Of a stretch of 64,000 nucleotides of DNA, positions 1 through 64,000 are shown piece by piece; positions within the stretch are counted from its first letter, which is position 1, and each line of letters begins with the position of its first letter. A model generated the notes under the pieces. It saw only the letters and a list, made by a program, of their open reading frames with translations. It was not told where the DNA came from and ran no database searches. The position numbers and the translations under genes were made by a program. This DNA comes from Synechococcus sp. (GTDB lineage Bacteria; Cyanobacteriota; Cyanobacteriia; PCC-6307; Cyanobiaceae). Location of the stretch: assembly GCA_047284725.1 (NCBI GenBank), contig JBJBEO010000001.1:2040203-2104202 (forward strand). The letters run 5' to 3'.

Positions 1-317
1 TCTGTGACAGCAATGATGCTGCCGCAGCACAATCCAGCCTCGATGCTGAACTGCTGCATTGGAGCGATGGAAGATCCCTGTCAGCCCGCACCTGGATCGC
101 TGACCTCTGTGCCAGCGTGACGCCCATGGCCAAAACCCTGGGGCTGGAGCAACAACTCGAACCGATCCAACAGGTGCTCAACCATGGGAATCAAGCGATG
201 CGCTGGCTCGCAGCCATCGATGCAGGGAGCACCATCCCGGAGACAATCCAGGCCGGCGTTGCCGAAATGGCCCGACAGGAGCTTCTGAGCACTGAGGCTG
301 CACACGCTTTGGGATGA
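1..317 (+). CDS. gshA: Glutamate--cysteine ligase, C-terminal part (truncated by window start)
   Basis: Open frame from position 3 ([32 protein letters not shown]...HGNQAMRWL) resembles the cyanobacterial GshA C-terminus; stop overlaps the ppc ATG (ATGA 314-317). Confidence 0.7.
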
Positions 318-3300
318 TCAAGTCTTCAGTTGATTCCCAGAACGCTTCGATGCTCTCGACCTCCGCCCAGATTCCTGAGAGCGACCGGTCGACGATCGCC
401 GAGTCCAGCAAGGCCGGAGGCCCTCTCCTCCAGCAGCGTCTGGCCCTTGTGGAAGACCTCTGGGAAACCGTTCTGCGCAGCGAATGCCCCCACGACCAGG
501 CCGAAAGGCTGCTGCGCATGAAGCAACTGAGTGACCCGGTTGCCAGTGATGGCGAAGCGGTCAGCAGTGATGCCGTTGCTCAACTGATCCGGGAGATGGA
601 TCTGGTGGAGGCCATCGCTGCTGCACGCGCCTTCTCCCTCTACTTCCAGCTGGTGAACATCCTTGAGCAGCGGATCGAGGAAGACAGCTACCTCGCGAGC
701 ATGAGTCGTTCGCTGGAGCATCCAGAGCAGGTGGACCCCTTTGCGCCACCCCTGGCCAGCCAGACGGAACCCGCCACCTTCAGGGAGCTCTTCGAGAGGC
801 TGCGCCATCTCAACGTGCCACCGGCCCAGCTGGAATCCCTTCTCCAGGACCTCGATATCCGGCTTGTTTTCACAGCCCACCCCACTGAAATCGTGCGCCA
901 CACGGTGCGCCACAAACAACGCCGAGTCGCCACGCTTCTGCAGCAATTACAGGTCACTCCTGCGATTGCCCACGGAGAACGCGACAGTCTGCGTCAGCAA
1001 CTCGAAGAAGAGATCCGACTGTGGTGGCGCACCGACGAGCTGCATCAGTTCAAACCAACGGTGCTGGATGAGGTCGATTACTCCCTCCATTACTTCCAGC
1101 AAGTGCTCTTCGACGCGATGCCCCAGCTTCGCCGTCGCATCAGCAGTGCACTGGCCAGCAATTATCCAGACGTTCGTCTCCCCCCCTCAGCGTTCTGCAC
1201 ATTCGGCTCCTGGGTGGGCTCCGATCGCGACGGCAACCCATCGGTGACACCGGAGATCACCTGGAGAACAGCCTGCTATCAGCGCCAGCTGATGCTCGAG
1301 CGCTACATCGCGGCGGTTCAAGCCCTTAGGGATCAGCTCAGTATCTCGATGCAGTGGAGCCAGGTGAGTGCACCACTGCTGGAATCCCTGGAAATGGACA
1401 GGCTGCGCTTTCCGGAGGTCTATGAGGAGCGTGCCGCACGGTACCGGCTTGAGCCCTACCGGCTGAAACTCAGCTACATGCTCGAACGGTTGCGGCTCAC
1501 CCAGCTGCGCAATCAGCAACTGGCGGAAGCCGGATGGCAAACCCCCACCGAGGGCTTGCCGGCGAACACCGCATCAACCGCAGGGAATGAGGCCCTGCAT
1601 TACGGATCCGTGACGGAATTCCGCAGCGACCTGGAATTGATCCGCAACAGCCTGGTGAGCACCGAACTCAGCTGCGAGCCGCTCGACACCTTGCTCACTC
1701 AGGTGCACATTTTCGGATTCTCTCTGGCCAGCCTTGATATCCGCCAGGAGAGCACCCGGCACAGCGATGCCCTGGATGAACTGAGTCGCTACCTGCGTTT
1801 ACCCAAGTCGTATGAAGACATGGGTGAAGCCGAGCGGGTGGCCTGGCTGCTGGAAGAGCTCCAAACCCGTCGTCCGCTCATTCCCCAGGCCGTGGAGTGG
1901 TCGGCCAGCACTGCAGAGACCATTGCGGTCTTCCGCATGTTGCACCGCCTTCAGGAGGAATTCGGCAGTCGAATCTGCCGCACCTACGTGATCTCGATGA
2001 GTCACACCGCCTCCGACCTGTTGGAGGTGTTGCTACTGGCCAAGGAAGCCGGTCTGGTTGACCCCGCAGCAGAGCAGGCCGATCTGCTGGTGGTTCCTCT
2101 GTTTGAAACGGTTGAAGATCTCCAGCGAGCTCCGGCCGTGATGGAGCAGCTGTTCGATAACCGCCTTTACCGACAGTTGTTGCCTCGCGTGGGAGAACAC
2201 GTGCAACCGCTGCAGGAGCTGATGCTCGGCTACTCCGACAGCAACAAGGATTCCGGCTTCCTCTCCAGTAACTGGGAAATCCACCAGGCCCAGATCGCGC
2301 TCCAGGACCTTGCCAGCCACAAGGGTGTCGCCCTTCGCCTCTTCCACGGCCGAGGAGGTTCCGTTGGCCGCGGGGGTGGTCCCGCGTATCAGGCCATCCT
2401 TGCTCAACCCAGTGGCACACTCCAGGGGCGGATCAAGATCACAGAGCAAGGTGAGGTGCTGGCCTCGAAATACAGCCTTCCCGAGCTGGCTCTCTACAAC
2501 CTGGAAACGGTGAGCACCGCGGTGGTCCAAAACAGCCTCGTCACCAACCAACTCGATGCCACACCGAGCTGGAATGAATTGATGTCGCGGCTGGCAGCCC
2601 GCTCCCGCAATCACTACCGCGCTCTGGTGCACGACAACCCCGATCTGGTGGCGTTCTTCCAACAGGTCACCCCGATCGAAGAGATCAGCAAACTGCAGAT
2701 CTCCAGTCGTCCGGCTCGTCGCAAGAGCGGTGCCAAGGACCTCTCCAGCCTTCGGGCCATTCCCTGGGTGTTCGGCTGGACGCAGAGTCGCTTTCTTCTG
2801 CCCAGCTGGTTTGGCGTCGGCACGGCCCTGGCGGAGGAAGTGGCCTCGGATGCCGAACAGCTCGACGTACTACGCCGCTTGCATCAGCGTTGGCCCTTCT
2901 TCCGGATGCTGATCTCAAAAGTGGAGATGACCCTCTCCAAAGTCGATCTCGAGCTGGCGAGCCATTACGTGAGCAGCTTGGGCAGCGATGCACACAGGGA
3001 CGCCTTCGATCGCATCTACGCAACGATCGCCAGGGAATATGCCCTCACCCATCAACTCGTGCTCGACATCACCGGCCAGAAGCGTCTTCTCGACGCGGAT
3101 CCCGGCCTCCAACTATCGGTCGATCTGCGAAACCGCACGATCGTTCCCCTCGGTTTTCTTCAAGTTGCTCTGCTGCGGCGCCTGCGCGATCAGAACCGTC
3201 AACCCCCCATCAGCGAGTCGGCCTCGAGCCAGAGCGATGGTCGTACCTACAGCCGCAGCGAACTGCTACGGGGAGCCCTGCTCACGATCAATGGCATTGC

Positions 3301-3325
3301 CGCTGGCATGCGCAACACCGGTTGA
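314..3325 (+). CDS. ppc: Phosphoenolpyruvate carboxylase
   Basis: 1003 aa; [47 protein letters not shown]-terminal [10 protein letters not shown]. Confidence 0.99.
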
Positions 3326-3331
3326 TCGGCC

Positions 3332-3787
3332 TTGCTCCCTTTTCGCCATCAGCCTCCAGCGCCGACCCTTCCCGCGCGTTATCAGCTGCGCAACGATTTC
3401 AATCCGTCCGCCGAAGCGATCAACCGCTTGCTGGCCTCATGCGGCGAGGCCACCCCTCCTCTCGTGCGCTGGAATGACGCCTTAGCACGCAGTTACGGCC
3501 ACCTCTGCATCCTCGACAACACCGATGCCGAGTTGGTGGGATTTGTTCGGATCACCAGTGATCAGGCGCTCAATGCCAATCTCTGGAATCTGTCCGCCAA
3601 GCCGGGGCCCGATCAGGCACGGTTATTTGCCGTGCTCGTGCACCGCGCCCTGAGCAGCCTGCGAAAGGGGCTGCCAGGATGCAGTATTTCCATTGCCGCC
3701 CCTAGGTCAGCCCTTGACGCTCTGACAAGCCAGGGGTTTGTCCTTGATCCCGGCGGGATCAGGGCCATGGGACTGAGACTCCGATAA
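3332..3787 (+). CDS. GNAT-family N-acetyltransferase-like protein
   Basis: 151 aa, TTG start 6 nt after ppc; LVGFVRITSDQALNANLWNL is a GNAT beta-strand motif. Confidence 0.75.
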   Translation: MLPFRHQPPAPTLPARYQLRNDFNPSAEAINRLLASCGEATPPLVRWNDALARSYGHLCILDNTDAELVGFVRITSDQALNANLWNLSAKPGPDQARLFAVLVHRALSSLRKGLPGCSISIAAPRSALDALTSQGFVLDPGGIRAMGLRLR

Positions 3788-3804
3788 ACGGCAGAACGAA
3801 AAGA

Positions 3805-3878
3805 CGAGCATGGCAGGACTCGAACCTGCGACCCTCAGAACCGGAATCTGATGCTCTATCCAACTGAGCTACATGCCC
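3805..3878 (-). tRNA. tRNA-Arg(CCG)
   Basis: Reverse complement GGGCATGTAGCTCAGTTGGATAGAGCATCAGATTCCGGTTCTGAGGGTCGCAGGTTCGAGTCCTGCCATGCTCG; cloverleaf with CCG anticodon. Confidence 0.97.
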
Positions 3879-3959
3879 ACACCGGCTGATGCCGCTGGGT
3901 GGAGTCGACTCATGGAGTGCTCCATCGAGTTACTTTAACGACACGCCGCACCCGGACCA

Positions 3960-5078
3960 ATTCGGCTTCTCCAGCTGGAACTGCAGGCGTTCCGCAACTA
4001 CAGCGCTTTGCAGCTGGAGATTGATGAACCGCGGCTGTTGGTGATTGGCCGGAACGGCGTGGGCAAATCAAACCTGCTCGAGTCAGTTGAACTTCTCGGC
4101 AGCCTCCGCTCCCATCGCAGCAGCCAGGACCAAGACCTGATCCACTGGGAGGCCTCAGAAGCTCGCCTGCGAGCGCGCACCAGCGACAACGACGACCTAC
4201 AGATGCTGTTGCGGCGACGAGGCGGGCGCGAAGTCAGGCGGAATGGCAAAACCCTGGATCGGCAGCTCGACCTGATTGGCCCACTTCGCTGCGTTGGCTT
4301 CAGCGCTCTGGATCTGCAGCTGGTGCGTGGTGAACCGGCCCTGAGGCGCCAATGGCTCGATCGGGTGGTCCTCCAACTCGAACCCATTTACGGCGACCTG
4401 ATCAGCCGCTACAGCAGGCTGCTGCGGCAACGGGCCCAGCTGTGGCGGCAGAGCCGTGGCGTCGCGACCCTGGAACGCCATGCCCTGCTCGATGCTTTCG
4501 ATCTGCAAATGGCGTTGGTGAGCACGCGCATTCACCGCAGGCGGCGCCGCGCCCTGGCCCGACTGGAACCATTGGCGGCTCGCTGGCACGCGCACCTCAG
4601 CCAAGGGCGCGAACAACTCACGCTTCGCTACAGACCAGGCAGTGACCTGATCGGGGAAGAAGCGGAAGAGCCCTGGCGTCTCGCGATCACCGAACAGCTA
4701 CGGCTGCAGCGCAGTGAAGAGGAGCGGCTCGGCAGCTGCCGGGTCGGTCCTCACCGCGATGAAATCAGTCTCGAACTCAACGACAATCCCGCCCGCCGTT
4801 TCGGCTCTGCTGGCCAGCAACGCACCTTTGTGCTGGCCCTCAAACTGGCGGAACTGGAATTGGTGGGAGAGCTCTGGGGGCAGCCTCCCTTGCTGCTGCT
4901 CGATGATGTCCTTGCAGAACTCGACCAGGAACGCCAGCTGACGCTGCTGGAGGCGGTCGGAGATCGCCATCAGTGTCTGGTGAGCGCAACTCACCTGGAA
5001 GCCTTCGCAGACCACTGGCGCAGCCACGCGCAGGTGATTAACGCCGAAACGTTGAAACCTGAAGCAAATGTGAGGTAA
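3960..5078 (+). CDS. recF: DNA replication/repair protein RecF (start uncertain: ATT 3960 versus TTG 4008)
   Basis: [15 protein letters not shown]-terminus, Walker [41 protein letters not shown]. Confidence 0.95.
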
Positions 5079-5106
5079 CTTCAACTGCTCTTCTCATCTC
5101 ACCCTG

Positions 5107-5595
5107 ATGAAGCAGAACCTGTCTTGCCTGCATCCCAACCCGGGATGGGGCGGCATCGAATCCCTTTCGGCCACCAGCTCCGTTTCACCCAGTGCCACCG
5201 ACATGGTGGGAAAACACTGCATTCTCGAGCTCTACGCGTGCGACCACGCCAAGCTCGACGACGAAGTCTTTCTCCGGGACACCATCACCACTGCAGCCAA
5301 AAGTGCTGGTGCGACCCTGCTCAACCTGATCACTCACCGATTCGAACCACAGGGCGTGACCGGGCTGGCTCTCTTAGCCGAATCCCACATCTCCATCCAC
5401 ACCTGGCCTGAAAACGGCTATGCCGCCATCGACGTCTTCACCTGCGGCGATCACACCATGCCTGAACGGGCCTGTGACGTGCTGCGTTGTGCCCTTGGCG
5501 CTCAGCACCATCAACTCAAGAGTTTCCTGCGTGAAACCCCTGCTGCTGTGGCCCATGCCCAGCGCGATCCACAGATCGTGACGTCAGCCGGCTAA
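5107..5595 (+). CDS. speD: S-adenosylmethionine decarboxylase proenzyme (class 1B, pyruvoyl)
   Basis: [24 protein letters not shown] (E-S cleavage site) and DVFTCG. Confidence 0.9.
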
Positions 5596-5606
5596 GCCGG
5601 CTGACG
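5582..5606. repeat. Perfect GC-rich inverted repeat centred on the speD stop codon
   Basis: CGTCAGCCGGC-TAA-GCCGGCTGACG (11-bp arms) at the convergent speD/gad junction. Confidence 0.85.
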
Positions 5607-5615
5607 CGGTTGAGC

Positions 5616-7010
5616 TCAAAGATGGTTGTACGCCGCCGCTTCGGCAGCATCAAGACTGGTCGTGATGGGATGCTTCCGGAAATGATCAAGGGCCGCCGTG
5701 AGATCGCTGATCAGAAGATCAGCCATCTCACGGGTGAAGTCACGCTTCACAAGGATGCGCTGAAAGGCCTGATTCGCTAAGTCACCGGTGAAGGGATAAG
5801 CGGGCACCTGCCATCCACGCATGCGCAGCCGATCCGCCAGGTCATAGAGATTGAAGCCATGGTCACCATCGTCATGGAGGGTCCAGACCACCGTGGGGAT
5901 TCCCTTCTGGGGTGAGCCGTCGTGGATGAGCTTGAACGGCCCGATCTCCCGAAGTTTGCTGGCGACATAGCGCGCATTGGCATGGCTGGCTTCATGCAGC
6001 TGCCGATACCCTTCACGACCCAGCCGAACAAACTCGTGGTATTGGGCAATCACCTGACCAGCCGGTCGAGAAAAATTGATCTGGAACGTCGGCATGTCTC
6101 CGCCGAGATAGCTGACGTGAAACACCAACTCATCGGGCAAATCCTGGGGCGTTCGCCACAACACCCAGCCGACCCCGAGTGGAGCCAGACCAAATTTATG
6201 GCCTGACGCGTTGATGGACTTCACCCGCTGAAGTCGAAAATCCCATGGAGGTAGATCGGGCGCACAAAACGGTGCAAGGAAGCCTCCGCTTGCCCCATCC
6301 ACGTGAATCGGTACATCAATGCCGGTCTGGGCTTGATAAGAATCGAGTGCAGCACTGATGGCGGCCACATCCTCATAAAGGCCGTGGTAGGTGACGCCAA
6401 GGGTTGGCACCACAAAAATGGTGTTCTCATCCACCGCTTCCAGAACACGCTCCGGGGTCAGACAGAGCTCCCCCGGGCGCATCTCGAGCTCGCGCATCTC
6501 GACATCCCAGTAGCGCGCAAACTTTTTCCAGCAGATCTGCACACTGCCACAAACCATGTTGGGTTTGTCGATGGGCAACCCTGCCAGGCTCTGACGTTTG
6601 CGCCAGCGCCATTTCGCCGCCATCCCTCCCAACATCGCGGCTTCACTGCTGCCGATCGTGGAACAGCCGACTGCCTCTGCGGGAGCGTTCCAGAGATCAG
6701 CCATCATCGAGACACAGCGTTGCTCCACCTCCGCGGTCTGGGGATATTCGTCTTTGTCGATCAGATTTTTATCGACCCCGAGCGCCATCAGGTTCATGAC
6801 ACTGGGCGAGAGATAGGTCTGACAGAACGTCGCCAGGTTCTGCTTGCTGTTGCCGTCAAGAAGCAGCTCTTCTTCGATCAGCTGCGCGGTGGCGTCATCA
6901 GCACGACCATCGATTGGGAAACGGCTCCGCGGCAGCGGCGCCACCATGGCGTTCACCAAGGCCTGCTCCTCGCCATCCAGCAGGTGATGCCGGGATCGAT
7001 GGATCGCCAT
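5616..7010 (-). CDS. gadB: Glutamate decarboxylase (PLP-dependent, GadA/B-like)
   Basis: LDGNSKQNLATFCQT, KNLIDKDEYPQT, STIGSSEA, HVDGASGGF, PLP lysine in SINASGHKFG, GWQVPAY. Confidence 0.93.
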   Translation of the reverse strand: MAIHRSRHHLLDGEEQALVNAMVAPLPRSRFPIDGRADDATAQLIEEELLLDGNSKQNLATFCQTYLSPSVMNLMALGVDKNLIDKDEYPQTAEVEQRCVSMMADLWNAPAEAVGCSTIGSSEAAMLGGMAAKWRWRKRQSLAGLPIDKPNMVCGSVQICWKKFARYWDVEMRELEMRPGELCLTPERVLEAVDENTIFVVPTLGVTYHGLYEDVAAISAALDSYQAQTGIDVPIHVDGASGGFLAPFCAPDLPPWDFRLQRVKSINASGHKFGLAPLGVGWVLWRTPQDLPDELVFHVSYLGGDMPTFQINFSRPAGQVIAQYHEFVRLGREGYRQLHEASHANARYVASKLREIGPFKLIHDGSPQKGIPTVVWTLHDDGDHGFNLYDLADRLRMRGWQVPAYPFTGDLANQAFQRILVKRDFTREMADLLISDLTAALDHFRKHPITTSLDAAEAAAYNHL

Positions 7011-7088
7011 CGGAAGCAAGCGTCTTCTTGGAAGGTATCTCCATCACGCCAAATCCGCAGTCACCTGCAACAGCACATGCTGGGTGCT

Positions 7089-7964
7089 TCACACCCGATT
7101 GAGCTTTCCGCTGACCAGCCCTTCTAGATCAAGGCTGACAGCAGTAAATCCCAGATCAAGCAATGCGTTCACCATCGCGTCTCGCTCAGGACTCAAGGCC
7201 AGTTCGGCGATCCGGTCAGAAGGCACCTCAATGCGTGCTGAGGAACCCTGGCTGCGCACTCTCACTGCGTTGAACCCCAGTGCCATCAACCTCGCTTCCG
7301 CCTGCCCGACCCGCTGAAGACGTTCTGCACTGATCCTTTCTCCATAGGGAAAACGGGAAGCGAGGCAAGGCTGCGCCGGCTTGTCCCACCAGGGGAATCC
7401 CAATGCTTTCGAGAGTTCACGCACCTGGGTCTTCCTGATCCCCAAGGCCGCCAGGGGAGACTCAACACCTGCCTCTCGTGCCGCTTGGATCCCAGGGCGA
7501 TGGTCAGTGAGATCATCTGCATTGACTCCATCGAGCACACGGGCCCCATCAGAGGCAGCGGCCAAGGGAGCCAGAAGACGATGAAGCTCCCGCTTGCAGG
7601 CATAACAACGATCCACCGGGTTATTGCTGTAGCTGGGATCGGTCAACTCCTCAGTGGCCACCTCGCGATGGCGAATACCCAGCCAAGCCGCCTGCTGACG
7701 GGCTTCACGCAAAAGGTGAGGAGCAAGGGCCGGCGAGACACCCGTGATCGCAGTGGCCGCGCCGCCGAGTTGCTCATGGGCAATGGCGGCCACCAGAGCG
7801 CTGTCGACTCCGCCGGAATAGGCCACACACACGCGCTCGTAGCCGGTCATGGCTTGCCTTAATTGGTCAAGCAAGCTCTGTTCCGGCTCGTCCAATGGCT
7901 CCAGCTGGCGAAAGAGGTGTCCGGAGGATGGCGACGCCGCCTGTGGCGTTCGGTCTTCAACCAA
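7089..7964 (-). CDS. larE: ATP-dependent sacrificial sulfur transferase LarE family (PP-loop); start approximate
   Basis: AYSGGVDS PP-loop, RCYACK, DGVNADD, RPG, PCLASRFPYG, SGKLN. Confidence 0.85.
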   Translation of the reverse strand: MVEDRTPQAASPSSGHLFRQLEPLDEPEQSLLDQLRQAMTGYERVCVAYSGGVDSALVAAIAHEQLGGAATAITGVSPALAPHLLREARQQAAWLGIRHREVATEELTDPSYSNNPVDRCYACKRELHRLLAPLAAASDGARVLDGVNADDLTDHRPGIQAAREAGVESPLAALGIRKTQVRELSKALGFPWWDKPAQPCLASRFPYGERISAERLQRVGQAEARLMALGFNAVRVRSQGSSARIEVPSDRIAELALSPERDAMVNALLDLGFTAVSLDLEGLVSGKLNRV

Positions 7965-8073
7965 GGGACCTATCGGTTCGCATCTCAAAGTCAAGTTAAT
8001 GGCGATGTGAATGCATCGGTCACGCCCGCATGGCATCCGCACTCGGTAAGCTCCGGGAACGTCCGATCGGTTC

Positions 8074-9231
8074 ATGGCAGGGAATCGCAGACCAGCCGTC
8101 GGAATCGTCACCGCTGCTGACAGCCGTGAACGCAGCCATGGCCAGCTCCACGTCTATGACGGAGAAGGGAAGGGCAAGAGTCAGGCAGCCCTCGGGGTGG
8201 TGCTCCGCACCATCGGTCTGGGGATCTGTGAGCAACGGCGCACCCGGGTGCTGTTGCTGCGTTTTCTGAAAGGCCCGGGCAGGGCGTATGACGAAGACGC
8301 TGCCATCGAAGCCTTACAGCAAGGGTTCCCTCATCTGATCGATCAGGTGCGTACCGGCCGGGGCGAACATTTTGGCGCCGACGATGTCACGCACTTCGAC
8401 AAACAGGAAGCCCAGAGGGGCTGGGACATCGCCAAGGGAGCGATCGCCAGTGCCTTGTATTCCGTGGTGGTGCTGGATGAGTTGAACCCGGTGTTGGATC
8501 TGGGCCTGCTCGACATCAACGATGTGCTGCGCAGCCTTGAGGCAAGACCTGAAGGCATGGAAATCATCGTGACCGGCCGGGGCGCCCCCAGGTCGCTTGT
8601 ACAGATGGCAGACCTTCACTCCGAAATGCGCGCTCATCGTCGTCCCGACCCCAACGACGACAGCCTTCGCTTCGAGTCTCAAGGCGCCATCGAGATCTAC
8701 ACCGGTGAAGGCAAAGGAAAATCCACCAGCGCCCTTGGCAAGGCTCTTCAGGCGATTGGCCGGGGCATCAGCCAGGACAAAAGCCACAGAGTACTGATCC
8801 TGCAGTGGCTGAAGGGCGGTAGTGGCTACACGGAAGACGCCGCCATCGCCGCCCTGCGCGAGAGCTATCCCCATCTGGTCGACCACCTTCGCTCAGGCCG
8901 CGACGCGATCGTCTGGCGCGGACAACAGGAGCCAATCGACTACGTGGAGGCAGAACGGGCCTGGGAGATCGCCAGAGCAGCGATCTCAAGCGGTCTCTAC
9001 AAAACCGTGATCCTGGACGAATTGAATCCAAGCGTCGATCTTGAACTGCTTCCCGTGGAACCAATCGTGCAAACCCTGCTGCGCAAGCCGGCTGAAACTG
9101 AGGTGATCATCACGGGACGCTGTAAGAACCTTCCCGCCTACTTCGATCTCGCCAGCGTGCATTCCGAAATGGTGTGCCACAAGCATTACGCCGAACAAGG
9201 CGTGGATCTGAAACGCGGCGTCGACTACTGA
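8074..9231 (+). CDS. cobO: Cob(I)yrinic acid a,c-diamide adenosyltransferase, tandem two-domain form
   Basis: Two repeats each carrying GEGKGKS P-loop, LDELNP and TGR motifs. Confidence 0.9.
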   Translation: MAGNRRPAVGIVTAADSRERSHGQLHVYDGEGKGKSQAALGVVLRTIGLGICEQRRTRVLLLRFLKGPGRAYDEDAAIEALQQGFPHLIDQVRTGRGEHFGADDVTHFDKQEAQRGWDIAKGAIASALYSVVVLDELNPVLDLGLLDINDVLRSLEARPEGMEIIVTGRGAPRSLVQMADLHSEMRAHRRPDPNDDSLRFESQGAIEIYTGEGKGKSTSALGKALQAIGRGISQDKSHRVLILQWLKGGSGYTEDAAIAALRESYPHLVDHLRSGRDAIVWRGQQEPIDYVEAERAWEIARAAISSGLYKTVILDELNPSVDLELLPVEPIVQTLLRKPAETEVIITGRCKNLPAYFDLASVHSEMVCHKHYAEQGVDLKRGVDY

Positions 9232-9253
9232 CATCGCACCATCGGTCCCATCG

Positions 9254-10435
9254 TCAGTATCGAGGCACGCTGGGGTCGACGAACTGTGACCAGGCGTCAA
9301 TGCCGCCCTGCACATTGATGGCTTCGATGCCTTGATCGGCTAGTAGCTGCACCGCCTTGGCCGAACGCCCACCCAGCTTGCAATGCACGTAGAGAGGCTG
9401 GCCAGCAGCAAGAGCGCGGATCCGCTCGAGGGCCTCGCCGTTTTCAATCATCGCCAGGGGAATCAGTTGGGCACCCGTGATCACGGCCACCTCCGCCTCA
9501 GCGGGGTTGCGGACATCGATCAGTGCCAGTGCATCACCAGCATCCATGCGCTGCTTCAGTCCCTGCACTGTGACGCTGTTCATATCTGCCAACTCTTCCG
9601 GCGCTGATTCTCCGCCACGAACGCCACAGAATCTCTCATAGTCGATCAGTCGGTCGATCACAGGGCGCCCCGGAGACGGCTGCAGCTTCAGCTCGCGGAA
9701 GCGCATGGCCAGGCCATCGACCAGCAGCAGGCGTCCATCGAGTGGCATCCCAATGCCTGTGATCAGCTTGATCGCCTCCGTCGCCTGCAGCAGTCCGATC
9801 AGGCCAGGCATCACCCCGAGCACACCACCTTGGGCACACGTGGGCACCAATCCCGGCGGCGGCGGCTCCGGCACCAGATCGCGGTAATGGGGACTGTCAG
9901 CCGTGCGATTGAACACGCTGACCTGGCCTTCAAAACCCTGGACTGAGCCGTAAATCAACGGTTTTCCCAGCAGCACACAGGCGTCATTGATCAGATAGCG
10001 ACTGGGAAAGTTGTCGGTGCCGTCGCAGATCACGTCATAGCCCTTCAGAAGCTCCAATGCGTTGGCGGCCGTGAGCTTCGTGTCGTAGCCCTCCACTCTG
10101 CAATGGGGATTGAGGTCATGAATCCGGGCTTCTGCAGAGGCCGTTTTCGCCCAGCCAATGGTGGCTGTGCCGTGAATCACCTGACGCTGGAGGTTGGAGG
10201 AATCCACCACATCGAAGTCAATGATGCCGATCCTGCCGACGCCGGCCGCCGCCAGATAGAGCAGCAGGGGCGAACCGAGACCACCACTGCCGATGCACAA
10301 CACCGACGCAGCTTTCAAACGTCGCTGACCTGCCAACCCCACCTCCGGCAGGGTGAGGTGCCGGGCGTAACGGCTCCGTTCCTCCGCTGAGAGATCAACA
10401 CCGGAATCGAGAGCAGCAAAAGGCTCAACAGGCAC
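9254..10435 (-). CDS. moeB: MoeB/ThiF adenylyltransferase fused to a C-terminal rhodanese domain
   Basis: RYARHL, GSGGLGS, SNLQRQ, DGTDNFPSRY; rhodanese IDVR...HCKLGGRS...GGIDAW. Confidence 0.92.
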   Translation of the reverse strand: MPVEPFAALDSGVDLSAEERSRYARHLTLPEVGLAGQRRLKAASVLCIGSGGLGSPLLLYLAAAGVGRIGIIDFDVVDSSNLQRQVIHGTATIGWAKTASAEARIHDLNPHCRVEGYDTKLTAANALELLKGYDVICDGTDNFPSRYLINDACVLLGKPLIYGSVQGFEGQVSVFNRTADSPHYRDLVPEPPPPGLVPTCAQGGVLGVMPGLIGLLQATEAIKLITGIGMPLDGRLLLVDGLAMRFRELKLQPSPGRPVIDRLIDYERFCGVRGGESAPEELADMNSVTVQGLKQRMDAGDALALIDVRNPAEAEVAVITGAQLIPLAMIENGEALERIRALAAGQPLYVHCKLGGRSAKAVQLLADQGIEAINVQGGIDAWSQFVDPSVPRY

Positions 10436-10455
10436 GAGGTGGAGCGAGAAGTACC

Positions 10456-10956
10456 TCAGTCAGTGTGTTGCACGGACACGGTTGCCGGCTCCATCCACCA
10501 GGCGCGCATGGTCTGATCTGATGCCAGGATCACCATCAAGCCTGGTTGATGCGACCAGTGGCGATCCGTTGCTGAGGGCACGGCCGGGCCATCGAGATGC
10601 GAGTGCGCAGTACCGATCACCGCAAGGCCCCTGCTCCGTGCCCAGCGCTGGGCATGAATCTGCTCTCGGGGATCCAAGGCAAATCGCGTCCTCCTTGAGG
10701 GCTGGGGCATGGAGGCGTGGGTTGGAGCTGGCCCTTCCGGCAGGGCCGCCAAACCTGGACGCCAGACATTGCAACAGGGCCAGACCTGCTGCAGCGACCA
10801 GCCATCCCGCCGACGTCGCCCGAGCAGCTGGGCGCATCCCTCGTCCGGCAGGGCAGCGGCCAACGTGCGGCGAAGAATGATCAGGACATCGCCACTAACA
10901 AACAGCTGCCATGGCGTTGAGGCGGGGTGACCGATACGCTCAACCCAAATTGGCAT
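10456..10956 (-). CDS. M67/JAB (MPN+) metallopeptidase; start uncertain
   Basis: PDEGCAQLLG and JAMM motif HSHLDGPAVPSATD. Confidence 0.8.
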   Translation of the reverse strand: MPIWVERIGHPASTPWQLFVSGDVLIILRRTLAAALPDEGCAQLLGRRRRDGWSLQQVWPCCNVWRPGLAALPEGPAPTHASMPQPSRRTRFALDPREQIHAQRWARSRGLAVIGTAHSHLDGPAVPSATDRHWSHQPGLMVILASDQTMRAWWMEPATVSVQHTD

Positions 10957-10969
10957 TTGTTCCAGGCCC

Positions 10970-11356
10970 ATGAGTGAGGACACCACTGCGGTTCAGGACC
11001 CTGCACCCTCCGCATCCGCGTCTGCAGGTGACAGCAGCAGCACGGAAACGGTCAATTTCACTGAGCGCTACAGCGAAGTGCTGGGCAAAGTGAATGACAC
11101 CCTCGACCAAGTCGACTGGAGCCAGGTAGGTCGCATCGGCAAGGTGGTCGGCATCTTCGCTGCGGTGATCGTGGCGCAGATTCTGATCAAAGGAATCCTC
11201 GACACCATCAATCTTCTTCCGGTGGTGCCTGGTCTGCTCGAACTGCTGGGCGTTGTTGTCGTTGGCCAGTGGAGCTGGAAAAACCTCACCACAAGCGACA
11301 AGCGTTCGGCGTTCCTGAGCCGCGTGCAGGCACTGCGAAACGAGTACCTCGGCTGA
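10970..11356 (+). CDS. CAAD-domain (CurT/CURT1-like) thylakoid membrane protein
   Basis: 128 aa, two hydrophobic segments, ILDTINLLPVVPGLLELLG...W...R motif. Confidence 0.8.
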   Translation: MSEDTTAVQDPAPSASASAGDSSSTETVNFTERYSEVLGKVNDTLDQVDWSQVGRIGKVVGIFAAVIVAQILIKGILDTINLLPVVPGLLELLGVVVVGQWSWKNLTTSDKRSAFLSRVQALRNEYLG

Positions 11357-11357
11357 T

Positions 11358-12242
11358 TCAGCCGAAACAACGCTCCAACTGGCGGATGGCCTGCCTGCAT
11401 TGCTGCTGGTAACCACCGCCGAACAGATTGGCGTGATTGAGCAGGTGATACAGGTTGTAGACCTCAATGCGGTCTGAAGCTCCAGAAGCCAAGGGCCATT
11501 CCTGCTCATAGGCCGCATAAAACGCTCGACTGAATCCTCCGAACAAGTGGGTCATCGCAAGGTCCACCTCCCGATCAGCCCACCAGCAGGCGGGGTCGAT
11601 CAGTAAGCCGCGACCATCGCTCAGAACGCCGGCGTTGCCCCCCCAGAGATCGCCATGCACCAAGCAGGGTGCCGGCGCATGCGCATTGAGAACCGCCACC
11701 AGGCCCTGCAACCAAGACGACTTCATCCCAACGTCTAGTCCCCAGGTCTGTGCCTGGCACAGCTGTGGCTGCAGACGCAACTCAATGAACGCGTCTCCCC
11801 AGTTGTCACGCCAACCGCCCGGTTGAGACCCCAGACCGATGAAGCCATCGCTGGGCCAGCCGAACTGTCCCGCCGCGCGCTCGCATGAGCACCGATGCAG
11901 GCGAGCAAGGCCGCGGCCAAGAGCGGTCTGATCGCCCCGCTCCTGCTCCAGCCAGGGCAAGACCAGCACTCCACCGTCCGGGCCCACCGGCAGCAGTGCC
12001 AACGGTTCAGGCACCACCAGCTCACGGGGATCAGCGGCTGCATGGAGGGCCTCCAATCCCCGCCGCTCAGCATCGAGCATCACCAGGCTGCCCTGCTTGG
12101 CGAACAGCAGGCGTCCATCGCTGAGGGAAAGACGCCAAACCTGCTGACTGCACCCTCCTCCGAGGCTGCGGCAATGGTCGAGGCGGGCTCCTGCCAGCAG
12201 ACGGGGGGCCTCCCCAAGGATCCGCTCCAGTTCTGCCTGCAT
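11358..12242 (-). CDS. Fructosamine kinase family protein
   Basis: LGGGCS, LVHGDLWGGN, IDPA, DREVDLAMTHLFGGF, YNLYHLLNHANLFG. Confidence 0.9.
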   Translation of the reverse strand: MQAELERILGEAPRLLAGARLDHCRSLGGGCSQQVWRLSLSDGRLLFAKQGSLVMLDAERRGLEALHAAADPRELVVPEPLALLPVGPDGGVLVLPWLEQERGDQTALGRGLARLHRCSCERAAGQFGWPSDGFIGLGSQPGGWRDNWGDAFIELRLQPQLCQAQTWGLDVGMKSSWLQGLVAVLNAHAPAPCLVHGDLWGGNAGVLSDGRGLLIDPACWWADREVDLAMTHLFGGFSRAFYAAYEQEWPLASGASDRIEVYNLYHLLNHANLFGGGYQQQCRQAIRQLERCFG

Positions 12243-12278
12243 TCACACCCTGCACCCTTGCACTGCCAGCATGCCGTG

Positions 12279-13796
12279 ATGGAGCCAGCTAAGGACGTAC
12301 TCGTGATCGGCGGAGGGATCGCCGGGCTCACTTCCGCCGCTCTTCTGGCCAAAGCGGGCTTGACTGTGACCCTGCTGGAAGCCCATCGCCAACTGGGTGG
12401 TTGCGCGGGCACCTTTCGACGGGGGCCCTACACCTTTGATGTCGGTGCGACCCAAGTGGCAGGACTGGAGCCCGGCGGCAGCCATGCCCGCATCCTGGGG
12501 CACCTCGGCATGCCCCTACCCGCCGCTGAGCAGCTGGATCCAGGCTGCGTCGTCGACCTGGCGGATGGCTCTGCGCCCATTCCCATCTGGCACGATCCCG
12601 CACGCTGGCAGCAGGAACGGGACCAGCAGTTTCCAGGTTCGGAACGCTTCTGGGCGCTCTGCACCTGGCTCCACCAGCACAACTGGTCGTTTGCCGGTCA
12701 AGACCCCGTCCTGCCGGTGCGCAGCGGCTGGGACCTGCAACGAACCCTGCGAGCCATCGGGATCGGCACGCTCCTGAGCAGCCCGTTCAGCCTGATGACC
12801 GTGGCCGACCTCCTCACCCTCTGTGGGTGCCGCCACCACACACGCCTACGGCGGTTTCTCGACTTGCAGTTACGTCTCTATTCGCAGGAACCCTGCGAAC
12901 GCACTGCCGCCCTCTACGGCGCCACCGTGCTGCAGATGGTTCAAGCCCCTCTCGGGCTATGGCACTTGCAGGGCTCCATGCAGGTGCTGAGCGATCAGCT
13001 GGCGGAAGCCATCCGCCGCGATGGAGGAACGATCCACGTCAGGCAACGGGTGACTCGGCTGGAGCGCAGAACCCCTGGCAGTTGGTGCGTGCACAGCGTC
13101 CATCCAGACGGAACCTCCAGGCAGTGGCGATGCCAGGACGTGATCAGCAGCCTGCCGCCCCAGTGCCTGCCGTCCCTGATGCCTGCGTCGCCAACGGGAT
13201 CCCCTTTACCGGCCAGTTACCGGCGCCGAATCACCAGTCTTGAAGCACCCAGCGGCGCATTGGTGCTCTATGCCGCCCTCAATCGAGACCTACTCCCTTC
13301 TGACTGTCCCGCCCATCTGCAGCGAGACGGCCAGAACCCTGGCTCGCTGTTTGTTTCGATCAGTCGCGACGGCGATGGCCGGGCGCCGCAGGGCCAAGCC
13401 ACGTTGATTGCCAGCGTCTTCACCGATCCACGGGTCTGGGCAGATCTCAAGGAGACCGATCACCAGCAGCGCAAACAGCAAACACTCACCACGATGCGCG
13501 AAACCCTCGAGCAGTGGCTAGGTATTCCCCCTCAGGGCTGGACACACCTTGAACTCTCCACCCCGCGGGCTTTTGCCCACTGGACCGGACGCCCGCAGGG
13601 CATCGTTGGGGGACTCGGCCAGCACCCCTCACGCTTTGGCCCCTTCGGTCTGGCTAGCCGCAGCCCGGTTTCAGGACTCTGGCTCTGCGGGGATTCCATT
13701 CACCCCGGAGAAGGCACAGCCGGGGTGAGCCTCTCGGCCCTGATGGCCTGCAGCCAGCTGATGGCCGCCCGGGGCCGATCACTCACCCTCCCCTAA
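12279..13796 (+). CDS. crtD: CrtD-like FAD-dependent carotenoid desaturase/oxidoreductase
   Basis: VIGGGIAGL Rossmann motif, FDVGATQVAG, LCGDSIHPGEGTAGVS. Confidence 0.75.
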   Translation: MEPAKDVLVIGGGIAGLTSAALLAKAGLTVTLLEAHRQLGGCAGTFRRGPYTFDVGATQVAGLEPGGSHARILGHLGMPLPAAEQLDPGCVVDLADGSAPIPIWHDPARWQQERDQQFPGSERFWALCTWLHQHNWSFAGQDPVLPVRSGWDLQRTLRAIGIGTLLSSPFSLMTVADLLTLCGCRHHTRLRRFLDLQLRLYSQEPCERTAALYGATVLQMVQAPLGLWHLQGSMQVLSDQLAEAIRRDGGTIHVRQRVTRLERRTPGSWCVHSVHPDGTSRQWRCQDVISSLPPQCLPSLMPASPTGSPLPASYRRRITSLEAPSGALVLYAALNRDLLPSDCPAHLQRDGQNPGSLFVSISRDGDGRAPQGQATLIASVFTDPRVWADLKETDHQQRKQQTLTTMRETLEQWLGIPPQGWTHLELSTPRAFAHWTGRPQGIVGGLGQHPSRFGPFGLASRSPVSGLWLCGDSIHPGEGTAGVSLSALMACSQLMAARGRSLTLP

Positions 13797-13808
13797 GGAA
13801 CAGCCTGG

Positions 13809-14696
13809 TCAGAGAAACTCTGAGCGCAGCTGCTGGCTATGGGCCAGCACGCTCTCAAGCTGATCCCAGTTCTCTTCAAGGATCGCCTCCTCCAGCTGCT
13901 CAAGGCTCCAGCGATAGGACGCCAGCCCCCGCAGCACCGCTGCGGTGTTGCGCGCTGCCATCGCCGTGCCCAGCTGAGGATTGCCTCCTCCCACCCGAGT
14001 GGTGTCAGCAAAGCCGCTGGAGGCAAGCTGACGCGCCAACTCGAGCACCGCTGGATCCCGCTCCGCTGCCACAGCCTGCAGCAGGGCAGCACTCACCAAC
14101 ACCGGCACGTGGGAGATCAAGGCCACCGCTTGATCATGACGATCAGCCTCGGCTAGCAGCCAGCGACTGCCCAGCGCCTTGGCCGTCTGCTCCACCATCG
14201 CCAAGGCAGAGGCATCGGTGCCGGCTTCGGGTGTCGCCACCCAGGGACGACCACGGAATAAATCGCGCACACCCGCTTCCACTCCCGCCTCGGCCGTACC
14301 AGCCATCGGATGACTGGCGACAAACCGGGGATGGAGAGAGCTCCAGGCACGGAGCACGGATTGCTTCACCGACCCCACATCGGTGATCACCGCCCGCTGC
14401 GGCAACGACCTCACCAAGATGGGATCAGGGTCCAGTAGACGCTCCAGCGGCAGAGCAAGGATCACCAGATCACAGCCCTCCAGACTCTGAGGATCGGTAC
14501 TCACCTCCTGCACAAGGCCCCGCTCCAGAGCGCGATCCGCTGTGACCTGGCGATGGGTCACTCCCCTGACACGGCACCCCAGCGCCTGCAGATCCAGACC
14601 CAGCGAGCCTCCGATTAATCCCAGCCCCACCAAGCCCACTGTTGATGGCAGGGTGACCTGTTCGGCCCCATCGCTCTGCATCGCCACCCGATCCAA
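13809..14696 (-). CDS. tyrA: Prephenate/arogenate dehydrogenase
   Basis: GLGLIGGS, TDVGSVK, HPMAGT, HDQAVALISHVP, SGFADTTRVGGGNP. Confidence 0.9.
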   Translation of the reverse strand: MDRVAMQSDGAEQVTLPSTVGLVGLGLIGGSLGLDLQALGCRVRGVTHRQVTADRALERGLVQEVSTDPQSLEGCDLVILALPLERLLDPDPILVRSLPQRAVITDVGSVKQSVLRAWSSLHPRFVASHPMAGTAEAGVEAGVRDLFRGRPWVATPEAGTDASALAMVEQTAKALGSRWLLAEADRHDQAVALISHVPVLVSAALLQAVAAERDPAVLELARQLASSGFADTTRVGGGNPQLGTAMAARNTAAVLRGLASYRWSLEQLEEAILEENWDQLESVLAHSQQLRSEFL

Positions 14697-14762
14697 TCAC
14701 TCCATGTTGATGGAGCGTCCAGCGTGAACCAACACCAGCAAGGCCCCTCTTAGGCTCTGCCA

Positions 14763-16211
14763 ATGCTGGAAGCCCTCGCCCATCAGCAGCTCAAACACCT
14801 GCTGCAGAGGGACCGCTCAGCCTGGCCCCACCACCTCACCCTGAGCAGGCTTGTCGCGCGTGGGCTGCGGCGACGGGACCGAGCGCTGTTTCAACTCGCC
14901 CCAGGCAGTCAGGACCAGTGGTGGCTGGGAGTTTTGGTGCCACTCTGCCTTCAGAGCCAGCGGGCCGTGCTGGTGCTCGAAGAAGCCGAGAAGCGGCGCC
15001 TGCTCCAGGTGGAGCGACCCCGATTGCAAGCAGCCGGCCTGGCTCTCGCCTGCTGGATGGAGCCAACAGCGCCGACAGGGAATCAACTGTGGGTCCTTTC
15101 CAGCGCTGATCTGGTGACGGCCCACCGGCGGGGCATGCTGCAGCCAGACCACCAACTGATCATTCCGAATGCGGAATGTTTCAGCCAAAGGCTGCGTCAG
15201 GCCCTTTCGGTGACGATCGCTCCGCCTGACTGGGAACGGTTGCGCCAGGCCCATCCCTGTGCCGATACCGCCCTGCTCGAACTGCATGAACGCCTGAGTC
15301 GACGCCTCTTTGCCGAAGCCGCCCGTACCGATGCACAGATGCGCCTCGATCGCAGTGAACTGGTCGCTCTTCGTGATCTGGTGGGGTTGCTCAATCCTCT
15401 GCCCGATCCATGGCCACAGCTCACCGATATCAACCCCGATCACTGGGTGAGCTGGGCAGCCCTCGACCATCATTTATTGCAATGGCGCTGGCACCTCGAT
15501 GTGCTTGAGCCCTTGCAGGAGCTGCAAGAGCTGCTGGCTCCACAGCCGGCCCTGCTGATCAGTGGCAATGGCCAGACGGCACGTCTGCAGCAGGAACTCG
15601 CCTCAGCGGGTTTCAGCGCCGATGTGATGGTGCACCTACGGGAACCCTCCCTTCTGGAACCCCTCCCCCTGTTCGCGCCTCGCCGCCAACCGCTGCCTAA
15701 CACGGAGATTTACTCCGAGCACCTGCTCGACCAGTCACGGCGCCTCATCCTGGGCCGCACCGGACTGACCGTGGTGCTGCTCGATGACAGCGGCATGCGA
15801 CAGCGCCTTGCCAGCGAACTGGCGGGTGAATTTGGCAGTCGCGTGATTCACGAAGCCACCACTCCCGACAGCAACGGCGTGATCTGCTGCCGCTGGAGCT
15901 GGTGGCAGACCCATCAGGATCACTTGCCTTCACCTGAGCAGATGATCGTGGCCCTGCTGCCCATCGCCAGCCTGGAATCTCCTCTCACAGCGGCCCGAGT
16001 GGAAACTCTGAAGCGTCAAGGCCGCGACTGGTTCAGGGAATTGCTGCTACCCGAAGCCCTGGCGGTATTAGCCCCCGCCGTCGCCCCTCTCCGTCACGCC
16101 GGTGGACGACTGGCCATCCTCGACGGACGGGTGCATGGCCGGAGCTGGGGGGAACAGGTGCTGGCAGCGTTGCAACCCTGGACTCCCCTTCAGCGCCTGC
16201 TACCCAACTGA
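14763..16211 (+). CDS. DinG-like helicase C-terminal domain protein (degenerate)
   Basis: 482 aa; LPIASLESPL...DWFRELLLP...LAILDGRV...SWG resembles the DinG helicase C-terminus; no clear Walker A. Confidence 0.6.
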   Translation: MLEALAHQQLKHLLQRDRSAWPHHLTLSRLVARGLRRRDRALFQLAPGSQDQWWLGVLVPLCLQSQRAVLVLEEAEKRRLLQVERPRLQAAGLALACWMEPTAPTGNQLWVLSSADLVTAHRRGMLQPDHQLIIPNAECFSQRLRQALSVTIAPPDWERLRQAHPCADTALLELHERLSRRLFAEAARTDAQMRLDRSELVALRDLVGLLNPLPDPWPQLTDINPDHWVSWAALDHHLLQWRWHLDVLEPLQELQELLAPQPALLISGNGQTARLQQELASAGFSADVMVHLREPSLLEPLPLFAPRRQPLPNTEIYSEHLLDQSRRLILGRTGLTVVLLDDSGMRQRLASELAGEFGSRVIHEATTPDSNGVICCRWSWWQTHQDHLPSPEQMIVALLPIASLESPLTAARVETLKRQGRDWFRELLLPEALAVLAPAVAPLRHAGGRLAILDGRVHGRSWGEQVLAALQPWTPLQRLLPN

Positions 16212-16275
16212 CGACTTGAGACGGATGTCTCTGGGATCACAGCTTTAGGCTGCCTCAGCCTGATTAACGCTCCGC

Positions 16276-16515
16276 ATGGGAGAAGCTCGTCGCCGCGCCA
16301 GTCAGGGATTGCCGCCAAAGACCATCAAACCCGCAGCTGGATCGTCGGAACGGGTGGTCCCTTGGCTACCTCTCACCAAACAACAGACCAGCCAGTTCAT
16401 GGCGATCACCACCCGAGGTGCCTGGATCGGCATCGGCGGCATGGTTGCGATCTGGGTGGTGGTGCGCTTCATCGGCCCCGCAGCTGGCTGGTGGACGCTT
16501 GCCGATACCCCCTGA
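16276..16515 (+). CDS. DUF2839-family small membrane protein
   Basis: MGEARRR N-terminus, PWLPLTK, GAWIGIG, VRFIGPAAGWW. Confidence 0.75.
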   Translation: MGEARRRASQGLPPKTIKPAAGSSERVVPWLPLTKQQTSQFMAITTRGAWIGIGGMVAIWVVVRFIGPAAGWWTLADTP

Positions 16516-16658
16516 GGCTGCTTCGCTCGCCCAAGTCCGTCGCCCAGCCGATTGCCAGGATGATGGTGAGACCAAGACAGTGGCCGCAGGCCGGCTCACC
16601 CCGCTCGCACCAATCTAAAGAAACAATTTAAGATTTATGGGTCCCTTGAGGTCGCGCC

Positions 16659-17030
16659 ATGTTTCTGCGCTTGGCACAGCAATACCGCGCAGTTGTGCAC
16701 GACCTGGTGATGAGCCTTCAGGCTCTCGCGAACAGCCTGAAGAAACGGGGTCTCAGCGCCACTTGCTACGTCTGTGACGATGGCAGCGATGGCCATGGTG
16801 CATCGTTCGTCGCCGACCTCGGTGATCAGCACATGGTGCGCTTTCTTGTCTCTGATTTCGGCATCAGCTGGGTGGAATCCCGCAACGGTCGGGAGCTGGT
16901 CAAGCTTGAGGGAGCTGAAGCCATTCAGGAACTTCAGCGCGTGTCCCAGTTCCTCGAAACCGTTCCACCACACCTGAAGCCCACCGCCAACAGCTCAGCC
17001 TCGAGCAGGGAAGCGACGCCTCCCTGCTGA
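16659..17030 (+). CDS. DUF1815-family conserved cyanobacterial protein
   Basis: MFLRLAQQYR...DLVMSLQALA...ATCYVC...RFLVSDFGISW. Confidence 0.75.
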   Translation: MFLRLAQQYRAVVHDLVMSLQALANSLKKRGLSATCYVCDDGSDGHGASFVADLGDQHMVRFLVSDFGISWVESRNGRELVKLEGAEAIQELQRVSQFLETVPPHLKPTANSSASSREATPPC

Positions 17031-17063
17031 ATCAAGGGGCCTCTCAGACCCTGAGCACTGACC

Positions 17064-18245
17064 TCAGGCTGCTGCCGAAGGTGCCTTGGCACCGCTGGCC
17101 TTGACCTCCGCTTCTTTGGAGGAAGCTTTGCTCTCCGCCGAGCCAGAGCCCGATTTGGCGGCTGCACTGCGGGCAGCAGCCGCAAGAGGGCGCATGGAAT
17201 TCGACGTCACCTCTGAGCCCTCAGTGAGCTTCTGACGCACCAACCCCTCAATCACCTGGGTTGCTTCAGGGTTCTGTTCGAGCCAACCAATGGTGTTGTC
17301 GCGACCCTGGCCGATATTGTCGCCGTCGTAGCTGTACCAAGCCCCCTTCCGGATGACCACGCCGGTTTCTTCGGCGAGATCGAGGAGACACCCCAAGGTG
17401 CTGATCCCACGCCCAAACAGGATGTCGAACTCGGCAATCCTGAACGGAGGGGCCACCTTGTTTTTCGCCACTTTCACCTTGGCCCGGATGCCGTATTCCT
17501 CGGTCCCCCGCTTCAAGGTCTGAATGCGACGGATATCGAGCCGCACCGAGGCATAGAACTTGAGAGCGTTACCACCTGTCGTGGTCTCGGGATTGCCATA
17601 GGTGACGCCGATCTTGAGACGCAGCTGGTTGAGGAAGATCACCGTGCAACCGGATTTTCCGATATTGCCGGTGATCTTGCGCATGGCCTGACTCATCAAA
17701 CGAGCCTGGCTACCGACAGCGAGATCGCCCATCTCGCCCTCGATCTCCGCGCGGGGAGTCAGCGCGGCAACAGAGTCAACAACAACAATGTCGACGGCAG
17801 CGGAGCGCACCAGCTGGTCAACGATCTCCAGCGCCATCTCGCCGGTATCGGGCTGAGAGACCAACAGATTTTCGATGTCGACCCCGAGCGACGCTGCATA
17901 AACAGGATCAAGAGCGTGCTCAGCGTCCACAAAGGCGGCAACGCCACCACGCTTCTGCACTTCGGCGATGGCATGCAGGGTGAGGGTGGTTTTACCGGAG
18001 CTCTCCGGGCCGTAGACCTCAACAACACGGCCTTTGGGATAACCGCCACCGAGGGCGAGATCCAGCGTCAGGGCACCGGTGGGGATGGTTTCCACCCGCA
18101 TCCGGGACGCATCCCCCAGACGCATGATCGAGCCCTTGCCGAAATTGCGCTCGATCTGACCAAGCACAAGGTTGAGGGCTTTGTCGCGCTCGCCGGGGCG
18201 GGCATCGGATCCGGAGGACTGGGCGGCTTTCACGTCAACTGGCAT
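17064..18245 (-). CDS. recA: Recombinase RecA
   Basis: [56 protein letters not shown]. Confidence 0.99.
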
Positions 18246-18375
18246 GGCAGGAAAAGCTAAAGGGCTAGTGGGCGTTACAGGCCGCGAAGCAGGACGGAGC
18301 ACAAAGCGCTGCAACCAAGCCAAGAGGCACTGAACAAACGTTTCAATGCCCCCAACAAGATCACCCGTCCCATGT

Positions 18376-18389
18376 AGTACAGATGTACG
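18376..18389. promoter_or_regulatory. LexA (SOS) box upstream of recA
   Basis: AGTACAGATGTACG matches the cyanobacterial LexA consensus RGTAC-N3-DGTWCB; about 130 nt upstream of the recA ATG. Confidence 0.8.
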
Positions 18390-18397
18390 TTAACGAA

Positions 18398-19177
18398 TCA
18401 AGTCCAGTCCGCCAAGGGGGTCAGCATGCGGGCCTGATCGAGGAGGTGAATCCCCTGGGGCAAAGCCTCCCGATCATGGGGGCGAAGGTAACCCCAGTCG
18501 GCCAGGAAGCAAGGCAGGGTCTCCAGCCCAGAGGTGGCCTTGACCGTCTCAAGCGTGGGGCGGCGGTCCTCCACAAAGCCAGCCAGAGAACGCTCGGTCC
18601 TGAGCTGCAGCAGCACGTCGGGCTTGGTCCCAGCCTCATGACCAAACAACAACTGGGGCCGCAGCGCGAATCCATCGAGCAACTCCGCAGTGAAAGCTCG
18701 CCCCTTGGTGGTGAGCACCGCCCAGTCAAAACCTTCAGCACCGAAGCGGCGCAGGCGTTCAGGCACCCCCGCGAAGGGGCGATGACGCGCCAGCCAAGTG
18801 GAACGATCCTCGGCAACAGCTGCGCTGCGCACCTGTTCCAAGGCCACCTGCAGTTGTGGAGGCGTCCAACCCCGAGCCACAAGCGCTCGCTTGCAATGGT
18901 GGGCATAGCCCTGCACAAAATCCTCAACTCCCTCGCGGAGCAGGGGGGCCTCAGGGTCTTGCAGAAGCACTGCGATCAGAACCATCTCCCAGCCGTGATG
19001 AATCCAGGGCCTGAGCTGCCTGAAAACCTCCGGCACGGACACAGGCAGACGGTCCTCGGCGTTCGATGACGACGGCAAGAGCGACAGGCAGGCAGCTCTG
19101 GCACTCCACCAGTACTCCTCCATACCGTCGACGATCACACCATCGAAATCAAAAACGAGAAGGGGTCGGTTCGACAC
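18398..19177 (-). CDS. HAD-superfamily hydrolase
   Basis: FDFDGVIVD motif I, LTTK, FVEDR, ADWGY. Confidence 0.85.
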   Translation of the reverse strand: MSNRPLLVFDFDGVIVDGMEEYWWSARAACLSLLPSSSNAEDRLPVSVPEVFRQLRPWIHHGWEMVLIAVLLQDPEAPLLREGVEDFVQGYAHHCKRALVARGWTPPQLQVALEQVRSAAVAEDRSTWLARHRPFAGVPERLRRFGAEGFDWAVLTTKGRAFTAELLDGFALRPQLLFGHEAGTKPDVLLQLRTERSLAGFVEDRRPTLETVKATSGLETLPCFLADWGYLRPHDREALPQGIHLLDQARMLTPLADWT

Positions 19178-19192
19178 CGGATCTCCTTAAAA

Positions 19193-19264
19193 CTGGGCCG
19201 CTAGGATTCGAACCTAGGAATGGCGGGACCAAAACCCGCTGCCTTACCACTTGGCGACGGCCCA
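19193..19264 (-). tRNA. tRNA-Gln(TTG)
   Basis: Reverse complement TGGGCCGTCGCCAAGTGGTAAGGCAGCGGGTTTTGGTCCCGCCATTCCTAGGTTCGAATCCTAGCGGCCCAG. Confidence 0.97.
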
Positions 19265-19365
19265 ACGCGCAATCGACGATCCCGAAGGAAGCTGACTGGT
19301 GCCTGAATAGTTACCCACAACGCCGTGGCCTTCGTCAATCCATTGTCAGGGGAAAATCTGGTCAA

Positions 19366-21027
19366 TCAGGGCGGGAAGACCCTCAGACGCCTCTGATCCG
19401 CTGCGCCGAAGACATCACTGCGGAGGTGATAGCGCGCCACCAGATCCGCCTGCATGCGCCGCACATCGTCAGTGCGGGGAAGCAGCTCCACCGGCCGCCC
19501 AAGGGGCACCACCACCTGTTCCACCGCCAAACGACATTCCTCAAGGGCGGCGAAGGCATCGCCACGGTCTTGGGTCACCGGCCGTGGTTCGTCCTCAGCA
19601 CGGCGCACCAGCAACCGCTCCAGAGCCCGCTCCACCTGAGGGAACGTGTCGGACTTGATCACCAGAATGGGGACGTGTGCTTCCCGAGCCTGGCGCCGTA
19701 GTCCTGGCTCGCGCCCCAACCCCTGACGTACGCTCAGCACCACATCGGCGTCGGCGAGGTCATCCACCAGCTGCACAGGCCAGGCGTGGCGACGGCTGGC
19801 CTCCTCGACCAGGTGAGGAGTCAGACCACAGCAGAGCACCTGCAAGAGATGGGAACGGGCATCAGCATCCATCGCAGAAGCCCTGTCACCGATCGCAGCA
19901 TCAACCGCCCCCGCGTCTCCTGGATCAGGCATGGGCACCACCGCCAAGGCAGGCTTGGAGCCCTGCTCGCGGCGGGACCGAAGCGAAGGATCACGGGGCC
20001 TCCGAGGCCCGACGTCAGGTGGATCAACCTCCACCAGCTGAACGCGACCCTCGGAGGTCAGCTCTCGCAACTGGGCACGCGGCTGATGTCCTCTGAGCAG
20101 CAGATCAACCGTTGCTCCCACATCCACATGCACGGCCCAGCGATGACGCTGATGGATCTCCACCGCCAATGGGAAGGTGGGCTCGGCTGCACGCTCCAAC
20201 ACCGTCTTCTGACTGCGGCGACGGCGCGCCTCGTCATCACCAAGGGTGACCGACTCGATTCCGCCCACCAAATCGCAGAGGGTGGGGTTCTTGATCAGAT
20301 TGGCCAAGGCATTGCCATGGGCCGTCGCCACCAGCATCACACCCCGTTCGGCGATCGTGCGTGCCGCCTGGGCCTCCAGTTCCGTGCCGATCTCATCGAT
20401 CACGATCACTTCAGGCATGTGGTTTTCCACCGCCTCGATCATCACTTGATGCTGCAGCTCGGGCCGGGACACCTGCATGCGTCGCGCACGACCGATGGCG
20501 GGGTGGGGAATGTCGCCATCACCAGCGATCTCATTGCTGGTGTCGATCACCACCACCCGTTTCGACAGATCGTCAGCCAGCACTCGGGCGATCTCGCGCA
20601 GGGCAGTCGTCTTGCCAACGCCAGGACGTCCCATCAGCAGCAGTGAATCGCCTCGGTCGAGCAAATCGCGCACCATGGCCACAGTGCCGAATACAGCGCG
20701 GCCAACACGGCAAGTGAGACCCACCACCTCCCCGCGTCGATTGCGGATGGCACTGATGCGGTGGAGGGTACGTTCCACTCCGGCACGATTATCAGCCCCA
20801 AACTGCCCGAGCCGATCCACCATCACCTGGAGATCCTCCCGGGTCACGGGGGCATCACCGAGGCAAGCTGAACGGCCGGGATAACGAGCTTCAGGGACTC
20901 GCCCCAGATCCAGCACCACCTCCAACAACTGGTCTCGGGCTTCCTCGGTCCTGAGGTGGCTCTGCACAGTGGCTGGCAACAGCGCGAGCAGGCGGTCGAG
21001 GTCGTCGGTGATGCGCTCGGTGATCAT
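19366..21027 (-). CDS. Ycf45/SpoIIIAA-like AAA ATPase with C-terminal R3H-like domain
   Basis: EVVLDLGR, RTLHRISAIRNR, GRPGVGKTT, DTSNEIAGDG, VIDEIG, ATAHG. Confidence 0.85.
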   Translation of the reverse strand: MITERITDDLDRLLALLPATVQSHLRTEEARDQLLEVVLDLGRVPEARYPGRSACLGDAPVTREDLQVMVDRLGQFGADNRAGVERTLHRISAIRNRRGEVVGLTCRVGRAVFGTVAMVRDLLDRGDSLLLMGRPGVGKTTALREIARVLADDLSKRVVVIDTSNEIAGDGDIPHPAIGRARRMQVSRPELQHQVMIEAVENHMPEVIVIDEIGTELEAQAARTIAERGVMLVATAHGNALANLIKNPTLCDLVGGIESVTLGDDEARRRRSQKTVLERAAEPTFPLAVEIHQRHRWAVHVDVGATVDLLLRGHQPRAQLRELTSEGRVQLVEVDPPDVGPRRPRDPSLRSRREQGSKPALAVVPMPDPGDAGAVDAAIGDRASAMDADARSHLLQVLCCGLTPHLVEEASRRHAWPVQLVDDLADADVVLSVRQGLGREPGLRRQAREAHVPILVIKSDTFPQVERALERLLVRRAEDEPRPVTQDRGDAFAALEECRLAVEQVVVPLGRPVELLPRTDDVRRMQADLVARYHLRSDVFGAADQRRLRVFPP

Positions 21028-21063
21028 CGCCAAAACCTGCGGGCCCAAGGCTATCCCCGCCGC

Positions 21064-22134
21064 TTAGCCAGCGGACGGCCCTTGTCGTCGAACCTCCAGC
21101 CAGGGTTCCACCAGGGCACTGGCCTGAAGGAAAGCCTCTTGCCAGGCCTCAGGCCAGTCGACAAGACGAACACCGCGCTCCAGGGCAGCCTGCAACCAGG
21201 GCTGAACCAAGGTGCGGGCATAGCCACCAAAGGCAACACCCGCAGGACTGCCCTCAGCGGCGGGCACACCCTTGCGAATCTGATCCAAGGTCGCACCGTT
21301 GGTCCCTCCTGCCAACTGCAGGGGACCTGGAGGAGCCAGTGGACGCACCTGTTGCCAGAGCTGAACAGCCGCGCGGGCCGTTCCCCGGCCCACATCACCA
21401 CTCATCGGCCGACCATCGAGCTGCCACACCGGCCTCAATCCATGCCTACGCACCACGGCATAACGCTGCCAGAGCTCGTGGGCAAGATCAGAAGGCCCCA
21501 AGCCATGGCCCTCCAGACCACAACTGACCGCAAGGCGGCGCAAGGGCACCTCGGCATCCACCAGAGCAGCCAACGTGTCGGCAAAGGCGTCCGCACGCCC
21601 TGGAGCGGTATGCACTTCCACAGCATCAGGGTTCAGCTCACGCATGAGAGAGGGCAATGCCTCGCGCCCCTGGCGATGGTCACGGGCCTCAATCAAGCCA
21701 TGGGGGCAAGCCGGCAGACAACGACCACAGCCGTAGCAACGGGCCGGATTGATCCCAGAGCCGTGAGACTCAGCGGGTCGAGGCAAAGGCGAAATCGCAT
21801 CCGCAGGACAGACGCGAAGGCATGGACGGGGACAATCCCCCGGGCAAAGGGCTGGATCGAACTGAGCCTTGCGGAAATGGGCGTCGGCGCCGTCACTGAT
21901 GCTCACCATCAGCCACACAGGTCGGGCCCCGTGGCGACGCGCCCAGGTCAGGCCAGTACGGGCAGCACGCACCACAGCAGGGTCTGCTGCCACATCGACG
22001 CAATGCACACCCGCACTGGCATAGAGCGCACAGAGATCCGTGATCGAAGCGAGATCCTGATTACTGGCCCCGCAGATCAATTTGACCCAATGCCCTTCGT
22101 TCAGGGCGCGTTCACCACGGCAAGACGACGACAC
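21064..22134 (-). CDS. ldpA: Light-dependent period modulator LdpA (Fe-S protein)
   Basis: KLICGAS, HFRKA, two ferredoxin-type Cys clusters (CPGDCPRPCLRVCP; CYGCGRCLPACP), DGRPMSGD, QLAGGTN. Confidence 0.9.
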   Translation of the reverse strand: MSSSCRGERALNEGHWVKLICGASNQDLASITDLCALYASAGVHCVDVAADPAVVRAARTGLTWARRHGARPVWLMVSISDGADAHFRKAQFDPALCPGDCPRPCLRVCPADAISPLPRPAESHGSGINPARCYGCGRCLPACPHGLIEARDHRQGREALPSLMRELNPDAVEVHTAPGRADAFADTLAALVDAEVPLRRLAVSCGLEGHGLGPSDLAHELWQRYAVVRRHGLRPVWQLDGRPMSGDVGRGTARAAVQLWQQVRPLAPPGPLQLAGGTNGATLDQIRKGVPAAEGSPAGVAFGGYARTLVQPWLQAALERGVRLVDWPEAWQEAFLQASALVEPWLEVRRQGPSAG

Positions 22135-22147
22135 CTGATCAAGGGAC

Positions 22148-22609
22148 CTAAGCCCCTAGGAGACCAGCCATCGACTGCCAGCGAAGACTGCGCGAGCCAC
22201 CCATTTCCACCACAACCTTCAAACGCGGCTCGCGGCGGCAGAGCTCACACAAGGAGAGAAGCTCCGAGCGGGACAACACCTGGCCCTCCAGGAGCCAAAG
22301 CACGACAGGCTTATTTCCCAGCAGGCGCTCACCGAGCAAGGGCATGACCTCCTGCACTTCACCAACGGCAGCACCTCGACCAACACTCTGATGACCCAGG
22401 TGAGGCGGACGAATGCCGTGCTTTTCGAAGAGAAAGACCTCCACATCCCCGAGACCACGGGCAGACGTCATCAAGGTGTTGTAGCCAGCGCCCCGTAGTC
22501 GACGCAGCAAGCGGGTTTCGGCCCCTCCTTCGAGGGGAACATGGATGGCCATGCAACCGACGTCCTCGAGCTCACGGCGGAACCCCCGGCCTGAGAGCAG
22601 CAGTGGCAT
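22148..22609 (-). CDS. ndhN: NAD(P)H-quinone oxidoreductase subunit N
   Basis: [39 protein letters not shown]. Confidence 0.9.
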
Positions 22610-22990
22610 GAACCCAACACAGCTGCGGGCAAGTCTGGCAGTCGAAGCGGCCAATATGAAGAGGGAAGGGCTGTGGTGTAGTGTTTTTGTTTGCTCCGTG
22701 TTTCTGTGCCCGTCCGCTAGCCGGGCCTCCAGATCGCAGAGCGGGTCCAGCGGTTGCGCTGGATCTCCAGGCCAGAGCAGTGAGGAGTTCACTCCGATCC
22801 TGCCGGGAAACTGATCGAAATCCTCGAACAAGTCCCAGCCCGCTGATTCGCTCGCTAGCTCGATTCCGACCATCTGTCGCCTCTGCTGGCGCCCAGATCT
22901 CGGTCATCACTGCGTCACCACGATCAGCATCTCTATCCACCGCTTGGTTTTCGAGCGGAGGTTGCTCACGCTGGCGTTCTTACATCCCCC

Positions 22991-23647
22991 ATGTCCATCG
23001 GCATCCTTGGGAAGAAGCTGGGTATGTCCCAGCTCTTCGACGAGCAAGGCAAAGCCGTCCCGGTCACTCTGATCGAGGCGGGTCCTTGCCGCATCACCCA
23101 GCTCAAAACATCTGAAACCGACGGCTACTCAGCCGTTCAGATTGGCTTCGGCGACATTCGCGAGAAGCTGATCAACAAGCCCGCCAAGGGCCACCTCGCC
23201 AAATCCGGTGAGGATCTTTTGCGCCACCTCAGCGAATACCGCGTCGACGACGTGAGCGGATTCGAACTGGGCAATCAAGTCACTGTGAGTGACTTTGAAG
23301 CTGGCCAGAAGGTGGATGTGAGCGGCGACACCATGGGTCGTGGTTTCGCTGGCTACCAGAAGCGTCATGGCTTCAGCCGCGGTCCAATGACCCACGGTTC
23401 GAAGAACCATCGTGAACCCGGTTCGACCGGTGCAGGCACCACGCCCGGCCGGATCTATCCCGGCAAGCGCATGGCTGGTCGCTATGGCGGCAAGAAGATC
23501 ACCACCCGTGGTCTGACCATCCTCAAGGTGGACAGCGATCGCAATCTGCTGGTGGTGAAGGGTTCGGTTCCAGGCAAGCCTGGGTCCCTGCTCAACATCC
23601 GCCCCGCGAACCGGGTGGGTGCCAAGCCTGCCAACGGAGGTAAGTGA
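22991..23647 (+). CDS. rplC: 50S ribosomal protein L3
   Basis: [29 protein letters not shown]. Confidence 0.99.
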
Positions 23648-24282
23648 TGGCTAACTGTGTAATCCGCGATTGGCAGGGGAAGGAAGCCGGCAAGGCAAGC
23701 CTCGACCTCAAGGTGGCGAAGGAAACCACCGCCAACGACTTGATGCATCGCGCTGTGCTGCGTCAGCAGGCTCACAGCCGTCAAGGCACCGCGAGCACCC
23801 TCACCCGGGCAGAAGTCCGTGGTGGCGGCCGCAAGCCCTACAAACAGAAAGGCACGGGTCGCGCCCGTCAGGGTTCGATTCGCACCCCGCTGCGTCCCGG
23901 TGGCGGCATCGTCTTCGGTCCGAAGCCTCGGTCCTACAACCTGGCGATGAACCGCAAAGAGCGTCGCCTTGCTCTTCGTACGGCCCTGATGGCCCGCGTC
24001 GAAGACATGGTGGTGGTGAAGGATTTCGGCACCAGCCTCGAGGCACCGAAGACCCGTGAGATCACCGACGCCCTTGGCCGTCTCGGTGTCGCTGCAGACG
24101 CCAAGGTGTTGATCATCCTCAGCAACGCCTCGGAGGTCGTGCGTCGCTCCGTGCGCAACCTCGAAAAAGTGAAGCTGATTTCCGCTGATCAGCTCAATGT
24201 CTTCGATCTGCTCAACGCCAACAGCCTGGTGGTGGGTGAGACCGCACTAGCAACGATTCAGGAGGTCTACAGCGATGACTGA
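23647..24282 (+). CDS. rplD: 50S ribosomal protein L4
   Basis: [33 protein letters not shown]. Confidence 0.99.
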
Positions 24283-24577
24283 GCGCTTCACCGGACGACT
24301 GGCCGATGTGATCCGCCGCCCGCTGATCACCGAAAAGGCCACCCGCGCATTGGAACAAAACCAGTACACCTTTGAGGTGGATCCCCGCGCAGCCAAGCCC
24401 GACATCAAAGCCGCCGTCGAGCAGCTCTTCGATGTCAAGGTCACAGGCATCAGCACCATGAATCCTCCCCGCCGCGCTCGTCGCGTCGGTCGCTTCGCCG
24501 GCAAACGCGCCCAGGTGAAGAAAGCTGTGGTGCGCCTGGCCGAAGGCAACTCCATCCAACTCTTCCCTGAGTCCTGA
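24275..24577 (+). CDS. rplW: 50S ribosomal protein L23
   Basis: [19 protein letters not shown]. Confidence 0.98.
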
Positions 24578-24592
24578 GGGGTCTGAAACGTC

Positions 24593-25456
24593 ATGGCAAT
24601 CCGTACATTCCGCCCCTACACCCCCGGTACCCGCACCCGGGTGGTCACCGACTTCAGCGAAGTCACCGGCCGCAAGCCGGAACGTTCCCTTGTGGTGGCC
24701 AAGCATCGCCGCAAAGGCCGTAACAATCGCGGCGTGATCACCTGCCGCCATCGCGGTGGTGGCCACAAGCGCCAATACCGCTTGGTGGATTTCCGCCGCA
24801 ACAAGCACGGCGTTCCTGCCAAGGTCGCAGCGATTCACTACGACCCCCATCGCAACGCTCGCCTCGCTCTTCTGTTCTATGCAGACGGCGAGAAGCGCTA
24901 CATCCTTGCTCCCGCAGGCGTGACCGTTGGTCAGACCGTGGTCTCCGGCCCCGAGTCTCCGATCGAAAACGGCAACGCGTTGCCCCTGTCTGCCATCCCC
25001 CTGGGTTCCAGCGTTCACTGCGTTGAGCTGTATGCAGGGCGTGGTGGCCAAATGGTGCGTACCGCTGGCGCCAGCGCCCAGGTGATGGCCAAGGAAGGCG
25101 ACTACGTCGCTCTCAAGCTCCCCTCCACCGAGGTCCGCTTGGTGCGTCGTGAGTGCTATGCCACCCTCGGTGAAGTCGGCAACTCCGAAATCCGCAATAC
25201 CAGCCTGGGTAAGGCTGGTCGCCGTCGCTGGCTTGGCCGCCGTCCTCAGGTGCGAGGCAGTGTGATGAACCCCTGCGACCACCCCCATGGTGGTGGTGAG
25301 GGTCGTGCACCGATCGGCCGTTCCGGTCCTGTGACGCCCTGGGGCAAGCCCGCCCTTGGCCTCAAGACCCGCAAGCGGAACAAGCCCAGCAACAAGTTCG
25401 TCCTTCGCAAGCGTCGCAAGACCTCCAAGCGGAGCCGTGGCGGACGCGATTCCTGA
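24593..25456 (+). CDS. rplB: 50S ribosomal protein L2
   Basis: [29 protein letters not shown]. Confidence 0.99.
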
Positions 25457-25491
25457 TGCAACTCACTGTTTTGCCATTCGCTTAATCCGCC

Positions 25492-25767
25492 ATGGGACGT
25501 TCACTCAAAAAAGGCCCTTTCATTGCTGACAGCCTTCTCCGCAAGGTTGAAAAGCAAAATGCTGCTGATGACAAATCCGTCATCAAAACCTGGTCACGGG
25601 CCTCCACCATCCTGCCGATGATGATTGGCCACACCATTGCCGTTCACAACGGCAGAACCCACGTGCCGGTCTTCGTCACCGAGCAAATGGTGGGTCACAA
25701 GCTGGGCGAATTCGCCCCCACCCGCACCTTCAAGGGCCACATCAAAGACAAGAAAGGAGGCCGCTGA
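25492..25767 (+). CDS. rpsS: 30S ribosomal protein S19
   Basis: [21 protein letters not shown]. Confidence 0.99.
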
Positions 25768-25771
25768 GACC

Positions 25772-26137
25772 ATGACCACGTCATCCCCAACAGCCCCTAC
25801 CGCCCAGGCCCACGGACGCTTCATTCGCGGTTCCGTGTCGAAGGTGCGGAGGGTTCTCGATCAAATCCGCGGTCGCAGCTATCGCGACGCGCTGATCATG
25901 CTCGAGTTCATGCCCTACCGCTCCACCGGCCCCATCACCAAAGTGCTGCGGTCAGCCGTTGCCAATGCTGAGCACAACCTGGGTATGGATCCTTCCACCC
26001 TGGTGATCACCACGGCCACTGCAGACATGGGGCCTGCCATGAAGCGGTATCGCCCCCGCGCCCAAGGCCGGGCGTACCAGATCAAGAAGCAGACCTGCCA
26101 CATCAGCATCGCTGTGGCAGCCCAGACCGACTCCTGA
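25772..26137 (+). CDS. rplV: 50S ribosomal protein L22
   Basis: [28 protein letters not shown]. Confidence 0.98.
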
Positions 26138-26156
26138 CCCCCGAGCACACCGACTG

Positions 26157-26888
26157 ATGGGACACAAAATCCATCCAACCGGCTTACGCCTGGGGATCAC
26201 CCAGGAGCACCGGTCCCGCTGGTATGCCTCCAGCAAAAACTATCCGGCCCTTCTCCAGGAAGATGACCGGATTCGCAAATTCATCCACAAGAAATATGGC
26301 TCTGCAGGCATCAGCGATGTGCTGATTGCCCGCAAGGCTGACCAGCTTGAGGTTGAACTCAAGACCGCACGCCCCGGCGTGTTGGTGGGCCGCCAAGGCA
26401 GCGGCATCGAAGACCTGCGAAGCGGCATCCAGAAAACCGTCGGTGATTCCAGCCGTCAGGTTCGAATCAATGTCGTGGAAGTGGAGCGCGTTGACGCCGA
26501 CGCCTTCCTCCTGGCCGAGTACATCGCTCAACAGCTGGAAAAGCGTGTGGCCTTCCGCCGCACCATCCGCATGGCTGTGCAGCGTGCTCAGCGTGCAGGC
26601 GTTCTTGGCCTGAAAATTCAGGTCAGCGGTCGTCTCAACGGTGCGGAGATCGCTCGTACCGAATGGACCCGCGAAGGTCGTGTGCCCCTGCACACCCTGC
26701 GCGCAGACATCGACTACGCCACCAAAGTGGCCAGCACCACCTACGGAGTCCTGGGCATCAAGGTCTGGATCTTCAAGGGCGAGGTGCTGGGCGATGAAGC
26801 TCGCCAACAACTGCCTGTGGGGGCCACCCCGCGGCGCCGGGCCGGTCGCAGGCCCCAACAGTTCGAAGACCGCTCTAACGAGGGTTGA
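26157..26888 (+). CDS. rpsC: 30S ribosomal protein S3
   Basis: [38 protein letters not shown]. Confidence 0.99.
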
Positions 26889-26904
26889 ACAGGAGGCCTG
26901 AACC

Positions 26905-27381
26905 ATGCTGAGTCCAAAACGCGTCAAATTCCGTAAGCAGCAGCGCGGTCGCATGCGCGGCGTTGCTACCCGTGGCAACACCATTGCCTTCGGTCAGTTC
27001 GCACTGCAAGCACAGGAATGCGGCTGGATCACCTCGCGTCAGATCGAGGCCAGCCGTCGTGCCATGACCCGCTACGTCAAGCGGGGCGGCAAAATCTGGA
27101 TCCGGATCTTCCCCGACAAACCGGTCACCATGCGTCCTGCTGAAACCCGTATGGGTTCCGGTAAGGGCAACCCTGAATTCTGGGTGGCTGTGATCAAGCC
27201 GGGACGGATTCTTTTCGAGATGGGCGGTGATGAAATCACCCCTGACATCGCACGGGAAGCCATGCGCCTTGCGCAGTACAAGCTCCCTGTGAAGACCAAG
27301 TTCATCACCCTGGATGACCAGGAACAAGCCGCCGCTGGCAGCGATGCCAAGGCTGCGTCCACCGCAACCGTGGAGGCCTGA
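26905..27381 (+). CDS. rplP: 50S ribosomal protein L16
   Basis: [23 protein letters not shown]. Confidence 0.99.
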
Positions 27382-27383
27382 CC

Positions 27384-27593
27384 ATGGCACGCCCTAATGC
27401 TTCTGAGCTGCGTCAGCTCTCTGATGCCGACATCAACGACCAGATCGCTGGCCTGCGCCGTGAGCTGTTCGACCTGCGCTTTCAGCAGGCGACCCGGCAA
27501 CTTGCCAACACGCACCGTTTCAAGGAAAGCCGCATCAAGCTGGCTCAACTTCTGACGCTGCAATCGGAGCGGCAGCGCTCCACTGCTTCCTGA
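27384..27593 (+). CDS. rpmC: 50S ribosomal protein L29
   Basis: [11 protein letters not shown]; operon position. Confidence 0.95.
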
Positions 27594-27613
27594 TCCCCTA
27601 AGGAGAACCAACC

Positions 27614-27880
27614 ATGGCACTCAAAGAAAGGGTCGGCACCGTCGTCAGCGACAAGATGGACAAAACGGTGGTTGTTGCGGTGGAGAACCGCTTCCCCCAT
27701 CCCATCTACAAGAAGACGGTGAGCCGTACCACCCGTTACAAGGCTCACGACGAGGAGAACAACTGCCGCGTCGGTGACCGGGTTCGCATCACTGAAACCC
27801 GTCCGATGAGCCGTCACAAGCGCTGGGCCATCGCCGAGGTGCTCAGCCACAGCCCCAAGGCTGAGGAGGCCGCCAAATGA
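27614..27880 (+). CDS. rpsQ: 30S ribosomal protein S17
   Basis: [23 protein letters not shown]. Confidence 0.98.
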
Positions 27881-28242
27881 TCCAGCAGGAAACCTTCCTT
27901 ACTGTCGCTGACAACAGCGGAGCCAAGCGCATCCAGTGCATCCGTGTACTCGGCAGCAACCGTCGCTACGCCCATGTGGGCGATGTGATCGTGGCAGCTG
28001 TGAAAGATGCCATGCCCAACATGGGCGTGAAGAAGTCCGATGTGGTCAAGGCCGTTGTGGTGCGCACCAAAGCCACCCTGCGTCGCGACACCGGTAATTC
28101 GATCCGCTTCGACGACAACGCAGCGGTGATCATCAACGCCGACAACAACCCCCGCGGCACCCGCGTCTTCGGACCTGTTGCCCGCGAACTGCGTGAACGC
28201 AACTTCACCAAAATCGTCTCCCTCGCTCCGGAGGTGATCTGA
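27877..28242 (+). CDS. rplN: 50S ribosomal protein L14
   Basis: [23 protein letters not shown]. Confidence 0.99.
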
Positions 28243-28243
28243 G

Positions 28244-28600
28244 ATGGCTACAGCAACTCCCAAATCCGCCTCGACCCAGCGCATCAAGATGCGTCTGCGT
28301 AAGGGTGACACCGTTCAGGTGATCTCCGGCAAAGACAAAGGCAAGACCGGCGAAGTGCTTCGCACATTGCCGAACGAGAACCGCGTGATCGTGCAGGGCA
28401 TCAATCTGCGCACCCGTCACGTCAAACCCACCCAAGAAGGTGAGTCCGGTCGCATCCTGACCGAGGAAGCCTCTCTGCATGCCTCCAACGTGATGCTTTA
28501 CTCCACCACCAAGAACGTGGCCAGCCGTGTTGAGCTGATCACCGAAAAGGATGGCAGCAAAAAGCGTCGTCTCAAGAAAACCGGCGAAGTGATCGATTGA
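28244..28600 (+). CDS. rplX: 50S ribosomal protein L24
   Basis: [17 protein letters not shown] (KOW motif), HASNV. Confidence 0.98.
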
Positions 28601-28646
28601 TCACTCACCCGTCTTCTGACCAAGACCAGAAGTCACCCCCCCAGCT

Positions 28647-29186
28647 ATGTCACTGAAAAAACGCTATCAGGAGACAATTCAGCCCAAATTGCTGAAGGAC
28701 CTCTCCCTCTCCAACGTCCACGAAGTCCCCAAGGTGCTCAAAGTCACCGTCAACCGGGGTCTCGGGGAAGCCGCGACCAACGCCAAGTCCCTTGAGGCTT
28801 CGGTGAATGAGTTGGCCCAGATCACTGGCCAGAAGGTTGTGATCACACGTGCCAAGAAGGCCATTGCAGGCTTCAAGATTCGTCAGGGCATGCCAATTGG
28901 TTGTGCTGTCACCCTGCGTGGTGATCGCATGTACGCCTTCCTGGAGCGCCTGATCAATCTGGCGTTGCCCCGCATCCGCGACTTCCGTGGCGTCAGCCCC
29001 AAAAGCTTCGATGGACGTGGCAACTACACCCTGGGGGTTAGAGAGCAAATCATCTTTCCCGAAATCTCCTTCGATCAGATCGACGCCATCAGGGGCATGG
29101 ACATCACCATCGTGACCACTGCCCGTACGGATGAAGAGGGCCGGGCCCTCCTCCGCGAGATGGGAATGCCATTCCGCAGCAACTGA
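28647..29186 (+). CDS. rplE: 50S ribosomal protein L5
   Basis: [21 protein letters not shown]. Confidence 0.99.
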
Positions 29187-29205
29187 GCCCCCCTCGGAAA
29201 CCACT

Positions 29206-29607
29206 ATGGCCAACCACGACCCAATTTCCGACATGCTCACCCGCATTCGCAATGCGAGTGAGAAACGTCACCAATCCACCAAAGTTCCCTCCTCGCGCAT
29301 GGCGCGAAGCATCGCCAAGGTGCTTCAGCAGGAAGGCTTCATCGCTGAAATCAGCGAAGAAGGCGAAGGTATTCACGCCAACCTGGTGCTCGAACTGAAA
29401 TACAGCGGCAAGCACCGTCAGCCCACCATCCGTTCGATGCAACGGGTGAGCAAGCCAGGCCTGCGCATCTACAAGAACACCCGTGGCCTGCCCAAGGTTC
29501 TCGGCGGGCTGGGGGTGGCCATCATCTCCACCTCCAAGGGTGTGATGAGCGACCGCGATGCCCGCAAGCAGGGCGTCGGTGGTGAAGTGCTCTGCTACGT
29601 GTACTGA
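29206..29607 (+). CDS. rpsH: 30S ribosomal protein S8
   Basis: [30 protein letters not shown]. Confidence 0.99.
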
Positions 29608-29622
29608 TCCGGAGCCAGAACT

Positions 29623-30162
29623 ATGTCTCGTATTGGTAAATCTCCAGTCCCCATTCCCGATAAGGTGAATGTCACCCTCGACGGTCTCGCCGTCACGGTG
29701 AAAGGTCCGAAGGGTGAACTCAGCCGCACCCTTCCCGATGGTGTCACCGTCAGCCAGGTGGACAACACGATCGTTGTGGCTCCGAGCAGTGACAAGCGTC
29801 GCTCCCGTGAGCGCCATGGCCTCTGCCGCACCCTTGTCGCCAACATGATCGAGGGTGTCAGCAACGGCTACAGCAAGAAGCTTGAGATCGTGGGTGTGGG
29901 CAACCGTGCCCAGGTCAAAGGCAAGACCCTGGTGGTCAGCGCCGGCTACAGCCACCCCGTTGAAGTGGTTCCCCCCGAAGGCATCACCTTCGCTGTGGAG
30001 AACAACACCAACGTCACCGTCTCCGGCACCGACAAAGAACTGGTCGGCAACGAAGCCGCCAAAATCCGCGCCATCCGTCCACCTGAGCCCTACAAGGGCA
30101 AGGGCATCAAGTACGCGGGCGAGCGCATCCTGCGCAAGGCAGGCAAGTCGGGCAAGAAGTAA
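29623..30162 (+). CDS. rplF: 50S ribosomal protein L6
   Basis: [25 protein letters not shown]. Confidence 0.99.
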
Positions 30163-30195
30163 TCCCCTGCCAGGCAACCCTCCTTATCCCCCACC

Positions 30196-30564
30196 ATGTC
30201 GACCCTTTCCCGCAAACAGCAGACCCAGAAGCGCCACCGGCGCCTGCGTCGTCATCTCAACGGTTCAGCCGAGCGTCCCCGCCTGGCCGTGTTCCGTTCC
30301 AACAATCACATCTACGCCCAGGTCATCGACGACGAGGCTCAGAGCACCCTGTGCTCTGCCTCCACTGTTGACAAGGAACTGCGCGCCAGCCTCAAAGCTG
30401 ACGGCAGCAGTTGCGATGCCTCCGTCGCCGTCGGCGCGCTGGTGGCCAAGCGCGCCATCGCCAAGGGCATCCAACAGGTGGTCTTCGATCGCGGCGGCAA
30501 CCTGTACCACGGTCGGGTGAAAGCCCTTGCCGACGCCGCCCGGGAAGCGGGCCTTCAATTCTGA
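30196..30564 (+). CDS. rplR: 50S ribosomal protein L18
   Basis: [20 protein letters not shown]. Confidence 0.99.
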
Positions 30565-30577
30565 TCCTGCTCTCAAC

Positions 30578-31216
30578 ATGACCGAACCCAACACTCAAAC
30601 CAATCCCAACGACGTGCCGGCAGCGTCTGATGTTCCCGCTGCGGCCGAAGGCCAGCAGGAACAACGTCGTGGTGGACGTGACCGTGGCGACCGCCGCGGT
30701 GGACGTCGCGGCGACCGTCGTGGCCAGGAGCGTGACTCCGAATGGCAGGAGCGCGTGGTGCAGATCCGCCGCGTCTCCAAGACCGTCAAGGGCGGTAAGA
30801 AGATGAGCTTCCGCGCCATCGTCGTGGTCGGCAACGAAAAAGGTCAGGTCGGCGTGGGTGTCGGCAAGGCCGGTGATGTGATCGGCGCTGTCCGCAAGGG
30901 CGTGGCCGATGGCAAAAAGCATCTGGTGAAGGTGCCTCTGACCCGCCACAACTCCATTCCCACCCTGTCCAATGGCCGTGATGGTGCAGCCAGCGTGCTG
31001 ATCCGTCCCGCTGCCCCTGGTACCGGGGTGATTGCGGGCGGTTCGATCCGCACCGTGCTGGAACTGGCAGGCATCAAGAATGTGCTGGCGAAGCGACTGG
31101 GCAGCAAAACTCCCCTGAACAACGCCCGTGCTGCCATGGTGGCCCTGTCGGAACTCCGCACGCACAAGGACACCGCCAAGGAACGGGGGATCTCCCTCGA
31201 GCAGATCTATTCCTGA
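30578..31216 (+). CDS. rpsE: 30S ribosomal protein S5
   Basis: [22 protein letters not shown]. Confidence 0.99.
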
Positions 31217-31221
31217 TTCCC

Positions 31222-31674
31222 ATGACCCTTCGTCTCGATTCCCTCAAAGCCAACAAAGGCGCCCGTCGCCGCAAACTGCGCAAGGGCCGTGGCATTGCCG
31301 CTGGCCAGGGAGCCAGCTGCGGCTTCGGCATGCGTGGTCAGAAGTCCCGTTCGGGTCGGCCCACGCGCCCAGGTTTCGAAGGTGGCCAAATGCCCCTTTA
31401 CCGCCGGGTGCCAAAGCTGAAGCACTTCCCACTGGTGAACCCCAAGTTCTTCACCGTGTTGAATGTGTCCGCCCTGAATGACCTCAAGGACGGCAGCACC
31501 GTCAACCTCGACGCTCTCGTCAAGGCCGGTGTCGTGACCAGCCCCAAGCATCCTCTGAAGATCCTTGGCAATGGCGATCTCAAAGTGAAGCTGACCGTTC
31601 AGGCGGCAGCCTTCACCTCCTCCGCCCGTAGCAAAATCGAAGCCGCCGGTGGCAGCTGCGAACTGCTCGATTGA
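31222..31674 (+). CDS. rplO: 50S ribosomal protein L15
   Basis: [25 protein letters not shown]. Confidence 0.99.
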
Positions 31675-31711
31675 GTCCACCCCTGATCTGTGCAGACAGG
31701 TCTAAGGTCTG

Positions 31712-31749
31712 AGCCGTCCGCATGACTTCAGTCATCGGACGGCTTTTTT
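31712..31749 (+). terminator. Intrinsic terminator-like hairpin between rplO and secY
   Basis: AGCCGTCCG-CATGACTTCAGTCAT-CGGACGGCT followed by TTTTT. Confidence 0.7.
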
Positions 31750-31779
31750 GGCATCACCCCATCTCACCCCATCTCATTC

Positions 31780-33087
31780 ATGCTCGTCAGTCGGGGACGG
31801 AACCCCAGCGCCGGAGAAGTGATCACCCAAGCGGTGAGCAACCCTGAGTTACGCGGACGCATTCTCACCACCATCGGCTTGCTTTTGCTGGTGCGTCTTG
31901 GCATCTACATCCCGATGCCTGGCATCGACCGCGTTGCTTTTCAGCAGTTTCTGGAGGGTGGCGGACAGCTGATCGGCTTCCTCGACATCTTCACCGGTGG
32001 TGGCGTGTCGAGCTTGGGCATTTTTGCCCTTGGAATTCTGCCCTTCATCAACGCGTCGATCATCCTGCAGCTTTTGACCGCTGCACTCCCTCAGCTGGAA
32101 GACCTCCAAAAGAATGAGGGTGAGGCAGGCCGTCGCAAGATTGCTCAGATCACCCGTTATGTGGCACTGGGCTGGGGCCTCGTGCAGAGCGTCGTCTTCT
32201 CACTGATTCTGAAGCAGTACGCGACCGAAGGGGTCAGCGACGTGGTGTTTGTGGTTCAGACCGCCTTGGCCCTGGTGACTGGCTCGATGGTGGTGATGTG
32301 GATCAGTGAAGTGATCACCGAACGGGGTATCGGCCAGGGTGCATCGCTGGTGATCTTCCTCAACATCGTGGCCACCCTGCCCCAAACGGTTGGTGGCGCC
32401 ATCACGCAGGCGCAAACCGGCGACAGAGGCACGGTGCTCGATCTGATCAAAATCACCCTGGTGTTCCTTGCCACCATTGTGGGAATCGTTTTTGTGCAGG
32501 AAGCCTCGAGAAGGCTGCCGATTGTGAGTGCCAAGCGCCAGGTGGGCGGCACCGGAACCCTTCCCAGTCGTCAGAGCTATCTGCCGATGAAGCTCAATGC
32601 GGGTGGTGTGATGCCGATCATCTTCGCTTCAGCGATGCTCTTCCTGCCAGCCACGGTTGCACAATTCGCCAAGCAGGAATGGTTGTCAACCGCTGTGGGC
32701 TACATCTCCCCAGGCAACTGGCCCTATTACCTGCTGTATTTCGCCCTGATACTGGCGTTTGCCTACTTCTACGCCTCGCTCACCCTCAATCCCACTGACA
32801 TCGCCAGCAACCTCAAGCGCGGTGGTGTGGCCATCCCTGGGGTTCGACCAGGCACCGCCACAGCGAACTACATCTCCGGAGTGCAAGCTCGCCTCACTCT
32901 GCTGGGCGGCCTCTTCCTCGGAGCCGTGGTGATCGTACCGTCCTTGATCGAGACCACCAGCCAGGTGAAGCTGGGCGGCCTCGGCTCGACATCGCTGCTG
33001 ATTCTTGTGGGTGTCGCCATTGACACCGCCAAACAGGTGCAGACCTATGTGGTGTCACAACGCTACGAGGGCCTCGTCCGCCAATAG
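31780..33087 (+). CDS. secY: Preprotein translocase subunit SecY
   Basis: FALGILPFINASII, ITERGIGQG, GVMPIIFA, IPGVRPG, TSLLILVGV. Confidence 0.98.
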   Translation: MLVSRGRNPSAGEVITQAVSNPELRGRILTTIGLLLLVRLGIYIPMPGIDRVAFQQFLEGGGQLIGFLDIFTGGGVSSLGIFALGILPFINASIILQLLTAALPQLEDLQKNEGEAGRRKIAQITRYVALGWGLVQSVVFSLILKQYATEGVSDVVFVVQTALALVTGSMVVMWISEVITERGIGQGASLVIFLNIVATLPQTVGGAITQAQTGDRGTVLDLIKITLVFLATIVGIVFVQEASRRLPIVSAKRQVGGTGTLPSRQSYLPMKLNAGGVMPIIFASAMLFLPATVAQFAKQEWLSTAVGYISPGNWPYYLLYFALILAFAYFYASLTLNPTDIASNLKRGGVAIPGVRPGTATANYISGVQARLTLLGGLFLGAVVIVPSLIETTSQVKLGGLGSTSLLILVGVAIDTAKQVQTYVVSQRYEGLVRQ

Positions 33088-33151
33088 AGCGACCGATCGA
33101 CAGTCAAAAGGCACGACATCGTGCTGGTTCTTTCACGTTCAAAACTTCATC

Positions 33152-33712
33152 ATGAAAAAACGCCTGCTCTTTCTCGGCCCACCTGGTGCTGGCAAAGGCA
33201 CCCAAGCCGCTCGCCTCTGCGGGCAGCACGGCATGAAGCACCTCTCAACAGGTGACCTGCTGCGGTCGGAGGTGGCCGCCGGCAGCGAGCTCGGGAAAGA
33301 GGCCGAGGCGGTGATGAACCGGGGTGAACTGGTGAGCGACGCCCTGGTGCTCGCCATCGTCAAGGGCCAACTGGGCAAGCTCGATGAGGGGGGCTGGCTG
33401 CTCGACGGCTTCCCCCGCAACGTGGCACAAGCCGAAGCGCTGGGACCCCTGCTTGAGGACATCGGCCAACCGCTTGAGGCCGTTGTGCTCCTCGCCCTTG
33501 ATGACGCCGTACTGATGGAGCGGATGCTGGCTCGCGGTCGCGACGACGACAATGAAGACGTGATCCGCCACCGCCTCGAGGTTTACCGCGAAAAAACGGC
33601 GCCCCTGATCGAGCACTACAGCCAGCAGGGCCTGCTGGTTTCAGTGGAAGCTCAGGGCAGCGTGGAAACCATCACCACCCGGATCGAACAAGCCTTGACA
33701 GAATCTTGCTAA
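33152..33712 (+). CDS. adk: Adenylate kinase
   Basis: GPPGAGKGTQ, STGDLLR, LDGFPRN. Confidence 0.98.
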   Translation: MKKRLLFLGPPGAGKGTQAARLCGQHGMKHLSTGDLLRSEVAAGSELGKEAEAVMNRGELVSDALVLAIVKGQLGKLDEGGWLLDGFPRNVAQAEALGPLLEDIGQPLEAVVLLALDDAVLMERMLARGRDDDNEDVIRHRLEVYREKTAPLIEHYSQQGLLVSVEAQGSVETITTRIEQALTESC

Positions 33713-33720
33713 CCCCCCTG

Positions 33721-33729
33721 TGGTAAATT
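33721..33729 (+). promoter_or_regulatory. Putative extended -10 promoter for the rpmJ-rpsM-rpoA segment
   Basis: TG-G-TAAATT, 31 nt before the rpmJ ATG. Confidence 0.5.
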
Positions 33730-33760
33730 AGCTGTTTGGAATTTTGGAGAGCCACACCCC

Positions 33761-33874
33761 ATGAAGGTGCGCGCCTCAGTCAAGAAAATGTGCGAAAAGT
33801 GCCGGGTGATTCGCCGCCACGGCCGGGTCATGGTGATCTGCACCAACCCCAAGCACAAGCAGCGCCAGGGCTGA
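33761..33874 (+). CDS. rpmJ: 50S ribosomal protein L36 (not in the ORF track)
   Basis: Read directly: [37 protein letters not shown]. Confidence 0.98.
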
Positions 33875-33961
33875 TTCCCTGGCGCAGGTCAACCTCAAGG
33901 CTGACCAACGCATCAATTGCCGCCTGAAGGCGGCCTCTGTCCCCCCTCGATTGTTTGCTCA

Positions 33962-34327
33962 GTGGCAAGGATTGCCGGTGTCGACATTCCCCGCGATAAG
34001 CGGATCGAAGTCGCCCTCACCTACATCTACGGAATCGGTCCCACCCGGGCCCGCACCATTCTCTCCGATACCGGTGTCAACCCGGACACCCGCGTCAAGG
34101 ACCTCGAGGATGGAGACGTGCAGAAACTGCGCGGTGCCACTGAGGCTTACACGATTGAAGGCGACCTGCGCCGTCAGGAGGGCATGGCCCTTAAGCGCCT
34201 GCAGGACATCGGCTGTCTGCGTGGTCGCCGCCACCGTATGAGCCTTCCGGTTCGCGGCCAACGGACCCGCACCAACGCTCGCACCCGTCGCGGCGCTCGC
34301 AAAACCGTGGCCGGTAAGAAGAAGTAA
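33962..34327 (+). CDS. rpsM: 30S ribosomal protein S13
   Basis: GTG start; [24 protein letters not shown]. Confidence 0.99.
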
Positions 34328-34405
34328 GGCTGAAAGCTCGGTGCATCAACACCAGCCCTTCTCCGCTTCGATCATTCCCAACTCACTGCCTTCAGGCCCC
34401 CGACC

Positions 34406-34798
34406 ATGGCCAAGACCGCCAAAAAATCTGGCCCCAAAAAGGCCAAACGCAATGTCCCCAACGGCGTTGCACATATTCAAAGCACGTTCAACAACACGAT
34501 CGTGTCCATCACCGACACCACAGGAGAGGTGATCTCCTGGTCGTCGGCAGGTGCCAGCGGCTTCAAGGGCGCCCGTAAGGGCACTCCTTTTGCGGCACAA
34601 ACCGCAGCTGAAGCAGCCGCCCGCCGCGCTCTGGAGCAGGGCATGCGTCAGATCGAGGTCCTGGTGCGTGGGCCTGGATCCGGTCGTGAGACCGCCATCC
34701 GCGCCCTGCAGGTGGCAGGCCTTGAAATCACCCTGATTCGCGACGTCACACCCCTGCCCCACAACGGCTGCCGTCGCTCCAAGCGCCGTCGCGTCTGA
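34406..34798 (+). CDS. rpsK: 30S ribosomal protein S11
   Basis: [25 protein letters not shown]. Confidence 0.99.
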
Positions 34799-34843
34799 TT
34801 CGCAACGCCTCTTCGGTTCCCTTCCTTAACCCCGCTTCAGATC

Positions 34844-35782
34844 GTGCTGCAATACCAGATCGACCGTATCGAGCATCAGATCGCTGACGATCGCGCCCAG
34901 ACCGGCGTGTTCCTCATCGGTCCGCTTGAACGCGGTCAAGCCACAACGCTGGGCAACTCACTGCGTCGCGTTCTGATGGGAGGACTCGAGGGCAGTGCAG
35001 TCACAGCCGTCCGGATCGCAGGCGTCAATCACGAATACGCCACCGTTCCTGGTGTCCGTGAAGACGTTCTCGACATCCTTCTCAATTGCAAACAACTCAG
35101 CGTGAACAGCCGTTCCGCCGAGCTGGAGATTGGACGCCTTGTGGTGGCCGGTCCTTCCGAGGTCAAGGCGAGGGATCTGCAATTTTCCTCCCAGGTACAA
35201 GTTGTGGACCCCGATCGCACCATCGCCACGGTGAGTGACGGACACAGCCTTGAGCTGGAAGTACACGTTGAGCGTGGCATCGGTTATCGCCCGGTGGATC
35301 GCCACAGCGAAGACACCAGCGCGATTGATCTGCTGCAGATCGATGCCGTCTTCATGCCGGTGCATCGAGTGAATTTCACCATCGATGAAACCGCAGTCGC
35401 GGAGGGTGGCTCAGCCCGTGAGCGCCTTCGCATGGAGGTGGTCACCGATGGATCGATCACCCCCGATGATGCGATTGCCGAAGCGGCCAATCAATTGATC
35501 GAACTGTTCCAGCCTCTGGCCACCGTCACGATGGTGGAAGAACCCGGCCTGGAACCTGAGCCCACCGCCGAAGCACAGATTCCTCTCGAGGAACTCAACC
35601 TGTCGGTGCGGGCTTACAACTGCCTGAAGCGCGCCCAGGTCAACTCCGTCTCAGACCTGATGGGATTCAGCTATGAAGACCTGCTGGAGATCAAGAACTT
35701 TGGCTCCAAGTCTGCTGATGAGGTGATCGAAGCGCTGGAGCGCATCGGCATCTCAATTCCACAGAGCCGCACCAGCGCCTGA
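34844..35782 (+). CDS. rpoA: RNA polymerase alpha subunit
   Basis: [34 protein letters not shown]. Confidence 0.99.
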
Positions 35783-35817
35783 TTTTCAGTTTCCCTCACC
35801 TAGCGTCTGCCAGACCC

Positions 35818-36168
35818 ATGCGTCACCAATGTCGAGTTCCTCAGCTGGGTCGTCCGGCTGACCAACGCAAGGCCATGCTTCGCGGCCTCACCACCCAACT
35901 GATCCGTGAAGGTCGGGTCACCACCACAAAGGCTCGTGCCAAAGCGCTGCGTGATGAAGCCGAGAGGATGATCACCCTGGCCAAGGATGGCAGTCTTGCC
36001 TCGCGTCGTCGTGCCATCGGCTACATCTACGACAAGCAGCTCGTTCACGCCCTGTTTGACAAGGCACAAGATCGCTACGGCGATCGAAAGGGTGGCTACA
36101 CCCGCATCACCCGCACGGTTCCCCGTCGTGGTGACAACGCCGAAATGGCCATTATCGAACTGGTCTGA
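35818..36168 (+). CDS. rplQ: 50S ribosomal protein L17
   Basis: MRHQCR, TTKARAK, GGYTRI, RRGDNA. Confidence 0.99.
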
Positions 36169-36196
36169 TTCCATTCATTCCTCGAAGGGAACGGAG

Positions 36197-37075
36197 CTGA
36201 AACCCTCGTCTGCAGCTGAAAGCCCGTTGATCCGACGGATTGCTCTCAGCCTGCAGTACGAGGGTTCTTCATTTTGCGGCTGGCAGCGCCAACGCCAGGG
36301 CACCAGTGTTCAAGGGGTGCTGGAGGACGCCATTGGCCAGCTTGATCCCTGTCGTCCCGTGCAAGCCATCGCCGCTGGCCGCACCGATGCGGGAGTTCAT
36401 GCCGCGGGCCAGGTGGTGCATTTCGACGCGAGCGGACCAATCCCTGCCTGGCGCTGGGCACCGGCACTCAATGGCCAGCTTCCCAGCACGATTCGTGTGC
36501 GGGAAGCTGTGGAGCGCCCGCTGGATTGGCATGCCTGCTATTCAGCAACCTACAGGCGGTATCGCTACACCCTCTACAACGGTCGCCGCCCCAATCTCTT
36601 TCTCTCCAACTGGAGTTGGCATCGCTACCAGGCTCGTCTGGATGAGGAACAGATGGGATTAGCCCTGCAAGGACTCTTGGGGCTGCACGATTTTAGTGCC
36701 TTCATGCGGGCCGGCAGTCGTCGCGCACATGCACGCACCACCGTCCAGGACGTGAGTATCGAGCGCCAGGGGGACCTGATCACCATCGAGATCCAGGCCA
36801 GTGGATTCCTTTACGGCATGGTTCGCCTGCTGATGGGTCAACTGGTGGCGGTGGGCGAGCACCGTCTCAGCCTGCGAGCCTTCGAACGACGCTGGCGGGG
36901 ACGACACCGCAGCGAGGTCAAGGACGGTGCGCCGGCCCACGGCCTCTGCCTGCTCAGGGCTGGCTATGCCGAGCCCGTGTTCAGTGAAGGCGGGTGGTAC
37001 GATTGCCAACCGCGGTATTTTCTGGCATCGCAGGATTCTCCTCCGAATCCACCGCCGTTGCCGAAAGCTGACTGA
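36197..37075 (+). CDS. truA: tRNA pseudouridine(38-40) synthase; start CTG 36197 or TTG 36227
   Basis: [43 protein letters not shown]. Confidence 0.95.
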
Positions 37076-37274
37076 CCTGACCCCTGTCGGATGCAGTCAT
37101 GCGCCGACAACTTCGGCCCGCACACCTCACTGTCTCACTGCCCATTCAGGGGTGAGACCCTTCACGAGGTAAGCTCATCCATTGAGCTTGATCAGGACGC
37201 ACCTCGCGGACCGATCCTTTTTGACCAGCTCCGCCAGCTCAGGTGGGGCATACCCGAACCGGCATGCCGGCGCG

Positions 37275-37727
37275 ATGAACAAGACATCCGTTCCTTCAAT
37301 CGATTCGATCGAACGCCAGTGGTATCTGGTGGACGCTGAGAATCAGACCCTGGGCCGCCTGGCCACCGAGGTGGCTTCCGTGCTGCGTGGCAAGAACAAA
37401 GCCACCTATACGCCTCACCTCGACACCGGCGATTTCGTCGTCGTGGTGAACGCTGACAAGATCCGCGTGAGCGGCAACAAGCCTCAGCAGAAGCTCTACC
37501 GCCGCCACTCCGGTCGTCCCGGCGGCATGAAAGTGGAAACCTTCGAGCACCTCCAGGAGCGCCTTCCCGAGCGCATCGTTGAGAAAGCTGTCAAAGGGAT
37601 GCTTCCTCACAATGCTCTGGGCCGTCAGCTGTTCCGCAAACTGAAGGTCTACAAGGGCAGCGAGCATCCCCATGCCGCGCAACAGCCCCAGCCTCTCAAG
37701 CTTGACCCTGCCGCTTCTGCCCAATGA
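37275..37727 (+). CDS. rplM: 50S ribosomal protein L13
   Basis: [28 protein letters not shown]. Confidence 0.99.
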
Positions 37728-38128
37728 GCACCTCTAATTCCGTCGTTTACTGGGGCACTGGCCGCCGCAAGACCTCCGTCGCCCGTGTACGTCTGGTTCC
37801 AGGCAACGGAACCATCATCATCAATGGTCGTCCTGGCGACAACTATCTGAATTACAACCCTGCTTACATTGCTGCCGTCAAGGCTCCGCTTCAGACCCTC
37901 GGTCTGATTACGGAATACGATGTGTTGGTAAATGTGCGTGGTGGTGGCCTGACCGGCCAAGCCGACGCGATCAAGCAAGGTGCCGCCCGAGCGTTGTGTG
38001 AGCTCTCTGCCGACAACCGCAAGCCCCTCAAAACCGAAGGCCACCTCAGCCGCGACCCTCGCGCCAAGGAACGTCGTAAGTACGGCCTCAAGAAAGCCCG
38101 TAAAGCTCCTCAATTCTCCAAGCGCTGA
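37724..38128 (+). CDS. rpsI: 30S ribosomal protein S9
   Basis: [30 protein letters not shown]. Confidence 0.99.
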
Positions 38129-38136
38129 TTTCTGTC

Positions 38137-38406
38137 ATGCCCAAAGCCGACATTCACCCAACCTGGTATCCCGATGCCAAGGTGATCTGCAATGGAGAGG
38201 TGGTGATGACCACCGGTTCCACCCAGCCCGAGATTCACGTCGACGTTTGGAGTGGCAATCACCCCTTCTTCACTGGCACCCAGAAGATTCTCGATACCGA
38301 GGGTCGTGTAGATCGCTTCATGCGCAAATACGGCATGGGCAGTGCTGGTCAAGCCACCAGCGAAAAGAAAGCAGCCGGCACCGAAGCCGCCAAAGCCGAA
38401 GCTTGA
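38137..38406 (+). CDS. rpmE: 50S ribosomal protein L31
   Basis: MPKADIHP, HPFFTG, GRVDRF. Confidence 0.98.
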   Translation: MPKADIHPTWYPDAKVICNGEVVMTTGSTQPEIHVDVWSGNHPFFTGTQKILDTEGRVDRFMRKYGMGSAGQATSEKKAAGTEAAKAEA

Positions 38407-38443
38407 TCACCTGCATCGAGGGTGCATTCACCATCGATCATTT

Positions 38444-38489
38444 AAAACCCCCTGATTGTTGAGTTCTCTCTCCAGTCAGGGGTGTTTTT
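38444..38489 (+). terminator. Intrinsic terminator after rpmE
   Basis: CCCCTGATTG...CAGTCAGGGG stem followed by TGTTTTT. Confidence 0.6.
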
Positions 38490-38509
38490 ATCAATGTGTT
38501 CCAAACGGG

Positions 38510-39604
38510 ATGGACCTCACAACCCTGACCCAGCGACTGGAGGCAGCCACCACCAGTTTTCAGACCTTGGAGCGACAACTCGCCGATCCTGATGTGGCCT
38601 CGGATCCAAAACGGCTGCAGACAATCGCCCAGGAACGATCAAGACTCGAGCCGCTGGTGCTGGATTACCAGAGCCTGCAACAGGTGGAACAAGAGCGTCG
38701 TCAGGCGGAAGAGATGCTCAAAGACAGCCGTGGCGACACAGCGATGGAAGAGCTGGCCCGGCACGAGATCCAGGATCTCAACGAACGTCACGCTGCTTTG
38801 GTGCAAAGCGTCACTCTGGCGCTCTTGCCTCGAGATCCACGTGACGAGCGCAGCGTGATGCTTGAGATCAGGGCAGGCGCTGGTGGCGATGAAGCCTGTC
38901 TCTGGGCGGGTGATCTCGCTCGGATGTATGAGCGTTACGGCAGTCGCCAGGGCTGGAACGTCCAACCGGTGAGTGCCAACGCCGCTGATCTCGGTGGCTA
39001 TCGCGAGCTCATCCTCTCGGTCAAAGGGGGGGCCGTCTTCAGCCAGCTCAAATTCGAAGCTGGTGTGCACCGCGTGCAACGGGTGCCGGCCACCGAATCC
39101 CAGGGCCGGGTTCACACCTCCACAGCCACCGTGGCCGTGATGCCCGAGGCAGATCCCGTGGAAGTGCAGATTGACCCCACTGAGCTTGAAATCAGCACCG
39201 CACGCTCCGGCGGAGCCGGGGGACAGAACGTGAACAAGGTTGAGACGGCGGTGGATCTGCTGCACAAACCCACTGGAATCCGGGTGTTCTGCACCCAGGA
39301 ACGCTCCCAGCTGCAGAACCGTGAGCGGGCTCTGGAGATTCTGCGGGCCAAGCTCTACGAACGCCAGCTCGCTGAAGCCAATGCCGCCGAAAGTTCAGCC
39401 CGACGGGCTCAGGTGGGCACCGGCGATCGCAGCGAAAAAATCCGCACCTACAACGCCAAGGACAACAGGGTCACCGATCACCGTCTCGGCCGGAACTTCA
39501 GTCTTGACTCTGTGCTGGAAGGCCAGATTGAAGACGTGGTGGAGGCCTGTATCGCCGAAGAGCAACGGGCCAAGCTGGAAGCGCTCACCCAAGATGACGA
39601 CTGA
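38510..39604 (+). CDS. prfA: Peptide chain release factor 1
   Basis: VQRVPATE (PxT motif), [20 protein letters not shown]. Confidence 0.98.
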
Positions 39605-39617
39605 GCCGAATCCAATC

Positions 39618-40118
39618 TCAAGGCCCAATCATGTACTTGGCCCAATCGGCACGCTGACCTGTGGCGATTTGACGCCTGGCTTCAAAGGTGAGATGCCCCA
39701 CGGGGCGGTGGGGCTGATGACGCAGTGGCATCTTCGCTTCCTGGGGAGTGCGATTCCCCTTGCGAACATTGCAGCTCAGACAGGCTGTGGTGACGTTGTC
39801 CCAGCTATCGGAGCCACCCCTGCTCCGGGGAATGATGTGATCCATGGAAAGCTGACCACCCTTGCTGCCGCAGTACTGGCAACAGTGGTTGTCACGCTGA
39901 AACAAGTTGCGCCGGGTCAGTGCCAACGGACGGAAGGGAACGTGAACAAACTGCCGCAGGCGAATCACTGTGGGCAAATGCAGATCAGGCCGCAGGCGAC
40001 GGTGAGGATCATGCTCCAGACCCTCAGCCTTCCCCTTCAACAGCATCACCGTGGCGCGGCGCCATGTGGTGATATTCAGCGGCTCGTAGGACGCATTGAG
40101 AACGAGAACCTGGCCCAT
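39618..40118 (-). CDS. HNH endonuclease (McrA-like)
   Basis: VLVLNASYEPL, RDNHCCQYCG, DHIIPRSRGG, NVTTACLSCN. Confidence 0.9.
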   Translation of the reverse strand: MGQVLVLNASYEPLNITTWRRATVMLLKGKAEGLEHDPHRRLRPDLHLPTVIRLRQFVHVPFRPLALTRRNLFQRDNHCCQYCGSKGGQLSMDHIIPRSRGGSDSWDNVTTACLSCNVRKGNRTPQEAKMPLRHQPHRPVGHLTFEARRQIATGQRADWAKYMIGP

Positions 40119-40191
40119 GCCAGCCACTGGATTCACAGGCATGCTATGGGGACTTTCCGCTTTGGTCTGTGCCCACCGCAACGATGGCTCC

Positions 40192-41373
40192 ATGCGTGAT
40201 CTGATCAGCGGTAGTCATGAGACGGCCAGCCAGAGCGATCACAGCCGGCTGGACCCCCGTCAGCGCGCCTGGCTTGAGGTCTCACCGGCAGCGGTGGAAA
40301 CCAACGTGCGCGCCCTGCGTCGCCTGTTGCGGCCATCGTGTGCCCTGATGGCGGTTGTGAAAGCGGACGGCTACGGGCATGGCGCCGCGACTGTGGCCAG
40401 AGCAGCGGTGGAAGGGGGCGCGGCCCAGTTCGGGGTAGCCACTCTTCAGGAGGGCATCGACCTGCGTCGCGCCGGCCTAACGCAGCCGGTGCTTGTACTG
40501 GGGCATCTGCACCTGGCCGAAGACCTGCGGGCATGCCTGAAATGGGAACTCATGCCCACGCTGAGCAGCATGCGAGAAGCCCTGCTGTGTCAGAACCTGG
40601 CCGACGGCAGCGGACGCAAGTTCGCCGTACAGCTCAAACTCGACACCGGCATGACCCGGCTGGGCTGTGCCTGGGAGGATGCCCCCAGATTGAGCGAAGC
40701 CATCAGCCAGCTTGACCAGCTGGAGCTGAGCGGTATCTACAGCCACCTTGCTCTGGCCGATGGGGACGCGAATGGGGATGGAGAACGGGTGACACGCCTG
40801 CAGCAACAACGTTTCGACGATGTACTGCGCTGTTTGCCGCCAAGCCGTGCCCTGCACCATCTCGCCAATTCCGCGGGAACACTCCGCGACCGATGCCTGC
40901 ATCACGATCTGGTGCGAGTCGGCCTAGCCCTTTACGGCCACAGCCCCAGCTCCCATCTGGACGCCAAGGTCAAGCTCGAACCGGCGATGCACGTCAAAGC
41001 ACGCGTGACCTTGATCCGCGACGTCGCCGCCGGTGTCGGCGTCAGCTACGGCCATCGTTTTGTTACCGAACGTCCTAGCCGTCTGGCAGTTGTCGGCATT
41101 GGGTATGCCGACGGCGTCAGCCGCTGCCTCTCAGGCAAGATCAGCGCCCTGCACAACAGCCAGGTACTGCCTCAAGTGGGGGCGATCACCATGGACCAGC
41201 TCATCCTTGATGTCACGGATCACCCCCACGTGGAAGCCGGTGATGTCGTCACCCTGCTCGGTCGCGACGGAGAGCGAATTATCAGCCCCCGTGACTGGAG
41301 CGATCTGAGTGATTCGATCCCATGGGAAGTGCTTTGCGGTTTCAAGCATCGCTTGCCCAGGGTGACGGTCTGA
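40192..41373 (+). CDS. alr: Alanine racemase
   Basis: AVVKADGYGHG (PLP Lys), KLDTGMTRLG, VSYG, GYADG. Confidence 0.97.
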   Translation: MRDLISGSHETASQSDHSRLDPRQRAWLEVSPAAVETNVRALRRLLRPSCALMAVVKADGYGHGAATVARAAVEGGAAQFGVATLQEGIDLRRAGLTQPVLVLGHLHLAEDLRACLKWELMPTLSSMREALLCQNLADGSGRKFAVQLKLDTGMTRLGCAWEDAPRLSEAISQLDQLELSGIYSHLALADGDANGDGERVTRLQQQRFDDVLRCLPPSRALHHLANSAGTLRDRCLHHDLVRVGLALYGHSPSSHLDAKVKLEPAMHVKARVTLIRDVAAGVGVSYGHRFVTERPSRLAVVGIGYADGVSRCLSGKISALHNSQVLPQVGAITMDQLILDVTDHPHVEAGDVVTLLGRDGERIISPRDWSDLSDSIPWEVLCGFKHRLPRVTV

Positions 41374-41441
41374 AGGCAGGTCCTGTTTGACCGATGGCGA
41401 GGCCGACTGGGCCTGCTGGTTGGTAAGGTGGGCGTGCCGCT

Positions 41442-41530
41442 GGAGAGGTGGCTGAGTGGTTGAAAGCGGCTCCCTGCTAAGGAGTTACAGGAGGCAACTT
41501 CTGTCGAGGGTTCGAATCCCTCCCTCTCCG
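41442..41530 (+). tRNA. tRNA-Ser(GCT)
   Basis: GGAGAGGTGGCTGAGTGGTTGAAAGCGGCTCCCTGCTAAGGAGTT...GAGGGTTCGAATCCCTCCCTCTCCG; long variable arm. Confidence 0.97.
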
Positions 41531-41675
41531 TTGAATTCACCGAGTGCTGAGGTCTTCCCAAACCTCGCTTGGATTGGCTGCATGTCGTTCAGCAACGGCT
41601 TGCGCCAATTCTGTGCCTTGTGAGTAACCATTCCCACGTGTTTCTTCGCGGGAATCCTGTTGATTCCCCAGTCCG

Positions 41676-41999
41676 TTGTTTCTCACACCATCCCGCCAAC
41701 GCTTCAAGGAACTCTGCCGGGCCAAGGGAGTGCAGCATCGTCAGGTGCTTGATCAGCTGGTTGAGCTGTATGTGAGCACGCAAGGTGCGATTCTCCAGGG
41801 CCATGGTCATTCCATACCTCCCGCCGCGATGCCACTGCCGGAGGAAACAACCACCGAGCTCATCGAGCGGATCGAACGACTCGAATGTGATGACCGGGAG
41901 TTTGTGCACGCCTTTGAAGTGCTGATCCACAGGGTGGACGCACTGGAAAAGAGCATCGGAACGCCCCGCAACGAGTCGAAGCACACCCCCAAACCCTGA
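41676..41999 (+). CDS. Hypothetical protein, ribbon-helix-helix-like N-terminus and coiled-coil C-terminus
   Basis: RQRFKELCRAKGVQHRQVLDQLVELYV helix-turn-helix pattern; LIERIERLE...RVDALEK heptads. Confidence 0.5.
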   Translation: MFLTPSRQRFKELCRAKGVQHRQVLDQLVELYVSTQGAILQGHGHSIPPAAMPLPEETTTELIERIERLECDDREFVHAFEVLIHRVDALEKSIGTPRNESKHTPKP

Positions 42000-42035
42000 C
42001 CTGCCCTGCACCGCTGTCTTGATTCAACAGGCATG

Positions 42036-42062
42036 AAAAAGGGGTGGTTGATGCCACCCCTT
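42036..42062 (-). terminator. Intrinsic terminator (minus strand)
   Basis: Minus strand AAGGGGTGG-CATCAA-CCACCCCTT running into a U-tract. Confidence 0.75.
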
Positions 42063-42184
42063 GCCCTTGAGGCCTCCTTGTGTCGAACCAGTTGGAGCGG
42101 CCTCACTGGGGATGTCTTCGCTGTAAGCGACTTGGAGGCTCTGTTGCATCGGTAAGAACACGTATCCCTGGGATGACCGTCCCA

Positions 42185-43078
42185 TCAAGCCTGGAAGGCG
42201 GCCAGCTGACTGGCCAGCTCGGGAAGCAACGCTTCATCGGCAGCGCAGACAGGCCCTTCCGTGAATGCCACCAGCAACATGGGATGCCGTTCCTGCGGAA
42301 GCCACCAGGCGGCATCATGCCGGGCTTGACTCATCCACCCAGCCTTGCTCCACAGCCTGCTGCCCTCGGGCAAACCAGCACCCAGAAATCCATCCACCTG
42401 ATTCTCAGGATCAGCAGAGCGCTGTTCAGCATCCAGCGAGCGATCCAACAGATCACGCAGGCGTTTGCAGGCAGGGGGGGAGAGCACCGCATCGGTCATC
42501 ACAGCTTCAAGGAGCCGCGCTGTGGCCGCCGTGCTCAGGGCGTTGCGGTTGTCAAGGTCCGCTCCGTAAAAATCGCGTTCCCTGCCATAGGGACCTTCAC
42601 CCCAGGTTTTCTGACAGCAGTTCACTGCGGCCAGTTCGGGCCAGCCAAGGGTCTGCAGCCAGTCATTCACCAGCCGGCGTTGCCGCTGCCACAACAACCA
42701 AGCCTCACCCTGCAGGGTGGGACCACTTGTTGTGCCCGTCAGCAGATCCACCAGCAGGGCGGTGGCGTCGTTCCCTGAATCGGCGATCATGTCGCGCAAG
42801 GCCCGGCGCAGTTCCTCCCCCTCAGGAAGCAGATCCCGTTGCAGCCAGGCCTCCACAGCCACGGCATAAAAAAGCTTCACCACGCTGGCGGGATACATCA
42901 AACGCTGCTCAGCCCAGGCAGCCCCCCACCCTTGTCCAGCAACCGGATCGGGCTGGTCGTAGCGAACCCAGGTGATGGCGATGCGCTCCAGCAGCCCCTC
43001 CCGCCCTTGCGCCGCCAGACGCCTGAGCTGAAGCGCCAGATACTCCTGCATGACCTGGTCGGGGCGGTAGAACGCCAT
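42185..43078 (-). CDS. Serine hydrolase, class A beta-lactamase/PBP-like
   Basis: SxxK (ASVVK), SGN, KAG motifs. Confidence 0.85.
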   Translation of the reverse strand: MAFYRPDQVMQEYLALQLRRLAAQGREGLLERIAITWVRYDQPDPVAGQGWGAAWAEQRLMYPASVVKLFYAVAVEAWLQRDLLPEGEELRRALRDMIADSGNDATALLVDLLTGTTSGPTLQGEAWLLWQRQRRLVNDWLQTLGWPELAAVNCCQKTWGEGPYGRERDFYGADLDNRNALSTAATARLLEAVMTDAVLSPPACKRLRDLLDRSLDAEQRSADPENQVDGFLGAGLPEGSRLWSKAGWMSQARHDAAWWLPQERHPMLLVAFTEGPVCAADEALLPELASQLAAFQA

Positions 43079-43095
43079 GGCACTGGCATCGAGCA

Positions 43096-43827
43096 ATGCC
43101 GACCCTAGGCACACCTCTCTCTCCGGAACTCCTGCAACCTGGCAGCGTCTGGGCCCTCTCCACTGCCGTCAACGGATACGCGAGGGTCACGGGCACGGGG
43201 CTGGCTACCCAAGCAGCGACAGGCCGTCGCTTTGAAGTGCTGAGCCCCCTTGACCAAGGCCGCGTGCACGTTCGCCTGCAGGAAGACGGCTACCCATGCT
43301 GGCTGGACGTGGCGGATGTGATCGGCCATGCCACCGCCAGCCCCCATTGGAGACCCCGGCTGCTGGACAGCGCAAGCATCACGGCTCGACTGCCAGGGGT
43401 GCTGGACTGGGTGGCGGCGGCGGCCGCACAAGACAACACCTACCTCTGGGGAGGAAGCCTGGGGCCGAATCTCGACTGCTCGGGACTGGTGCAAACCGCC
43501 TTTGCCAGCCAGGGGATCTGGATCCCACGCGATGCCTACCAGCAGGAGCGGTTCTGCAGGCCTGTCGGGGTCTACCCAGGCAATGACAGCCTGCTGCGAC
43601 CGGGAGATCTGCTGTTCTTCGGCACCGCGAAACGGTGTACCCATGTGGCCATCCATCAAGAAGGGGGCATCTACTGGCACAGCTCCGGCCGGGAGCATGG
43701 TCGCAACGGCATCGGCAGCGACAGCATCCACCCCCGTGACCAGCATCCGGTCGCCTGTCATTACCGATCAGAATTACGGGGAGCGGGCAGGGTCGAGCGC
43801 TGCCATGACGGCACCACCCTGGAGTGA
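43096..43827 (+). CDS. NlpC/P60 (C40) cell-wall peptidase
   Basis: YLWGG, DCSGL, PRDAYQQ, PGDLLFF, THVAI. Confidence 0.9.
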   Translation: MPTLGTPLSPELLQPGSVWALSTAVNGYARVTGTGLATQAATGRRFEVLSPLDQGRVHVRLQEDGYPCWLDVADVIGHATASPHWRPRLLDSASITARLPGVLDWVAAAAAQDNTYLWGGSLGPNLDCSGLVQTAFASQGIWIPRDAYQQERFCRPVGVYPGNDSLLRPGDLLFFGTAKRCTHVAIHQEGGIYWHSSGREHGRNGIGSDSIHPRDQHPVACHYRSELRGAGRVERCHDGTTLE

Positions 43828-43872
43828 TCAGTCTCTGTGGGCCTAAGTTGCCCTCACTGATCCAACGATGGG

Positions 43873-44847
43873 ATGGTCCCCACCCCCGCCTCCACACTTG
43901 ATCTTTCGGTGGTGGTCCCCCTCTACAACGAGGAGGAGAGCCTGCCGGAATTGGTGGAACAGCTGCTGAAGGCCCTGCGACCGACCGGAGAACGGTTCGA
44001 GCTGGTCTTGGTGAATGACGGGTCCAGCGACCGCACCGCCGAGGTCCTCGAACGACTGAGTATCGACGTGCCTGAACTGGTGGGCGTGCTGCTGCGCAAA
44101 AACTATGGCCAGACGGCAGCGATGGCGGCTGGATTTGATGTGGCCGGAGGTGAGGTGATTGTGAGCCTCGATGGCGATCTGCAGAACGACCCCGCCGACA
44201 TTCCTCTGCTGCTTTCAACCCTGCGAGAGGGCTATGACCTTGTCAGTGGTTGGCGCCATCAACGCCAGGATGCGGCGCTGCAACGCAAGCTCCCCTCCAG
44301 AATCGCCAACCGGCTCATCGGCAGGGTCACAGGCGTTCGCCTCCACGACTATGGCTGCTCTCTGAAGGCCTATCGAAAGGAGGTACTGGCGGATATGCGG
44401 CTCTACGGAGAACTGCATCGCTTCCTGCCAGCACTTGCGTTCATCGAGGGCGCTCGGATCACCGAAGTGCAGGTGAACCACCGGGCAAGGCAATACGGCC
44501 AAAGCAAGTACGGCATCGACCGCACCTTCCGCGTGCTGATGGATCTGCTCACGGTCTGGTTCATGAAACGCTTCCTGACCCGGCCGATGTATGTGTTCGG
44601 GTTCGGAGGGCTGCTGGCGATTGCTGGCAGTCTGCTGACCAGCACCTACCTCCTGGCCATCAAGCTTGGAGGCGCGGAGATCGGAAACCGCCCCCTTCTG
44701 ACCCTGGCCGTGGTCCTTGGCCTGGCCGGCATTCAGCTGTTCTGCTTCGGACTGCTCGGAGAACTGCTGATCCGCACCTATCACGAAAGTCAGGATCGGC
44801 CGATTTACCGCATCCGGGCCACGTTGCGTGGCGGTCGCGCGACCTGA
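43873..44847 (+). CDS. Glycosyltransferase family 2 (ArnC/DPM1-like)
   Basis: VVPLYNEEE, NDGSSD, NYGQTAA, DGDLQNDP, C-terminal TM helices. Confidence 0.9.
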   Translation: MVPTPASTLDLSVVVPLYNEEESLPELVEQLLKALRPTGERFELVLVNDGSSDRTAEVLERLSIDVPELVGVLLRKNYGQTAAMAAGFDVAGGEVIVSLDGDLQNDPADIPLLLSTLREGYDLVSGWRHQRQDAALQRKLPSRIANRLIGRVTGVRLHDYGCSLKAYRKEVLADMRLYGELHRFLPALAFIEGARITEVQVNHRARQYGQSKYGIDRTFRVLMDLLTVWFMKRFLTRPMYVFGFGGLLAIAGSLLTSTYLLAIKLGGAEIGNRPLLTLAVVLGLAGIQLFCFGLLGELLIRTYHESQDRPIYRIRATLRGGRAT

Positions 44848-45275
44848 GGAGCCGGGGGGCACGTCGCACCACGGCGATTCTCGAGCGCCGACGCTGCAGC
44901 TTCGACAACACGGCTGTCTGAATCCCGCAACCCGCGGCGAAGCAGGTCGAGCACAGACCGATGCCCCCATTCCCCCGCAACGATCACGGCCTCAAGACGC
45001 TGATCGGGACCTGAGCGCATGGCCTGGCGCAGGCAGCGCTCGAGCGAGAGGCGTTCCGCCGTGGTCGCAGGAGGAGTCCATGCCCCATCGGACTCTCTGC
45101 TCGCCTCCACAGCTGCCACCGCTTGCTGCACCAGCTCCACCTGGGCTCGATTCAAGGCGACAACACGCGAGACATCGATGCTGCGCAGAACGGTCTTGCC
45201 GGGCCGGCGACTGACCGCAACGAGCACAGCCGTGAGCACCACAGCTGCCGCACCACCGATATAAGCCTGGGACAT
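44805..45275 (-). CDS. HEAT-repeat membrane-anchored protein
   Basis: N-terminal hydrophobic segment; LLRRGLRDSDSRVVEAAA HEAT-like repeat; 43-nt convergent overlap with the GT2 gene. Confidence 0.65.
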   Translation of the reverse strand: MSQAYIGGAAAVVLTAVLVAVSRRPGKTVLRSIDVSRVVALNRAQVELVQQAVAAVEASRESDGAWTPPATTAERLSLERCLRQAMRSGPDQRLEAVIVAGEWGHRSVLDLLRRGLRDSDSRVVEAAASALENRRGATCPPAPQVARPPRNVARMR

Positions 45276-45393
45276 CACGACATTGGCCCGAGATCGGACC
45301 AGCTGGATTGAACTTTTATGTCGCCGGGAATCCCGTGAAAGGGTAAGCCCAGCAAGGCGACTCTAAAATCCCATCGACACCCTGGGCTTGATC

Positions 45394-45510
45394 ATGACTG
45401 GAGATTTTGCAGCAGCTTGGCTGCCTGTGATGTTCGTGCCGATGATCGGAATCGTGTTCCCGGCAGTCTTCATTGTTCTGGTTGGTCGTGCGATCACCGC
45501 TGCCGAATAA
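45394..45510 (+). CDS. psaI: Photosystem I subunit VIII (not in the ORF track)
   Basis: Read directly: MTGDFAAAWLPVMFVPMIGIVFPAVFIVLVGRAITAAE*; immediately before psaL. Confidence 0.92.
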   Translation: MTGDFAAAWLPVMFVPMIGIVFPAVFIVLVGRAITAAE

Positions 45511-45563
45511 GCGCTCGCACTCGCATCTGAAGAGAAACCTCTGATCCAAGCCATCACACTTCC

Positions 45564-46055
45564 ATGACAGTCACCCCTCCCTCCGATCCCTGCGTCGGCA
45601 ACCTCGCCACTCCCGTGAACAGCGGGTATTTCATGAAGTGGCTGATCAACAACCTGCCCTTCTACCGCCAAGGGATTTCACCCAACTTCCGGGGAATCGA
45701 AACAGGTGCTGCCTTCGGCTACCTGCTCTATGGCCCCTACACCATCTGCGGCCCTCTCCGGAACACCGAGTACTCCGCCACAGCAGGCCTGCTCGCCGCC
45801 ATCGGCGCCGTGCATCTCCTGACCCTCCTGTTCCTTCTGTACAACCAGCCTGGCAAGCAGCCGCACGTTCCCCCGTCAGACGTCACTGTGGAGAACCCTC
45901 CCGCTGACCTGTTCACCCGCAACGGCTGGTCTGAGTTCACCAGCGGTTTCTGGCTCGGCGGTTGCGGTGGTGCCGTCTTTGCCTGGCTGCTCTGCGACAC
46001 GCTGCACGTTCAGGATCTTGTCAAAGTGGCTGCCGGAGTTTGGAGCGTCAGCTGA
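45564..46055 (+). CDS. psaL: Photosystem I subunit XI
   Basis: [43 protein letters not shown]. Confidence 0.96.
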
Positions 46056-46124
46056 ATCGAACTGAAAGGACGGTGGTCTAAACAACGTCCTGGACCGCTG
46101 ACCTCAGAGCTCTTCAAGGATTCC

Positions 46125-46156
46125 GCCCCTGGTGCCATCACGCACCGGGGGCTTTT
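46125..46156 (+). terminator. Intrinsic terminator after psaL
   Basis: GCCCCTGGTGC-CATCAC-GCACCGGGGGC followed by TTTT. Confidence 0.65.
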
Positions 46157-46175
46157 CACTGTCAGGATCTGATCA

Positions 46176-49100
46176 TTGTCTCGGTCTCAGTCACCGACGG
46201 TGCGATCGATCTCGCGTCCATTTCTGCGCCGCCCTGTCTTCACTGTGGTCTGCAGCCTGCTTGTGCTGCTGGCCGGCCTCGTCTCACTGGCAGGACTTGG
46301 GCTGGAGGATCTGCCGCAGCTGGCACCGACACGGGTCAGCGTGCGTGCCACGTTCCCGGCCGCCGGCCCGGAAGTGATCGAACAGAGCGTGACCTCCATT
46401 CTGGAGCAGCAACTCAGCGGGCTCGAGGGCCTGGAGAGCATGAGCTCCAACAGTCGTCAAGGCGGGGCAAGCATCAGCCTGCGCTTCGAGGACGGCGATC
46501 CAGAGATCAATGCCATCAAGGTGCAGAACGAAGTGAACCTGGCCACACGCCGACTGCCGCAGGCGGTCAGCCGCCAGGGGCTCACGGTTCGTCGCTCCTC
46601 CGATGACATTCTGCTGATCCTGGGATTCAGCGCCCCTCAGAATCTGTATGCACCGACATTCATCGGCGGCTGGCTTGACCAGAACCTCCGCAACGCCTTG
46701 CGGAGCACTCCGGGTGTCGGCGATATCCGAATCTTCGGGAGCAGCGATCTGGCCTTCCGGCTGTGGCTCGATCCTCAGAAGCTGGAACAGTTCGGGCTGA
46801 CCACGAACGATGTGGTCAGCGCCCTGGGTGAACAGAATGTTCTGGCCGCGATCGGCCGGCTCGGTGAAGCACCGGCCAGACCCGGTCAGGTGTTCAGCCT
46901 GCCGGTGGAGGCAGAAGGTCGACTGCGGAGCCGACGCGACTTCGAAGCCATGATCGTCAGCCGCACCAGCAGCGGTGGGTTGATCAGGCTCAGCGATGTG
47001 GGCCGCGTGGAGCTGGGCAAGACCAGTTACGGCAGCAGCGCCCTGAACCTTCAGGGCGAACGCACGGTGGCGGTTGGGATCTACCAGCGCGATGGCGCCA
47101 ATGCCCTGGCCGTGAGCCGCGCTGTCAACCAGGCGTTGAAGCAACTGGAAACCAGCTTCCCGCCTGGACTCGCCATGCAGGAGATCGTGGATGTGGCAGA
47201 CACCGTCCAGGCCAACCTCGATCGCACGACCGCCACCCTGCGGGATGCCGTGGTGTTGGTGCTGGTTGTGCTGTTGCTGTTTCTGGGCCGGTGGAGGCTG
47301 GCATTGATCCCGGGTCTTGCCGTTCCCGTAGCCCTGATCGGCAGCCTGAGCCTGGTCAAGCTCAGTGGCTCCAACATCAACAGCCTGATCTTGTTTGGCC
47401 TGGTCATGGCCACCGGCATCGTGGTGGATGACGCGATCGTGGTGAGCGAAGATATTGCAGGGCGGATCGAGAAAGGGGCTGACCCGCAGAGCGCTGCCGA
47501 AAACGCCATGGTCGAGCTTGGTGGGGCTGTGGTCGCCACCTCTCTGGTCCTTGCGGCGGTGTTTGTCCCCGTCCTGCTGATTCCCGGTTCCATCGGTCGG
47601 TTGTACGAACCGATCGCCCTGGCGATCAGTGGCGCGATTCTCTTCTCCACGTTCAACGCACTCACCTTCACGCCGATGGCCTGCGCCAGGGTGCTGGGCC
47701 CCGGTGGTGGACGTCTGCCCGGTCCAGTGCGACGCCTGAGTGAAGGACTGCGCAAGGGAATGGGAATACTGCAGGCCCGATACAACGTGATCCTCACGAT
47801 CTGGCTTCGCAAACAACGCCTGATGCTGGCGTTGCTGCTGAGTGGTCTTGTGATCACAGGGCTCAGCCTTGCGGTGATGCCAACGGCCTTCATCCCCGAT
47901 GAAGACCAGGGCCAGGTGCGTGGTTATTTCACGCTCGCGGATGGCGCCAGTCTGGAACGTACCGAAGCCGTGATGGAAGCGATCCGGAAGACCGTCGCTG
48001 AGGAATCCCTGGTGCGCACAGGCAATTTCTACGCGGGGAGTTCGTTTGGACAGAGCGGTGAAAACACCGGATCGTTCTATCTGCGCCTGAACCCTCAACG
48101 GGAACGGCGAGGACCTGGCCAGAGCAGCGAAGCGGTGAAGGACCGCCTGAACGCAACCCTTCGCGACAGGATCAATGACGCCAGGGTGATCGTCACGACA
48201 CCGGCCACCGTGCGAGGCTTCAGCAGTGAATCGGGACTGCAGATGCAGCTGCTCGATCGCAGTGGAGGACAGCTGAGCCTCGAGGAGTTTGAGCAGCAGG
48301 CACAGCGCTTCATCCAGGCAGCCCAGTCAACAGGTCTGTTCGAACGCGTGGGCACACGGTTCGATGCCACCTCACCTCGCTGGAAGCTTGACATCGATCG
48401 GGATCAGATGGCGGCACTCGACCTTCCTCTGGAGCGGACCCTACGGGACATCGGCACCGCCATCGGCGGGCGATACATCGATGACACGTTCGAGGGGGGC
48501 CGGATTCGAACGATCTACGTGCAGCTGGAGGGCAGCGAACGCTCTGAACCCTCCGACCTCACCAGCCTGATGGTGCGCAATCGTCAGGGAGAACTGGTGA
48601 GCATCAGCAATGTGATCCGGGTCTCCAGGGCGGAAGGGGCCAGCAGCATCGCCCACTACAACCAGGATCGATCGATCAGCATCACAGCCATCACGGCCGA
48701 CGGCGTCAGCACAGGGCAAGCGATCGACCGCCTGGAGTCAATGGCCAGAGACGAGACAGGGACCAATCTGGGACTGAGCTTCACAGGACTGGCCAAGGAG
48801 GAGACACGGGCCGAACGGATGTCATGGATTCTGTTCAGCCTTGGCCTGATCGTGGTGTATCTGCTTCTGGCGGGCCTGTACGAGAGTTTCCTGGATCCTC
48901 TGATCATTCTGCTGACCGTGCCCCTCGCCCTTCTGGGAGCGGTGATCGGTCTGAAGCTCAGGGGGCTGCCCCTGGATGTCTACGGACAGATGGGCCTACT
49001 GGTGCTGGTGAGCCTGGCGGCGAAGAACGGAATCCTGATTGTGGAATTTGCCAATCAACGGGTGGCCCAGGGAATGGAGCGCGCGGCAGCGATTCGCGCG

Positions 49101-49334
49101 GCGGCCGTGAATCGGATGCGGCCGATTCTGCTGACGGCGGTCACATCTCTGGCGGGATTCCTGCCACTTCTGCTCGCCAGCGGCAGTGGATCAGCCAGCC
49201 GCATCAGTATCGGCACCGTGGTGTTCAGCGGACTGCTGATCTCCACCCTGCTGTCACTGTTCCTGGTTCCAGGCATGTATCTGCTGCTGAAAAGCGCCTT
49301 CGAGCCGCAAGCACAACAGACCGGGAAAGGGTGA
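46176..49334 (+). CDS. RND efflux transporter permease (AcrB/HAE1 family)
   Basis: 1052 aa; FLRRPVF N-terminus, GIVVDDAIVV (proton-relay DD), AAKNGILIVEF, RMRPILLT. Confidence 0.93.
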   Translation: MSRSQSPTVRSISRPFLRRPVFTVVCSLLVLLAGLVSLAGLGLEDLPQLAPTRVSVRATFPAAGPEVIEQSVTSILEQQLSGLEGLESMSSNSRQGGASISLRFEDGDPEINAIKVQNEVNLATRRLPQAVSRQGLTVRRSSDDILLILGFSAPQNLYAPTFIGGWLDQNLRNALRSTPGVGDIRIFGSSDLAFRLWLDPQKLEQFGLTTNDVVSALGEQNVLAAIGRLGEAPARPGQVFSLPVEAEGRLRSRRDFEAMIVSRTSSGGLIRLSDVGRVELGKTSYGSSALNLQGERTVAVGIYQRDGANALAVSRAVNQALKQLETSFPPGLAMQEIVDVADTVQANLDRTTATLRDAVVLVLVVLLLFLGRWRLALIPGLAVPVALIGSLSLVKLSGSNINSLILFGLVMATGIVVDDAIVVSEDIAGRIEKGADPQSAAENAMVELGGAVVATSLVLAAVFVPVLLIPGSIGRLYEPIALAISGAILFSTFNALTFTPMACARVLGPGGGRLPGPVRRLSEGLRKGMGILQARYNVILTIWLRKQRLMLALLLSGLVITGLSLAVMPTAFIPDEDQGQVRGYFTLADGASLERTEAVMEAIRKTVAEESLVRTGNFYAGSSFGQSGENTGSFYLRLNPQRERRGPGQSSEAVKDRLNATLRDRINDARVIVTTPATVRGFSSESGLQMQLLDRSGGQLSLEEFEQQAQRFIQAAQSTGLFERVGTRFDATSPRWKLDIDRDQMAALDLPLERTLRDIGTAIGGRYIDDTFEGGRIRTIYVQLEGSERSEPSDLTSLMVRNRQGELVSISNVIRVSRAEGASSIAHYNQDRSISITAITADGVSTGQAIDRLESMARDETGTNLGLSFTGLAKEETRAERMSWILFSLGLIVVYLLLAGLYESFLDPLIILLTVPLALLGAVIGLKLRGLPLDVYGQMGLLVLVSLAAKNGILIVEFANQRVAQGMERAAAIRAAAVNRMRPILLTAVTSLAGFLPLLLASGSGSASRISIGTVVFSGLLISTLLSLFLVPGMYLLLKSAFEPQAQQTGKG

Positions 49335-49417
49335 TCTCTGAACACAGGCTGCAACAGTCGCCCCCCTAAGGTGTCGATCCGATCTCACGCGTCGCACGGT
49401 TACCAACGGCCTGAGCC

Positions 49418-50380
49418 ATGACCCTTACGCCTACTCCGACTTCTCACAGCAGCGAACAGGCTCAGTTCTTTGACTACGGATCCGCTGCCAATCCGCTTCA
49501 GAAAGGTCTGATCAGCCGGATTCCTTACCGCAGCTTCTCGGCGGATTTCTTTGATGGACAGGGTTGCAAGGTGCACCCGCTTGACCTGAGTGCTGAGCTG
49601 CAATGCGAGGGTCCGGCGACAGGTCCTTCACTCTGCGCGAACTTCATCCGTCTTGATGCCGGAAGCCTGCGCACCAGTGCCGACGCCACAAGCCAGCTGT
49701 TCTTCGTTGCGCGAGGCTCGGGCCAGAGCACGGTCTGTAGACGAACATTCCATTGGTGCGAGGGCGACACCTTCGTGGTGCCTGCGGGCGGTGACGCCGT
49801 TCACAGCAGTGAAGGACTTGCAGGCTTGTACTGGGTGCATGATGCTCCCCTGCTGCGTTACCTCGGTGTCAGCACCGTCAAGCCGGTGTTTGAACCCTGT
49901 TTTTACAGCCACCGCGATGCCCGGGCGGAACTGGCGGCAATCGCCAGCAATCCCCGTGGCGCCAATGCCAATCGGGTGAGCGTGCTGCTGGGGAACAATG
50001 CCTTCCCCCAGACCCGCACCGTCACCCACACACTCTGGGCGATGCTCGGAATCCTGCCTGCCGGTCAGATCCAGCGACCGCACCGTCATCAGTCAATCGC
50101 CCTTGATTTTGCTGTGGCCTGCAGCCCTGGCTGTTACACCATGATCGGCACCGAGCTCGACGAGAACGGACTGATCCGCAACGGCCATCGTGAGGACTGG
50201 GTCGCGGGGGCTGCGTTTGTAACGCCCCCCGGCTACTGGCACTCCCACCACAACGAGTCCGGTGCCGATGCCTACGTTCTGCCGATTCAGGATGCAGGAC
50301 TGCACACCTATCTGCGCACGCTCGACATCGCCTTCAGCAAAAGCGGCGGCACACTGAACACTCTCAGCCTCGATCCCTGA
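49418..50380 (+). CDS. Bicupin, gentisate 1,2-dioxygenase-like
   Basis: Two cupin repeats; C-terminal QRPHRHQS and FVTPPGYWHSHHN, QDAGL. Confidence 0.7.
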   Translation: MTLTPTPTSHSSEQAQFFDYGSAANPLQKGLISRIPYRSFSADFFDGQGCKVHPLDLSAELQCEGPATGPSLCANFIRLDAGSLRTSADATSQLFFVARGSGQSTVCRRTFHWCEGDTFVVPAGGDAVHSSEGLAGLYWVHDAPLLRYLGVSTVKPVFEPCFYSHRDARAELAAIASNPRGANANRVSVLLGNNAFPQTRTVTHTLWAMLGILPAGQIQRPHRHQSIALDFAVACSPGCYTMIGTELDENGLIRNGHREDWVAGAAFVTPPGYWHSHHNESGADAYVLPIQDAGLHTYLRTLDIAFSKSGGTLNTLSLDP

Positions 50381-50433
50381 ATCCATCCCCCCTGATCTGA
50401 AGCAGTCAACGACCAGCGGCCATCCATCGCCAT

Positions 50434-50464
50434 AAAAAACCCCCGTCCGTTGATCGGACGGGGG
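50434..50464 (-). terminator. psaAB terminator
   Basis: Minus strand CCCCCGTCCG-ATCAA-CGGACGGGGG followed by TTTTTT. Confidence 0.8.
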
Positions 50465-50505
50465 GAGGAACGACTCTTGACGAATCGAACGGCCTGAACG
50501 TTGTC

Positions 50506-52719
50506 CTAGCCGAACTTGCCTGAGGTGGAGGCGATCAGGAAGGCCGCATACGTGAGCACGTAGCCAACCGAGAAGTGTGCAAGACCCACAACACGAGCCT
50601 GAACAATGGAGAGAGCCACAGGCTTGTCACGCCATCCCATCATGTTGGCGATGGGGCTGCGCTGGTGAGCCCACACGATGGTCTCGATGAGCTCCTGCCA
50701 GTAGCCACGCCAGGAAATGAGGAACATGAAGCCGGTTGCCCAGACCAGGTGACCGAACAGGAACATCCAGGACCAGACGGCCAGGTTGTTGCTGCCGAAG
50801 GGGTTGTAGCCGTTGATCAACTGCGAGCTGTTGAGCCAGAGGTAATCACGGAACCAACCCATCAGGTAGGTGCTGGATTCGTTGAACTGAGCAACGTTGC
50901 CCTGCCAGATGGCGAGGTGCTTCCAGTGCCAGTAGAAGGTCAGCCAACCCACCGTGTTCAGGGCCCAGAAGACAGCCAGATAGAAGGCGTCCCAGGCAGA
51001 GATGTCACAGGTGCCGCCACGGCCAGGGCCGTCGCAGGGGAAGGAGTAACCGAAGTCCTTCTTATCGGGCATCAGCTTGGAGCCACGGGCATCCAGAGCA
51101 CCCTTGACCAGAATCAGGGTGGTGGTGTGCAGTCCGAGGGCGATGGCGTGGTGCACGAGGAAGTCACCAGGGCCGATCGGCAGGAACACATCGGTGTTGC
51201 CGTTGATGGCATCGAGCCAGTAATGCTCACCAGGGATGTTCTGGGAAGCAAGGCTTGCAGAACTAGACGCATTGGAAAGGAACACGTCCATGCCGTACAT
51301 GGCCTTACCAGAGGCGGCCTGCACGAACTGGGCGAACACAGGTTCAACCAGGATCTGCTTCTCGGGAGTACCGAAGGCAACAACCACGTCGTTGTGGACG
51401 TAGAGGCCGAGGGTATGGAATCCGAGGAAGAGGGAGACCCAGCTCAAGTGGCTGATGATCGCTTCCTTGTGCTCGAGCATCCGAGCCAGGACGTTGTCCT
51501 TGTTGGCTTCGGGGTCGTAGTCACGGATGAAGAAGATCGCACCGTGAGCAAAGGCACCGCACATCAGGGCGATGGCGATGTACTGGTGATGGGTGTACAG
51601 CGCTGCCTGAGTCGTGTAGTCCTTCGCAATGAAGGCGTACGACGGCATGGCGTACATGTGCTGAGCGACCAGGCTGGTGACAACGCCAAGGCAGGCGAGG
51701 GCAAGACCCAGCTGGAAGTGCAGGCTGTTGTTGAGGGTGTCGTAGAGACCCTTGTGACCAGCACCAAGGTCACCAGGGGTGCCCTTGGGTGGGTTGTGGG
51801 CTTCGAGGATCTCGCGGATGGAGTGACCGATACCAAAATTGGTGCGGTACATGTGACCAGCGATCACGAAGAGGCAACCGATGGCCAGATGGTGATGGGC
51901 GATGTCGGTGAGCCACAGAGCTTCGGTCTGGGGGTGGAAGCCACCCAGGAAGGTGAGGATCGCGGTGCCAGAACCTTCGGCGGTGCCAAAAATCTGACCT
52001 GTGGAGTCAGGGTTCTGGGCATACACACCCCAGTTACCGGTGAAGAAGGGCTGAAGACCTGCAGGGTGGGGCAGAACATTCAGAAAGTTGTCCCAACCAA
52101 CGTGCTGACCGCGGGATTCAGGGATGGCCACGTGAACCAGGTGACCGGCCCAAGCGATCGAGCTGAAGCCGAAGAGAACGGCGAGGTGGTGGTTGAGGCG
52201 TGATTCAGCGTTTTTGAACCATGCCAGGGAAGGACGGAACTTGGGCTGAAGGTGAAGCCAACCGGCAAACAGTGCCCAAGCCGACAGGATCATCATGAAG
52301 ATGGATCCCTGATACAGCTCGGCATTGGTGGTCATGCCGATTGTGTAGAACCAGTGATACAGGCCTGAATAGGCGATGTTCACAGGGGAGGAAGCACCCG
52401 CCTGAGTGAAGGCGTCGATAGCGCCTTGACCGAAGTGGGGATCCCAGATTGCGTGAGCGATCGGGCGAACGTGCAGGGGGTCGGCGACCCACTGCTCGAA
52501 GTTGCCCTGCCAGGCGATGTGGAACAGGTTTCCCGAAACCCAGAGGCCGATGATCGCGAGGTGACCGAAATGAGTGGAGAAGAGCTTTTGATAAAGCTTC
52601 TCCTCCGTCATTCCGTCATGGCTCTCGAAGTCGTGAGCCGTGGCGATCCCGTACCAGATGCGGCGGGTTGTCGGGTCCTGTGCCAGACCCTGGCTGAACG
52701 AAGGAAATTTCGTTGCCAT
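50506..52719 (-). CDS. psaB: Photosystem I P700 apoprotein A2
   Basis: [43 protein letters not shown]. Confidence 0.99.
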
Positions 52720-52741
52720 TAGAGGGAAAGGTCAGGAGAGG

Positions 52742-55045
52742 TCAGCCGACCACAAGAATGTGGGCGTGGAAGAAGGCCCACGTGGTCGCGATGCCGCCCA
52801 GGAGGTAGTGAGCGACACCCACGGCACGGCCCTGGGTGATGGACAGCGCACGGGGCTGGATGGCGGGAGCCACCTTCAGCTTGTTGTGAGCCCAGACGAT
52901 GGACTCGATCAGCTCCTGCCAGTAGCCACGGCCGCTGAACAGGAACATCAGGCTGAAGGCCCAGACGAAGTGGGCACCAAGGAACATCAGGCCGTAGGCG
53001 CTGGTGTTGGAGCCATAGCTGTTGATCACCTGTGCGGCCTGGGCCCACAGGAAGTCACGCAGCCAGCCATTGATGGTGATGGCGCTGTTGGCAAAGTTGC
53101 CATTGGTGATGTGCTGAACGGAACCGTCAGCATTCACCGTTCCCCACACATCGCTCTGCATCTTCCAGGAGAAGTGGAAGATCACGACGGAGAGGGAGTT
53201 GTACATCCAGAACAGACCCAGGAACACGTGGTCCCAAGCTGAAACCTGGCAGGTGCCGCCACGACCGGGGCCATCGCAGGGGAAGCGGAAGCCGAGGTTG
53301 GCCTTGTCGGGCACAAGCCGAGAGTTACGGGCGTAAAGCACACCCTTCAGCAGGATCAGCACCGTCACGTGAATCGTGAAGGCGTGGATGTGGTGGACCA
53401 TGAAGTCCGCAGTGCCCAGGGGGATCGGGGCAGCGGCGACCTTGCCACCGACGGCCACGACGGACCCGTTGAACACTTCGCTCACACCGGCGAGGGTGTT
53501 GGGAGCGGTGCTGCCGGCAGCAGCAGCGTGGATGCCCTGGATCCACTGGGCAAAGATCGGCTGAATGGAGATCGCCGAGTCACTGAACATGTCCTGGGGA
53601 CGTCCCAGGGCACGCATGGTGTCGTTGTGGATGTAGAGGCCGAAGCTGTGAGCTCCGAGCCAGATGCAAACCCAGTTGAGGTGGCTGATGATTGCATCGC
53701 GAGCCTTGAGCACCCGGTCGAGCACGTTGTCGACATGCTTGGCGGGGTCGTAGTCACGGATCATGGCGATGGCAGCGTGCGCTGCAGCACCAACGATCAG
53801 GAATCCACCGATCCACATGTGGTGGGTGAACAGACCGATCTGGGTCGGATAGTCGATCGCCATGTACGGATACGGAGGCATCGCGTACATGTGCTGAGCA
53901 ACCACGATGCTCACGGAACCGCCGAGGGCCAGGTTCACGGCCAACTGGGCGTGCCAGCTGGTGGTCATGAACTCGAACAGGCCGTCATGACCTTTGGAGG
54001 CAGGGAACAGAAGAGGATCACCCTTCTGGCCTTCAAGGATCTCCTTGATGGAGTGACCGATGCCCCAGTTGGTGCGGTACATGTGGCCCGCGAAGATGAA
54101 CATCACGGCGATCGCCAGGTGGTGATGCGCGATGTCGGTCATCCACATGCTGCCGGTCACAGGATTCAACCCACCCTTGAAGGTGAGGAAGTCGCTGTAA
54201 GCAGCCCAGTCCCCTGAGAAGAAGGCGCCGATGCCGGCACCGAAACCGGGATACAGCTGCGCGAGCAGATCCTGGTTGAAGAATTCATGGGGCAGGGGAA
54301 TGTCTGCCACGGAAGCGATGGTCTTGCCATTGAGCACCAGCGGCTGGCCGGCGTCGATGGCATCCATCAACTTGGTGGTGGGCAGAGACACGTGCAGCAG
54401 GTGGCCAGCCCAGGAGAGGGACCCCAGGCCGAACAGTCCGGCCAGGTGGTGGTTGAGCATCGACTCAACGTTCTGGAACCACTCAAGCTTCGGAGCTGCC
54501 TTGTGGTAGTGGAAAACGCCTGCATTGAGCATCAGGCCGGCCATCACCAGAGCGCCGATGGCCAGAGCCATCAGCTGCGTTTCGTTGGTGATGCCCCAGG
54601 CGCGCCACATGTGGAAGAGGCCGGAGGTGATCTGAATGCCTTGATGGCCGGCACCCATGTCACCGTTGAGGATCTCCTGGCCGAAGACGGGCCACACCAC
54701 CTGAGCACTGGGCTTCACGTGGGTGGGATCGGCGAGCCAGCCGGAGAAGTTGGAGAAGCGGGCTCCATGGAAGAAGGCACCGCTCAGCCAGATGAAGATC
54801 ACGGCCAGATGGCCGAAGTGAGCACTGAAGATCTTCCGAGAGACCTCCTCAAGGTCGCTCGTGTGGCTGTCGAAATCGTGAGCGTTGGCGTGGAGGTTCC
54901 AAACCCAGGTGGTGGTTTTGGGACCTTTCGCGAGAGCTCGGTCGAAATGTCCGGGCTTGCCGAACAGTTCAAAGGTCGCTGGATTGTCGACCTTTTCGAC
55001 CTGGCTCTTCGCGGTGCTCCCACGCTCTGGTGGGCTGATGGTCAT
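52742..55045 (-). CDS. psaA: Photosystem I P700 apoprotein A1
   Basis: [35 protein letters not shown]. Confidence 0.99.
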
Positions 55046-55220
55046 CGAGTCGTTCCTCGAGGGACGGGATCGAGGTGGTGGGCCACCCCTCCGACGAACA
55101 GGGTTCATCGGGGCCCCGGGCACAGCTCCGCAAAGCGTCGCCGACCCGGGCGCCAGTGGTTTTCAGAAGCCGAAACCCCTGACTCTCACTGGAGCATTGG
55201 GCCCCAAAGAGGGGACCGCT
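55046..55220 (-). ncRNA. Structured psaA 5' leader (psaA RNA motif-like)
   Basis: Hairpin TCAGGGGT-TTCG-GCTTCTGA (55163-55182) nested within CCAGTG/CACTGG; further stems; candidate -10 TATGCT at 55227-55232. Confidence 0.6.
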
Positions 55221-55461
55221 GGCGGAAGCATAGAGGCGGAAAGCGACCCAAAGCCCCAGTGAGTTACAAAGGTTCAATCCATCGGCGCCCCAGTCAGGAC
55301 AGGCAGTCTGCGAGAGGCCGACTAACAGCCCGGAAGGGACATTTTGAAAAATTTGCTATCAACAAAATCTCTATTTTCGCCAACTAAATAATACAAATAC
55401 TCCAATCTGGTGGCGAGGTTGATGGGTTGTTCAGAATGGCCTCAATCCGCTCTCCGTCTCC

Positions 55462-56841
55462 ATGCCCCCCCTGGCGAGACGCCATGCCATCGCCGCCTTG
55501 ATCGGTGTGCTGATCCTTTGGTTCGGTGCCGCGCCCAGCCAAGCCCTGGATCTCCCTGGCCTGCCATGGGGGACTCGTGCCACCTCTGGCAACAACAGCG
55601 CCGTGGCTGTGGAAGGACCAAACGGACGACTTCAAGAAGTGGCAGCCCCTGGAGGCGTGCAGCAACTGCGCAACGGTCTTGCTCGCCGCCAGCCCTTGGT
55701 GCAATTGCAAAGCCCGAACGACGGCAGCATCCTCGGCCCCTCCGACACCAGCCTGACGGTGTCGATCAAGGATTGGCCCCTGGTGGCCGATGACGACCTA
55801 GGCCTTGGCCCCCATCTGGCGCTCCAGATCGATGATCAGCCTCCGCTGCGGTTCACCGACTCCAGCACGACCGTCGATGGCACGGCCACCCTTGAGATTC
55901 CGCTGCCGGCCCTTTCCCCAGGCAGCCATCGCTTCACAGCGTATGCCGCTTACCCATGGGGAGAAGCGGTGAAAAGCCCTGGAGCCAGCCAGCAGTGGCG
56001 CCTGCATCAGCTACAGGCGCTGAAAGGCACCCAACCGGAACGCGATGACCCCTGGCTGGTGATGGTCAGCCCCGCTGAGCTCGGGAGCCACGAGCCGCTA
56101 CTGCTCGACTGGATGGTGTGGAACGCCCCTCTCCAGAACCTTCGCGATGGCGACGGGCGCTGGCGACTTCGACTCACCCTGAATGGCGACAGCTTCCTCG
56201 TGGATCGCCAGGAGGCGATTTGGCTCCGTCAAGGGGGCTCCAACCAACCGAGCACAATGAAGCCGAGTCTCGTGCAGATGGAACTGCTCGATGGCTTAGG
56301 CGACCCCATCAATCCCGCCTTCAACAACCAACTCAGGGCGTTGCCCCCAAGGCCTGCATCCCGCCCCATCTGGCTGCAGGCACAGCTCAGTGAGGCCAAG
56401 ATCTCCCGCCTCCTGGGCGAATCTCAGCCATCAGCCAAGCCAGCCACCGACGTCGTCGGCGCTGATGCGAGCCCACCAGAGCCCTCCTCACCCGTGGCAG
56501 CGGTTCCTCCAACCACCGAGGACACGGAGACCGACCTTGGCATCGGGCATAAAGGCAACAACGCAGCCCCCACCGACATCACCAACAGCACCAACAGCAC
56601 CAACAGCACCAACAGCACCAACAGCACCAACGGTGACGAAGCTGACCACAACGGCAACGCTCCCACCAACGGCACAGGGCTCCACGAGCCTGAGCAAGCA
56701 CAACCAACCCCACCAGAAGCGCCCGAATCCCAAGCCAAGACCCCAGCACCCCTTTTGAATGGCGAGGAACGGCTCACCCCGACCACCAGCCTGAGAGGAT
56801 CGGCCCGGGAACTGCTGAAGCCTGAGGGGCCCAAGCGCTGA
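55462..56841 (+). CDS. Conserved hypothetical exported protein with low-complexity tail
   Basis: Signal-peptide-like N-terminus, LGLGPHL, PGSH...YPWGEAVK; Pro/Thr-rich C-terminus. Confidence 0.75.
   Translation: MPPLARRHAIAALIGVLILWFGAAPSQALDLPGLPWGTRATSGNNSAVAVEGPNGRLQEVAAPGGVQQLRNGLARRQPLVQLQSPNDGSILGPSDTSLTVSIKDWPLVADDDLGLGPHLALQIDDQPPLRFTDSSTTVDGTATLEIPLPALSPGSHRFTAYAAYPWGEAVKSPGASQQWRLHQLQALKGTQPERDDPWLVMVSPAELGSHEPLLLDWMVWNAPLQNLRDGDGRWRLRLTLNGDSFLVDRQEAIWLRQGGSNQPSTMKPSLVQMELLDGLGDPINPAFNNQLRALPPRPASRPIWLQAQLSEAKISRLLGESQPSAKPATDVVGADASPPEPSSPVAAVPPTTEDTETDLGIGHKGNNAAPTDITNSTNSTNSTNSTNSTNGDEADHNGNAPTNGTGLHEPEQAQPTPPEAPESQAKTPAPLLNGEERLTPTTSLRGSARELLKPEGPKR
56581..56631 (+). repeat. 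Perfect 9-bp tandem repeat (ACCAACAGC) x5.7
   Basis: Read directly; encodes TNS repeats in frame. Confidence 0.95.
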
Positions 56842-56874
56842 TCAGCCAGCACCAACGTTCAGACCGCCGCACCC

Positions 56875-58752
56875 TTGTCCCTGTTGTCTGTCTCTACCGC
56901 TGTGGCTCAACGCCCGTGTTTTGCCCTCGGGCTGTCCAGCAATGCGCTTCCACTGCTTCAACGCCTGCAGACCGCTGGCCTGGCGCAGACCATTGCACTC
57001 ACCACCAAGGCAGCGGAGACAGCTGCTGCCACCGACGTCACGCTGCTGCGAGGCTCTGCATCGGATCTCCTGCGAGAGCACTGGGAGGGGACTGTGCTGG
57101 TGGTGGGGGCCCTCGGGGCCGTCACCCGTCTGATTGCCCCCTTGATGCGGTCGAAGCGCACCGACCCGGCCGTCCTGGTGCTCGACGCTGATGGACATCT
57201 GGTGGTCCCCCTGCTGGGCGGACATCAGGCCGGAGCGGAAGCCCTGGCGCATCAACTTGCGGCGAACCTGGGAGGCCGAGCGGTTTTCACCGGCGACTGT
57301 GCCAGCCAGAAGCGGCTTGCCCTCGACGCCTTTGGCTGCGATTGGGGATGGAAGGCAAGCGGCAACGCAGAGGCCTGGAAACAACTGATGGTCTCCCAGG
57401 CCCAAGGTCATGCTCTGCAACTGACACAGGATTGCGGAACGCAGCTCTGGCAACAGAGCACAGCCGCCAAAGCCCTTGTGCTGGCGGATTCAGGCAACCG
57501 TCCCGATACAGCACAGACACCGACTCGACTGACCATCACCGCTGAGCGCAATCCAAGCCCCACCACGACCTGTTGCTGGCACCCCCCGGTGCTGTGGCTG
57601 GGCATCGGATGCGAACGCGACACAAGCCTCCAGCTGATTGAACGGGCCATTGCCACAGCTCTCCACGAAGCCGGACTCGCCAAAGAGGCCGTGGCGGGGC
57701 TGAGCACAATCGACCGCAAAGGCGACGAACCGGCCTTGCTGGCCCTGGCCAAACAGGAGGGCTGGCCGCTGCGGTTGCACGACGCTGCCAGCCTGGCCAG
57801 CGTGGATGTTCCCACCCCCTCCAGCGTGGTGGCAGCAGAAATGGGAACAGCGTCAGTGGCCGAAGCAGCGGCACTGCTTGCCTCGGGCGCGGAAGGCCGG
57901 TTACGGGTTCCCAAGCGCATCGAGCGTTCCGAAGGAAAACACGAACGGGGGGCCGCCACTGTGGCCATCGCTGAATCCCCTCTGCCGAGCGCAGCCCAGC
58001 ACGGCGAACTGCACCTGATTGGAAGTGGGCCGGGCGACCTGGCCCTTCTCACCCCCGATGCCCGTCAGGCCCTCAGTCGATGCGTGGCCTGGGTGGGCTA
58101 CGGGCTCTACCTCGATCTACTCGAACCCCTGCGCCGCGCTGACCAGGCCCGTGTCGATGGACAGCTCACGATGGAATGGGAACGCTGCGCCGAAGCGCTG
58201 CGGCTGGCCCAACAAGGCACCAAAGTGGCTTTGGTGTCGTCGGGCGACAGCGGCATTTACGCCATGGCGGGACTGGCTCTTGAACTCTGGCTCCAACAAG
58301 CGGAACACTGCCGACCGCTCTTCCATGTGCATCCCGGCATCTCAGCTTTGCAGCTAGCAGCGGCCAGAGCTGGGGCTCCACTGATGCACGATTTCTGCAC
58401 TGTGAGCCTGAGTGACCGGCTGACGCCCTGGGAGGTGATTGAACAGCGGCTGCAAGCTGCAGCAGCTGGTGACTTCGTGGTGGCCCTTTACAACCCGCGC
58501 TCCAAAGGACGCGACTGGCAACTGGCCCGAGCTGTGGAGCTACTGCGAAACGAACGCCAAGCCGCCACTCCTGTGGTGCTGGCCAGACAATTGGGACGGA
58601 GGGAAGAAACGATCAAACACACAACACTGGAGAGCCTGAATCCGTCTGATGTCGACATGCTCACCGTGGTACTGATCGGGAACAGCACCACTTATGTCAA
58701 AGACGGAAAGATGGTCACCCCTCGGGGATATCCAGGCGCCAGCCTGGGATGA
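56875..58752 (+). CDS. cobJ: CbiG-CbiH fusion, precorrin-3B C17-methyltransferase
   Basis: DPAVLVLD...LLGGHQAGA, GIGCER, SVAEAAA (CbiG); GSGPG, SSGDSGIY, SLSDRLTPW, YNPRS, TPRGY (CbiH). Confidence 0.93.
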   Translation: MSLLSVSTAVAQRPCFALGLSSNALPLLQRLQTAGLAQTIALTTKAAETAAATDVTLLRGSASDLLREHWEGTVLVVGALGAVTRLIAPLMRSKRTDPAVLVLDADGHLVVPLLGGHQAGAEALAHQLAANLGGRAVFTGDCASQKRLALDAFGCDWGWKASGNAEAWKQLMVSQAQGHALQLTQDCGTQLWQQSTAAKALVLADSGNRPDTAQTPTRLTITAERNPSPTTTCCWHPPVLWLGIGCERDTSLQLIERAIATALHEAGLAKEAVAGLSTIDRKGDEPALLALAKQEGWPLRLHDAASLASVDVPTPSSVVAAEMGTASVAEAAALLASGAEGRLRVPKRIERSEGKHERGAATVAIAESPLPSAAQHGELHLIGSGPGDLALLTPDARQALSRCVAWVGYGLYLDLLEPLRRADQARVDGQLTMEWERCAEALRLAQQGTKVALVSSGDSGIYAMAGLALELWLQQAEHCRPLFHVHPGISALQLAAARAGAPLMHDFCTVSLSDRLTPWEVIEQRLQAAAAGDFVVALYNPRSKGRDWQLARAVELLRNERQAATPVVLARQLGRREETIKHTTLESLNPSDVDMLTVVLIGNSTTYVKDGKMVTPRGYPGASLG

Positions 58753-58904
58753 TCAGGCCCTGAAGCTCCGACCAACAACTCGTCATCATTGATCAAACCA
58801 AGTGGGACGGATCCAGACATCACCGATCTCAGCAGAGTCAAGCCAGAAGCATCACACAATGCGTGAGCCGGTCAAGCGATAGATGCAAACTCCAACGAAT
58901 CACC

Positions 58905-60383
58905 TCAACGCGTCAACTTTCTGATCATGCGATGAACAATTCGACCTGGGTGCAATGACCAGAAAGACGTCTCTTGTCCTTTCTGATTGATCGGATCCGC
59001 CAAGGATTTTTGAGTAGAAAACAATCCCAAAACGGCCTCAAAGGACAGAGGGCGATAAAAATAAAAGCCTTGAGCTAAGAGAACACCCATGTCTTTGGCG
59101 AATGACAGCTGAGCCGATGTCTCGATCCCCTCTGCAACAACCTTCATACCGCTTTGAACCAGCGACGCAACAATACCCTTCAGAATCAGCTCCTTCTGAG
59201 CATCAAGCTCACCCGCAAAAGCGACAAAAAAACGATCCAGTTTAACCGTATTAATATCGGTTTCCAAGAGACGCTTCAAAGAGGAATAACCGATCCCAAA
59301 ATCGTCAATGGCAACGACAGCCCCCAAGCCTTTAAGCCGTGCAATAAATTCATCCATGTCTGCATTGGAAATTGTCACCTCTTGCTCAAGAATTTCAAAT
59401 TGAAACGATATATCAGGACACGTCGAAGCGACTCGAGAAACTGAATCAATGATTTTCTCCCTTGCCACAGGCGAGTTAAACGTTGCTCCGGAAATATTAA
59501 TACTGAAAACAAAATGTTTTAAATTAATGGAGTTTTTCATTACAAGCAGATCAGAGACTCCTCTTTCGAGAACGGTAAGATCAAACGTCTCAACCAACGC
59601 GTACTTCTGAAAGACCGGCAGAAACCTATTTGGAGAGTGCAAAACGCCATTAGCCTTGATGCGCGCTAACACCTCAAAACCGACAATCTGATTCGTTTGC
59701 AAATTGACGATCGGCTGGTAATGGGGCTCAACAAGGGAACGAGACAACTGATCAATGAATATTTTTTCAAAGTCGGCTTCGACATCAGGCTCTATCAAGG
59801 AATGAATTCCTTGAGCACTGAAAGAAGAAACAAGATAGCGATGGCCAAAATCTTTTTTAAACTCTTGATCACTACTCAAGAGCGCGTCCATCAGTAAAAT
59901 CGGATTGGATGGAAATCTCGCCAGATCCGCATCATAAAGCCCAAGAACATCAAGCTTAAGCAAGATATCTGAGCCACCAGAACCAAGATCATCGCCCGAG
60001 GAGGTGAGATCGCGATTTGAATTAATTTTGATACACTCTAACGAGGAATCTACAAGGTCCTCAAGGAGCCTTGAAGTATTGACGGGTCCAATATCCCTCA
60101 GCTGTTGGATTAAGACCAAAAAATCAGAACCATTAATATCATAAAACTTACTTCTCTTAGGAAGAACTCCTATCAACAAACGCAGGAAATTGGCTTTTTT
60201 CCGAACACTTGCTTCGGACTCAGTTTTCCCTTCACCCAAGCGACCGAGCAACCTGTAATGAATATAGATATAATTGATATTGAAATCTTGACTAATCAGG
60301 CAATCTTCTGCAAAAGCTAGGCTCGTATAGTCAATTTCTTGACTCTCGCAATAAGACGCAAGCCAATCTAGAGAATAAATCAT
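58905..60383 (-). CDS. EAL c-di-GMP phosphodiesterase with degenerate N-terminal GGDEF-like region
   Basis: YQPIV, FEVLAR, SINIS, FEILE, IDDFGIGYSSL, KLDR, AEGIE, AQGFYF; start ATG 60383 chosen to avoid overlapping the cyclase. Confidence 0.9.
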   Translation of the reverse strand: MIYSLDWLASYCESQEIDYTSLAFAEDCLISQDFNINYIYIHYRLLGRLGEGKTESEASVRKKANFLRLLIGVLPKRSKFYDINGSDFLVLIQQLRDIGPVNTSRLLEDLVDSSLECIKINSNRDLTSSGDDLGSGGSDILLKLDVLGLYDADLARFPSNPILLMDALLSSDQEFKKDFGHRYLVSSFSAQGIHSLIEPDVEADFEKIFIDQLSRSLVEPHYQPIVNLQTNQIVGFEVLARIKANGVLHSPNRFLPVFQKYALVETFDLTVLERGVSDLLVMKNSINLKHFVFSINISGATFNSPVAREKIIDSVSRVASTCPDISFQFEILEQEVTISNADMDEFIARLKGLGAVVAIDDFGIGYSSLKRLLETDINTVKLDRFFVAFAGELDAQKELILKGIVASLVQSGMKVVAEGIETSAQLSFAKDMGVLLAQGFYFYRPLSFEAVLGLFSTQKSLADPINQKGQETSFWSLHPGRIVHRMIRKLTR

Positions 60384-60390
60384 TTTAGCA

Positions 60391-61572
60391 TCAAGCACCA
60401 GTGACCTTGTTTTTACCTTTGAACTTACTTTTATACAAGAACTCATCAGCGCTGCGCATCAGCACCTCGAGACTGTAACCTGACTTAGACGTACTCGAAA
60501 AACCGGCACTAATCGTGATACGGACTGGCTGATCGCTCTTATTAAAGTGGTACATCTCAATCTGATGCCTTAAACGATTCAGCAAATTAACCGCATCCTT
60601 AGCAGTCGCTCTATATAAGATGGCAAATTCCTCTCCGCCATAGCGCGATGAGCAATCAAAATAATCCCTTGTATTACTTTTAATGATAGCACCAACCTCG
60701 GAGAGAACAACATCTCCAACACCATGGCCATAGGTGTCATTGATTCTCTTGAAGTCGTCAATATCTAAAATACAAAGACAAAAATGGTCACTCGCTTCTT
60801 GAGCCCGTAAAAGCTTTAACTTGCAAATCTCAACGAAAAGCTTTCGATCCATAAGTTGAGTCAAGCCGTCAGTTTGAAGACCTGTAAAAAGAGAAGGGAG
60901 AATCTTATAGTTGAAAAACAGATAAATTGGGAGGTAAGCAAAGAATAGTGCTACAACAGCGATGGCAAACTCAAGGAAGAATTGATTAGACAAACCATCG
61001 TAAAATCCGCTCATTGAATACGTGTAGGCAAGCGTGTATCTATCAGGCTTGCTTTGGCCTTGTCTTAGCATTTGCCTCGGCACAATCTCTCGAGAAAAAG
61101 TGACGAACTTTCCAAGCTTGTTATGATTATTTAATTCAGCCTGTGTGCATCGACGAGCCTCAAAACAAGAGGCAAGCCTTCGAAACTGTGCATTGCTTAG
61201 CTGAGGAACCAGCAATGATTGGGAGTAAATTGGTTGATTGAGCCATAAAGGGACCGACGAATAAACAATTGTACCGTCAGCATCAGCGACAATGATTGAT
61301 GTATGATCACTAAATAACAATTTCTTGTCACGTTTTGCCAGCAAAATATGGGCATCTATGTGCGAAGCCAAAGAGGAGAGTGAATGGCCTGAATCCAGGT
61401 GACTTTCCACAAGACTTACATACTCATTGGCCTTTGAATTTTGATCTTTAACTTCAGATTCAAATGCATCCATGGTTTGATATATAGCCGCAAGCAAACT
61501 TATAAACAGTGTTGAACACGCAAAGAAGATCTTTGATTGCTTTTGAATTCTACGCTTGGTAGGCCTCCTCAT
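60391..61572 (-). CDS. Membrane-bound diguanylate cyclase with extracytoplasmic sensor domain
   Basis: Two TM segments; TDGLTQL, DIDDFKRINDTYGHGVGD, RYGGEEF (60625-60639), TISAG, ADEFLYKSK..GKN. Confidence 0.92.
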   Translation of the reverse strand: MRRPTKRRIQKQSKIFFACSTLFISLLAAIYQTMDAFESEVKDQNSKANEYVSLVESHLDSGHSLSSLASHIDAHILLAKRDKKLLFSDHTSIIVADADGTIVYSSVPLWLNQPIYSQSLLVPQLSNAQFRRLASCFEARRCTQAELNNHNKLGKFVTFSREIVPRQMLRQGQSKPDRYTLAYTYSMSGFYDGLSNQFFLEFAIAVVALFFAYLPIYLFFNYKILPSLFTGLQTDGLTQLMDRKLFVEICKLKLLRAQEASDHFCLCILDIDDFKRINDTYGHGVGDVVLSEVGAIIKSNTRDYFDCSSRYGGEEFAILYRATAKDAVNLLNRLRHQIEMYHFNKSDQPVRITISAGFSSTSKSGYSLEVLMRSADEFLYKSKFKGKNKVTGA

Positions 61573-61576
61573 TGGT

Positions 61577-62728
61577 TCACGAGTCAGCTAAAGATTGATT
61601 GGCCAAATAATAGGAGAGCTTCGTTCTACTTGAATTAGAAAAGATCGGAATTAACACAAGATTGTTTTTGAATTGAGTTCCGTCGGATCGGTAGTTAGTT
61701 ATGACGCACTGGAACCTTTTTCCTTTGGCAATGGCATCCTTGATTTCCGCCTTAATAGATACTTCAGTGTCAGGACCTTGCAAAAATCTACAATTTTTTC
61801 CCAATACAAACTCACGGGTGTAACCAGTGAGCTCAGTAAAAGCCTGGTTGGCGTAGATTGTAGGTTGGCCATCGGCCGTCATATCAGATATCGTGATACC
61901 AACGGATGATCTCTCAATAGCTTCTTTGAAAATCTCGGAATCGTCCAATATTTTTGTGACATCAGAGATGTTTTTAATTTCATCATCAAGGCTATGCTTC
62001 AAGTTTCTTATAATATTATTGTTTTTGATGTATACATTGCGCGAATAGAATAAACCTACAATGCCAACAACTGATGACATCAAGGCCGTGTAGTAAATTG
62101 GATTCATATATTCAACCTCTAAAGACTCCAAGCTCTTAACGCTCACCTCTTGTATACCTCGAAGATCACCAACCTTCCAATTTTTCTTGGGAGAATCAGG
62201 ATGAGCATTATGACAGGTGACACACGACTCTTTCATTCTCACAGGCGTTGCAAGCCTGAAAATTTCGTCTTGACCTATTTGACTGTACTTTTCGTAAAAT
62301 CGAAGCGTTGGATCCTTTTCAAAAACTTGAATGGAGTCTTGCTGAAAAGCATCGAGAGCTCTTTCCTCTTTACGGTTATTAAAAGGATATTTAGACGTAA
62401 AGGCATAATTGATTCTTCCATCTGAGTGTGTGGCATCAAAAATAGCGCCCAACTCGATGGAAAGCGTTGCAGGAATTGGAATCCCGCCCTTGAAGTCATG
62501 GTAGCGCTCAGAAAGCACAACTTTTCCCTCACCCTCTTGAACATTAGAGACGATATTTTGTGAATAATAGGCCCTGATATTGTCGACCAAAGAAGCAATC
62601 TCTACTGCCTCATTTTTCATTCTGGTTTTCGCTGCATCACGAAGACCAGTCGTAAACAGTAAAGGCAAAAGCAATCCCAAAAGAATTGAAGCAGCCAGAA
62701 AAATATTGAGAACTCGTTTAGCGCGCAC
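61577..62728 (-). CDS. DUF3365/Tll0287-like c-type heme domain plus LOV domain membrane sensor
   Basis: TM; PIPAT; ATPVRMKESCVTCH..HP...WKVGDLRG; TM; LOV with YANQAFTELTGY, GKNCRFLQGP, NYRSDG, N, Q. Confidence 0.88.
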   Translation of the reverse strand: MRAKRVLNIFLAASILLGLLLPLLFTTGLRDAAKTRMKNEAVEIASLVDNIRAYYSQNIVSNVQEGEGKVVLSERYHDFKGGIPIPATLSIELGAIFDATHSDGRINYAFTSKYPFNNRKEERALDAFQQDSIQVFEKDPTLRFYEKYSQIGQDEIFRLATPVRMKESCVTCHNAHPDSPKKNWKVGDLRGIQEVSVKSLESLEVEYMNPIYYTALMSSVVGIVGLFYSRNVYIKNNNIIRNLKHSLDDEIKNISDVTKILDDSEIFKEAIERSSVGITISDMTADGQPTIYANQAFTELTGYTREFVLGKNCRFLQGPDTEVSIKAEIKDAIAKGKRFQCVITNYRSDGTQFKNNLVLIPIFSNSSRTKLSYYLANQSLADS

Positions 62729-63807
62729 TGGAGCCTAGATGCTCTCTTTATGCTAGTAACGATTGACGCAAAAGACAAGGACAAGCAGGGAGCTTGCTCG
62801 TCTCTTCATATCCTTAGGAGACTAACAGCGCAGCGCTCATCGATTGATTGCATTGCGTACCGATCAAGCCAACCGACCTACCCTCCGGGCTGTATTTTCT
62901 TCAGCAACCTTGATTCAAGGGGGAAAAGGCATCAAGCAAAGGACAATCCTGATCGATTAATTCATCTTCCGAAAAGAATGATGCAATAACTGTTGTGTAT
63001 AAGAGAAAAAATATGTGCGATTCTTCGATCCATTCTGGGTCCACTCCTCGATCAATAGAGCCACCGGACATGGTCTTTCCATACCCAATAAGTGCCTAGA
63101 AACCGATCGCGGTCCAAGGATCATGCTGAAGACAAAAACTCTCATGCTGCCATCCACTAAATCCTAGAACTACCCGGCAATCACAACATTGATGTGCCAA
63201 GAGCATGAAGAAATCCAGTCACAATCGGATGATCTACCTCACAAGAGCCGCAACACAATGAGGCGAAGAACTCCTCATTGCGCACCATCGACTGACGTCA
63301 ACCAGCCATTGGAAGCTGGAAGGAAATCGCAGGAGTGGGCATGGCATTCTGCCTAAAACAGGCAGAACATTTCCGTCTCTTCAATCATTTGCCCGTCAAA
63401 AACTCTCATGGTTTGACCCACACTTTTCAGATGACCGACACATATAAAAATCGAAGGACAGTTTCCAGTGGGCTTTTCCAAAAGCCAATGCCAGCAATGA
63501 ATAAGCTTCTTTTCCAGGGTGCCCGCACTATCCAACCACTGCCAATCAATGAAGACATAGCACCATGATCCCTGCCTGGCGAGCATCCAAGTGATCCACA
63601 GGATCAATCACCATTGTGGCGACATCAACAGGACAAAGCATTCGCTTCAGCGATGCACGCCATGGCTGAAAACCAAAACCCATCCCCCTGTTTGGGCACT
63701 GGGCCAGTCCCCTTGTCGCTGGTGCCAGGCAATCTTTCAAGCGATCACGTGCCCACAAACGGGGCACTGCAACGCAGCAGCAACAGAGAATCTTGATGGA
63801 GATTGAG

Positions 63808-63881
63808 TCGGGATGACAGGATTCGAACCTGCGGCCCCTTCGTCCCGAACGAAGTGCGCTACCAAGCTGCGCTACATCCCG
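63808..63881 (-). tRNA. tRNA-Pro(CGG)
   Basis: Reverse complement CGGGATGTAGCGCAGCTTGGTAGCGCACTTCGTTCGGGACGAAGGGGCCGCAGGTTCGAATCCTGTCATCCCGA. Confidence 0.97.
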
Positions 63882-63899
63882 ATCGGTAGACTTTAATCG

Positions 63900-64000
63900 A
63901 TGACGTCCCTGCAAAAACCTGACTGGCTGCGTGTTAAGGCGCCGCAAAGGGAGCGCATCGGCGCCGTGGCCGACATGCTCGTCGACCTCAAGCTGAACAC
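63900..64000 (+). CDS. lipA: Lipoyl synthase, N-terminus (truncated by window end)
   Basis: Read directly: [41 protein letters not shown] is the LipA N-terminal motif. Confidence 0.85.

Follow-up and report, generated by a model that had tools for sequence, protein, structure and literature searches.

Gene content and genomic setting of the insert

The 64,000-nt stretch of Synechococcus sp. DNA analysed here (the window) carries three co-oriented genes on its minus strand, identified from the open reading frame list and Pfam matches: gene 1 (61577..62728; 383 aa, GTG start), encoding a membrane sensor without output, gene 2 (60391..61572; 393 aa), encoding a membrane diguanylate cyclase, and gene 3 (58905..60383; 492 aa), encoding a phosphodiesterase. 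The intergenic spacing is 4 nt between genes 1 and 2 and 7 nt between genes 2 and 3. An upstream ATG at 60446 would extend gene 3 to 513 aa, but the 492-aa start is supported because two relatives, at 76–77% identity, are exactly 492 aa long. A first-pass annotation had described the locus as an imported operon for a heme-c plus LOV sensor without output, a GGEEF cyclase and an EAL enzyme, and we confirmed its coordinates and its domains (PF11845, PAS_9, GGDEF and EAL matches with their motifs), as well as the missing output and the import.

The three genes, which are the only long ORFs present, lie in a 5,054-nt insert, bordered on the left by a core gene of the cbiG-cobJ type (56875..58752, plus strand) that converges on the operon and on the right by tRNA-Pro(CGG) (63807..63881, minus strand). 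A 1,078-nt spacer upstream of gene 1 (62729..63806, no strand; GC 0.48) is presumably the promoter region; no second copy of it was found in the genome. Given the low GC content of the operon (0.40–0.43 versus 0.594) and the fact that the site between cobJ and tRNA-Pro is unoccupied in 40 of 45 congeners, we concluded that the operon was imported. Genome comparison shows the insertion at the tRNA-Pro site to be recent, and the sensor gene was absent from all 45 congeners searched. The borders displayed no clear att duplication (nothing above chance), and the ORF list contained no integrase-sized frame within the insert. Neither promoter-like (6 seen, 8.3 expected) nor terminator-like sites (4 seen, 4.9 expected) exceeded chance at the insert.

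The host genome yielded 23 GGDEF (22 over the cut-off), 10 EAL and four PilZ matches; no members of the ComFB and MshEN families were found in the host. With this repertoire the locus can hardly be called self-contained, as had been suggested. The accompanying view that c-di-GMP domains are sparse is true of the genus, where 32 of 45 congeners lack any GGDEF match and none exceeds 6, but not of this genome. According to reviews, c-di-GMP enzymes are missing from most marine Synechococcus and from all Prochlorococcus, and photoreceptors are rare there.

Predicted properties of the three proteins

The gene 1 protein (predicted structure with pLDDT 82) consists of TM1, an sCache_heme domain, TM2, a coiled coil and a LOV domain, and stops five residues past the LOV Gln. 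The hydropathy of TM1 is 2.5, and TM2 is weaker (1.47 versus a family median of 1.82). The periplasmic sCache_heme (DUF3365/Tll0287) domain between these helices (residues 32–197; 62138..62635, minus strand) matches PF11845 with an E-value of 3.2e-22 (80 bits versus a cut-off of 24.1). Its haem motif, CVTCH, is located at 62224–62210, and the domain is otherwise free of Cys. Residues C169, C172 and H173, together with M37, M165 and H176, are kept in 33 of 33 operon members. A sequence search against solved structures returned no relative of this domain. We predict that the domain carries a covalent c-type haem.

Pfam did not match a HAMP domain in gene 1; instead, a long helix leads into the LOV domain (about residues 265–378; 61595..61936, minus strand), recognized by a PAS_9 match and the motif GKNCRFLQG. 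In LOV photoreceptors the signature GXNCRFLQ, with its Cys, is accompanied by two flavin-binding Asn and a signalling Gln. Gene 1 has N312, C313, R314, Q317, N345, N355 and Q378, of which C313, N345, N355 and Q378 are conserved in 33 of 33 members of the operon family, while position 317 varies (Q 22, R 9, H 2; n = 33). N377, directly before the Gln, is unusual, family-specific and invariant. The LOV model superimposes on Brucella LOV with an rmsd of 1.1–1.2 Å, and the NCRFLQ-type motif is the sole one in the genome. The LOV domain is thus intact in its motifs and is predicted to respond to blue light. As it ends the protein, it would have to act in trans. A one-off truncation of the sensor was ruled out, since relatives at 85% and 52% identity stop at the same point after LOV.

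Gene 2 encodes a membrane helix, a periplasmic domain, a second membrane helix and GGDEF (E 1e-37). Active diguanylate cyclases combine GG(D/E)EF with metal- and guanine-binding Asp/Asn; gene 2 has GGEEF at 60639–60625, and its active-site residues D270, N278, D287 and G312–F316 are present. Conservation of the catalytic residues is nearly 33 of 33 in the cyclase family, with a dead GGDEF in three distant members. The I-site, RDYFD (RxxxD), is one residue longer than RxxD, the standard spacing found in 31 of 33 members, and the C-terminal extension found in the family is missing from the window cyclase. The periplasmic part, with conserved C136 and C142, had no Pfam match, and its best Foldseek E-value was 0.008. 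The top five VIA matches were all Cache sensors, with moderate Z-scores (PctD, Z 9.8, rmsd 3.4, 138 aligned; WalK, Z 8.9), and on this model the domain is likely Cache-like. We discarded the possibility that the sensor and GGDEF are one frameshifted gene: two membrane helices and a periplasmic domain belong to gene 2 itself, and the genes are split in all 42 informative loci described below.

Gene 3 comprises a strongly degenerate GGDEF, an EAL domain (59750–59049; E 6e-52) and an Arg/Lys-rich amphipathic tail (58949–58908). Active EAL phosphodiesterases have seven catalytic residues and a DDFG(T/I)GYSS loop; E237, N296, E330, D360, K381, E418 and Q438 are intact in the window and in 33 of 33 members. 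The sequence of the degenerate GGDEF is conserved throughout the family. A GAF domain, present in most gene 3 relatives, is missing from the window copy. A basic tail is shared by 30 of 33 EAL proteins of the family, versus none of the eight other host EAL proteins scored. The Cache-like input of the cyclase, the dead GGDEF of gene 3 and the likely kinase origin of the sensor (see below) go beyond the first-pass annotation.

Conservation of the triad and relatives of the sensor

We found 42 non-redundant loci, window included, in which a LOV-intact sensor lacks an output and is followed by further sequence. The same cyclase family directly follows the sensor in 42/42, and among the 38 loci with room for a third gene, 36 have the EAL gene there. 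Two loci (L060 and L062) keep sensor and cyclase but lack the EAL gene; the cyclase is missing from no informative locus. With the window proteins alone as queries, 20 of 23 full-length genome matches gave the cyclase in 20/20 and the EAL gene third in 18/20, with a start/stop overlap or a gap of at most 10 nt at the sensor/cyclase junction in 19/20; the other three comprised two triads and, where a contig stopped, one pair. The first-pass annotation had made its reading depend on co-occurrence of these genes elsewhere, and the triad indeed co-occurs widely. The 42 loci span several genera, the window proteins share 23–45% identity with other members, and the cultured carriers include, by name, Cyanobium and Vulcanococcus strains. 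Distance matrices of 33 triads correlate with rho 0.89–0.93. The three gene trees, among them a quick sensor tree affected by long branches and by biased composition, are largely congruent, and the window copy forms the longest branch in all of them. Judged by alignment, it is a streamlined form without sensor tail or GAF that is also present in relatives (sensor, 383 aa at 85%; cyclase, 394 aa at 79%; EAL, 492 aa at 76–77%). A plasmid search gave only seven distant rhizobial matches (28–30% identity) that end before the end of LOV.

Fixed order, co-inheritance and intact catalytic and cofactor motifs establish, at the level of sequence, a conserved three-gene c-di-GMP module in picocyanobacteria; we found no description of a sensor/cyclase/phosphodiesterase operon of this kind in the literature searched. 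Co-inheritance is expected for any operon and is no proof of contact. A cyclase without any sensor was seen in five of 27 strong non-self matches, all from one other genus and from 99%-complete genomes.

In relatives, the sensor has a helical tail similar to the DHp of the haem-LOV histidine kinases to which it is related, and the sensor therefore looks like a decapitated kinase; derivation from a histidine kinase is likely on these alignments. The sCache_heme-LOV kinases of Comamonadaceae and metagenome contigs (L086, L089, L197 and L198) align co-linearly with the sensor over 382 columns, from the haem domain through the stalk to LOV, but continue into HisKA and HATPase, whereas the cyanobacterial proteins stop either immediately behind LOV or behind a DHp-like hairpin that follows it. 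The window lineage is without this tail, the most obvious docking element.

YfiBNR is a system in which a membrane cyclase is under a separately encoded, periplasm-facing regulator, YfiR, an inhibitor that is soluble in the periplasm, binds no cofactor and does not reach into the cytoplasm. The present locus would share the first arrangement, but gene 1 has both cofactor domains and a cytoplasmic part. In E. coli DosC/DosP (dgcO-pdeO), a cyclase and a phosphodiesterase are co-transcribed and controlled by haem, similar to the operon predicted here from the genes alone, although each Dos enzyme bears its own haem domain. In the LOV-GGDEF(-EAL) enzymes, as far as the available accounts of Synechococcus elongatus SL2 and LadC (PDB 8c05) go, a canonical LOV is likewise tied to c-di-GMP turnover; there it is fused in cis via a linker helix, whereas the LOV of gene 1 is terminal. 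H-NOX proteins regulate partner cyclases (Legionella Hnox1-Lpg1057 and Shewanella woodyi H-NOX-SwDGC; PMC8846402, available part). As in H-NOX/NosP pairs (PMC8846402), a haem sensor without output and a c-di-GMP enzyme are encoded here by separate, genetically linked genes; unlike those proteins, which the available part presents as soluble, with b-type haem and no photoreceptor, gene 1 encodes a membrane protein with a predicted c-type haem outside the membrane.

Alongside the H-NOX/cyclase pairs, the closest parallel in layout is the Cache_heme-HAMP/kinase pair discussed below. In the available text on sCache_heme proteins (10.64898/2026.02.01.703092), signalling Cluster 2 comprises, like gene 1, membrane-anchored PF11845 proteins with CXXCH, a cytoplasmic signalling part and no distal Cys. 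Its criterion is a basic residue in beta1 and an acidic residue in alpha3; in our family R105 is invariant and D126 nearly so, and the residue numbering of the paper is not mappable onto them. The NO-binding representative also has no distal Cys, and fusions to HAMP, PAS, MCP, kinase, GGDEF/EAL and guanylate cyclase are recorded. The same text does not mention a LOV-only cytoplasmic part or this operon (LOV, Cyanobium and operon: 0 matches). The CHH receptor of Pseudomonas azotoformans, an output-less Cache_heme-HAMP protein, binds a Ser/Thr kinase from its operon and responds to NO (10.64898/2026.05.25.727664, available part). Gene 1 shares with it the periplasmic CXXCH Cache, the membrane anchor, the lack of an enzymatic output and the adjoining partner enzyme gene. 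However, it has LOV in place of HAMP, implying a second, light input, and a membrane cyclase and a phosphodiesterase adjoin it rather than a PknB-like Ser/Thr kinase. The main text of the CHH paper makes no mention of LOV, cyanobacteria, GGDEF or diguanylate.

Possible wiring of the receptor

The reading we prefer, with about an even chance of being correct, is that the output-less sensor steers the neighbouring cyclase through haem and blue-light inputs, while the EAL protein resets c-di-GMP locally. Gene 1 would encode a receptor that works as a dimer and reads two inputs. Its periplasmic c-type haem, free of a distal Cys, would suit NO binding or redox reporting, its cytoplasmic FMN-LOV would respond to blue light, and both would converge on a single coiled-coil stalk. 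With the kinase output gone, the receptor would hand the signal to the adjacent membrane cyclase, whose GGDEF is predicted about 10 residues below the membrane, next to the receptor stalk. The EAL protein could be recruited to the membrane via its basic amphipathic tail, so that c-di-GMP is reset locally, and its dead GGDEF (plus GAF in relatives) might serve docking or allostery. The output may feed into the larger network of the host, with its four PilZ-type proteins, and probably affects aggregation or attachment. Prediction of the full-length sensor–cyclase complex from alignments gave a score of 0.01 with controls not folded, which counts neither for nor against this wiring. In its favour are the constant cyclase neighbour of the sensor, the congruent trees, the intact catalytic residues, the upkeep of the streamlined form in relatives and the basic tail of the EAL family. 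Precedents are the CHH receptor, the H-NOX proteins and two betaproteobacterial loci at which an output-less haem-PAS gene lies directly before a membrane hybrid kinase. Against it speak the Cache-like input domain that the cyclase owns, the existence of the cyclase without the sensor elsewhere, the dead GGDEF in three distant members of the cyclase family, the 22 further GGDEF matches of the host, which offer the sensor other partners, and the absence of sensor tail, cyclase C-terminal extension and GAF from the window lineage.

An unlikely alternative is that the partner is the phosphodiesterase, with LOV (and the tail) docking on gene 3, at either its dead GGDEF or its EAL domain, and the cyclase obeying its own Cache-like domain. 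The CHH receptor binds a soluble cytoplasmic kinase below the membrane (10.64898/2026.05.25.727664, available part), and the available accounts present cyanobacterial SL2 as a light-activated phosphodiesterase. Conservation of the dead GGDEF, a basic tail that could carry the enzyme to the membrane and the joint absence of sensor tail and GAF in the window lineage point the same way, whereas the two loci without the EAL gene, while no informative locus lacks the cyclase, argue against it.

We consider equally improbable a co-regulated, co-transferred cassette without dedicated contact, in which the sensor addresses some other protein, be it a different cyclase or a kinase of the host, and cyclase and phosphodiesterase follow their own inputs. 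Stand-alone cyclase homologues are known from the genomes searched, the seemingly kinase-derived sensor makes a kinase partner conceivable, and the host has many further c-di-GMP enzymes, its 22 further GGDEF matches making other partners possible for the sensor. However, a sensor with an outside partner could freely part from the cyclase, and none of the 42 informative sensors has done so, across several genera and at such low identity to the window proteins.

It is quite improbable that the same wiring serves a redox/oxygen sensor on both sides, with haem c outside and flavin inside, rather than light plus NO. Stand-alone sCache_heme proteins act as redox proteins (10.64898/2026.02.01.703092, available part), the invariant M37, M165 and H176 could occupy the distal haem site, the LOV Gln is preceded by the unusual Asn, Q317 is variable, and the photoactive Cys has been lost in two betaproteobacterial relatives; yet C313, N345, N355 and Q378 are kept in all 33 members of the operon family, and the domain has no distal Cys of the Tll0287 type. 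A decaying relic, with truncated genes brought in at the tRNA site, would account for the longest branches, the loss of tail and GAF, the altered I-site spacing and the weak TM2, but is very improbable, as every frame is open, every catalytic residue is retained and relatives have the same lengths and ends (sensor 85%/52%, cyclase 79%/41%, EAL 76–77%).

Should the sensor–cyclase wiring be true, trans-acting sCache_heme receptors would be extended from kinases to c-di-GMP enzymes, and a LOV domain midway in a transmembrane signalling path, with nothing C-terminal to it, would be useful for optogenetic design. A light-plus-haem receptor linked to c-di-GMP also offers a handle on how picocyanobacteria might choose aggregation or attachment. 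A broader scenario, which we put forward tentatively and regard as doubtful, is that a histidine kinase shed its catalytic end to become a stand-alone, two-sided receptor (NO/redox outside, blue light inside). Rewired to act in trans on the membrane cyclase and the tethered phosphodiesterase, this receptor would provide picocyanobacteria with a logic gate that sets c-di-GMP from light and NO. The output-less haem receptor would then be a modular part, joined to one kind of membrane enzyme in one phylum and to another kind elsewhere.

Layout and conservation of the operon

The first-pass annotation described three co-oriented genes with spacings of 4 and 7 nt, and the open reading frames and their Pfam domains agreed with this description. 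All three lie on the minus strand: gene 1 (62728-61577) encodes the sensor (Tll0287-like, E 3e-22, and PAS_9), gene 2 (61572-60391) the membrane cyclase (GGDEF, E 1e-37) and gene 3 (60383-58905) the phosphodiesterase (EAL, E 6e-52). An alternative upstream ATG would give gene 3 a length of 513 aa; since two relatives with 76-77% identity are exactly 492 aa long, the 492-aa start chosen in the annotation is favoured.

The gene-neighbourhood search proposed there was carried out, and the triad was found to co-occur elsewhere. Sensor matches were present in 23 of 300 genomes of the family, 19 of them full-length (23 places) and four covering the haem domain only. With the window proteins as sole queries, the cyclase gene directly followed the sensor in 20/20 fetched loci, and a co-oriented EAL gene came third in 18/20; the other three full-length places yielded two triads and, where a contig ended, one pair. 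Genome and metagenome scans were added, each contributing the best 80 of ~550-600 candidates, and the resulting 72 haem-plus-LOV frames were reduced to 54 at 97% identity. Seven kinase fusions, two betaproteobacterial forms lacking the LOV Cys and three contig-end cuts were left out; within this set, a gene of the cyclase family followed each of the 42 remaining sensors (window included), and the EAL gene was third in 36 of the 38 loci with room for it. Because the profiles behind these two counts were partly made from the same loci, 20/20 and 18/20 are the non-circular count. Among the irregular loci, the EAL gene is split in L065, the cyclase is split in L196, and a gap of ~1 kb precedes the EAL gene in L052 and L072.

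Searched the other way round, from the N-terminal part of the cyclase, 22 of the 27 strong non-self hits adjoined a sensor; the other five (L167-L171, five genomes of one other genus) stand alone. In L167 and L171, the two loci examined closely, the cyclase adjoins a gene cluster whose members are, by eye, circularly permuted ATP-grasp, alpha-E and transglutaminase-like. The gene distance matrices of 33 complete triads correlate at 0.89-0.93, which shows that the genes are inherited as a block and does not show contact; in all three gene trees the longest branch is that of the window copy. Two records with the triad are titled Bradyrhizobium (L090) and Chitinophaga (L094); as the tree puts L094 inside a group of picocyanobacterial sequences, these titles are doubtful.

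Insertion site and c-di-GMP background of the host

The proposal that the operon was imported was upheld. The GC content of the three genes is 0.40-0.43 vs 0.594 for the genome, and that of third positions 0.40-0.42 vs 0.68-0.75 in neighbouring core genes. The triad sits within a 5,054-nt stretch from cobJ to tRNA-Pro(CGG), and these markers match at most 250 nt apart in 40 of 45 other genomes of the genus, the remaining five being fragmentary assemblies. A family profile search of the 45 genomes detected no sensor and two LOV-only matches. Elsewhere in the window, a 459-aa exported-looking protein (55462-56841, plus strand) has no Pfam match; near 56500-56560, NST is repeated in tandem over a short stretch.

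The host is a picocyanobacterium (psaA and psaB are in the window). The expected sparseness of c-di-GMP domains holds for its congeners, with 0-6 GGDEF matches each and none in 32/45, but not for the host itself, which has 23 GGDEF (22 above the cut-off), 10 EAL and 4 PilZ matches; the operon can thus not be called self-contained. The GGDEF/EAL genes are mostly of low GC, and the host is an outlier against the 45 congeners, a hoarder of c-di-GMP genes. The effector search, also suggested earlier, returned the four PilZ matches and no match to ComFB or MshEN in the host genome. In this 2.58-Mb assembly (G000), c-di-GMP genes are often clustered, e.g. at C1:1833772-1840484, 2372219-2384095 and 2500934-2510394; at C1:2509172-2510394 a GGDEF gene is split in two pieces, with stops within the second match.

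The host has a second gene for sCache_heme, the predicted periplasmic c-type haem domain, at C1:2365520-2366443 (minus strand; L017:1228-2151). Its 307-aa product has CLACH, a membrane helix, no output domain and a C-terminal end that is HAMP-like by eye, and it looks like a Cache_heme-HAMP receptor of the kind that has an operon kinase; no kinase-sized partner was recognised next to it. Facing it in convergent orientation is a 385-aa ORF, ligand-gated-ion-channel-like by eye.

Protein anatomy and a proposed mechanism

The gene 1 product has a membrane helix followed by a periplasmic domain whose only Cys residues are those of CVTCH. Another membrane helix, weaker than the first, runs into a long helix (residues 203-272); LOV comes last, and the protein stops five residues past the LOV Gln. 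In NCBIfam it matches best to the LOV parts of blue-light kinases and of YtvA, with no score reaching a whole-protein cut-off, and the predicted LOV model fits solved LOV structures with an rmsd of 1.1-1.2 Å. C313, N345, N355 and Q378, which we take to have flavin-binding roles, are conserved in 33/33 operon members, and the NCRFLQ-type motif occurs in the host genome only in gene 1.

In gene 2, two membrane helices flank a domain without a Pfam match but with a conserved Cys pair, whose predicted model is closest to Cache sensors (Z 9.8, rmsd 3.4, 138 aligned). The GGEEF domain starts ~10 residues past the second helix, and, compared with the RxxD of its family, the inhibitory site has one extra residue. 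The input domain marks out a small family, with 32 representatives among 1.84 billion; three of these (P0156, P0158 and P0166) have a fully degenerate, dead GGDEF signature and may act as receptors instead of as enzymes. In gene 3 every EAL catalytic residue is kept, the N-terminal half aligns with the degenerate GGDEF of relatives, and the GAF domain of most relatives is absent. A basic amphipathic C-terminal tail (net charge at least +4 in 15 residues), which may target the membrane, is found in 30/33 family members and in 0/8 other host EAL proteins scored.

The reading that we put at about an even chance, from sequence, is that the ligand or redox state of the putative periplasmic haem outside and blue light on LOV inside, through a putative photocycle, would meet at the coiled coil of the receptor. 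The receptor would then regulate the adjacent membrane cyclase in trans by putative binding, and the tethered phosphodiesterase would hold the c-di-GMP signal local. That the phosphodiesterase is the receptor's partner instead of the cyclase seems unlikely, and co-regulation as the only link is in our view similarly improbable.

The operon follows a known scheme, an output-less sensor plus a neighbouring enzyme; notable is that one receptor unites a predicted periplasmic haem c and LOV. The study 10.64898/2026.02.01.703092 defines sCache_heme and describes slow NO release by a signalling member, and 10.64898/2026.05.25.727664 describes an output-less receptor acting on a kinase from its own operon. 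Among the supplement rows listed for PMC12889525, the earlier version of the former, there are Cyanobium entries of 87-312 aa and no description of the haem-LOV output-less architecture. Passages of PMC3747582, PMC4284465, PMC8846402, PMC10124867 and 10.64898/2026.02.07.704614 also belonged to the literature covered. The literature searched excluded the majority of subscription papers and the 2016 LOV catalogue, in whose tables the architecture could be listed; within it there was no description of the receptor or operon. The operon is real, conserved and apparently undescribed.

Origin of the sensor

Most sensor relatives have a tail of 80-105 residues beyond LOV, as two helices. In Comamonadaceae and metagenome contigs, a haem-stalk-LOV unit like that of gene 1 is fused to HisKA and HATPase. 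A profile of 38 sensor tails aligned with the DHp hairpin of seven haem-LOV kinases just past the H-box (65 columns, score 27.3, probability 46%, E 2e-4); all controls scored lower, namely the reversed profile, column-shuffled (maximum 15.2, n=100) and heptad-shuffled profiles (maximum 19.4, n=100) and natural helical controls (7-12). In a quick tree, the 25 cyanobacterial output-less rows group together (SH-aLRT 90), and three kinase-fused rows are nearest to them with weak support. We infer that the sensor derives from a kinase stripped of both the catalytic domain and the phospho-His; in some lines the remaining piece would have gone too, perhaps as a later step.

Because sensors with 97%, 85%, 52% and ~40% identity to gene 1 share its end point, the tail-less form is, by its sequences, a lineage and no accident. 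Its members have matching cyclases (79% and 41% identity) and GAF-less EAL proteins, each matched protein by protein; for one sensor/cyclase pair, contigs of equal length suggest that these genes adjoin each other.

In two betaproteobacterial loci (L093:1365-4470 and L095:5932-9022), an output-less haem sensor has lost the LOV Cys (GRPLRFL), and the gene right behind it encodes a membrane hybrid histidine kinase; the design is that of the triad sensor with another output. In Macromonas nakdongensis (L089:5406-9405), two sCache_heme-LOV histidine kinase genes stand in tandem.

Follow-up and report, generated by a model that had tools for sequence, protein, structure and literature searches.

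How does a membrane receptor that seems to read two signals, and that has no output domain of its own, tell the cell what it has sensed? The question is raised by a gene in a window of 64,000 nucleotides (the whole stretch of DNA that was analysed; contig JBJBEO010000001.1, positions 2,040,203 to 2,104,202) from a Synechococcus strain of the family Cyanobiaceae. Its product runs from TM1 through a Tll0287-like (sCache_heme) domain with CVTCH, TM2 and a long helix to a complete LOV core that ends just past its last strand (Table 1). Searches of Pfam and NCBIfam found no enzyme or DNA-binding family in the polypeptide. The answer that we favor, with a probability of roughly 0.6, is that this protein is an output-less co-sensor of blue light and of an extracytoplasmic heme ligand or redox state, and that it acts by contact on the c-di-GMP enzymes encoded beside it.

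Table 1. Features of the sensor gene, its neighbors and the surrounding island (positions within the window)
Feature	Position	Strand	Details and basis
sCache_heme-LOV membrane sensor gene	61577..62728	(-)	383 aa, GTG start; ORF list, Pfam, NCBIfam, motifs, AF2 model
TM1 / signal anchor, residues 6-24	62657..62713	(-)	Kyte-Doolittle 2.5; basic N-terminus RAKR precedes
Tll0287-like (DUF3365 / sCache_heme) domain, residues 32-197, predicted extracytoplasmic	62138..62635	(-)	PF11845 E 3.2e-22
CVTCH c-type heme attachment motif (C169, C172, H173)	62210..62224	(-)	invariant in 56/56 aligned homologs
Probable TM2, residues 211-229	62042..62098	(-)	Kyte-Doolittle 1.47; within model helix 209-272
Cytoplasmic helical linker, residues 230-272, from TM2 to LOV N-cap	61913..62041	(-)	continuous helix 209-272 in AF2 model
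LOV core, residues 277-380, with GKNCRFLQG, N345, N355, Q378; no J-alpha	61589..61900	(-)	Pfam, NCBIfam, phmmer, AF2, Foldseek
Diguanylate cyclase gene, 393 aa: TM, ~160-aa extracytoplasmic domain, TM, GGDEF (GGEEF)	60391..61572	(-)	start 4 nt past sensor stop
EAL phosphodiesterase gene, 513 aa, cytoplasmic, EVL variant	58905..60446	(-)	PF00563 E 6.1e-52
~5.05-kb low-GC island	58753..63800		left-flank gene stop to tRNA-Pro 3' end; three genes 40-42% GC
Intervening stretch, 1.08 kb, 48% GC, sensor gene to tRNA	62729..63806		lacks a convincing ORF, any RNA family match and any trace of a former gene
tRNA-Pro(CGG)	63807..63881	(-)	3' end borders island

The initial annotation, made from the nucleotide letters and a list of reading frames, had proposed this order of membrane helix, heme domain, membrane helix, helical linker and LOV domain, with no effector domain and no C-terminal helix. 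Pfam, the motifs, the AlphaFold2 model and hydropathy bear out the layout, TM2 less strongly than the rest; CVTCH, WKVGDLRG, GKNCRFLQG and the terminal YYLANQSLADS lie where it had placed them, and neither Pfam nor NCBIfam shows an enzyme domain. The model (mean pLDDT 86.4) consists of a helix at residues 2-65, a beta sheet bearing the CxxCH helix 167-175, a long helix at 209-272 and the LOV core at 277-380, with no element beyond the last LOV strand. The hydropathy of TM2 is under the usual threshold in the window copy, and values at the same place in nine homologs range from 1.36 to 2.65. Basic residues after TM2, together with the basic N-terminus, predict a topology with the heme domain outside and the LOV domain inside, again as first proposed. 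An 85% identical homolog, P0003, is likewise 383 aa long and begins at the same position, but with ATG.

What would the outer domain bind? Its match to PF11845 scores 80 bits against a curated cut-off of 24.1 and covers profile positions 3-143 of 144. In the model, CVTCH (residues 169-173) sits on helix 167-175, and strand 189-198 comes next. The predicted extracytoplasmic location is required for c-type heme attachment; the compartment would be the periplasm or possibly the thylakoid lumen, which the prediction cannot separate. A single-sequence search of solved structures with the heme domain gave no meaningful match, and a profile built from 23 homologs matched Tll0287 (5B82) weakly (E 0.0068), over the C-terminal half only, with CxxCH and VGDLRG aligned. 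LOV matches took up the Foldseek list obtained with the full model, and the order of secondary structure elements in the heme domain fits a Cache-type fold. Thermosynechococcus Tll0287 and the sensor share their Pfam family, CxxCH and a VGDLRG-type motif. The available text of the preprint that defines sCache_heme describes Tll0287 as a stand-alone soluble heme protein with Cys/His ligation (bioRxiv 10.64898/2026.02.01.703092), whereas the sensor is predicted to be membrane-embedded with a cytoplasmic domain and lacks a conserved distal Cys: in its heme domain no Cys other than C169 and C172 is invariant, and the subfamily alignment shows no conserved Cys equivalent to the axial Cys of Tll0287. 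From these motifs, the sensor is probably loaded covalently with heme c.

The evidence for a flavin-binding LOV domain comes from several searches. PAS_9 matches at residues 277-368 (E 5.8e-14). In NCBIfam, the blue-light histidine kinase LOV model (E 1.3e-31) and that of the YtvA family (E 1.7e-30) cover residues 253-378; they stay under their whole-protein cut-offs because the LOV part alone matches. Against solved LOV proteins, phmmer gave E values of about 5e-21, and Foldseek superposed the LOV part on 9vf7 and 6ph2 at E about 1e-13 (rmsd 0.8-0.9 A over 114-117 columns). DsLOV chains were among the top sequence and fold matches, and 8c05 was also matched. The adduct Cys, C313, lies within GKNCRFLQG (G310-G318; 61775-61801). 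It has been kept, as the initial annotation had claimed, along with N345, N355 and Q378, which we take to be the flavin-contacting Asn/Asn/Gln on strands G, H and I; across 56 homologs, conservation reaches 90% or more at each of these four residues and at N312. In the window copy, Lys replaces the helix-F Arg (IKDAI versus IRxAI in the family). A photocycle is to be expected from this set of residues. Three residues follow the last LOV strand, with no J-alpha helix, and the protein stops five residues past Q378, with HisKA/HWE and HATPase domains absent. Both the heme-c Cache domain and the LOV domain are of known kinds, and we found no description of their union in the literature that we searched; the word 'LOV' does not occur in the main text of the sCache_heme preprint (bioRxiv 10.64898/2026.02.01.703092), whose supplementary datasets may list such architectures.

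Could this copy be a LOV kinase that has lost its kinase? The initial annotation had left that question to the homologs. A near-length search returned 603 proteins at E <= 0.001, and an enzyme domain is absent from all 120 homologs listed (346-537 aa), which carry PF11845 and PAS-type families only. Fused, longer relatives reach at most 40% identity to the sensor over its full length and fall outside the effector-less radiation in a quick, midpoint-rooted tree with SH-aLRT support values, in which several branches are long. Because the fused forms are only distant relatives outside this radiation, the window copy is, judged from its relationships, not a truncation. The heme and LOV histidine kinases (P0130, P0140, P0141, P0148, P0155, P0158, P0166 and P0283-P0287) have the same TM, sCache_heme, TM, LOV module, 28-40% identical over the full sensor, and run on into HisKA/HWE and HATPase domains, whereas the window sensor and its close family do not. 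CxxCH and NCRFL(Q/R) are kept in seven kinase-fused proteins; the module thus drives kinases elsewhere, which argues that it is a working signalling unit.

Most relatives, including those at 31 of the 33 genome loci, have a helical tail of ~90 residues after the LOV domain that is missing from the window copy. Were the tail to serve for docking, signalling by the window copy might be altered or even absent. The thought that the Cyanobium-type tail is a leftover kinase DHp was dropped, since BLASTP of P0012 against the kinase-fused P0130 aligned the sensor part only (41% over 380 residues). In the quick tree the tail-less proteins (346-405 aa), 12 rows in all, make up a single clade (SH-aLRT 100). 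Its members include proteins 97%, 85% and 55% identical to the window copy, and their C-termini differ in position by a few residues only. A metagenome scan for near relatives of the window copy yielded nine loci, the best at 42% identity. For the P0100 group, cluster look-up returned a single member with a name, a MAG listed as Synechococcus sp. WH 8007. The sensor family is common: among 400 genomes sampled from the host's family, 26 carry the gene.

To what would such a sensor report? The initial annotation, right about architecture, motifs and the missing effector, had overlooked the adjoining GGDEF and EAL genes and the low-GC island that holds them. Gene order was counted in 33 picocyanobacterial-type loci among the 80 loci kept. 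Wherever the downstream DNA spans 1.2 kb or more, which is so at 32 loci, a cyclase homolog lies directly downstream of the sensor on the same strand (32 of 32; the one remaining locus, with only 38 nt, stands outside this count), and the homology includes the extracytoplasmic half of the cyclase (query residues ~92-390). The cyclase start is -4 to +10 nt from the sensor stop in 25 of these 32 loci, and an EAL gene comes next on the same strand in 28 of the 29 loci whose downstream DNA extends for 4 kb or more. Upstream of the sensor there is no conserved gene, the same frame being shared in at most 6 of 26 loci. The sensor is not an orphan: its gene heads a c-di-GMP cassette of three genes, and the conservation of this order across genomes suggests that its likely outputs are encoded next door. 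A prediction of the sensor-cyclase complex scored 0.00, which is no answer and weighs neither way on contact. As to expression, none of the listed sequencing runs is registered as RNA. Three cDNA-labelled libraries from one synthetic-community study contain contigs of 151-282 nt (at least 99% identity, depth 2-6) that cover parts of all three genes and their flanks; their nucleic-acid type is flagged as probably DNA, and RNA is indistinguishable in them from carried-over DNA. Two high-depth contigs touch only 18-22 nt and were discarded as spurious.

In the cyclase, TM2 leads straight into the GGDEF domain (PF00990, E 1.1e-37). GGEEF shows no variation among 26 homologs, and the I-site reads RDYFD in the window copy versus RxxD in most homologs. 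Its extracytoplasmic domain has a conserved Cys pair (C136, C144) and only weak sCache/PDC-like matches in Foldseek, the best being the WalK extracellular domain (E 2.8e-3). We asked whether this domain is a heme-less paralog of the sensor's Cache domain, and an hhalign probability of 0.5% shows that it is not. In the phosphodiesterase, E258 (EVL), N317, E351, E354, DDFGxGYSS (381-389), K402, E439 and Q459 are invariant in 20 homologs and belong to the metal- and substrate-binding motifs. Its N-terminal ~230 aa align with a degenerate GGDEF-like region of homologs; the N-terminal parts of both enzymes gave no significant Pfam match. Most homologous partner phosphodiesterases bear a GAF domain, which the window enzyme is missing. 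By its sequence, the host's cassette is a stripped-down version, with no LOV tail on the sensor and no GAF domain on the phosphodiesterase.

How did the cassette come to be in this genome? Its three genes have 40-42% GC, versus 64% for the flanks and the host genome. The island site is empty (~14 nt) in three of three congeneric genomes, and the sensor gene was not found in any of 29 congeners. The cassette was acquired horizontally, and the island is strain-specific. We detected in it no tRNA-derived direct repeat, no integrase, no Pfam match in its six small ORFs, no extra RNA family and no remnants of the genes that lie upstream in other loci; promoter- and terminator-like sites were no commoner than in shuffled sequence. 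The stretch between sensor and tRNA presumably holds the promoter and leader.

Several known systems come close to this one. H-NOX and NosP are stand-alone heme-NO sensors that control an adjacent cyclase, phosphodiesterase or kinase by protein contact, but they are cytoplasmic heme-b proteins with no photoreceptor and no homology to the sensor. LOV-activated diguanylate cyclases and LOV-GGDEF-EAL proteins (PDB 8C05; Synechococcus elongatus SL2) couple blue light to c-di-GMP turnover; their LOV domain is of the same type as the sensor's, yet they are single polypeptides with a coiled-coil linker, whereas here sensor and enzymes are separate genes. One report describes short LOV proteins that have no C-terminal extension and presumes that they act through partner proteins (PMC4335406). 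The sensor resembles two of them, DsLOV of Dinoroseobacter shibae and fungal VVD, in that a helical cap precedes the LOV core at its N-terminal side and neither a J-alpha helix nor a fused effector follows it (PMC4335406); unlike these small, soluble proteins, it has 383 residues, two predicted TM helices, an N-cap that continues from a TM helix and an extra extracytoplasmic heme domain. The claim of the initial annotation that it must signal through protein contacts seems reasonable given a published output-less receptor, Cache_heme-HAMP (CHH) of Pseudomonas azotoformans, which, in the portion of the preprint available, binds the Ser/Thr kinase of its operon with nanomolar affinity, NO enhancing phosphorylation (bioRxiv 10.64898/2026.05.25.727664). 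Both are two-TM receptors with an extracytoplasmic DUF3365/Tll0287 heme-c Cache domain, a non-enzymatic cytoplasmic domain and an enzyme partner, putative in our case, in the same operon. They differ in that the cytoplasmic domain is LOV here and HAMP in CHH, that the neighbors are a cyclase and an EAL enzyme rather than a PknB-like kinase, and that our host is cyanobacterial; partner binding, demonstrated for CHH, would be expected here by analogy.

We propose the following mechanism. The two-pass receptor would hold c-type heme in its extracytoplasmic Cache-type domain and FMN in its cytoplasmic LOV domain, and would dimerise through the Cache domain and through the long helix made of TM2 and the linker. 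A ligand such as NO or O2, or redox, would set the state of the heme, and this state would be relayed along the helix as far as the LOV N-cap; NO binding is reported for sCache_heme proteins of the signalling type (bioRxiv 10.64898/2026.02.01.703092). Blue light would form the adduct between Cys313 and the flavin and remodel the LOV beta-sheet and N-cap surface, which should be free because no J-alpha helix covers it. The cyclase, the phosphodiesterase or both would read the combined heme and LOV state in direct contact and shift cellular c-di-GMP up or down.

Might the partners lie elsewhere? The sensor could act on other GGDEF or EAL proteins or on kinases, or serve as a scaffold, with adjacency reflecting shared transcription of light and redox genes. 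The genome's 22 GGDEF and 10 EAL matches above the Pfam cut-offs make other targets possible. The cyclase has an extracytoplasmic sensor-like domain of its own and most partner phosphodiesterases have a GAF domain, so the two enzymes could be under separate control and their place beside the sensor could reflect nothing more than co-expression. Among 121 genomes sampled from the family, 6 gave a match to a profile of the cyclase N-terminal domain. In three of them the match adjoins the sensor; in the other three, all of one other genus, it belongs to a cluster of ATP-grasp, Alpha-E, transglutaminase and DUF2126 genes that lacks the sensor, which indicates that the cyclase can work without the sensor. 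We nevertheless think this reading unlikely, as the sensor and cyclase genes adjoin at every one of the 32 loci, where in most cases the stop codon of one overlaps or almost touches the start codon of the next, and as the three genes entered the host genome together as one 5-kb island, which argues for a functional unit.

Other readings question the function of the sensor itself. It might be no light sensor, the heme domain being a membrane-anchored cytochrome-like redox protein and the flavin-PAS sensing or relaying redox, in keeping with the 'oxygen/voltage' part of the LOV name. Some half of all sCache_heme proteins stand alone and look redox-like, but a two-TM layout with a cytoplasmic signalling domain is that of the signalling cluster, both as given in the available text of the same preprint (bioRxiv 10.64898/2026.02.01.703092). 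The adduct Cys and flavin-binding residues of photoactive LOV domains are conserved, the NCRF(L)(Q/R/H) motif with its Cys occurs in 33 of 33 picocyanobacterial-type loci, the nearest structural and sequence matches are photoactive LOV proteins, and the host is a phototroph; we find a purely redox role improbable. That the gene is a decaying, non-functional remnant borne on the island, either a truncated LOV-kinase or a degraded form of the tailed picocyanobacterial protein, strikes us as very improbable indeed. The lost tail, the phosphodiesterase without GAF, the divergent I-site and the strain-specific island would suit decay, but the three frames are intact, all cofactor and catalytic motifs are retained, no fused form closer than 40% identity was found, and the tail-less clade, with its relatives of 97%, 85% and 55% identity, ends near the same point. 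A co-sensor acting on the co-encoded c-di-GMP enzymes remains our preferred reading.

What would such a co-sensor mean? A broader proposal, which we offer tentatively and would rate somewhat short of an even bet, is that this is a natural two-cofactor, two-compartment receptor, in which a single signalling helix links the outer c-type heme to the inner flavin, and a detachable input module for the membrane cyclase and the phosphodiesterase that makes c-di-GMP a logic of blue light and extracytoplasmic gas or redox, carried on a self-contained 5-kb plug-in cassette moving among picocyanobacteria. The sensor is a compact natural system for asking how one TM helix merges a heme signal from outside with a light signal from inside, and a test case for how an output-less LOV protein addresses separate enzymes; a membrane-anchored LOV that recruits or regulates a partner is also of interest to optogenetics. 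Should the heme domain face the thylakoid lumen, it would report the redox state of the photosynthetic lumen together with light. If our reading is true, sensing of light and of redox or NO would be tied to c-di-GMP, and hence to aggregation or sinking, in abundant freshwater and coastal picocyanobacteria.

Why should a sensor carry no output domain? The initial annotation described a transmembrane protein joining a c-type heme domain to a LOV domain, and each of its elements was recovered. In Pfam, residues 32-197 match the Tll0287-like family PF11845 (the former DUF3365; E 3.2e-22) and residues 277-368 match PAS_9; NCBIfam LOV models (blue-light histidine kinase LOV, YtvA family) cover residues 253-378 at E 1e-31 to 1e-30. 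The heme motif, the LOV cysteine motif and the C-terminus, ...YYLANQSLADS, all lie where they had been placed. A homolog of equal length and 85% identity (P0003) starts at the same position with ATG.

Features of the sensor cassette and its surroundings (window coordinates)
Feature	Position	Strand	Description
Island	58753-63800		about 5.05 kb between left flank gene stop and tRNA-Pro(CGG) 3' end
Phosphodiesterase	58905-60446	-	513-aa cytoplasmic EAL protein, E 6.1e-52; overlaps cyclase end
Cyclase	60391-61572	-	393 aa; begins 4 nt past sensor stop, in a different frame
Sensor ORF	61577-62728	-	383 residues, GTG start
GKNCRFLQG	61775-61801	-	LOV Cys motif in sensor
CVTCH	62210-62224	-	heme motif in sensor
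Intergenic stretch beside tRNA	62729-63806		1.08 kb, 48% GC (intermediate), no ORF > 84 aa

An AlphaFold2 model built from 56 homologs (mean pLDDT 86.4) opens with a long helix (2-65), continues through a beta sheet on which the CxxCH helix sits (167-175) to another long helix (209-272), and closes with the LOV core (277-380), whose last strand ends the fold, in agreement with the earlier claim that no effector follows. Against solved LOV domains, the LOV part aligns at 0.8-0.9 A rmsd; the heme-domain profile matches the Tll0287 structure 5B82 weakly (E 0.0068), with the CxxCH and VGDLRG motifs aligned. By hydropathy TM1 (residues 6-24) is clear (2.5) and TM2 (211-229) weaker (1.47), with homologs scoring 1.36-2.65 at the same position. 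Given the basic residues at the N-terminus and following TM2, the LOV domain is predicted to lie inside and the heme domain outside, the side on which c-type heme has to be attached. Sequence and modeled fold point to a heme-c Cache domain on the predicted outer side and a LOV domain of the photoactive type on the inner side, with one helix linking the two.

Is the absence of an effector a truncation of this copy? A near-length search with the sensor returned 603 proteins at E <= 0.001. Among the matches listed (346-537 aa), 120 of 120 combine PF11845 with PAS-type families and lack an enzyme domain, and the named proteins are Cyanobium or Synechococcaceae. Most near-length homologs are 41-46% identical to the sensor and carry an apparently helical tail of ~90 residues after the LOV core. 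A tail-less minority ends within a few residues of the sensor end (P0001, 97%; P0003; P0004, 55%); P0053, P0100 and relatives are also tail-less. In a quick tree of all 56 rows of the sensor alignment, trimmed to sensor columns (SH-aLRT support only, rooted at the midpoint, with several long branches), a single clade with support 100 unites the 12 tail-less rows within the picocyanobacterial radiation, and kinase-fused proteins fall outside that radiation. Fused forms were sought by an exhaustive HMMER search and one limited to longer proteins. The TM, heme, TM, LOV module does occur fused to histidine kinases: the 22 full-length-type hits scanned comprised 17 with a kinase, one with GGDEF and four with no output, and seven of the 17 kinases retain CxxCH as well as the LOV cysteine motif. 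Kinase and GGDEF fusions, which the initial annotation had named as a sign that this copy is a truncation, thus exist, but the best longer proteins are 40% identical across 95% of the query. Because the near-length proteins listed lack an enzyme domain and the fused forms are at most 40% identical and fall outside the picocyanobacterial radiation in the quick tree, the effector-less state is a conserved lineage trait and this copy is no truncation. We found no description of heme-c Cache plus LOV histidine kinases (P0130, P0140, P0141, P0148, P0155, P0158, P0166, P0283-P0287) in the literature searched.

Genes for c-di-GMP synthesis and breakdown follow the sensor gene, a context that the initial annotation had missed. 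The cyclase starts with a basic N-terminus, and two hydrophobic segments enclose a domain of ~160 aa; in its GGDEF domain (E 1.1e-37) the GGEEF active-site motif is intact. The frame shift and this typical membrane-protein N-terminus show, at the sequence level, two genes rather than one broken fusion. Its extracytoplasmic domain is modeled confidently (pLDDT 86.8), weakly resembles sCache/PDC sensor domains and, when the two were compared, had no detectable relation to the sensor heme domain. A cysteine pair in this domain (C136 and C144, CF...C) is invariant or nearly so in 26 homologs and may form a disulfide, hence a second redox-sensitive element of the cassette. The I-site is mostly RxxD in partner cyclases and RDYFD in the window copy. 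In most partner phosphodiesterases (~650 aa), an N-terminal GAF domain and a degenerate GGDEF-like region precede EAL; aligned with them (including those of loci L005 and L007), the window enzyme lacks the GAF part. Loss of this part parallels the sensor's loss of the tail after the LOV core, and the two do not strictly covary (L019 and L023 have the tail and no GAF).

The arrangement is widely conserved. A scan of relatives kept 80 genome loci. Of these, 33 are of picocyanobacterial type (38-46% identity), every one with CxxCH and the LOV Cys intact (NCRFLH in two). A cyclase homolog, extracytoplasmic half included, lies downstream on the same strand in 32/32 loci with at least 1.2 kb of downstream sequence, its first possible start -4 to +10 nt from the sensor stop in 25 of them. 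Where at least 4 kb of downstream sequence is available, an EAL gene comes next on that strand in 28 of 29 loci; at L015, a GGDEF-EAL gene lies on the opposite strand instead. No conserved gene was seen upstream of the sensor in these loci. Two full cassettes come from MAG records titled Bradyrhizobium ivorense (L029) and Chitinophaga pinensis (L036), which are probably mislabelled or mis-binned.

How might such a sensor act? We infer three steps: the heme would report an extracytoplasmic ligand or redox state, blue light would form an adduct at C313 of the LOV domain, and the merged conformational state would be read through contact with the cyclase and/or phosphodiesterase. We give this reading, an output-less heme and LOV co-sensor acting by contact on the c-di-GMP enzymes of its cassette, a probability of about 0.6. 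Precedents are available. An output-less Cache_heme-HAMP receptor is NO-responsive and binds its operon-encoded Ser/Thr kinase with an affinity in the nanomolar range (bioRxiv 10.64898/2026.05.25.727664), a direct precedent for an output-less sensor with an operon-encoded enzyme partner; DsLOV and VVD, which have an N-cap and no C-terminal helix, are thought to act via partners (PMC4335406); and signalling-type sCache_heme proteins bind NO without a protein distal ligand (bioRxiv 10.64898/2026.02.01.703092), much as the sensor subfamily lacks a conserved distal Cys.

The main rival, in which the sensor is real and acts on other targets, strikes us as improbable. One result does count against obligate pairing. 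A profile of the cyclase N-terminal half matched 6 of the 121 host-family genomes sampled, and in three of them (the own genome, G093 and G103) the cyclase adjoins the sensor. Three genomes of one other genus place the cyclase homolog in a gene cluster of circularly permuted ATP-grasp, Alpha-E, transglutaminase and DUF2126 that lacks the sensor; at L099 (417-7198) and L100 (2813-7366), starts and stops within this cluster overlap and no heme-LOV gene is present. The cyclase thus occurs without the sensor, but in the sampled genomes and loci the sensor did not occur without the cyclase, a pattern more in line with an accessory input module than with an obligate complex. Contact with the cassette enzymes remains our preferred reading.

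The host is a phycobilisome-bearing cyanobacterium with a 2.58-Mb, single-contig genome holding one copy of the sensor. The cassette genes have 40-42% GC against 64% in the flanking gene, three congeneric genomes have an empty site (left flank gene stop ~14 nt from the tRNA-Pro(CGG) 3' end), and the sensor was not found in 29/29 other sampled genomes of the genus. On these compositional and distributional grounds, the cassette arrived as a unit by horizontal transfer from a lower-GC donor. The sensor was found in 26 of 400 sampled family genomes, always at 39-46% identity. The 1.08 kb separating sensor gene and tRNA yielded no integrase, attachment-site repeat, gene remnant, or Pfam or Rfam match; this stretch may serve as a long leader or promoter region, or consist of decayed mobility genes. 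Sensor-gene GC is below that of the surrounding locus in many genomes (loci L003-L040; for example L011, 0.50 vs 0.63; L025, 0.53 vs 0.64; L010, 0.56 vs 0.64), and some genomes (G185, G273, G303) carry two or three copies, which hints at wider cassette mobility. Outside the window the own genome has a second Tll0287-like gene (G000:C1:2365793-2366281; PF11845 E 5.9e-39, frame of 319 aa), which outscores the sensor against the PF11845 model and may be the stand-alone Tll0287-type form. PMC3747582 reports no GGDEF/EAL in oligotrophic marine Prochlorococcus and Synechococcus strains, whereas this picocyanobacterial genome has 22 GGDEF and 10 EAL matches above Pfam cut-offs.

Each part of the sensor architecture is already known. 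The family-defining preprint (bioRxiv 10.64898/2026.02.01.703092) names sCache_heme-PAS combinations generically in a figure legend, and "LOV" occurs 0 times in its main text. In the literature searched, neither the union of a heme-c Cache domain with a LOV domain nor the sensor-cyclase-phosphodiesterase cassette was mentioned. The cassette would represent a widespread, compact natural system in which two cofactors are joined across the membrane and the result is sent to separate c-di-GMP enzymes.
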